Part shown: one piece after another, positions 1 to 32,000 of the stretch
How positions within the stretch are numbered: position 1 is the first letter of the stretch
How the letters are laid out: each line of letters opens with the position of its first letter
Assembly (NCBI RefSeq): GCF_003231495.1
Contig: NZ_PQWO01000028.1
Coordinates: 19,061-51,060 of the forward strand
Direction: 5' to 3'
From: Acaryochloris thomasi RCC1774
Lineage (GTDB): Bacteria; Cyanobacteriota; Cyanobacteriia; Thermosynechococcales; Thermosynechococcaceae
Length of the DNA: 32,000 nt
Made by a program: the position numbers and the translations under genes
The notes under the pieces: generated by a model
Told to the model about the DNA's origin: nothing
Seen by the model: the letters and a program-made list of their open reading frames with translations, nothing else
Database searches by the model: none

Positions 1-199
1 TGACGATTTTGCCGCCCAGACGACTAATGCGCTGCATCTCTTCATTCATGCGGCGATAGGGAACCTTCAGCAAGACGGCGCTATCCCGAATCTCATGGCT
101 GTTGCCTTCAGTTTGGTCGTTTTGCCGCAGTCCTTCGACTTCGTAAATAAAGACGCGACTGTTGGCAGAAGATGGGGCACTCTGGAATTTTCCTAGCAT
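1..199 (-). CDS. cpcD: Phycobilisome small rod-capping linker CpcD (5' part; 3' end runs off the window)
   Basis: Hand translation from ATG (complement of 197-199) gives MLGKFQSAPSSANSRVFIYEVEGLRQNDQTEGNSHEIRDSAVLLKVPYRRMNEEMQRISRLGGKIV. This contains the CpcD-domain signature (RVF.YEVEGLRQN ... VPY.RMNEEMQRI.R.GGKIV). It starts 5 nt after the cpcC stop. It is absent from the ORF track because it has no stop inside the window. Confidence 0.85.
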   Translation of the reverse strand, partial: MLGKFQSAPSSANSRVFIYEVEGLRQNDQTEGNSHEIRDSAVLLKVPYRRMNEEMQRISRLGGKIV

Positions 200-203
200 G
201 GCT

Positions 204-1085
204 CTATTCTCCTGTGCTGCAGGCAAGGGTAACGCTGGCGACTTTGCCGCCTCTTTTCTTAATTTGCTGCAGGGTGCTGTAAAGCTGCTCGTAGGGCACC
301 ACGAATTCTTGGTTGCTGCGCCGCACTTTGGGATAGCGCTGCAGACTGAAGCCAGTCACTTCAATGCGATACATGCGGGAGTTGGAAGCAGCAGGCTGAA
401 AGGTGCGAGCCGGGGTTGTGCCCTTCTCAGCGGGCTGATAAGACCAGCCAGCCGTGTCACCGCTTGAAGGCGGCATGATGCTAGCAGCACTATTGGTGGC
501 TAGGCCAGTGGCCAGACAAGACTTGGTCCCTGAAAGCTGGGCGCGATCGCTATTGGCATAGCCGCGATACAGCTGAAAAAAGCGGGTAAACCCAACGGTT
601 TGCTGACCGGCACCGGTGGTCACTAAGTCGCAGTAGTAGGGAACAATGGCGTCGCCAAACTTCCGGTCATACTCCGCCGAATCAAGATAGGAATCGATAT
701 CAGCGTCAAACCCCTCATTCTGATAGCGATCAAGGTGCTCAATCACTTCAGATTCGTCGTAGGGGGCCCGACCCAACAAATGCTTGCAGTTCAGTTCAAT
801 CACCCGCGTGTGGAAATGAGGGTAAAGAAATTTGGTCTTGTAAATCTCAGATTTAGCCAGCCCTCGAACAAAGTCTCGGACGCTAATTTGACCGCCAATC
901 AGGAGCGATTCCAGATCGCCTTGACGATCTGACTGCATCAAATAGTCGTTGCCTAAAATCTGACGATAGATAGCACGAATGACGACTTCGGCCTCTTTTT
1001 GGGTCGCGTTGGGCCGCAGCTCAACGGGTTTTGTTTCGTTGAAGGCCCGTGCCCCCAGACGAGACGCAGTAGTGGTAATGGCCAC
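204..1085 (-). CDS. cpcC: Phycobilisome rod linker polypeptide (CpcC-type, PBS-linker domain plus C-terminal CpcD-like domain)
   Basis: ORF-track frame 204..1184. I trimmed the start to GTG at 1085 (AAGGAG 8 nt upstream), giving (M)[10 protein letters not shown], the usual rod-linker N-terminus. Linker motifs: [51 protein letters not shown]-terminal CpcD-like module: MYRIEVTG...VPYEQL...GGKVASVTL. Confidence 0.9.
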
Positions 1086-1398
1086 GAATAACGCTCCTTT
1101 AATCAAAGAAAGTAGGCTGAAACGCCGATCACAGATGACAAGGCGACAGGCATTGGTGTTCAGCGCCACCAAGCTAGCCCCCAATGAGCACCGTCAAACG
1201 GCTCATGGGAACGGCACCGTCAAAGACAGCTTCTCTCCGTCACTTTGTAAGTCTTGTGTCTGAGCGGCACCCTGACTAGGCAGACGTCTCAGAAGGCTTG
1301 CAGCACTGCCCACATTAAAGCAGTCCAATTGTGCATTTTTTGTGCAAAATGGGGAATTAACGGCGCATTTGATCTCTGCGGCATGCATTCTAGAAGTT

Positions 1399-1437
1399 GA
1401 GGTCACACCCAGCGTTCAGAGCGCTGGGTGTGACCTC
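1399..1437. repeat. Perfect 16-bp-stem inverted repeat (GAGGTCACACCCAGCG / CGCTGGGTGTGACCTC, 7-nt loop) in the cpcC/hemH divergent intergenic region
   Basis: Read directly from the sequence. There is no T-tract on either side, so it is not a canonical intrinsic terminator. Confidence 0.8.
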
Positions 1438-1670
1438 AAGAGGGAGCTGCAGGGCTGGAGAGCAAGCGGGGGCAAGCAACCGGCCTCTCAAGAAGTTTTG
1501 TTGCGTCTAGCATAAAGAAGGACTTAATCTGACCGTCTTCTTGGTACCGTTAAGCCTATACACCTACGGGTAATGACGCTTTCCAATCGACCGATTCAGC
1601 TCAGCAGACTGTTCTGCTTGCATTCTTTTGGAAGTGACATGTACAGATAAATAAAAATAGAGGACTTGCT

Positions 1671-2834
1671 ATGGGGCGGGTAGGCGTTCTACTGCTCAAT
1701 TTGGGAGGGCCAGAACGACCTCAAGATGTTCGGCCTTTTTTATACAATTTGTTTTCAGACCCAGAAATTTTGCGGCTGCCTGCACCTTGGCTGCAGGCTC
1801 CACTGGCTTGGCTCATTTCAACGCTGCGGTTTCAAAAGTCACGGAAAAACTATCAAAAGATTGGGGGTGGTTCACCCCTGCGGCAGATTACGGAAGCGCA
1901 GGCTCTAGCGCTGCAGCGTCGTCTGCAAACGCAGGAACAATCGATCAAGGTCTATGTGGGAATGCGATACTGGCATCCCTTTACCCAGGAAGCGATCTCA
2001 CAGATCAAGCGTGACAACATCGAACGATTAGTGATTCTGCCTTTGTATCCGCAGTTCTCGATCAGCACCAGCGGCTCCAGCTTTCGAGAGCTAGAACGAC
2101 TCTGGCAAGAAGATCCGCAGCTGCAGGACATTCAATATACGGTGGTGCCCTCTTGGTACCACAACCCCACCTATATCCGGGCCATGGCGGCGTTGATTGA
2201 GAAGACAATGGCCCAGGTGGATGATCCACAGAATGTACATGTTTTCTTCAGCGCCCATGGTGTCCCGGTTAGCTATGTGGAGGAGGCGGGGGACCCTTAC
2301 CAGCGTGAAATTGAGGGCTGCGCGCAGCTGATCATGCAGGCGTTGAAAAGGTCTAATCCCTATACGCTGGCCTACCAAAGCCGCGTGGGACCCGTCGAAT
2401 GGCTGCAGCCCTACACCAATGAAGCGATTCAAGAACTAGCCGACCAAGGAACCAAAGAGCTGGTGGTGGTCCCCATTAGTTTTGTCTCTGAACACATTGA
2501 AACCCTTGAAGAAATTGATATTGAATATCGCGAGGTGGCGCTGGAGGCCGGGATTAAAACCTTTGCCAGGGTGCCGGCCCCGGATACAGATCCTGTGTTC
2601 ATTCAGGCGCTGGAGGAAATTGTGACGCAATCCCTGGAGGAGCCACCTACTTTTTTCTCGGAAACTGTGCGGCCGCAGAAAAGCGTCAAGCTCTATCCGC
2701 AGGAACGCTGGACCTGGGGCATTACGACGTCGGCGGAGGTCTGGAATGGACGGCTGGCAATGCTGGGCTTGGTGGCAGTTTTGGTGGAGGTTTGGATGGG
2801 GTTAGGCCCCTTTCATTTATTAGGATTTATGTAG
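1671..2834 (+). CDS. hemH: Ferrochelatase with C-terminal chlorophyll a/b-binding (CAB/Hlip-like) helix
   Basis: 387 aa. N-terminus [29 protein letters not shown] and [23 protein letters not shown] are ferrochelatase signatures. The C-terminal [20 protein letters not shown] is the CAB motif typical of cyanobacterial and plastid type II ferrochelatase. Confidence 0.95.
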
Positions 2835-3034
2835 AGGATATCGCCTTTACCACTCTCATTGAGAGGCCAAAACGGCGGTGGAGCTACGTAAAATAAGTTA
2901 ATGAAAAAATGAAACGAACTAGATTATTCTAGAGAGTCAGATAGGTGGTTTAAATCATGCGCTGTTAATGCTTTGATTTGCGTAAACCCACTGCACCAGC
3001 TTTGCAAAAATTAGTCGTTTAACAAGAGTTTAGT

Positions 3035-3751
3035 ATGAGCACTGACTTAGCAACTCAATTACGTGAAGGCACTAAAAAGGCGCACACGATGGCGGAAAAC
3101 GTGGGCTTTGTAAAGTGCTTTTTAAAGGGCACGGTAGAGAAGAAGTCCTATCGACGGCTGGTGGAAGATTTATATTTTGTTTATTCAGCGCTGGAGGTCG
3201 AACTCAAGCGTCATCGAAATCACGATGTTATTTCGATGATTTACTTTCCTGAGCTGAATCGAAAACAAAGTCTCGAATGTGATCTCAATTATTACTATGG
3301 TCCCAATTGGAAGGGGGAAATCGCGCCGTCTCCTGCGGCTCAAGCCTATGTTCAGCAAATAGAAAGGGTGTCGGAACAGGCACCAGAGCTGCTGGTGGCC
3401 CATTCCTATACGCGCTACCTCGGTGATTTATCGGGGGGACAAATTCTTAAAAATATCGCGCAGCGAGCGATGCGGTTGGCCGATGGCGCCGGCACGGCTT
3501 TCTATGAATTCGATGAAATTTCGGATGAGAAAGAGTTTAAGTCGGTTTACCGGCAGGCGTTAGATAATTTGCCCATTGACCAAGCCGATGCAGAGCGCAT
3601 TGTGGAGGAGGCAAATGCGGCTTTTGGCATGAATATGGCCATGTTTAATGAGTTAGAAGGAAGTCTGATCGCGGCCATTGGTAAGATGCTCTTCAATACG
3701 TTGACCCAGCGACGGCCTCGCAAAAATACGGCGCTGGCGACGGCGGAGTAA
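3035..3751 (+). CDS. ho1: Heme oxygenase 1 (biliverdin-producing)
   Basis: 238 aa. LATQLREGTKKAHTMAENVGFVKCFLKG, YFPELNR, AHSYTRYLGDLSGGQILKNIA are classic heme-oxygenase motifs, including the proximal His in TKKAH. Confidence 0.93.
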   Translation: MSTDLATQLREGTKKAHTMAENVGFVKCFLKGTVEKKSYRRLVEDLYFVYSALEVELKRHRNHDVISMIYFPELNRKQSLECDLNYYYGPNWKGEIAPSPAAQAYVQQIERVSEQAPELLVAHSYTRYLGDLSGGQILKNIAQRAMRLADGAGTAFYEFDEISDEKEFKSVYRQALDNLPIDQADAERIVEEANAAFGMNMAMFNELEGSLIAAIGKMLFNTLTQRRPRKNTALATAE

Positions 3752-3806
3752 GGTTGGGTCTCAAGATGGCGCTACGGCTAATACTCTTTCCTCTAGGCAA
3801 GCGGCG

Positions 3807-4418
3807 ATGACTCACAATACGGATATAGCGACGCTGGCAAGATGGATGGCGGGAGATTTTAGTAATCAAGAGCAGGCTTTTGAAAATCCGCCGTTCTTTG
3901 CCCACATTCGGGTTTGTATGCACCCCCTTGCGCTAGATGATCTTGATGCGGGCGTTAGCTTCTATCTGGAGCAGGCCTATGATTATCAGCTCCAGCATCC
4001 CTATCGGACGCGGGTGTTGAGTCTGATGCCACAAGATGACTGCATTATCATCCGAAACTATCGGTTGAATGATGCAGAAAAGTTTATAGGGGCGGCGCGG
4101 CAGCCGGAACGACTCGACTCCCTCGCTCCTGAGGATCTAGAGGTCATGGAGGGCTGCAACATGGTTGTCCAGTGGCAAGATGACCGATTCAAAGGAAGGG
4201 TGGAGCCGGGAAAGGCATGCCGGGTCGTACGCAAGGGCATGACGACGTACCTCGATAGTACGTTCGAAATTGATGAAAAAAGGATGCGTAGCTTCGACTG
4301 CGGGAGAGATCCGGAAACGGACCAGAGAGCATGGGGTTCGGTGGCGGGGCCCTTCCAGTTCCAACTCACTCAAAGGTTCCACTTTGAAAATAAAAACAAT
4401 ATGGTGAACATTGTATAA
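3807..4418 (+). CDS. cpcT: T-type phycobiliprotein bilin lyase (CpcT/CpeT family)
   Basis: 203 aa. LARWMAGDFSNQEQAFENPPFFAHIRVCMHPL and YLEQAYDYQLQHPYRTRV match the CpcT/CpeT family N-terminal signature. Confidence 0.85.
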   Translation: MTHNTDIATLARWMAGDFSNQEQAFENPPFFAHIRVCMHPLALDDLDAGVSFYLEQAYDYQLQHPYRTRVLSLMPQDDCIIIRNYRLNDAEKFIGAARQPERLDSLAPEDLEVMEGCNMVVQWQDDRFKGRVEPGKACRVVRKGMTTYLDSTFEIDEKRMRSFDCGRDPETDQRAWGSVAGPFQFQLTQRFHFENKNNMVNIV

Positions 4419-4450
4419 TCAATATATACACAATAAATATACGCCATACT

Positions 4451-4822
4451 CTATCTATACAGGGACCACGCAATAAAACGCTCTACTGTGTATAGCGCTA
4501 GCTGGTTGCTCGCTCCGTTGAACACACTGTCAAACGAATGGCCCGCCCATGGTATCTCTATATACACCGATACGTTGCCAAGGCCCTTAAGACGACGGTG
4601 AAGATGACGGCCATAACGAGATTCCACTAGCTGATCCCGACTCCCATAAAGCAGCAATGTTGGAGGAAGACCTTCTGCAACATACGTCAATGGAGAGGCT
4701 CGACGATATAAATCTGGACGCTCAGAGGGAAGGCTACCTAAAAAATCCTCGAGGACCGAGCGCGTATCTATCGGATCCGGATCCGGGGGACGATACAGGC
4801 TTTTAAGGGAGGTAGAGTAAAG
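4451..4822 (-). pseudogene. 3' fragment of an alpha/beta-hydrolase (esterase-type) gene; N-terminal two thirds missing
   Basis: The frame is open for 124 codons from the stop at 4823-4825 down to the stop at 4451. It reads ...DPIDTRSVLEDFLGSLPSERPDLYRRASPLTYVAEGLPPTLLLYGSRDQLV...IEIPWAGHSFD, which holds the catalytic Asp and His regions. No nucleophile-elbow GxSxG region and no plausible start are present. Confidence 0.6.
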
Positions 4823-4886
4823 CTAGACAACATTCAATGAGATACGTATAGTAAATGGAATTATATACAGCCTAAAGGCTCAAGAC

Positions 4887-6767
4887 GTGATATCCATGGA
4901 CGCTATCGCCGCCAGAGAAACTATCATTGAACGTTACAGACAAAGGATCTCGCTCGGCAAACACGTTCGACTCTACAAGCGTGAACTCGAAGAACTTATA
5001 CATGGATTCATCAATACACTCGAAACTATACATGAACCCGAGAGAATTCAAGCTGCCTGCCAAAACGAAATTGAACTATTAGAAGAAGGCTATCCACGAC
5101 CAACGCTTGCTAGTTCTTATATTCCTCGCTACCGAAAAGCAATTGCTGAAGCGATCGCAACCCAAAAACTCCCTTCCTCAAAGCATCGATACCTCCATCA
5201 CCAACGTCTGACCGGTCTTCCTCAAGAGCGTGACGAACACTGGGCCTTAACCTTCTTCAAGTATTCGCAGGAACAGTACGAACACCTTGACCACCGACAG
5301 GCAAAAACCAATCGCAAGCGCCTCCTGAATTTACAGAAGGTGAATCCTTGGCAGTATCTCGATACTCTCAATGAGCTGCTGCTGGCGACCGGGAAATTTG
5401 CGGCTCGGCATCGCACTATCGCCATTGTCGGGTTCACGGGTCGCCGCTTTGGAGAAGTGGTCGCTCGCGGTTCGTTTTCATTAACGTCCCATCCCTACTT
5501 ACTGCGCTTTGAAGGTCAGCAAAAGAGTGAGCGCGACGGCTATGACATCATCACCCTCATTCCTGCTGAGATTATTCTCATGCACCTCGAACGCCTCCGA
5601 GAAATGCCGGAACTGAAGCCTTTGGCAGCCATGCAGGGTCAAGAGTTGAAGAAAGCGATTAACAAGTTTGACGTTCAGGTCAACCGTGAATGCGACAAGC
5701 TATTGATGAAACCTGGCGTCATGCCTCCTCTCGATGGTAAAGAGCATGTGACCATTCATAACCTGAGAAGTCTATGGGGGGCGATCGCAACCTTCCTATT
5801 CTGTCCACCGGAACAACACGAGTATGCCTTCTTGCAGCATTATCTCGGACATATTTTGGAATCATCTGCCACAGGACACTACTTTCGATACATACTAGTT
5901 GACCGTCAAGGACAGCTCTTGCAGCAAAAAGGTGTCAAGCTCCAAGACATCCCCCCTCTGCCGTTGTTGGAGATCGAGAATGCCTCCGAAGAAGTAGATG
6001 AAGCAGGCTTTGATACGGTGGATCCGTCACTAGATCTATCGCCAGAACAGCAGCCTCAAGACAGAGAAGTAACCCTAACAGCGCCACGGCAGAGGAATAA
6101 CGAAGAAATGAATACGGAAGAACTTCAGGCAACACTGCGGCAAGATTGGCTGCAGGAGATCGAGCAGGTCAAACAAGAATTGCGCTCAGATTGGTCAGAG
6201 CAATTAACGACATTTAAACAACAGATCGAGCAGCAAATGACAACATTGCGGCGGCAGCTCCAGCCAGAAGCCGTACAGGAACTCACGCAGGAAATTGACA
6301 CCCTAAAAACCGAGCTGGATCAGGCACAGCAAGAGAAGCAAGAAATCGCAGCACAGCTTGCAGACGCCCAAGCGAAACTCAACAGCTTTCGTCAACTATT
6401 GTTGGGCAACGAGGAAGTCAAAAAAGAAGTCGAAGAGCAGCCGACAGAACGCAAGACAAAGGAAAGCCCTACAACAACGACACAGCGGAGAAGGCGGGCA
6501 CCCGGAAAAGCAGCTCAGAGAGCACAAATCATTTTCGATGCCATACGAGCATGGAATGATCAGCATCCAGATGACACCTTAGCCTTTAGCCCTGGACTTC
6601 TAGAGACAATCTTCAAAGTTCACCGCAAAGCCGCGAAGGAATTCTGCCAAGAGTTTCAAAACGAAATTGAAGATCACCATGCTGAAATCGGTGTCGAAAG
6701 ACTACTGACACACAACAAAGGCAAAGACATTGACGGATTTAAACTGTTTGCCGAGGCGTTCCAATAG
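4887..6767 (+). CDS. Protelomerase / telomere-resolvase-like tyrosine recombinase with coiled-coil C-terminal extension
   Basis: 626 aa from GTG 4887 (alternative ATG at 4896). Blocks resembling TelK/TelN as I recall them: FTGRRFGEVVARGSFSL (Arg), FEGQQKSERDGYDIITLIPAEIIL (Lys), HNLRSLWGAIATFLF (His/Arg), FLQHYLGHILESSATGHYFRY (His ... Tyr nucleophile). The C-terminal ~250 aa has an acidic spacer, a Q/E-rich heptad region (LQATLRQDWLQEIEQVKQELR...QEKQEIAAQLADAQAKL), the basic stretch QRRRRAPGK and a helical tail. Confidence 0.7.
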   Translation: MISMDAIAARETIIERYRQRISLGKHVRLYKRELEELIHGFINTLETIHEPERIQAACQNEIELLEEGYPRPTLASSYIPRYRKAIAEAIATQKLPSSKHRYLHHQRLTGLPQERDEHWALTFFKYSQEQYEHLDHRQAKTNRKRLLNLQKVNPWQYLDTLNELLLATGKFAARHRTIAIVGFTGRRFGEVVARGSFSLTSHPYLLRFEGQQKSERDGYDIITLIPAEIILMHLERLREMPELKPLAAMQGQELKKAINKFDVQVNRECDKLLMKPGVMPPLDGKEHVTIHNLRSLWGAIATFLFCPPEQHEYAFLQHYLGHILESSATGHYFRYILVDRQGQLLQQKGVKLQDIPPLPLLEIENASEEVDEAGFDTVDPSLDLSPEQQPQDREVTLTAPRQRNNEEMNTEELQATLRQDWLQEIEQVKQELRSDWSEQLTTFKQQIEQQMTTLRRQLQPEAVQELTQEIDTLKTELDQAQQEKQEIAAQLADAQAKLNSFRQLLLGNEEVKKEVEEQPTERKTKESPTTTTQRRRRAPGKAAQRAQIIFDAIRAWNDQHPDDTLAFSPGLLETIFKVHRKAAKEFCQEFQNEIEDHHAEIGVERLLTHNKGKDIDGFKLFAEAFQ

Positions 6768-6862
6768 CGATGCTCAAACAGAGGATACAGGGGGTTTTGC
6801 CGCGTCTAGTAAAGCCGTCTGAGTGCAAGAGGAAAAGAACCGCGCCGTCAACATAGAGACCA

Positions 6863-9223
6863 TTACACCGCACAGTGAGCAATGGTTACGCCTGTGCCCC
6901 CCTCAGATTGTTCAGCGAACTCATAGCGTTCGACTCGGGGATGCTGCTTCAAGTATGCCTGCACACCTGCACGCAACTTTCCGGTGCCGTGGCCGTGAAT
7001 AATCCAGAGAGAGCCGTGGGCCTGTGCGATCGCATCATCTAAAACCCGCTCAGCATCAGCGACCCGTGATCCGCGAAGGTCCAGCGTATTTTCAGACGTC
7101 CGTACTGTCAACGGTTTGGGAGCCGGAGGTGCAGGGGCCGGCTTCGGCTTTGGCTCTACCTTCTCACCCGTCATTGATTCAATCTCGGTCACACTAACCG
7201 TCATTTTCATCAGACCAAAGCGTACCGTCACCTCATCTGCATCTGGGGCTAGACCAATCACCTCCGCCTTTTGTCCAATACTGGGAATCCGCACGCGGTC
7301 GCCCATCTGTGGCTTAAAAGTCGGCACCTTTGCCTTTGCAACAGGCTTCTGAGACGGGAGGCGCTGCTGCGTTACCTGCTCCAGTTTCTGAGTCGCCTCC
7401 TGCGCAGCCTGAGCCGTCATCGGTCCCTGCTGCAGTTGCCGAATAACCTTGGCAATCTCTTTGCGAGCAATCTTAATTTCATGCTGAATCGCTCGCTCCT
7501 GCTGCTGCCTCAGTTCTCGCTCTCGCGCTTTGAGTTCAGAAGCCTTGTCAGAAACCTTTTGATGGAGTTGCTCCGTACTTTGGAGCAAGCGTGCCGCTGC
7601 CTGCGCCTTGGTTTCCTGCTGTCGCCGCTGATCTTCAAGACCAGCAATCACTTCGTTGACTTCCTGGGTACCCCCACCAATGGACTGCTGGGCCTGATCA
7701 AGAATGGACTCTCGAAATCCAAGACGTTTGGCAATGATCAGGGCGTTCGAGCGCCCTGGAATACCCCACAGCAAGCGATAGGTGGGCGAGAGGGTTTGGT
7801 CATTGAATTCAACCGAGGCATTTTCAAATCTTGGGTCTTGGTATTTAAGCGCTTTGAGTTCACCAAAGTGAGTTGTGGCAACCGTAAGCTGAGCGTGATC
7901 AGCCAGGTGCTGCAGAAGTGCGATCGCCAACGCACTTCCTTCTAATGGATCAGTCCCGGCCCCGACCTCATCCAGTAATACTAGAGAGCGATCCGTCAGA
8001 CTTTCAATGATGGATTGAATCCGCCGAATATGACCTGAGAAAGTAGATAGGCTCTGCTGCAGAGATTGCTCATCGCCAATATCGGCCAGCACCTGATCGA
8101 ACCACGGCAGCTCAACCGGTTCTTGAGCCGGGACGAACAAACCCACCTTTGCCATTAGGAACGCCAGCCCTAGCGTCTTCAAGGTGACGGTTTTGCCGCC
8201 GGTATTGGGGCCGGTAATCGCGACAACCCTAATCTGGGGCGAGACCACCACGTTGATAGGCACAACAGGATCGCCTTGCTCATGATTCTGCTGCCAAACC
8301 AAAAGAGGATGGCGAAGCTGCCGCAGCGTTAAAGGTTCTTCTGAATCAACAAATCGAGGCTGGTTAGCCCCCAGCCAATAGCCATAGCGCGCCCGCGCTG
8401 CGGCCAGGTCTAACGTAGTTACAATCATGACCAGATGTTCAAGGTCAGCCTGGACCTCTGCGACCTTTTCCGTCAGACGCCGCCGAATGGCCTCTGATTC
8501 AGCCTCTGCTCTTCGCTTAAGTTGGCGCAGTTGATTATTGAGGTTGACCGTAGACTGTGGCTCGATATAGAGCGTCACCCCACTGGTGGACGTATCGTGA
8601 ACAATACCAGGGATGGCATCTTTCTGAGGTGCCTTCACAGGCAGAACAAAGCGATCGCCCCGTTGTGTAACCAACTGTTCCTGAAGCGCCCCTGCCTTGC
8701 GCTGCAGCAAACTCTGCAGAACTTTCTGAATCTGAGCGTGGGTCTGACGCTGTTTGGCACGGATTCCGACCAACTTCTCACTAGCGCGGTCAGCAACATC
8801 TCCTCGATCATCAATACAGTGATGAATTTCCTGTTCTAGTTCCGGGTAAGTTCTCAGATCAGCCACCAGGCGATTGAGTGCAAGAAGCTCAGGCTGGCGA
8901 TCAATCAGGCGTCGCAGCTGCCGGGTGCCAGCGAGGGTGGTCGCCAACTGCAGCAATTCTTCACCACTGAGAACGCCCTGCTTTTCGGAGCGCTCCAAAG
9001 CCGCTCGGATATCGTAGATGCCATTAAAGACCAGCGGCGTCAACAGCCGATTTTCTAAGTCATAGACCTCTCGGGTCTGATTGAGAAGCGTCTGACTCTC
9101 AGACAGTTGCCCCGGAATCTCCAATGCCTGTGCTGCGGCAACCCCTAACTTTGTTGCAGCGAAAGTCGATAGGTGCTGGCACAGACGCGGCCATTCCAGC
9201 AAATCCAGAGTTTTGACAGGCAT
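6863..9223 (-). CDS. mutS2: Endonuclease MutS2 (MutS domain V ATPase plus C-terminal Smr domain)
   Basis: ORF-track frame 6863..9262, which begins with GTG. I prefer ATG at 9223 (MPVKTLDLLEWPRLCQHL, the typical MutS2 start). Walker A ITGPNTGGKTVTLKT, LVLLDEVGAGTDP, TTHFGELK. Smr domain: LDLRGSRVADAERVLDDAI...LWIIHGHGTGKLRAGV. Confidence 0.92.
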   Translation of the reverse strand: MPVKTLDLLEWPRLCQHLSTFAATKLGVAAAQALEIPGQLSESQTLLNQTREVYDLENRLLTPLVFNGIYDIRAALERSEKQGVLSGEELLQLATTLAGTRQLRRLIDRQPELLALNRLVADLRTYPELEQEIHHCIDDRGDVADRASEKLVGIRAKQRQTHAQIQKVLQSLLQRKAGALQEQLVTQRGDRFVLPVKAPQKDAIPGIVHDTSTSGVTLYIEPQSTVNLNNQLRQLKRRAEAESEAIRRRLTEKVAEVQADLEHLVMIVTTLDLAAARARYGYWLGANQPRFVDSEEPLTLRQLRHPLLVWQQNHEQGDPVVPINVVVSPQIRVVAITGPNTGGKTVTLKTLGLAFLMAKVGLFVPAQEPVELPWFDQVLADIGDEQSLQQSLSTFSGHIRRIQSIIESLTDRSLVLLDEVGAGTDPLEGSALAIALLQHLADHAQLTVATTHFGELKALKYQDPRFENASVEFNDQTLSPTYRLLWGIPGRSNALIIAKRLGFRESILDQAQQSIGGGTQEVNEVIAGLEDQRRQQETKAQAAARLLQSTEQLHQKVSDKASELKARERELRQQQERAIQHEIKIARKEIAKVIRQLQQGPMTAQAAQEATQKLEQVTQQRLPSQKPVAKAKVPTFKPQMGDRVRIPSIGQKAEVIGLAPDADEVTVRFGLMKMTVSVTEIESMTGEKVEPKPKPAPAPPAPKPLTVRTSENTLDLRGSRVADAERVLDDAIAQAHGSLWIIHGHGTGKLRAGVQAYLKQHPRVERYEFAEQSEGGTGVTIAHCAV

Positions 9224-9358
9224 TCTAGACCTAAAACAGCTAACAGAATTATCGTGACACACTCCTACGCTAGACGCTATGTGGGACAGACGCTACAAGG
9301 GTCAAAAGACCGCTAATCAGATCGACGAGGAAAATTTCTCTTCAAGATGCTTAACATT

Positions 9359-9387
9359 TTGTAAAGATTGGGTATACTGGGTATTAA
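9359..9387 (+). promoter_or_regulatory. Candidate sigma70-type promoter for ndhD (TTGTAA-N17-TATTAA)
   Basis: -35-like TTGTAA at 9359-9364, a 17-nt spacer, and -10-like TATTAA at 9382-9387, about 150 nt upstream of ndhD. This is a pattern match only. Confidence 0.3.
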
Positions 9388-9538
9388 TTCTTATTGCAAG
9401 CGTTTTTGATTAGCGTAGCCACCGTTCAGGCAACCTGAGCTGGGGTAGCCCAAAGATGGTTTCGTTGGTCTGTTCAGCAAGATACTCTCTTAGCTCAAAC
9501 CTATAAACCGCCTCAATTCTCTGACCGCCCTAGCGTCG

Positions 9539-11161
9539 ATGATTATGCTTACTCAAATTCCTTGGCTTACGGTTTTAATCGCCTTTCCTTTAGTGAGTGC
9601 GATCGCAATTCCCATCCTTCCAGATCCAAACGGGAAAACGACTCGCTGGTACGCCCTCTCTACGGCCTTAATTGAACTGGCCCTAATGGTTTACGCCTTC
9701 TGGGGAAACTACACCTTTAGCCTTGCAGACCTTCAGCTCACAGAGACCTACCCGTGGGTCCCACAAATTGGCCTCAATTGGTCTCTAGCCGTTGACGGCC
9801 TTTCAATGCCGCTGATTCTGCTGACGGGCTTCATCAACGCATTAGCAATCTTCGCCGCCTGGAACGTCACGAAAAAGACAAAACTGTTCTACTGTTTGAT
9901 GCTAGTTCTGCTCAGTGCTCAGATTGGAGTCTTCGCCGCTCAAGATATGCTCCTGTTTTTCCTGATGTGGGAGATTGAGCTGATTCCGGTCTATCTACTG
10001 ATTTCGATTTGGGGCGGACCGCAGCGTCAGTACGCCGCCACTAAGTTCATTCTTTACACAGCCGTTGGCTCCATCTTTATTTTGGTCGCTGGCCTAGCAA
10101 TGGCTTTCTATGGCGACACCACCACCTTTGATATGGCAGCATTGGCTCAAAAGCATTATCCGCTGGCCTTTGAGATGCTTAGCTACATTGGTCTTCTGAT
10201 TGCCTTCGGCGTCAAGCTACCAATCTTCCCATTCCACACATGGCTACCTGATGCCCACGGTGAAGCCTCTGCTCCCGTCTCAATGGTTTTAGCTGGAGTT
10301 CTCCTGAAGATGGGAGGCTATGGATTGATTCGTATGAACGTCCAAATGCTGCCCCACGCTCACATTCACTTAGCCCCTATATTGGCAGTCCTAGGCGTAG
10401 TCAACATTGTCTACGGGGCATTGAACGCCTTCAGCCAAGCTAACTTGAAACGTTGTCTGGCCTGCTCGTCTATCTCTCACATGGGATTCGTTCTGATCGG
10501 CATCGCCACCTTGAGCAACCTGGGTCTCAATGGAGCAGTCCTCCAGATGGTCTCGCACGGACTGATTGCAGCCTCACTCTTCTTCCTCGCTGGGATTATC
10601 TACGATCGCACCCACACCCTCACGATTGAGAAAATGGGTGGCATGGCAAAGCTAATGCCCACAGTCTTCGCTTTATTCACGATTAGCGGCATGGCGTCAT
10701 TGGCGCTACCCGGCATGAGTGGCTTCGTGGGTGAGCTAACGATCTTCCTGGGTGTAGCGAACACAACGGTCTACACCGCTTCCTTCAAATTGATGGTGAT
10801 CTTGTTAGCGGCGGTTGGCTTGATTTTGACCCCTATTTATCTGCTATCCATGCTGCGCCGCGTGTTCTACGGCAAAGCAGGTGATATTGCATCTTCTGCC
10901 TGGATTGATGCCCAGCCTCGAGAAGTCTTCATCACCATCTGCCTATTGCTACCGATTATTGGGATTGGTCTCTATCCCAAAATAGTGATGCAGACCTACG
11001 ATGTAACGACGATGGCCATTGCCCAGAATCTAGAGCAAGAAGTGACGGTTGTTGCGCAGCAAGGTCATTTTTCCAGTGCGCTGGCGCTTCAAGAATTTCA
11101 TGCCCCTGACCTATCTACTTCTGGTCAAAAAATCATGGGAGTTATGAATCCAGCTCGATAG
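9539..11161 (+). CDS. ndhD: NAD(P)H-quinone oxidoreductase (NDH-1) subunit 4
   Basis: 540 aa polytopic membrane protein. [15 protein letters not shown]...[59 protein letters not shown] are the NuoM/NdhD family signature. The paralog class (D1-D4) cannot be assigned by eye. Confidence 0.9.
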
Positions 11162-11224
11162 ATAAATCTTTCTAGAAAAGGATTGGGGATAAACCAAACC
11201 GTCACTCTCAAATTTTCAAAACGA

Positions 11225-11260
11225 AGCTGGCAGCGGATCTAAACCGTTGTCAGCTTTTTA
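11225..11260 (+). terminator. Probable intrinsic terminator downstream of ndhD
   Basis: AGCTGGCA (11225-11232) pairs with TGTCAGCT (11248-11255) with one G-U pair, followed by TTTTT. Confidence 0.45.
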
Positions 11261-11321
11261 GTTGGTAGAGATCCCGTCAAATCACATTGCAGCGATTTGG
11301 GGTTGGTCAGTGACCCTCACC

Positions 11322-14300
11322 TCACACGGCCAACGCTTTTGGAAGTTCAATATCAAAACCCTGCACATAATTGACGCTGATGCTCTGAAGTTTTTCTCGA
11401 ATCTCTACACTGCTAACGAATTCAGCAATCGTTTGCAGCCCCATCACATGCCCAATATGGTTGATGGATTCCACAATCGCATAGGTCGCCGGGTCATCTG
11501 CCAGGTCATCCATAAACCCACCATCAATCTTGAGATAATCGACGGGCAATGTTTTGAGATAGGCGAAAGATGACATGCCTGCCCCAAAGTCATCGAGCGC
11601 AAACGAACAGCCCAATTCCTTGATCTCCTTCATAAAGCTAACGGCTTGGCCCAAGTTGGAGATAATCGCCGTTTCCGTAATTTCAAAGCAAATCCACTGG
11701 GCCGCCTCTGGATGTTGCCCCAATTGCTGCTTCAGGAAGTGAAGGAATTGCCCATCCCCCACACTCGCCCCGGATAGGTTAATCATATATTGGGTAGGCT
11801 GTGCCTTCTGTTCCTTGCTCATATGTAAACGAGGATAAAAGTCGTTCAGGAACTTACTAATCACCCATTTATCAACCTCTAAGATGAGATTGTAGCGTTC
11901 TGCTGCCGGAATAAACTCCCCTGCCGTAACCACCCTATTCTGCTCATCAATCATCCGCAGCAAAATTTCACAGAAGTATTGCTTTCCAGAATTCTCTATC
12001 GTTGGGACGATTGCCTGACCATATAAACAGAAAAGATCATCCTCCAGCGCTTGCTTAATCCGTACGCTCCACTGCTGTTCTCCACGCTGTTGTAAGAGGG
12101 TTGCATCATCATCCTGATACACTTGAATGCGATTGCGGCCCTTGGCCTTCGCTGCATAGCAGGCTGCATCAGCAGCCCCCACAATGCTCTCTAGGTCAGC
12201 ACTCTCTTGATCTATAGTCACGAGGCCAATGCTTGCTCCAATGCTAAACGCTTTATTGTTCCATTGAAATCTAAAGGATTGAATCGCTTGGCGTAGGTTT
12301 TCCGCAATCTCAGTCGCCCGCTCCAACGGACATTGATGAAGGAGAATTGCAAACTCATCTCCTCCTAAGCGAGCTAGAACATCTGTTACCCGAATGGCCT
12401 GTTGCAAAAGCTTCGACACCTGACGGAGTACTTCATCACCCGCTGCGTGGCCACAGGTATCATTGATAACCTTGAACTGGTCAAGGTCCAAAAAGCAAAG
12501 CACATGCTGCTGTGCCTCTTCTTGAGATACCTGCAGTGCGTGGAGGAGGATCTGTTCAAATTTGCGACGATTGGCAAGGCCGGTCAATGGATCATGACTG
12601 GCCTGCCATGAGAGCTGACGGGTGAGATTACGAGAATGAGTCACATCATGAAAAACCATAACGGCCCCGATAACCTGACCATCTCGGTCTTGAATGGGGG
12701 CTGCAGAATCCTCAATTGCATATTCAGTTCCATTACGAGCCACTAGAACCGTGTGGTTGGCTAGACCCACCACACGGTCTTCCCGCAATGCTTTTTGAAT
12801 AGGGTTCTCGGCAGGCTGCCGCGTTTCTTCATGGACAAGGTGAAAGACCTCAGCGAGGGGGCGTCCTTGTGTCTCCGACGTTTTCCACCCTGTAAGGTGT
12901 TCTGCCACTGGATTGAAGTGGTAGATATTTCCCTGGGTATCGGTGGTGATGACGGCATCACCAATGGACTCCAGCGTTACCTGCGCCAGTTCTTTCTCTC
13001 GAAATAGGTCTTTCTCTGCCTGCTTAAGAGCCGTGATATCCCGAGCAACCCAGAGAATAGCCTGTCCAGCTAACGGAGAGATATTGGCTGAATACCACCG
13101 TTCTCGACCGCACATAGAGAGTTTGTACTCAAATTGAACCGATGTATCAGTGGCCATAACCTGCTGTATCTTTTGTCCTGGTACTGTCTCAGCGCTGTCC
13201 CAAAGATATTCAAGGGTTTGACTGGCTAAGTCGCTAGAACAATCATCCTCAATTTTTGGCGTCGTGGGAGCGATATCAATTCCGGTAATCGTATTGTCCT
13301 GGATGGTACAGATCAGAACTAAATCATGCATGGCTTCAAAGACAGAGCGCATTTGCTGTTCTGAGCCACGCAGTCTCATTTCGAGATTTTTTCGGGTACT
13401 GATGTCTTGAATTTGAGAGATAAAGCAGAGGGGGTGAGCCTGATGATCGCGCACCAATGAAACACTCAATAGAACCCAAACGATGTGGCCTTGCTTATGG
13501 AGATATCGCTTCTCCATCTGATAAGTCGTGATGTCTCCAGCCAACATTTTCGTGACGTGGCTAAGATCTGTCCCTAAATCGTCGGGGTAAGTAATGGTCT
13601 GAAAATCTAGATCCAGCAGCTCTGCCGCGCTGTAGCCAACAAGGTCACAAATAGCCTGGTTCACCTGCAGCCAGCGTCCGTCAGGTGCAACTAAAGCCAT
13701 ACCAATGGCAGCTTCTTCAAAGGCAAGGCGAAACAGCTCTTCACTAGCTTTGAGCTTCGCTTTTGCCTGAACCAGATCGCTAATATCTCGCTGAATGACC
13801 AGAATGTAGGGAGCTTTACCCAAGGTATCAGCAATGATGGAGCAAGCGCAGTCTACCGAGAGGGTGGAACCATTGCGACACAGTACCTCCATTTCTTTCC
13901 GAGAGGTTCCGTGTTTTAGCAAAGACTCAAAATCTTTGGCATGCATCTCTGGGGAACCCGTCACCAAGCAATTCGGTAATGATTTCCCTGCGAGTTCCGC
14001 TTTTGTATACCCCAATCGCTGGATAACTGCTGTATTTACAGTTTGAATCTCCCCTTTCATATTCAGGACAAAGAGCAAATCAGGGGCAAACTCAAATAAC
14101 ATTCGGTATCGCTGCTCACTAGCCTTAAAAGCAAGGGTACTGAGCGACACCCTCTCTTCTAATTCACGATTGAGGTGCTGGAGGTCTGTCTCCGCCTGTT
14201 TTCTACTGCTGATATCCTCAAGAACCACAATCAGGTAATCCGATTCACCGGAGGGCCGAGTTGCGGCAGAGACGGTGACATTCCCCCAGAAAGTGGAGCT

Positions 14301-15569
14301 GTCTTGACGGTAGTATCGCTTCTCTTGGGCAAAAGAGGAGATATCTCCTCGAATCAGCTTCTGAAGGTCATCGAGGCCAGCTTCTTTATCTTCTTCAAAG
14401 GTCAATTCTGTAAAGTGTTTATTGAGCAGATCAGCTGCTGAGTAGCCTAGGACTTGGGAAAAACGTTGGTTGATGGCGATAAAGTATCCATCAAGATTGA
14501 TATGGGCAATACCCACTGCAGCTTGCTCAAAGGTGGCTCGAAATTTCTCCTGACAGACTAGCAGTGATGATTCACTTGTTTGCACCTGTGTTTCTAAATT
14601 CAAGTTGCGTTCCTGCAGCAGCTTGACCCGTTCATCTTGGAGTTGCTCTACCTGTTGCTGCAGCATCTCAATGGTTGAGGTCATCTCTTGCGGGTCTAGC
14701 ACCGATAAGATGCTGGTTTGGGTGATTAGACCTGCAAGAATCCCCTGATCATTGACCACGACTAAGCGCCGAACATGGAGCTGCTGCATTTTCTGCTGGA
14801 CTTCCCAAAGCTGATCTTCAGGATGTAAGCACTCCAGCGGCGAACTCATGGCCGTTTCAGCAAGAAGGGTCGTCAGATTCAGCTCTAGTCGTTGGATTTG
14901 AACAATGTCATATTCAGTGATGATGCCCTGGGGAGAATGGGCTTCAGAAATCTGAATTACCACGCAGCTCACCCGATGGATCGCCATCAACTGAGCCACT
15001 TCGATGACGGGGGTGCTGGGAGCAGCAGTGATAATTTGAGTGGCCATCACCTCTGCTACCTGCCTTCGCTTGAGCAGTGCCGAGGCGGGCAAGGCTTGCC
15101 GGAGACGAGCAGAGGTAATCACCCCGACGACTTCATCCTGATCATTAAGAACAGGTAAGTGCCGAATGCGATACTGGCGCATCAGGTTGACAGGCGTAAA
15201 GACATCCTTGATCTCTGAGGCATTGAGGGTGATAACAGAGGTACTCATCACCTCCAGAGCCATCATCTCGGCAAAACAAGCCCCCTCCGCTATCTTCTTC
15301 ACTAAATCCCGTTCGGTGAGAATACCCAGCAGCTTATCTTCCATCATCACCAAGGCATAGCTGCGCCGCTGATCTGATGTAGCTTCTCCTGAAGCCAAGG
15401 CTAAGGTACAGACAGTGGATGATTGACTCATGTTCACCACTACGTCCTTAAGCAAGGTCATAGCAGTCACCGTCAAGGGGTGTGGATCCATCCCCAATTG
15501 CTCTTGGAGATTGAGGGAGGGTGAATCTGGCTGGCTTGAAGGCAAGGATGAGCTAGTACGAGAAAGCAT
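11322..15569 (-). CDS. Multidomain c-di-GMP signalling protein: CBS pairs, coiled coil, about five PAS/PAC, GGDEF, EAL
   Basis: 1415 aa. The N-terminal CBS-type repeats include IRHLPVLNDQDEVVGVIT and VRRLVVVNDQGILAGLIT. PAS/PAC modules repeat (e.g. FEQAAVGIAHINLDG, FEEAAIGMALVAPDG, LESIGDAVITTD). The GGDEF site is intact (ARLGGDEFAILL). The EAL domain has the EIL variant (CEILLRM), FEITE, DDFGAGMSSFAYLK, KIDGGF. Confidence 0.9.
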   Translation of the reverse strand: MLSRTSSSLPSSQPDSPSLNLQEQLGMDPHPLTVTAMTLLKDVVVNMSQSSTVCTLALASGEATSDQRRSYALVMMEDKLLGILTERDLVKKIAEGACFAEMMALEVMSTSVITLNASEIKDVFTPVNLMRQYRIRHLPVLNDQDEVVGVITSARLRQALPASALLKRRQVAEVMATQIITAAPSTPVIEVAQLMAIHRVSCVVIQISEAHSPQGIITEYDIVQIQRLELNLTTLLAETAMSSPLECLHPEDQLWEVQQKMQQLHVRRLVVVNDQGILAGLITQTSILSVLDPQEMTSTIEMLQQQVEQLQDERVKLLQERNLNLETQVQTSESSLLVCQEKFRATFEQAAVGIAHINLDGYFIAINQRFSQVLGYSAADLLNKHFTELTFEEDKEAGLDDLQKLIRGDISSFAQEKRYYRQDSSTFWGNVTVSAATRPSGESDYLIVVLEDISSRKQAETDLQHLNRELEERVSLSTLAFKASEQRYRMLFEFAPDLLFVLNMKGEIQTVNTAVIQRLGYTKAELAGKSLPNCLVTGSPEMHAKDFESLLKHGTSRKEMEVLCRNGSTLSVDCACSIIADTLGKAPYILVIQRDISDLVQAKAKLKASEELFRLAFEEAAIGMALVAPDGRWLQVNQAICDLVGYSAAELLDLDFQTITYPDDLGTDLSHVTKMLAGDITTYQMEKRYLHKQGHIVWVLLSVSLVRDHQAHPLCFISQIQDISTRKNLEMRLRGSEQQMRSVFEAMHDLVLICTIQDNTITGIDIAPTTPKIEDDCSSDLASQTLEYLWDSAETVPGQKIQQVMATDTSVQFEYKLSMCGRERWYSANISPLAGQAILWVARDITALKQAEKDLFREKELAQVTLESIGDAVITTDTQGNIYHFNPVAEHLTGWKTSETQGRPLAEVFHLVHEETRQPAENPIQKALREDRVVGLANHTVLVARNGTEYAIEDSAAPIQDRDGQVIGAVMVFHDVTHSRNLTRQLSWQASHDPLTGLANRRKFEQILLHALQVSQEEAQQHVLCFLDLDQFKVINDTCGHAAGDEVLRQVSKLLQQAIRVTDVLARLGGDEFAILLHQCPLERATEIAENLRQAIQSFRFQWNNKAFSIGASIGLVTIDQESADLESIVGAADAACYAAKAKGRNRIQVYQDDDATLLQQRGEQQWSVRIKQALEDDLFCLYGQAIVPTIENSGKQYFCEILLRMIDEQNRVVTAGEFIPAAERYNLILEVDKWVISKFLNDFYPRLHMSKEQKAQPTQYMINLSGASVGDGQFLHFLKQQLGQHPEAAQWICFEITETAIISNLGQAVSFMKEIKELGCSFALDDFGAGMSSFAYLKTLPVDYLKIDGGFMDDLADDPATYAIVESINHIGHVMGLQTIAEFVSSVEIREKLQSISVNYVQGFDIELPKALAV

Positions 15570-15940
15570 GACGCGGCACTATGACTAAGTGATCTGAGAG
15601 ATCTTCTAGAAGAATTTTGCAGCTTGCGTTATCAGTCTTATGAATCTCAATTGCCCCAACATTGCTGATGAAGAGTATCGCAGTTTTATGGAAAGTTCAT
15701 GAGGATCTTAGAACGTAGGACCCTATTTCATATACGAGGAGTCACGTTGAACAAGATAGTTTGATTGAAAAGAAATTAGTGTATAGGTTTTAGCGATTTA
15801 ACACATCGCTGAAATCTTTTTTCTCAAAGTGGTCTTGATAATTATCCGGCAGAAAATTTTCATTTACTTAATTAATATTGGAGAGGCATAAGCAACGTTA
15901 GTCTCCGTTGAGCTACAGCAATTTTTTCTTTTTGGGCAGC

Positions 15941-15980
15941 CTCCTGAGACGTGACCTATCTCAGGAGCCTATTTTTGTTG
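15941..15980 (+). terminator. Orphan intrinsic-terminator-like hairpin in a gene-poor region
   Basis: CTCCTGAGA (15941-15949) pairs with TCTCAGGAG (15959-15967), a 9-bp stem with a 9-nt loop, followed by CCTATTTTTGTTG. No annotated plus-strand gene lies upstream. Confidence 0.4.
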
Positions 15981-16320
15981 TCTTTAAACGTCTAACAGGG
16001 GATTCGCTGGTTCTGTACGCACTAACTTGGAGGGTTATCTTGAGGATACCCATTTAAATCCGTAATATTACTGAGTTAGTGCTGACCGGTGAACAGTGTG
16101 GTTATCTTGCTGATATCTTGTCTAAGGTGCGATCGCACCATCGGCTATCTCTCTCTACCCACAACAAAAAACGGTCAGGTATTCCAGAGGAATTGACGAG
16201 GAATTGACACCGAAAAATCAGCCTTCAAAATGTAGGCACTACTTTTGGTTGTAAAACTTCAGTGGGTGAATTAGGCAGCAGCACTCAGACTTGATAGCCC
16301 TCGCCAGCTTTCAAATTTCA

Positions 16321-16449
16321 GATGGCCTCATAGGTCACCTCAACGCCCCGATACAACATCATTTTCTGAGTGTCTCTGAAGCCAAGAGGGAAAGCGCAGT
16401 ATAGCCAGATGCCATAAGACATAATCTCGGCTGAAAAGCGGTGTTGGTT
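16321..16449 (-). mobile_element. Relic of an IS6-family-like transposase N-terminus (about 43 codons, then a stop)
   Basis: Hand translation of the minus strand gives NQHRFSAEIMSYGIWLYCAFPLGFRDTQKMMLYRGVEVTYEAI*. This resembles the RHRFPAEII.HAVWLY.RF.LS.RDVEE.L.ERG..VSYETIR.W block of one IS6-family group, as I recall it. There is no start, it stops prematurely, and no DDE region follows. Confidence 0.45.
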
Positions 16450-16522
16450 AAGGGCAATGCTCCTGACCTAAGCATGGCATAGGCTTGAAAGCGGTGCCAT
16501 ATCAGCTAAGTTGTCAGTGCAA

Positions 16523-16912
16523 TTAAGGCTTTTTCTCTAGTGCTTCCAGACGATTACTTATCCCAGCTAACGTCGACTTCAACTCAAGATGATTCTCATT
16601 GAGTTGCTGCTCTAATGCCTCAAACCGTGGGTCAACAGTGCGCTCAACAGCAAAACTGAACGTGCTAGCCAGTATCCCCCATGCACCACCAAGGACGGCT
16701 AACAGTACTGCGATGCCTGCAGCGTTGGCTTGGGAGTAGCTGATTAGTTTAGCCAGCGGATTTTGAACGTGGTTATTGGCGTCTTGCATCGTTGTGATGG
16801 GGATGGATAGCTTTATCTTAGCTTGACAAGGAATCAATGAACGACTCGCAATAGATGCCGCTATTTGTATACCGTCCAAAGTTGAGTTGTCGGTGCTTTT
16901 TAGTTTGCTCAC
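16523..16912 (-). CDS. Hypothetical small membrane protein (one TM helix plus C-terminal coiled coil)
   Basis: 129-aa ORF from GTG 16912, with an alternative ATG at 16789. Hydrophobic segment AAGIAVLLAVLGGAWGILASTF, then a heptad-like EALEQQLNENHLELKSTLAGISNRLEALEK. Same strand as pdxA and 52 nt downstream of it. I recognised no family. Confidence 0.45.
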   Translation of the reverse strand: MSKLKSTDNSTLDGIQIAASIASRSLIPCQAKIKLSIPITTMQDANNHVQNPLAKLISYSQANAAGIAVLLAVLGGAWGILASTFSFAVERTVDPRFEALEQQLNENHLELKSTLAGISNRLEALEKKP

Positions 16913-16963
16913 CCATAGAGAGATCTAAAACGGTGTCGAAAATATTGACCCACAGAATCAAGG

Positions 16964-18037
16964 TCAATTCTGTCTATGGGCCGTCAGTTCGATCGCTAAC
17001 TCGATTGCAGCCCGCATACTCGTTGCATCTGCAATTCCTTGACCTGCGATGTCAAAAGCAGTGCCGTGATCGGGAGAGGTTCTCACAAACGGGAGACCAA
17101 TGGTCGTGTTAACAGCTCGATCGAAGGCCATCAGCTTCACGGGAATTAAGCCCTGATCGTGATAAAGCGCCAAATAGGCATCATGGGGTGCGTCTATGCC
17201 GGGACCATACCAAGCCTGTCCTGGTTTAACCCACATCGTATCCGGCGGGATAGGTCCGTCTAAAGTGATTTGAGGATGTTGCGATCGCATCTCCTCTAGC
17301 CAAGGAATGATCCAATCGATTTCTTCGCGTCCTAGCTGTCCCTGTTCGCCGCTGTGGGGATTAAGACCTGCGATCGCAATTCGCGGAGCCGTCAGTCCAA
17401 AATTATCCTTCAGACAATTAAGTAATAGATCGAGCTTCAGCGACAGCAGGCCGGGAGTTAACTGCCGAGGCACCTCAGCCAAGGGAATATGAGTGGTCGC
17501 CAGCAAAGCCCGCAACTGCCACTGAGTATGGGGAGATCGAGCCACAAACATCATGCCAAAGCGCTCAACCCTCGCACATTCCGCCAGCAATTCCGTCTGA
17601 CCCGCATAGTGATGCCCCGCCTGCTTCCAGACAGATTTGGCGATCGGCCCCGTGACGACGGCATCAAACTCACCGGCCAAAGTCCGCTCAATCGCAGTCT
17701 TCGCATAACAGAAGCTAGCAGCCCCCGTCTCCACAGTAGGCTGCCCCCAATGAGCCGAGATCGACTCTCCAACATCAACGATCATCAAGCGCTCAGGATC
17801 AATACAATCCTGAGCGCCTTGATCAATGAGCTGCTGATAGCAGTCCGTTAAAAGACTTCTATGACCAAATATCGTAACGCCACAGTCCAGCGAGCCGTGA
17901 GCTAGCGCCTTGAGAATCACCTCAGGACCAATACCTGCCGGATCCCCAAGGGCAATCGCTAATCGTGGGCGCTGTTGAACCACAGCCAACCTGAGCCTAG
18001 TAAAGCTAGACGGCTGCAGTCGCCTCTTCTTCAACAT
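16964..18037 (-). CDS. pdxA: 4-hydroxythreonine-4-phosphate dehydrogenase
   Basis: [76 protein letters not shown] are PdxA signatures. The ATG at 18037 overlaps the rpsA 3' end by 32 nt. An internal TTG or GVG-type start just before RLAIALG is possible. Confidence 0.9.
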
Positions 18038-18965
18038 CGGCTTCCTGAGGCTGCTCAGCCTGCTGACGCTTCGCTAGCACTTCTTCTCGGTACTTAGCCG
18101 CCATTTCCTCAGCCTTATCAAAGACAATCTGAGGATTCTTGACCATATCACCAGGCTCAGGTTCTAGCTGCTTGGTTGACAGCGAGATACGACCGCGCTC
18201 AGCGTCAAGGTCAATGATCATCACCTTGAGCTGATCGTTCACACCAAAGACGCTGTGGGGCGTATCAATATGATCGTGAGAAATCTCTGAAATGTGCAGC
18301 AGGCCACTAACGCCACCGATGTCAATGAAGGCACCGTAGGGCTTAATGCCGCGCACGGTTCCGACCACAACTTCGCCCACTTCAAGGCGATTCATCTTGC
18401 GCTCAACCAAAGCACGACGATGACTGAGAACCAGACGATTGCGCTCTTCGTCAACCTCTAAGAACTTAAGGGGTAAATCTTCGCCAATCAGCTCTTCCTT
18501 AGCCGACCGGGTGCTGATATGAGAACCCGGAATAAAACCGCGCAGCCCTTCAATTCGCACCAAGGCTCCCCCTCGATTTGTGGCAAACACAGCCGAACGA
18601 ACCGTGGCATCCTCTTCCTGCAGTTGGCGAACCCGCTCCCAGGCGCGCATATATTCAATACGTCGAATGGAGAGCGTCAGCTGACCGTCTTCATTCTCAT
18701 CAGCTAGAATGAAAAACTCCCGCATTTCTAGAGACTGAAGCACCTCTTCCGGGTTTTCAATCCGGTTAATTGACATCTCTTGAATCGGGATATAGGCCGC
18801 CGTCTTGGCGCCAATATCAATCAGAGCACCCCTTGGCTCTAGGCTGAATACCGTACCAGGGACCACATCCCCAGTATTGAAGTGGTAATCATATTGATCG
18901 AGTAGAGCCGCAAAATCTTCGTGAGTAAAACCCACATCTGGTGCTGAGGTTTGCTGATTGACCAT
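18006..18965 (-). CDS. rpsA: 30S ribosomal protein S1 (cyanobacterial short Rps1A type, three S1 domains)
   Basis: 319 aa. [48 protein letters not shown], then further S1 motifs ([46 protein letters not shown]). Confidence 0.92.
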
Positions 18966-19275
18966 GCTAAAGTTTCCTAGTTGTTTTCTCCGTAGTGGTG
19001 ACGCCTCCCCATAGAGTAGGTGTGAACCTGAATGTTAGGAGCGTAATTAAGGGCAGTCAGATGAATCTAGATGAATTTCTAGCTACACTGTTGCGCTAAG
19101 TCTACTATTTTAGCGCATCTTAGGGCTTCTAAGATCATGAAAAGTGACGACTTACGCCGCAGAGCTTCTTCGCTAAATAACCTCGGGGTGGCGTTCACCA
19201 GAGTCTACGCTTTTTTGAGGTTCATTTTTCTAAATGGGTCGGCTAAAGCACGTTTGACACAGGCCAACTGATCTT

Positions 19276-19785
19276 CTAAGGGTGAGTGATAAAAGCGAAG
19301 GGTTCTGGAGCGGAAGCCTTTGCAGCTGCAGGCGCAGGATCTTGAAGCTGATTGAGTTCTTCAATAAAGTCATAAATACCTTGAAACTGTCGATAAACAG
19401 AAGCAAATCGCACGTAGGCAACTTCGCTCAGTGCTTTCAAGCTTTTGAGGACGGCTTCCCCAATTTCAGTACTGGTGACATCCCGGACAGAGCGTTGCTG
19501 CAGCTCAGCTTCAATATCATCAACCAAGGCTTCAATCCGGGTCGCGGTGATGCCCGTTTTCTCGCAGGCGGTTACAACGCCCCGCAGCAGCTTAGAACGA
19601 TCAAAGGACTCGCGCTGTCCGTCTCGCTTAATGACGGTAATGGGAACAAATTCAATTCGCTCATAGGTGGTGAACCTGCGATCGCACTGCAGACACTCTC
19701 GCCGTCGGCGAACACTGTGACCCGACTCAGCGGAGCGAGATTCCAAGACTCGGCTATCTGTATGCTGACAGAATGGACACTGCAC
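19276..19785 (-). CDS. nrdR: Transcriptional repressor NrdR (Zn ribbon plus ATP-cone)
   Basis: GTG start with GGAGG 10 nt upstream. (M)[16 protein letters not shown]...[20 protein letters not shown] is the NrdR zinc-ribbon signature, followed by an ATP-cone. Confidence 0.93.
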
Positions 19786-20072
19786 GTGAGCCTATCCTCC
19801 AAAAGCCGTGTAGGCACCTACTACCCACTACCTTAGCCTAGTGTGGTCCAGCCTGTCGCTGCCTATCTCAGCAGGAAGTCCTGCAGTAGGCGAAGAGAGT
19901 CCGCTATGATTGACTTCAAATAGAGAATATTAAATCTAGTATGGGCGCATCGTGTTCGATGATAGACGAGCTTTATCCCTAGGTTGAATTAGGAATCTCT
20001 CTGTCGATATTCCCTGCTAAACAGGGCTGCGGAGATGAGTAATGGGGGTTGATTAGTTTAGATTTTGCGCTA

Positions 20073-21389
20073 ATGGCTATGCTGAGTTCATTAAAGACAT
20101 TTCCATTGTTTAAGGCTGTCTCCCCCCTATTTTCGCAAGTAAACAACGGGTTTACTCTCACTGAACTTTTGGTTGCGGGAGCCTTAACCACGACAGTTGT
20201 CGGCGTCAGCGGTGTGGGGCTTGCTTCTATGCTGAGTTCAAGCTCTGACAGTGGCACCCAAAACGAACGGCGGATTGAGCTAAACCGTTCCCTTGACTTC
20301 ATTGCTACCGAGGTCAGGCAGGCAGAACGCATCGAACCTGACGCAAACCAGGGCTTGCCTGATGCGCCTGCATTCGATGCCACTGACAAAGTTCCTGTCT
20401 TGACCCTCAAGATTCCGGGTGTCAATCAACGAATCATCTATTACCTCGCTGGTGCCGAGGGCATGTGGCGTGGACCTCAAGTCATTTATCGTTGGGGACC
20501 CAATTTCAACTCTGACGGTAGCTACGACGATACGATCTCACCTAATGCATGGCAATATGAGCCTTTAATTGATCTGATCTCAGAGGAAACTTCAACGCCC
20601 GATTGTCCAATGGACACAACCACTTCACCGCCTATCCGCTGGACCGCTAATCCATCAACAAATGCAACGGGGTTCTATTCGTGCGTGAGTCCCACGGGAA
20701 AAGTGGCTAGCATTTTTCATAAGGGTCAACTTAAAAAGGTTTTAGACAATCCTGAAGCCTATGCCTTAGAGACAAAAGTGTTTGCCCGCACACAACCGCC
20801 CCTCAATATTATTGGAGGCGGGGGAACAGTATCGGGGGTCTTAAGTAATCGTCGATCCAGAGTGACCATTTCTAACCTGGGAGGCGCTCTTCAGTGCAGC
20901 AACGGTAACGATGTCAACGACGGCGTTTCAGGTACGGTTCTATTGAGTTCAAATTCAGCGTCTGGCTCATCAAGTATGTCGCTGCCAGATCCCGGCGGCG
21001 ACTTGGTAGAGACAGTGGAGCCAAATACAACGTTGGCCTTTTCAGTGCAGGTTAGAAACACAACCTGCATTCGAGATACTACAGTTAGCTCAGAGGCAGA
21101 TCAACAAAGACAGGTGATCACCCTACGAGACGGTGAAAGCGTGCCTGCGTTTGAGACATATCTAGAGCAAAACGGAATAGCAAGCTTTCTGACAGCTGAG
21201 AATCCTAGAACGAGACAGCCTTATCTTGATCCCGATACTCGGAAGATTTCGCTGGCTGCTAACCAGCTCATCTTCTTGTTTGAGCTGGGTGTCGATTTCG
21301 ACAGCAGTAAACCCCTTGAAGATCAGGAATCGCCCTTCGATATGCAGGATCTGGTGGTCGTTGCCACCATCACGCCTGACGAGGAATAA
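20073..21389 (+). CDS. Large prepilin-type (type IV pilin-like / GspJ-PilW-like) pseudopilin
   Basis: Class III signal: ...QVNNG|FTLTELLVAGALTTTVVGVSGVGL (G/F cleavage-methylation motif with Glu at +5). The following NERRIELNRSLDFIATEVRQAERI resembles GspJ/PilW minor pilins. The ORF track starts at TTG 20049; I prefer ATG 20073. The mature part of about 410 aa matches no domain I recognise. Confidence 0.7.
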   Translation: MAMLSSLKTFPLFKAVSPLFSQVNNGFTLTELLVAGALTTTVVGVSGVGLASMLSSSSDSGTQNERRIELNRSLDFIATEVRQAERIEPDANQGLPDAPAFDATDKVPVLTLKIPGVNQRIIYYLAGAEGMWRGPQVIYRWGPNFNSDGSYDDTISPNAWQYEPLIDLISEETSTPDCPMDTTTSPPIRWTANPSTNATGFYSCVSPTGKVASIFHKGQLKKVLDNPEAYALETKVFARTQPPLNIIGGGGTVSGVLSNRRSRVTISNLGGALQCSNGNDVNDGVSGTVLLSSNSASGSSSMSLPDPGGDLVETVEPNTTLAFSVQVRNTTCIRDTTVSSEADQQRQVITLRDGESVPAFETYLEQNGIASFLTAENPRTRQPYLDPDTRKISLAANQLIFLFELGVDFDSSKPLEDQESPFDMQDLVVVATITPDEE

Positions 21390-21430
21390 TGGCCTTCGCG
21401 GCAAGTTGTTAAGTTAGGGGCTGCAAACAG

Positions 21431-23317
21431 GTGATTCGTCTCAGAGTTTGGCAGTGGGTTGCGCTAATTTTGCCTTTGGCGCTGGTGATTGGATTCCTGG
21501 CGGTAGCAGCGGGCTTACAGATTCACCGCTGGCACCTGAGCTGGATCTGGGCTGTTGTCGTTCTTGTTCTGTTGGTCTGGCGATGGCTGCTGGCGCGGTG
21601 GCTGCAAATTCCCCAGTTCGAGACCGCTGACTTCTCTAATTTCACGACGGCAGATCACCAGAGCGAGTCACAAGCAAATCTGAAAGCCAAGGCCGAGCTG
21701 GAGGTTCAGCGTGTGTTGACGGCAGCCCGCGATGACATCTTGCCTTGGGAAGATTGGGCAACGTTTTTTGGACGCTGCCAAGACTTAGTCTCGGGAGTGG
21801 CCCAAATCTACTATCCAGAGGTTAAGCGCCCTCTGCTGAATATCTACGTGCCGCAGGCCTATGGGCTGCTGCGAGGCACCGTCGATGATGTAGATCTATG
21901 GATGCAGAAGCTTGCGCCTACCTTAGGACAGGTTTCAATCGGTCAAGCTTATGAGACGTACGAAACCTATCGACGGCTAGAGCCTGCCGCCCGCAAGGCA
22001 CTTAAGGTTTTCAACTGGTCTCGCTGGTTATTTAATCCAGCAGCAGCGGCGGCCCGAACAGCCACCCAACCCTATCGAGAACAGGCCAACCAACAGTTAC
22101 TGGGCAACTTAGGTCAATTACTGCGTGAAACAACGCTTAAGGCTTTAGGAGAGCGGGCCATCGCTCTTTACAGCGGTCAAGCACCTCAACCAATGGTGGT
22201 AGAAGAGGTGGCTCCAGAAAAGACGCAAACCCTGCGGTCGCTCTTTGAAGAATCTGAGTCGGTTGACAGTCTAGAACGATCGCCTCTCAACGTACTTTTG
22301 GTGGGGCGCACGGGAGCCGGAAAAAGTAGCTTAATTAATACGCTATTCGCAAAAGAGTTAGCGGCAGTAGATGTATTACCCAGCACCGATCGCCTCCAAT
22401 CCTACGCTTTTGCGACGCCGGAGGGTGACGCACTGACGCTCTGGGATGCACCAGGATATGAGCAGGCAGGTCGAGAAGATTTGCGATCGCACATTCTAGA
22501 GAAAGCCACAGAAGCAGACATCCTGCTGCTGTTAACTCCAGCCCCTGACCCAGCCCTAAAAATGGATCGTGACTTCCTGAGTCAAGTGCAAGCGGATGGT
22601 CTCCCTATTATTGTTGTGGTCACCCAGGTAGACCGCCTACGCCCCATTCGTGAATGGCAACCTCCCTATGATTGGCAGCAGGGGGAAAAACCTAAAGAAC
22701 GCGCGATTCGAGATGCAATAGCCTATCGCCAGGAAATGTTAGCAGACTACAGCTCCACGATATTGCCGCTGGTAGCGGATGCCCCCGATCGCTCAATGTG
22801 GGGCAAGACAATGCTATCTCAAGCCTTAGTTGAAGCCCTCCCCTCGGCACAGCAGGGCCGATTAGCCAGATTTCTCACAGATCAAGACACCCGGATCCAG
22901 GCTGCGGCTAAAATCATCGACCGGTACGCCTTTCAGATGAGTACGACCCAAGGGCTCGCAGCATTGCTAAAAAGTCCGATCCTGGGCTTTATTTCAACCA
23001 TGATGTCCGGGACTCCAGCGCTCGCCACGGTCTTAGCAACAAACCTACCCATTGAGCAGTCTCCAGTTGTAATGGGCAAGCTCCAGATAGCCTGGGAACT
23101 TTACGCTTTGCTAAGTACAGCAGAACAAACCTTTGACTTGCTACAGCTGTGGCCCCTGGTACTTGAAAGATCCTCATCACCCACTCAGGATGCTTGGGCT
23201 TTTGGTCAAACCTTAGTGCAGTACTGGCTAGATACGGCCTCAGGGAAAGAAATGCCGCTCTCAATAATGCAGACTCGCTATCAAAGTTATCTGCAGGAAG
23301 CAAAGACAAAAATGTAA
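21431..23317 (+). CDS. Membrane-anchored P-loop GTPase (MMR_HSR1/YfjP-like G domain with hydrophobic N- and C-terminal regions)
   Basis: 628 aa from a GTG start. Two N-terminal TM helices. G1 is LLVGRTGAGKSSLIN, G3 is WDAPGYEQ, and the G4-like motif is VVTQVDRL. The C-terminal region is hydrophobic (ILGFISTMMSGTPALATVLATNL). Confidence 0.75.
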   Translation: MIRLRVWQWVALILPLALVIGFLAVAAGLQIHRWHLSWIWAVVVLVLLVWRWLLARWLQIPQFETADFSNFTTADHQSESQANLKAKAELEVQRVLTAARDDILPWEDWATFFGRCQDLVSGVAQIYYPEVKRPLLNIYVPQAYGLLRGTVDDVDLWMQKLAPTLGQVSIGQAYETYETYRRLEPAARKALKVFNWSRWLFNPAAAAARTATQPYREQANQQLLGNLGQLLRETTLKALGERAIALYSGQAPQPMVVEEVAPEKTQTLRSLFEESESVDSLERSPLNVLLVGRTGAGKSSLINTLFAKELAAVDVLPSTDRLQSYAFATPEGDALTLWDAPGYEQAGREDLRSHILEKATEADILLLLTPAPDPALKMDRDFLSQVQADGLPIIVVVTQVDRLRPIREWQPPYDWQQGEKPKERAIRDAIAYRQEMLADYSSTILPLVADAPDRSMWGKTMLSQALVEALPSAQQGRLARFLTDQDTRIQAAAKIIDRYAFQMSTTQGLAALLKSPILGFISTMMSGTPALATVLATNLPIEQSPVVMGKLQIAWELYALLSTAEQTFDLLQLWPLVLERSSSPTQDAWAFGQTLVQYWLDTASGKEMPLSIMQTRYQSYLQEAKTKM

Positions 23318-23346
23318 TGCCTTATGCTACGCTTGATAAGCGATCG

Positions 23347-23420
23347 CGGGGCGTAGCGCAGCTTGGTAGCGCACCACTTTGGGGTAGTGGGGGTCGTGGG
23401 TTCAAATCCCGCCGCTCCGA
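23347..23420 (+). tRNA. tRNA-Pro (anticodon GGG)
   Basis: Hand-folded cloverleaf. Acceptor CGGGGCG/CGCTCCG (one G-U pair). D arm GCGC-AGCTTGGTA-GCGC. Anticodon stem CCACT/AGTGG with loop TTGGGGT (GGG at positions 34-36). T arm GTGGG-TTCAAAT-CCCGC. Discriminator A. CCA is not encoded. Confidence 0.9.
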
Positions 23421-23444
23421 TTGGCTAAATAACTTATCACTGGT

Positions 23445-23488
23445 GAGGCTTAGGGACTTTTATGTCAGTCCTTGAGACCTCTTTTTTT
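23445..23488 (+). terminator. Probable intrinsic terminator after tRNA-Pro
   Basis: Compound hairpin GAGGCTTAGGGACTTTTATGTCAGTCCTTGAGACCTC (outer GAGG/CCTC, inner GGACT/AGTCC) followed by TTTTTTT. Confidence 0.45.
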
Positions 23489-23558
23489 GTGAATATATCC
23501 ACAGACTTTAGGGACGTTAGGGCTGGCTAAGTAAACTAAGTGGCCGGAAGGTTAGCCC

Positions 23559-24150
23559 GTGAGGAAGAAAATATCAGTGATTAATGATCGCGGCATGTTG
23601 CGGTTAAGGTGGACCCACATCGGGAAGCGCCACAGTATTAGCTTGGGGCTAGAGGATACCCGCTCTAATCGAGCCTATGCAAAAAGCATCGCCCGTCAGA
23701 TTGATGATGATATCTGTTGTGGGCAGTTTGACCCCAGCAAGAACAAGTACAGACCCCAGGCAATAGGCCAAACAGGCTATCTTGCTCAAGCCTATTCAGC
23801 CAGTTCGCTGACCATAAAGAACGAAACTTGGGGGTTTCTATTCGGTCGATAGAAACCCGATATCAGCCCGTGGTGGCAGCTTTGCAGAAGTGGCTTGATG
23901 TTCCTGCTCATGCAGTAAATGAAGGCAAGGCGAAAGACTTTGTTTCTATCCAACGGGAGCGGGTGACCACTCACATTGCTAGGGCGAGGGTCTGGCTACT
24001 TCAATCATGCGGAAATGGGCGATTGAGGCCGGATTATTGGCCGGACGTAACCCGTGGGTGGGATTAGCAAAAGCCATCAAGCCTGAACTGAGACAGAAGG
24101 TGAAGCCCTTTGTCGATAACGAAGATACCAGCGCACAGCCCACAGAATAA
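23559..24150 (+). pseudogene. Tyrosine integrase relic (Arm-binding and N-terminal SAM-like parts only; at least 2 frameshifts; catalytic domain deleted)
   Basis: Frame 1: SVINDRGMLRLRWTHIGKRHSISLGLEDTRSNRAYAKSIARQIDDDICCGQFDPSKNKY (Arm DNA-binding type N-terminus). Frame 2: LFSQFADHKERNLGVSIRSIETRYQPVVAALQKW.... Frame 3: WAIEAGLLAGRNPWVGLAKAIKPELRQKVKPF, then a stop at 24148-24150. No R..HxxR..Y catalytic region follows. It lies 139 nt downstream of the tRNA-Pro 3' end. Confidence 0.7.
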
Positions 24151-24338
24151 TGCACAGCGGATATTGTTGATCTTTGAAAGGGCTATCAAGAGGCATAACT
24201 AAAAGCTCGAAGTTGCAAAGGTCTCAACCTACCATCTTCAGCTCCGATCCCTGCAACAGAACCAAAGTGACTACCCCGGCTTCGATATGTTGAAAGCCGA
24301 GGTAATTCTGAACACCCAGTAATGAACTGCCAGGATGT

Positions 24339-25181
24339 CTAGTTTTTTCGCCAGATTGCGGCATATTTTGCTTGGCCATTGACCTCATAGCCACTCACGT
24401 GGGTCAGCCGATATCCTTGGGAGGTCAATTGATTAAAGGTCAGCTGATACTGAGCTGAACTAAGGCCATGACGAGCTTGCCAAGGAGATGAGCCTCCTTT
24501 GACCCACAGTGCGGCATATTTGGCTATGCCGTTGACCTCATAGCCACTGACGGTGCTTAGCCGATAACCCTGAGAGACAAGGCTGTCGAATTTAGCCTGA
24601 TACTGAGAGGAGGTCATTCCATGACGAGCTTGCCATTGAACATTGCCACCCTTACGCCAGATTGCGGCAAATCGGGCTTTGCCGCCTACGTTATAAGCAC
24701 TGACGTGGGTCAAGCGATATCCCTTGCCCACTAAGTCATTAAAGGTTTGTTGGTATTGGGAGACGCTCATTCCGTGGCGGGCTTGCCAGGGTGTTGTACC
24801 TCCTCGTTTTTGCCAGAGGGCTGCATAGAGTGCTTGGCCGTTGGATTCGTACCCACTGACATCTACGAGCTGATAGCCTTGACCTACATATTGGTCAAAC
24901 TTCTGTTGGTACTGGGCGGAGGTCATCCCGTGCCGTGCAACCCAGGGGACTGAACGACCTTGGGACCAGATGGCTGCATATTTAGGTTTACCATTGATGC
25001 TGTAGCCGCTGACATCTGATAAGCGATAACCTTGACTGACATACTGGTCGAACCGTTGTTGATACTGTGCTGAGGTCATGCCATGTCGGGCAGCCCAGGT
25101 CGCGGCTAGAGCGGGACCACACATCAAGGCGATAGCAGTTGTGGCCAGAAGTGGCTTAATTAGTATTGATAGTTTTTTCAT
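24339..25181 (-). CDS. Secreted tandem-repeat protein (5 x ~52-aa W.ARHGMTS.QYQ..FD.LV.QGYRL..VSGY.VNG.AKYAAIW repeats)
   Basis: Signal peptide MKKLSILIKPLLATTAIALMCGPALA from ATG 25181 (the track ORF extends to 25226). Five near-identical units are visible in the translation. They resemble the 'bacterial tandem repeat domain 1' family as I recall it. Confidence 0.75.
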   Translation of the reverse strand: MKKLSILIKPLLATTAIALMCGPALAATWAARHGMTSAQYQQRFDQYVSQGYRLSDVSGYSINGKPKYAAIWSQGRSVPWVARHGMTSAQYQQKFDQYVGQGYQLVDVSGYESNGQALYAALWQKRGGTTPWQARHGMSVSQYQQTFNDLVGKGYRLTHVSAYNVGGKARFAAIWRKGGNVQWQARHGMTSSQYQAKFDSLVSQGYRLSTVSGYEVNGIAKYAALWVKGGSSPWQARHGLSSAQYQLTFNQLTSQGYRLTHVSGYEVNGQAKYAAIWRKN

Positions 25182-25451
25182 GATGTTAGTTCTCATAAAT
25201 ATGTTGTTTGATGATCTACAGCTCAAACAACGCCCCTGTCTTTACACTCTCTAAGTTAAGTGAATGGCTTAGCGCACCTGATGATGTGGGTCACGTCTGA
25301 CATTGATAGTCATCACTTCGGTTCAATTTGGAGGAATACATATCAACCCAATACATTTGATGAAAGCATCAAGGCCATTGAATGCTGCTTCAGGCTATGG
25401 CAAAAGCCAAATACTATTGATTGATGTGGGAATTGATCCTAGACAAAGCTA

Positions 25452-27614
25452 ATGGTCATGAAACTACTGATTGTTGAATCCCCCGGCAAAATTAAAAAGC
25501 TCAAGGGTATCCTCGGCAGTGACTGGATAGTGAAGGCCAGCGTGGGTCACATCCGTGAACTAGCAAACGATGGAAAAGACTCCCTCGGCTTTGATCTTGG
25601 ACTTCATCAAATTGACTGTCGCTATATTCCCCGTAGCCCTCAAGCAAAACAGACGATCTCTGACCTACGGGCTGCGACCAAAAAAGCTAAGCAAGTCTTT
25701 CTGGCCACTGACCCCGACCGCGAAGGGGAAACAATCGCTTGGCATCTCCAGGATGCATTGCACCTCAAAAAGGCTCAACGCGTCGTCTATACCGAAATCA
25801 CAGATCGGGCGGTCAAAGCGGCAGTTTCCAATCCCAGACCGCTCAATCAAGCTCTTGTCGATGCGGGCCGATGTCGCGACTGCCTGGACAAATTGGTTGG
25901 CTATCGTGGCTCACCCCTGGTATGGAGCTTGAATAATGGCGCAAAAAGCGTGGGCCGGGTCCAATCTGCCACCCTTCATCTCATCTGCCAGCGAGAGAGA
26001 GAAATCCAAGCTTTTACTTCCCAAGATTACTGGTCTGTCTTTGTGGACTACCAGGAAGGCTTTCGAGCCTTTTATCACGGATCTAGTTCACCCTCACATC
26101 CAGAACAATCCAGTATTGATGATGCGGGTGCCTCAGTCGCCTCTCCAGAATCAACCCGAGTTTTAAGTGAGGCCGAAGCAGAACGCTTGGTAGGTATAGC
26201 TCAGGCAGAGAGTCACACCATTGAACGGATAGAGGGAAAGCTCAGCCCCAAGCAACCCCCAGCTCCGTTTATTACCTCTAGCCTGCAGCAGGCGGCAGGG
26301 TCACGTCAGAAATTCAGCCCTGAGCGGACGATGGAAGTGGCGCAAAAGCTCTATGAGAAGGGTCTGATTACTTACATGCGAACTGATTCAGTGCAGCTCA
26401 GTCCTGATTTTTGCCAAGCGGCCCGCAGTTGGCTGCAGGCGAATGACTCGAAGAATGTCCCACAGAAGGTGGCAAAACAACGAAGTAAGAAGGGTGCTCA
26501 AGAAGCCCATGAAGCAATTCGACCGACTGAGCTGACCAAAAGTTCTGAGGGCCTAAAGCAAGAGCTGCCTGAAGATGAATTTAAGCTGTACGTTCTCATT
26601 TGGATGCGGGCGATCTCGTCGCAATGTAAACCGGCTCAGATTCGGAAAACGAAAGTCTTGATCCGTTCCGGTCCAATCCAATGGCAAGCCAAAGGGCAGG
26701 TGGTGGAGTTCAAGGGCTACAGCAAATATTGGCAAGACATTAGTGCAGACAAGCAACTCCCTGTTCTCCAGGATGGTCAACAGCTGCGGGTTCAGCAGGT
26801 GGGTCATGAGCAGAAGCAAACGCAGCCACCGTCCCGCTTTACGGAACCAAAGCTGGTACAAATCATGGAAAAGAAAGGGATTGGTCGTCCTTCTACCTAT
26901 GCCACCACGATTAAGACCCTCAAGCTGCGTCAGTATGTGGAGGTGTTGAAGAAGCAGCTGCAGCCGACGATGATGGGGCTAGAGGTGGATGAGTTTATGG
27001 GGAAGGCGCTCCCGGAATTGCTCGAAGCTAAGTTCACGGCACAGATGGAGGGGCAGCTTGATTTAATCTCGGAGGGGAAGCAGGACTGGCAGCAGTATCT
27101 GATCAGTTGGAATCAGAGCTATTTTGAGCCAGCTTTAGGTAAGGCTGTGAGTACTCTACCTGCACCAAAACCAGGACAATACCCGGAAAGGAAGCTGCAG
27201 AAGTCACGGACAAAGTGTCCGCTTTGTAATCAGGCGTTGTCAAAAGTGCCAACGAAGAGCAAGAAGGTGAAGAAGGGATTTTTCCTGAAGTGTCAGCAGG
27301 GATGTGAGACCGAACCGGGTAAGGAATTAGTAATGTTCTGGAGTAGCCGGAATAAAGCTTGGCAGCAACCGGGAGGCAGTGGAACCGGAGAGGGACTGAA
27401 AGCACCGAAATTAACCGAGTATGTTTGCCCAGCCTGTGACCTAAAGCTAGAGGAATACTTTTATACGAAGGATGGACAGCAAAAGTCATTGCTGCGCTGT
27501 TCAAGTGCCGCTACTAGGGAGGATCGAAAGCACAAAGATGTGGTTTACTTTCAATCTAAAGGGGCTTGGTGGTCCCCTAAGTTTGGGGTGTTGGGAGAGG
27601 AGGCCGAGCGATGA
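25452..27614 (+). CDS. Type IA DNA topoisomerase (TopA-like, island-borne extra copy) with C-terminal Zn-ribbons
   Basis: 720 aa. Toprim LLIVESPGKIKKL and LATDPDREGETIAWH. SAGRVQS-like SVGRVQSATL. APFITSSLQQAA. Active-site Tyr in GLITYMRTDS. QEAHEAIRPT. GIGRPSTYA. C-terminal CPLCNQ...KCQQGCE and CPACD. It is collinear with E. coli Topo I motifs as I recall them, but shorter. Confidence 0.9.
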   Translation: MVMKLLIVESPGKIKKLKGILGSDWIVKASVGHIRELANDGKDSLGFDLGLHQIDCRYIPRSPQAKQTISDLRAATKKAKQVFLATDPDREGETIAWHLQDALHLKKAQRVVYTEITDRAVKAAVSNPRPLNQALVDAGRCRDCLDKLVGYRGSPLVWSLNNGAKSVGRVQSATLHLICQREREIQAFTSQDYWSVFVDYQEGFRAFYHGSSSPSHPEQSSIDDAGASVASPESTRVLSEAEAERLVGIAQAESHTIERIEGKLSPKQPPAPFITSSLQQAAGSRQKFSPERTMEVAQKLYEKGLITYMRTDSVQLSPDFCQAARSWLQANDSKNVPQKVAKQRSKKGAQEAHEAIRPTELTKSSEGLKQELPEDEFKLYVLIWMRAISSQCKPAQIRKTKVLIRSGPIQWQAKGQVVEFKGYSKYWQDISADKQLPVLQDGQQLRVQQVGHEQKQTQPPSRFTEPKLVQIMEKKGIGRPSTYATTIKTLKLRQYVEVLKKQLQPTMMGLEVDEFMGKALPELLEAKFTAQMEGQLDLISEGKQDWQQYLISWNQSYFEPALGKAVSTLPAPKPGQYPERKLQKSRTKCPLCNQALSKVPTKSKKVKKGFFLKCQQGCETEPGKELVMFWSSRNKAWQQPGGSGTGEGLKAPKLTEYVCPACDLKLEEYFYTKDGQQKSLLRCSSAATREDRKHKDVVYFQSKGAWWSPKFGVLGEEAER

Positions 27615-27738
27615 GGTGCTGGCGAACTCAGAGTCAAGGTACAGATATAAAAGACAATGAGGATCAGGCTTACGACTGATGGAGCTTGAGACGCTATCTA
27701 TCCCACGCTAATTTAGAGAGCACTGTGTCAACCTATAC

Positions 27739-27822
27739 ATGGCAATGGCAGGGTTCAACGTTGCCAGTGAAACCCTTGGCTCTGGTCCATCGGTCCTCCT
27801 GCTGCCAGCCTTTAGCGATGAT
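27739..27822 (+). pseudogene. Possible N-terminal relic of an alpha/beta-hydrolase
   Basis: (T)WQWQGFNVASETLGSGPSVLLLPAFS resembles the N-terminal strand and oxyanion region of Abhydrolase_1/6 proteins. The frame then degenerates (DDRFHNDNCCRIY...) with no catalytic motifs. Confidence 0.3.
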
Positions 27823-27916
27823 CGATTCCATAATGACAATTGCTGTAGAATTTACTTGAAGCTTGTAAAGGTTTCCCTGTTTCATAGACCAGCCAGCGAG
27901 AATAAGAGTTTAGGAT

Positions 27917-28132
27917 ATGGCTATAGATCAACTCGAAGCATTTTTAAAGAAAATGCAGTCTGAACCTGCACTTAACAATGAGGTGCAAGCAGCATCAACT
28001 GCAGATGATGTTGCGCGAATAGCACTAAAGCTTGGTTTTGAATTTTCAGGTGATGAACTATTGAGAATGTCAGGTATGAAAGTTGGCAGGGTTACTGTTA
28101 CAAAAATAGATACTCCTGGAGAGTACAACTAA
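27917..28132 (+). CDS. Nif11-domain small protein (Nif11-type leader-peptide family)
   Basis: 71 aa. MAIDQLEAFLKKMQSEPALNNEVQAASTADDVARIALKLGFEFSGDEL matches the Nif11/N11P pattern (M..eQL.aFL.kv..d..L...l.aa.s.eevv.iAk..GF.fs.eEL). The 23-aa tail is LRMSGMKVGRVTVTKIDTPGEYN, with no GG or GA cleavage motif and no Cys. Confidence 0.7.
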   Translation: MAIDQLEAFLKKMQSEPALNNEVQAASTADDVARIALKLGFEFSGDELLRMSGMKVGRVTVTKIDTPGEYN

Positions 28133-28363
28133 AGGGAGTGTCGCAAAAACTGGGTGAGATCAGCAGTGGCTGAAATCTTGAGAGTCTCTCCCGCCTCTCT
28201 TCACTCGATTCACGAACCCTGCTAAACCGTTCAAGTAGCGTCAGCAGCACTCACCAGCGATGGTCTCCGACCAGCTTACCCTCCTGTATTAGTTCGTTCA
28301 AATAGGGTATAAAGTGGCAGCAAGAGCATTTCATATCCAAAAGTACTGATCCTTTCTATTGGT

Positions 28364-28642
28364 CTATAGAAAGCCTATGGTCTGCAGGTTCTGCCTCAGA
28401 ATTGATGAAGTCTCCCGATACTCTTCGTCTGTACGATAAGAATCTACAATTTGATTTTGAATGTGAGTCGGGTCAGATTTCATTAATTCAGCAAGTAATG
28501 CTTCTTCCAGCAATGCCGCGTCATCATAGGGATCTTCATCAATAATTTCATGACGGACCCAGCTTTGTACTTTTCTGATAAGTGAGGAAAGTGCTGTGTC
28601 TATTGTAGAAAGTTGACCAATCTGGCTTGGGGAAGAGATCAT
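28364..28642 (-). CDS. Hypothetical acidic protein (92 aa)
   Basis: ATG-initiated ORF from the track. Acidic and helical-looking (IIDEDPYDDAALLEEALLAELMKSD). I recognised no family. Confidence 0.35.
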   Translation of the reverse strand: MISSPSQIGQLSTIDTALSSLIRKVQSWVRHEIIDEDPYDDAALLEEALLAELMKSDPTHIQNQIVDSYRTDEEYRETSSILRQNLQTIGFL

Positions 28643-29002
28643 AGTTTTAACATTTGTAGGTGAGCTAACGATTCTTTCTGCTTAAGGCAAGGATGCCCCG
28701 TGCAGTTGATTCGTTAAGTCCTACTCTAGAGGGGTATTTTTAGCCTCCACTGAGAGCAGGATTCGTAATTTGGAATGTCTCTCTCAGGGCCGTCTTAGAA
28801 AAATCTGAGCCAGCGAGATGACCAGAGTCTTTCGCCACCATTAATTGATGAAGCAGGGGGTTAATAGGCTGCATGACAGATTTCGCGTGAATACTAGATA
28901 GGTTTAGAAAAATCCCGCTTCTGTTAGCATTGGCATCCAGCAGCGGGAAATAGGGTTAGAGAGAACTCGGTTTGTAGGATAGTCAAACAACCATGCGATT
29001 AA

Positions 29003-29032
29003 TCAGAGCTGAACGATATCGTTCAGCTCTGA
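29003..29032. repeat. Perfect 30-bp palindrome TCAGAGCTGAACGAT|ATCGTTCAGCTCTGA (central GATATC)
   Basis: I checked all 15 pairs by hand. It lies 81 nt downstream of the stop of the His/Lys-rich peptide gene (minus strand). Plausible roles are a terminator hairpin or a protein-binding site. Confidence 0.85.
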
Positions 29033-29112
29033 CTGCAGAGCAGCGCATCTATCTTATTTCTGCCAGCACTATTGTGGAGTTAGGAAGTATCTATCTACGT
29101 GCTGTCAGGGGA

Positions 29113-29400
29113 CTAACGGAAACGGTGAACGTTGTGGAATTTCTTGTGGCCGATGAACTTCTTCTTGCCGTGGAATTTGTCATGACCATGGTGGCCTTTC
29201 TTCACTTTCTTGAATTTCTTGTGACCGTGATGACCTTTCTTGAATTTCTTGAACTTAAGGGCCACCAGTTGCGTCTCTGACTGGCTTTCAATGGAATGGT
29301 CAAGTGTCTTCGCTTCGGCTGTGCGACCTGTCGTTAAGCCAAGGGTCATCACGACGAGTCCGACAAGAGTGGTATTGATTAGACGGTTTTTGTTGTTCAT
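29113..29400 (-). CDS. Secreted His/Lys-rich repeat peptide (95-aa precursor)
   Basis: ATG at 29400 with GGAGAA 8 nt upstream. Signal peptide MNNKNRLINTTLVGLVVMTLGLTTGRTAEA. The mature part ends KFKKFKKGHHGHKKFKKVKKGHHGHDKFHGKKKFIGHKKFHNVHRFR. The KKGHHGH unit is duplicated at the DNA level. The track ORF extends to GTG 29580, which I consider spurious. Confidence 0.6.
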   Translation of the reverse strand: MNNKNRLINTTLVGLVVMTLGLTTGRTAEAKTLDHSIESQSETQLVALKFKKFKKGHHGHKKFKKVKKGHHGHDKFHGKKKFIGHKKFHNVHRFR

Positions 29401-29555
29401 TATTTGGTTCTCCAACCTCGATGACTTCAATCTACGAGGGTTGTCTGAGAACCAGATGATCCCTTTCGATACGCGCATGACAAACTTGCTGAGGGGTTCG
29501 GTCGAGCTTGCTGAGAAAACTGAGAAAGGGAGAACCCTAAGCTGAGACAATCGCT

Positions 29556-29593
29556 CCCCACACTTCATACCCTCCCCCACACTTCATACCCTC
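29556..29593. repeat. Perfect tandem direct repeat, 2 x 19 bp (CCCCACACTTCATACCCTC)
   Basis: Read directly from the sequence. It lies about 155-195 nt upstream of the His/Lys-rich peptide start codon. Confidence 0.9.
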
Positions 29594-29893
29594 TCTCACC
29601 CAAACTACAAAACACACCCTGATCGCAACTCCACTCCCAGGAGCAATGGTCTAAGGCCGGTCGGAGACCATCGCAACTCTGGGCACTCAGAGATCAGCCC
29701 TTCTTTCTCTAGACTGTGCCCAACCTCAGCAAAACCGCAGAACTTACAGTGATTACAACTGCCATCACACAGCGGGCGATCTATATTGCAGCTCCTATGA
29801 CAGTATTGATGCCCCGATAAATGTCAAGGCGCGTTCAAATTCTGTTAGATGCCTGCAATGATTGGAAAAATAGTCGTTGCAGGAGGTTGAATG

Positions 29894-30280
29894 CTAATTA
29901 TTTGGGTTAAATCCAGTCGGGAAGTGAGTCGTGTCATCAAAGTCAGCCTCAGCAAGTTCAGCGTCTTCAAGGATTGCACCTCTAAGATCTGTGCCTAGTA
30001 AGCTAGTTCCTCTAAGATCAGTCTGGGTTAGGTCAGCTTCGTTTAAGTTTGCATAACTCAAGTCGCTTCCCCTCAGATTGGCACTATTGAGATTGGCTTC
30101 ACTGAAGTCTGCATAACTGAGATCTGCACCCTTTAAATTCAGGCCACTCAAGTCAGCTTGACTTAAATCAATCTCTCTAAAATCGCGTTTTCCAGCGGCA
30201 TAGCTTTTAAGGAGTTCATCGACCTGGGAACTGTGACTCGATTCCATATTCTGATTCGTGAGTTGACTTTCTACATTCAA
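29894..30280 (-). CDS. Pentapeptide-repeat protein
   Basis: Continuous A(D/N)LXX pentads: DLSQADLSGLNLKGADLSYADFSEANLNSANLRGSDLSYANLNEADLTQTDLRGTSLLGTDLRGAILEDAELAEADF. The track start is TTG 30280; ATG at 30247 is an alternative. Confidence 0.85.
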   Translation of the reverse strand: MNVESQLTNQNMESSHSSQVDELLKSYAAGKRDFREIDLSQADLSGLNLKGADLSYADFSEANLNSANLRGSDLSYANLNEADLTQTDLRGTSLLGTDLRGAILEDAELAEADFDDTTHFPTGFNPNN

Positions 30281-30546
30281 GCCTATGTCACTGAGCTGAG
30301 ATTGCCAGTAATGGTCAGCGATAGTTATCGGTTCTCAGTGGCATGTTCTAGGCAAGAGACCAGCTTCTAATCACTATCCATACATTTTTCGGAACTATGT
30401 TAAGTCTAGGGACTGCTCAAGTGTTGATGGATGACTAAGCATTTGGAGGCAATCGCGATCTAAGATCTCAATCTACATCCCTTTGGTTATAAGTATGCCA
30501 TCAGTACTGAGACGATAGAAAGCCCGCGAAACGTTTGCTGACATAG

Positions 30547-31060
30547 TACCTAAGGTTCGGTAGAACAGCCAGCCGTGAGCAGCTTATCCATGCACACCAA
30601 ACGGCAGAGCAGCACCTGCTGTTCGTGTGTCCCTGGCTGAAGAAGACGGCTATCGATAGTGTGCTCATACACCACCTACAGTCAGCTCTGAAACGAGAGG
30701 TTGCGATCGGCATCAGCGGGACGGCTGCGTAATTTGGAGACAGGCGAGTGCAGGGACAGCATCTACTATGACGCACTACTCTTGGTGCAACAATTGGCCA
30801 GACAGCACTCAAACCTACGATTGAAGGCGATTGGCACTCATGAGAAGTTCCTGGTTTGCGATCGATCCTTCGCCATGATCGGAACCCACAACTTCCTGAC
30901 TCCGGATGATGGATCTCAGGAGCGACAGGTGAGCCTACGGACGACTGACCAAAACGCGATCCATCAACGACTGCAGAGCTATGAGGATGCACCTACAATC
31001 TCGCCAGTAAAAGCACCACTTCTAAAATTAAAGAACAACCCCACCGAACTATCCGCGTAG
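30547..31060 (+). pseudogene. Phospholipase-D/nuclease-family (HKD) domain relic with a frameshift
   Basis: Frame A (30547-30732): ...AHQTAEQHLLFVCPWLKKTAIDSVLIHHLQSALKREVAIGISGTAA*. Frame B (30701-31060) carries the HKD motif GTHEKFLVCDRSFAMIGTHNFL (HxK-x4-D-x6-G-x-x-N). Frame A has no start codon. The two parts read as one PLD-like domain if joined by a -1 shift. Confidence 0.5.
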
Positions 31061-31134
31061 TGATTTCACCACTGTTCTCTCATCGATAATTTGTAATGAT
31101 TGATACCTAATAATTATCTGCAGTTGAGACATCC

Positions 31135-31326
31135 ATGCAAGAACAAGAACAGTACGCCGTTCCCGCCCCTCGGAATGTCGAAGGTATCCAGAAGTCCTAC
31201 AAAAGTGATGCCCAACGGATGCGGGCCAAGAATGCTCAAGCTAGACTAGCTGCCAAGCAGAGAGCTGAGCGGGACCAAAGGCAGAGGGATGCGATCGCAC
31301 AGATTCCAGAAGAGCACCGGATCTGA
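31135..31326 (+). CDS. Hypothetical small basic protein (63 aa)
   Basis: ATG ORF, Arg/Lys/Gln-rich and helical-looking (RMRAKNAQARLAAKQRAERDQRQRD). It contains a HIP1 site. No family recognised, and it may be non-coding. Confidence 0.25.
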   Translation: MQEQEQYAVPAPRNVEGIQKSYKSDAQRMRAKNAQARLAAKQRAERDQRQRDAIAQIPEEHRI

Positions 31327-31364
31327 TATCGAAAGTCCGAGCTTCAGCAAGTTCACATCAGCTG

Positions 31365-31772
31365 TCAGAGAGCAGGCAACGTGAGCTGAATTTCTTTTAG
31401 CCCTTCAGGGGGCGTTGCGCCTAGCAAGTATTCTCTGGCTTCCTCTGAAACCATAAGGCTACCGTTATAGCTACTGAAGTCTGTACCAAGCTGAAATCCA
31501 TCCTGAATCAGGCACTGGGCAATAGGCATATAGTTCTGCCGCATGAACTGATCTTCAAGCTCTGACAGATGAGACAAGATTGCATCATTGAAACGCCGAT
31601 GCAATAGCATACCTAGATCCTCTGATGAATCACACTCTACCCACTGATGAAAACGGGTCTCACCCATAGCTTTGACCTGACGTTCAATCCATCGCAGCAA
31701 TAAGTCTTTGGGTTCTCCTACCTCCAGTCGATCTAAGATGTTTTGGAGTCGGGCAACTTCAATCGCTCTCAT
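31365..31772 (-). CDS. Hypothetical protein (135 aa)
   Basis: ATG-initiated ORF with a plausible globular composition. No motif recognised. Confidence 0.4.
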   Translation of the reverse strand: MRAIEVARLQNILDRLEVGEPKDLLLRWIERQVKAMGETRFHQWVECDSSEDLGMLLHRRFNDAILSHLSELEDQFMRQNYMPIAQCLIQDGFQLGTDFSSYNGSLMVSEEAREYLLGATPPEGLKEIQLTLPAL

Positions 31773-31953
31773 TATGACTATCGAACCTACTAGGGTTGCA
31801 TAACCAGCTTGGACACTTGGAGTAAGTAAACGATCAAGGTAGTGTCAAGATATATTACAGAACAACAGCTCATTAGGGCGTGTCATCAATTAACTTGACG
31901 TATCTACATTAATCTTTCATCTTAAAGACTCTTCTACTGTGAGGAGCTTTGAG

Positions 31954-32000
31954 ATGCCCCGACGATATGCTCTGCGCGATGATCAATGGGAGCAGATAGA
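31954..32000 (+). CDS. IS5-family (IS4/5 DUF4096-type N-terminus) transposase, first 15 codons only
   Basis: GAGGAG lies 7 nt upstream of ATG 31954. MPRRYALRDDQWEQI matches the common M.RRY.L.D.QW..I..LLP start of IS5-family ORFs. It is cut by the window edge. Confidence 0.5.
   Translation, partial: MPRRYALRDDQWEQI

Follow-up and report, generated by a model that had tools for sequence, protein, structure and literature searches.

A chromosomal gene of Acaryochloris thomasi RCC1774 encodes a member of the cyanobacterial protelomerase family that probably acts in trans

Cyanobacterial protelomerases have already been described, with one member biochemically characterised (bioRxiv 10.1101/2024.11.13.623437). 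[quoted passage not shown] The protein of A. thomasi considered here is built, as far as TelT can be compared by description, like TelT and the other cyanobacterial protelomerases, with an N-terminal domain, a PF16684 catalytic domain and a C-terminal extension. Unlike the gene of the PAST element, the A. thomasi gene is placed outside any transposon, away from a replicon end and among housekeeping genes. The telomere-adjacent Leptolyngbya-type proteins are 26-29% identical to it. The closest relatives on finished replicons are encoded by pGLO7428.02 (Gloeocapsa sp. PCC 7428) and Cy782202 (Gloeothece verrucosa PCC 7822). These relatives have the N-terminal, catalytic and C-terminal domains in common with the A. 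thomasi protein, and in both plasmids the gene is located far from the replicon ends. However, these proteins are longer (770-830 aa), with a longer middle region, and their genes are plasmid-borne, with transposases and integrases for neighbours instead of chromosomal housekeeping genes.

By structure and by profile, Agrobacterium TelA (4dwp, 4e0g and others) matches best, and the six active-site positions and the N-terminal region with the hairpin-refolding residues can be aligned to it. Identity to TelA is nevertheless ~20%, TelA has Y363 where the A. thomasi protein has His291, and it possesses neither the coiled coil nor the C-terminal domain. TelN (N15) and TelK (phiKO2) share the catalytic core and four motif blocks, but their C-terminal DNA-binding domain, the 'stirrup', is a separate one without relation to that of the A. 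thomasi protein (PMC3558466). TelN itself has ~200 aa beyond the catalytic Tyr. Borrelia ResT resembles the A. thomasi protein in the catalytic-domain fold (8vs5, E = 2e-4, TM-score 0.70 on target), and resT is also encoded away from its targets; it is carried on the circular plasmid cp26, hence ResT acts in trans (PMC2229028). ResT is, on the other hand, much smaller, with a different N-terminal domain and without the coiled coil or the C-terminal domain. According to the original prediction, the target of a protelomerase normally adjoins its gene. This is true for phage-plasmids, as in N15, where telRL is located 165 bp upstream of telN, in contrast to the A. thomasi gene, which has no nearby target; it is not true for the cellular systems (ResT, PCC 7428, PCC 7822). 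The four traits that were thought to set the gene apart, i.e., its embedding among core genes, its HIP1 octamers, its C-terminal extension and the missing palindrome, do not separate it from known systems.

The window analysed here is a stretch of 32,000 nucleotides of the marine cyanobacterium A. thomasi RCC1774, whose published draft (PQWO00000000) consists of 72 short-read contigs without topology information (PMC6002478). The open reading frame at 4887-6767 on the plus strand exists as earlier described, with 626 aa counted from GTG 4887. The true start is probably ATG 4896, as the RefSeq protein WP_110988698.1 has 623 aa and the nearest orthologs start with MDAIAARE. The gene is already named "protelomerase family protein" by NCBI and is labelled in UniRef too; the cyanobacterial family to which it belongs was likewise known and annotated before. 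The sigma-70-like promoter match upstream is one site where 2.3 are expected in shuffled sequences, which taken alone is below significance. The features of the gene are as follows (aa numbered from GTG 4887).

4824..4852, plus strand: sigma-70-like promoter match TAGACA-17-TATAGT, ~44 bp upstream of ATG 4896; consensus match only
4887..6767, plus strand: protelomerase (telomere resolvase) gene, likely start ATG 4896, 623 aa; WP_110988698.1, locus tag C1752_09152
4887..5327, plus strand: N-terminal helical domain, aa 1-147; aligns to TelA ~134-222, the region of the hairpin-refolding residues
5151..5158, unstranded: HIP1 octamer GCGATCGC inside the gene
5328..5891, plus strand: ResT/TelK-type catalytic domain, aa 148-335; pLDDT mostly >90, dN/dS 0.04-0.05
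5445-5447, 5523-5525 and 5757-5759, plus strand: codons of R187, K213 and H291, by profile alignment to TelA
5766-5768, 5850-5852 and 5880-5882, plus strand: codons of R294, H322 and the predicted nucleophile Y332, by profile alignment to TelA
5781..5788, unstranded: HIP1 octamer GCGATCGC inside the gene
5922..6113, plus strand: acidic disordered linker, aa 346-409; pLDDT <50, 15 D+E vs 5 K+R, dN/dS 0.18-0.37
6114..6401, plus strand: Q/E-rich long helices, predicted coiled coil, aa 410-505 (helices 410-457 and 461-505); dN/dS 0.08-0.09
6402..6506, plus strand: low-complexity linker ending in basic QRRRRAPGK; family consensus RGRKPGKA, G540 invariant
6507..6764, plus strand: C-terminal helical domain, aa 541-626, conserved and cyanobacterial-family-specific; domain model pLDDT 90.4, dN/dS 0.05-0.15

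The Pfam model PF16684 (ResT/TelK catalytic domain) matches aa 148-335 with E = 8.2e-61 (205 bits vs a cutoff of 27), and the match spans the whole profile, positions 1-181 of 181. A profile built from 30 homologs finds TelA (4dwp, E = 1.5e-15) and TelK (2v6e, E = 1.4e-11) in the PDB and aligns with N15 TelN in hhalign (probability 96.8%, E = 2.5e-10). The relationship to TelA and TelN required such profiles: phmmer of the protein against the PDB returned coiled-coil noise and no protelomerase, tblastn against phages gave VP882 as the sole match, and pairwise BLAST misses TelN and TelK. The NCBIfam search gave a weak TelA N-terminal match only. The block-by-block correspondence to TelK and TelN that had been proposed initially was reproduced with TelN by hhalign for all four blocks (TGRR / SGRR, GQQK / GQAK, HNLRS / YKDSR and LGH...GHY / LGH...LHY).

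In the profile alignment, R187, K213, H291, R294, H322 and Y332 correspond to TelA R255, K286, Y363, R366, H394 and Y405, the active-site residues named for TelA (PMC3558466). All six are invariant or nearly so in the 30 homologs, and the third position is His (H291), compared to Tyr in TelA and TelN. The original prediction of a chromosomal protelomerase with the full R-K-(H/Y)-R-H-Y set is thus borne out by the PF16684 match and by the agreement at all six TelA positions. One detail has to be corrected: the Tyr proposed as nucleophile does lie in GHYFRY, but it is the first Tyr of this motif (Y332) and not the last. Searches with the predicted structure in Foldseek lead to the same family, with TelA at E = 2.9e-10, TelK at 6.3e-9 and the ResT catalytic domain at 2.1e-4; XerH, the Tn1549 integrase and Cre rank behind the protelomerases, with E of 7e-3 or weaker (about 1e-2). 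A better match to an ordinary integrase, which would have spoken against the assignment, was not obtained, and the predicted fold is nearer to protelomerases than to ordinary tyrosine recombinases. As judged from its sequence, the gene encodes a protelomerase with a complete, intact active site.

The remaining parts of the protein are also those of the family. End-to-end alignments with 98-100% coverage were obtained with more than 80 homologs, which share an architecture of N-terminal domain, catalytic domain, variable linker, coiled coil, basic arm and an 85-aa C-terminal domain. The N-terminal stretch aligns to TelA with E = 2.5e-06. The hairpin-refolding residues of TelA are Y201 and R205 (PMC3558466); the first corresponds to Y102, a position held by Y or F in the family, and the second to Q106, which has the invariant R107 in the adjoining column. 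The linker (aa 346-409) varies in length among family members and aligns poorly, and the helices of aa 410-505 match coiled-coil families weakly. The C-terminal domain is found in only 81 representative clusters among 1.84 billion proteins, always at the C-terminus. Its model showed no significant similarity to PDB folds, the best being weak HTH/winged-helix repressors with E >= 2, and in Pfam it gave only a sub-threshold DUF488-N3a match; it is a putative DNA-binding domain. The C-terminal extension of ~250 aa noticed earlier, with its linker, Q/E helices, QRRRRAPGK and helical tail, is therefore real, but it does not distinguish this gene, as the coiled coil and the C-terminal domain occur throughout the cyanobacterial family, telomere-adjacent members included.

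For several relatives in the family, the gene lies physically at the end of linear DNA. Four contigs (L052, L060, L062 and L064) start with perfect palindromes of 42-94 bp with the common core ATAGCTTTTTGGTTAACCAAAAAGCTAT, and in each of them the gene sits 0.5-0.85 kb inside; for the members near palindromic contig starts as a whole, the distance is 0.4-0.85 kb. Such perfect palindromes at contig starts are hairpin read-throughs. L035 also has a palindromic contig end, L069 is a fold-back contig of 15.8 kb, and the scaffolds L057/L058 and L059/L073 are mirrored. Among loci on contigs of at least 25 kb, the 5' end of the gene is at most 1 kb from the contig end in 8 of 33, where about one would be expected. 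The plasmid pGLO7428.02, recorded as linear, has terminal inverted repeats of 1,340 bp, each starting with a 36-bp palindrome; its protelomerase (45% identity) is encoded 13 kb from the plasmid end. Cy782202, also recorded as linear, encodes a relative (51-54% identity) 133 kb from its end, and its deposited ends showed no palindrome and no terminal inverted repeat. Physical association with hairpin telomeres thus holds for relatives in the family, the A. thomasi gene aside; where the telomere evidence is direct, the relatives share no more than 26-51% identity with the A. thomasi protein. The contig breaks upstream of the gene in L007, L016 and L017 were rejected as telomeres, being assembly breaks only, since the sister contigs L006 and L010 continue across. 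The "two chromosomal copies" of Altericista were likewise set aside, as they are one 99.97%-identical inverted duplication and not independent internal copies. In L074, the tel locus lies on an 884-kb replicon. The catalytic domain is missing in L069, P0173 and P0195, and the active site is degenerate in P0100; telomere-adjacent paralogs without a catalytic domain may be telomere-binding proteins.

In A. thomasi, the setting is a different one. All neighbours with Pfam matches are housekeeping genes, and the order tel-mutS2(-ndhD) recurs in the relatives L005, at 70% identity, and L086, at 84% identity, in agreement with the proposed embedding among core genes. The chromosomal clade to which the gene belongs has proteins of 590-680 aa. 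Both HIP1 octamers reported inside the gene are real. The window has 14 HIP1 octamers vs 0.58 expected, the density within the gene matches that of the window, and the GC content of the gene matches the host. HIP1 density, GC content and conserved synteny together indicate long residence in the chromosome, as had been suggested from the octamers. The gene is under strong purifying selection, with an overall dN/dS of 0.10; the catalytic domain has 0.04-0.05, and for the coiled coil and the C-terminal domain the values are 0.05-0.15. In a scan of species-representative genomes, those of the closest relatives (>=60% identity; L005, L006 and L007) gave a single internal copy each, and no telomere-adjacent partner gene was found in them. 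Just upstream of the A. thomasi gene, a truncated ORF of 79 aa without a Pfam match is present on the minus strand (4451-4690). Within ~1.4 kb of the gene there is no palindrome whose arms reach 11 nt, which extends the earlier observation for ~500 bp on either side. With an internal gene this is as expected, since at a working site next to it the chromosome would be cut.

It was initially proposed that the protein could be either a domesticated recombinase or the maintenance enzyme of a linear replicon encoded elsewhere, and of these two functions the second is favoured. As the gene is located in a housekeeping region without an adjacent target, its product would act in trans. We consider it probable that it is a catalytically competent protelomerase of the cyanobacterial family, acting on predicted hairpin telomeres elsewhere in the genome; we presume here that the A. 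thomasi protein is active and that a target of suitable sequence exists, and the functions given to the C-terminal modules are likewise presumed. By analogy to TelA, TelK and TelT, a dimer would bind the inverted-repeat junction formed when a hairpin end is replicated through. In each subunit, Y332, assisted by R187, K213, H291, R294 and H322, would cut one strand with a short stagger, giving a 3'-phosphotyrosyl intermediate. Each strand would then be refolded and joined to its own complement, resulting in two covalently closed hairpin telomeres. The coiled coil, the basic arm and the C-terminal domain would probably serve for dimerisation or end-bridging and for additional contacts to DNA. 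The targets would be telomeres elsewhere in A. thomasi, either of one or more linear plasmids or at the ends of a linear chromosome. Points against this reading are the single internal copy in the closest genomes scanned, the low identity of the relatives with telomere evidence, and His in place of Tyr at the third catalytic position.

The alternative that survives best is that all replicons are circular and the protelomerase has been domesticated for a role other than at telomeres, for example cruciform or palindrome processing, specialised recombination or repair, or pure DNA binding or bridging. The chromosomal position among core genes, kept in close relatives, the strong purifying selection, the apparently single copy in the closest genomes scanned and the lack of a target near the gene could all be read in this way, and the non-catalytic derivatives in the family (L069, P0173 and P0195, with P0100 degenerate) indicate that functional drift is possible. 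However, the position, selection, copy number and missing target are equally expected of a resolvase acting in trans, for which ResT on cp26 is the precedent. Moreover, the full catalytic set is kept, together with aromatic and Arg positions aligned with the hairpin-refolding residues of TelA, and relatives of the same architecture are located at demonstrable hairpin ends. We know of no protelomerase with a non-telomere function. Domestication is therefore unlikely, and the stricter form, in which A. thomasi and its close relatives all have only circular replicons and a single-copy protelomerase domesticated for such a role, is distinctly unlikely. If domestication were true, this would be the first non-telomeric function of a protelomerase.

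As a further alternative, the gene would be the relic of an integrated linear phage-plasmid of the N15 type or of a protelomerase-associated telomeric transposon (PAST), without further use to the host. Cyanobacterial protelomerase genes are often found on PAST elements and plasmids, with several paralogs in many genomes, and the truncated ORF upstream may mark an old rearrangement. Against this, TnsB, TnsC and TniQ were sought in the 32-kb window and none was found, and transposase, integrase and phage genes are also absent from it; GC content and HIP1 density are those of the host, mutS2 and ndhD still accompany the gene in relatives of 70-84% identity, and a dN/dS of ~0.1 in all structured domains speaks against decay. 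Such a remnant is very improbable. The gene was also rejected as present cargo of a PAST telomeric transposon, for which a TnsB-TnsC-TniQ operon near a replicon end would be expected and was not seen in the window, and as part of an N15-like linear phage-plasmid, there being no palindrome within ~1.4 kb and no phage genes in the window.

The only palindromes above chance in the window are 1397-1439, 3211-3239 and 29001-29034. In shuffled sequences, 0-2 palindromes reached an arm length of 11 nt, and none was as long as 1397-1439 or 29003-29032. The window contains neither the Leptolyngbya-type and Crocosphaera-type telomere sequences nor the TTGG-W4-CCAA tip motif, and no upstream element common to the window and the loci of relatives was found beyond a 12-nt match. 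That the 30-bp perfect palindrome 29003-29032 (or the 43-bp 1397-1439) is the target and the chromosome is cut there, a reading to which their more than chance length and a 30-bp perfect palindrome ~600 bp upstream of the tel-like gene in L071 would be favourable, is extremely improbable, since the contig runs through both with unrelated flanks, so that neither is broken in the DNA that was sequenced, their distances from the gene are 22 kb and 3.4 kb, respectively, and their centres (CGATATCG; GTTCAGAGC) differ from the A/T-centred telomere tips of the family (TTGGTTAACCAA, TTGGAATTCCAA and GTTAATTAAC). As a target, 29003-29032 was rejected also on account of its core, which turns up, never at a contig end, in 8 metagenome contigs that have no relation to the window, and of its position: it follows the stop codon of an ORF on the minus strand by ~80 bp, a place that suits a terminator or regulatory hairpin.

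The palindromes at the contig ends of the relatives, with their recurring TTGG-W4-CCAA tip, are candidate telomere sequences for several cyanobacterial lineages. If the A. thomasi protein is a resolvase acting in trans, as we favour, then an intact, selected and chromosomally fixed enzyme predicts linear, hairpin-ended DNA, as yet unseen, in A. thomasi. The same would be predicted for the related clade of Acaryochloridaceae and Thermosynechococcaceae, in which such DNA would have been missed by short-read drafts.

The open reading frame at 4887-6767 is real, comprises 626 aa from a GTG, and its product belongs to the protelomerase family.

Protelomerase gene: 4887-6767, plus strand, C1752_09152 / WP_110988698.1, NCBI name "protelomerase family protein"

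The ATG at 4896 is probably the translation start, since the nearest orthologs and the 623-aa RefSeq protein begin MDAIAARE; residue numbers given here nevertheless count from the GTG, on the 626-aa product. The Pfam ResT/TelK catalytic-domain model matches aa 148-335 over its full length (E = 8.2e-61). Single-sequence searches with the query reach neither the solved protelomerase structures nor the phage enzymes; a profile built from 30 homologs retrieves both TelA (E = 1.5e-15) and TelK (E = 1.4e-11) from the PDB. The same profile, aligned to N15 TelN with 96.8% probability, reproduces all four motif blocks given in the original prediction. The best PDB matches of the AlphaFold2 model (mean pLDDT 76.8, catalytic core mostly >90) are TelA, TelK and the ResT catalytic domain, with XerH, Tn1549 integrase and Cre ranking below them.

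The active-site residues of TelA are R255, K286, Y363, R366, H394 and Y405 (PMC3558466). The PDB chain numbering of TelA equals the native numbering +20, and this offset was applied when the residues were mapped from the profile alignment.

Active-site residues of TelA and their counterparts in the query (profile alignment)
TelA R255: query R187, motif TGRR
TelA K286: query K213, motif GQQK
TelA Y363: query H291, motif HNLR
TelA R366: query R294, motif HNLR
TelA H394: query H322, motif LGH
TelA Y405 (nucleophile): query Y332, first Tyr of GHYFRY

The full catalytic set that had been claimed is intact, with all six positions filled, and can be made more precise: the nucleophile is the first tyrosine of GHYFRY, and at the third position the query shares His with ordinary tyrosine recombinases, whereas TelA and TelN have Tyr. 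These six residues are invariant or nearly so across the family. The N-terminal region of the query aligns with the TelA segment carrying the hairpin-refolding residues; TelA Y201 corresponds to Y102, and TelA R205 to Q106, which adjoins the invariant R107. This correspondence is suggestive, not conclusive.

The C-terminal extension had been noted as a peculiarity of this protein. It is present, but it is a trait of the cyanobacterial family, in which dozens of homologs share one architecture end to end: N-terminal domain, catalytic domain, variable acidic linker, coiled coil, basic arm (consensus RGRKPGKA) and an 85-aa helical domain. In an exhaustive search of 1.84 billion proteins, the last 92 aa of the query were found in only 81 representative clusters, always at the extreme C-terminus. 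The model of the C-terminal domain is confident (pLDDT 90.4) and has no significant structural neighbour, the best being a weak similarity to HTH / winged-helix repressors. The cyanobacterial protelomerase TelT makes hairpins in vitro (Peters-lab preprint, bioRxiv 10.1101/2024.11.13.623437), and in view of the findings in that preprint the coiled coil would serve dimerisation or end-bridging, and the basic arm and C-terminal domain would bind DNA.

Some relatives keep this architecture around an absent or degenerate catalytic domain. L069, a 15.8-kb contig of the MAG Synechococcales VAR_35_metabat_10, carries within 7840-9330, ~400 bp from its fold-back centre, a gene for a 345-aa protein that lacks the catalytic domain and combines an N-terminal domain of protelomerase type (48% identity to the query) with a coiled coil and the C-terminal domain (33%, E = 4e-5); another contig of this MAG, L036, encodes a full-length enzyme. 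The homologs P0173 (384 aa) and P0195 (316 aa) are built alike, and the three may represent a telomere-binding protein family derived from protelomerases. The full-length homolog P0100 (644 aa, alignment row 30) has TGLR for TGRR and VNLR for HNLR, and lacks the GQxK lysine, the LGH histidine and the tyrosine at the nucleophile position; both coiled coil and C-terminal domain are retained, and the protein may be a paralog that has lost catalysis.

Exact-sequence matches assign the window to a 51-kb contig of the Acaryochloris thomasi RCC1774 draft genome. All other window ORFs with Pfam matches are housekeeping genes (phycobilisome linker, ferrochelatase, heme oxygenase, CpcT, MutS2, NdhD, a PAS-GGDEF-EAL protein, PdxA, an S1-domain protein, NrdR, GTPases and type IA topoisomerase); no transposase, phage or TnsBCQ genes occur in the 32 kb, and GC content is even across the region. 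HIP1, whose two copies within the gene had been read as a sign of long residence, occurs 14 times in the window vs 0.58 expected. The tel-mutS2-ndhD order recurs in a MAG locus, L005 (protein 70% identical), and tel-mutS2 in the locus L086 (84%). More distant relatives (40-65% identity) likewise lie among housekeeping genes, but in different neighbourhoods, one of them adjoining a phycobilisome cluster. Selection was estimated against orthologous genes 92% and 82% identical at the nucleotide level.

dN/dS of the protelomerase gene and its parts
Whole gene: about 0.10
Catalytic domain: 0.04-0.05
Coiled coil: 0.08-0.09
C-terminal domain: 0.05-0.15
Two disordered linkers: 0.18-0.53

Setting, synteny and dN/dS together indicate a gene that is functional, long resident and inherited vertically within its clade.

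The phycobilisome-adjoining homolog, P0033 (44% identity; L093:8001-17761), lies beside PBS linkers, CpeT, CpeS and CpcD, and the window has its own PBS linker and CpcT; this may be old shared synteny or chance. The 468-bp cpcT-protelomerase spacer, partly conserved in the locus L085 (87%), holds a 79-aa ORF (4451-4690, minus strand) that has no Pfam match and by eye resembles an alpha/beta-hydrolase C-terminal end (…LLLYGSRDQLV…IPWAGHSFD…), probably the relic of a gene and a trace of an old rearrangement.

With a minimum arm length of 11 nt, the window contains just three palindromes, against 0-2 in shuffled sequences.

1397-1439: near-perfect palindrome, 43 bp, 21-nt arms, 1 mismatch, TTGAGGTCACACCCAGCGTTC-A-GAGCGCTGGGTGTGACCTCAA
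3211-3239: palindrome
29001-29034: palindrome, including the perfect 30-bp palindrome 29003-29032, TCAGAGCTGAACGAT/ATCGTTCAGCTCTGA

None lies within ~1.4 kb of the gene, in agreement with the original prediction that an adjacent target is missing. All three are continuous in the contig with unrelated sequence on both sides and are therefore not resolved ends, and their centres are unlike the A/T-centred tips of family telomeres. A functional site beside an internal gene is not to be expected, because the chromosome would be cut there. The palindrome at 1397-1439, in the divergent spacer between a phycobilisome-linker gene and ferrochelatase, may be an operator or RNA hairpin. The one at 29003-29032, considered as a protelomerase target, was rejected: besides the read-through and the unlike centre, its core turns up elsewhere only within metagenome contigs that are unrelated, in no case at their ends. 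No connection of this palindrome with telomeres is evident. It lies ~80 bp past the end of a small minus-strand ORF rich in His and Lys (29113-29580) and is probably a terminator or regulatory hairpin.

Among relatives, there is direct evidence of telomeres. A profile scan of species-representative genomes gave 75 loci; for the 33 on contigs of 25 kb or longer, the 5' end of the gene lies <1 kb from a contig end in 8 (~1 expected), and the 3' end in only one. Four of those eight contigs (L052, L060, L062 and L064, from three assemblies of different species) begin exactly with perfect 42-94 bp palindromes with the core ATAGCTTTTTGGTTAACCAAAAAGCTAT, the pattern expected of an assembler reading around a hairpin. 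ATGTTTCCTTGGAATTCCAAGGAAACAT forms the start of L035, a contig of a Crocosphaera MAG, and L069 is in its entirety one perfect fold-back. Both ends of pGLO7428.02, a Gloeocapsa sp. PCC 7428 plasmid recorded as linear, carry the same 1,340-bp inverted repeat, which begins TACATTGTTATATTGGAATTCCAATATAACAATGTA; the plasmid encodes a protelomerase with 45% identity to the query, 13 kb in from one terminus. Among plasmid-borne relatives, the closest one (51-54% identity) is encoded on Cy782202 of Gloeothece PCC 7822, likewise recorded as linear, at a distance of 133 kb from the nearest end.

Palindromic ends in relatives
L052:1-90
L062:1-94
L060:1-42
L064:1-54
L035:1-28
L089:1-36, end of pGLO7428.02
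L090:1965-2000, end of pGLO7428.02
L069, centre of the fold-back

In Leptolyngbya sp. Cla-17, the core ATAGCTTTTTGGTTAACCAAAAAGCTAT is internal to a 480-kb scaffold, 'plasmid unnamed1' (loci L057/L058 and L059/L073), exactly midway between mirrored tel copies ~7.6 kb to each side, with perfect inverted-repeat arms of 486 and 1,714 nt; these structures come either from reading through a hairpin or from placing unresolved replicated junctions in a single scaffold. The evidence from relatives therefore makes the cyanobacterial family demonstrably telomere-associated, and gene-target adjacency is not a rule within it.

The palindrome tips recur across lineages as TTGG-W4-CCAA, being TTGGTTAACCAA in Leptolyngbya-type ends, TTGGAATTCCAA in Gloeocapsa PCC 7428 and a Crocosphaera MAG, and GTTAATTAAC in L069, and the terminal palindromes beside family members are candidate cyanobacterial hairpin-telomere sequences. 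In two Thermosynechococcaceae MAG contigs, a perfect internal palindrome with flanks that are not mirrored lies upstream of a tel-like gene (48% identity to the query N-terminal domain), at a distance of 2.9 kb for L070:1801-1846 (46 bp) and 0.6 kb for L071:6752-6781 (30 bp). These palindromes may be target sites that are still intact and unresolved, or simply terminators. At about 2.36-2.44 Mb of the complete Altericista sp. CCNU0014 chromosome, the two 'copies' L009 and L033 belong to an inverted duplication that spans at least 13 kb with 99.97% identity, with an 8.2-kb segment inverted between copies and frameshifts in one; the duplication may be genuine, as a large inverted repeat, or the product of an assembly fold-back.

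The best-supported reading is that the query would be an active protelomerase whose targets, resolved in trans, are hairpin telomeres at other places in the A. thomasi genome. What is shown is family membership, the intact catalytic set, selection, the chromosomal location, and telomere association in relatives that share its architecture; the activity of the protein and the linear replicon we infer. Agrobacterium telA is located on the circular chromosome. In the phage layout of N15, telRL lies 165 bp upstream of telN, unlike the A. thomasi gene with its palindrome-free ~1.4 kb; at the opposite extreme, ResT is encoded on the circular cp26 (PMC2229028). The RCC1774 draft, assembled from 160-bp read pairs with a coverage of 20x, retains only contigs that reach 1 kb and have cyanobacterial BLAST hits, and has no reported topology (PMC6002478), so the existence of a linear replicon is not decidable from it. 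A domesticated enzyme with a non-telomere role, proposed earlier as one option, is rather improbable; each point in its favour would be expected just as much if the enzyme were a resolvase acting in trans. Selection on the gene, the kept synteny and the absence of element genes from the window make a decaying remnant of a mobile element unlikely.

The gene had been named by automated annotation and its family is treated in the literature; the query is a new, uncharacterised member of a known family. It yields a testable prediction, namely linear hairpin-ended DNA in Acaryochloris thomasi and its relatives.
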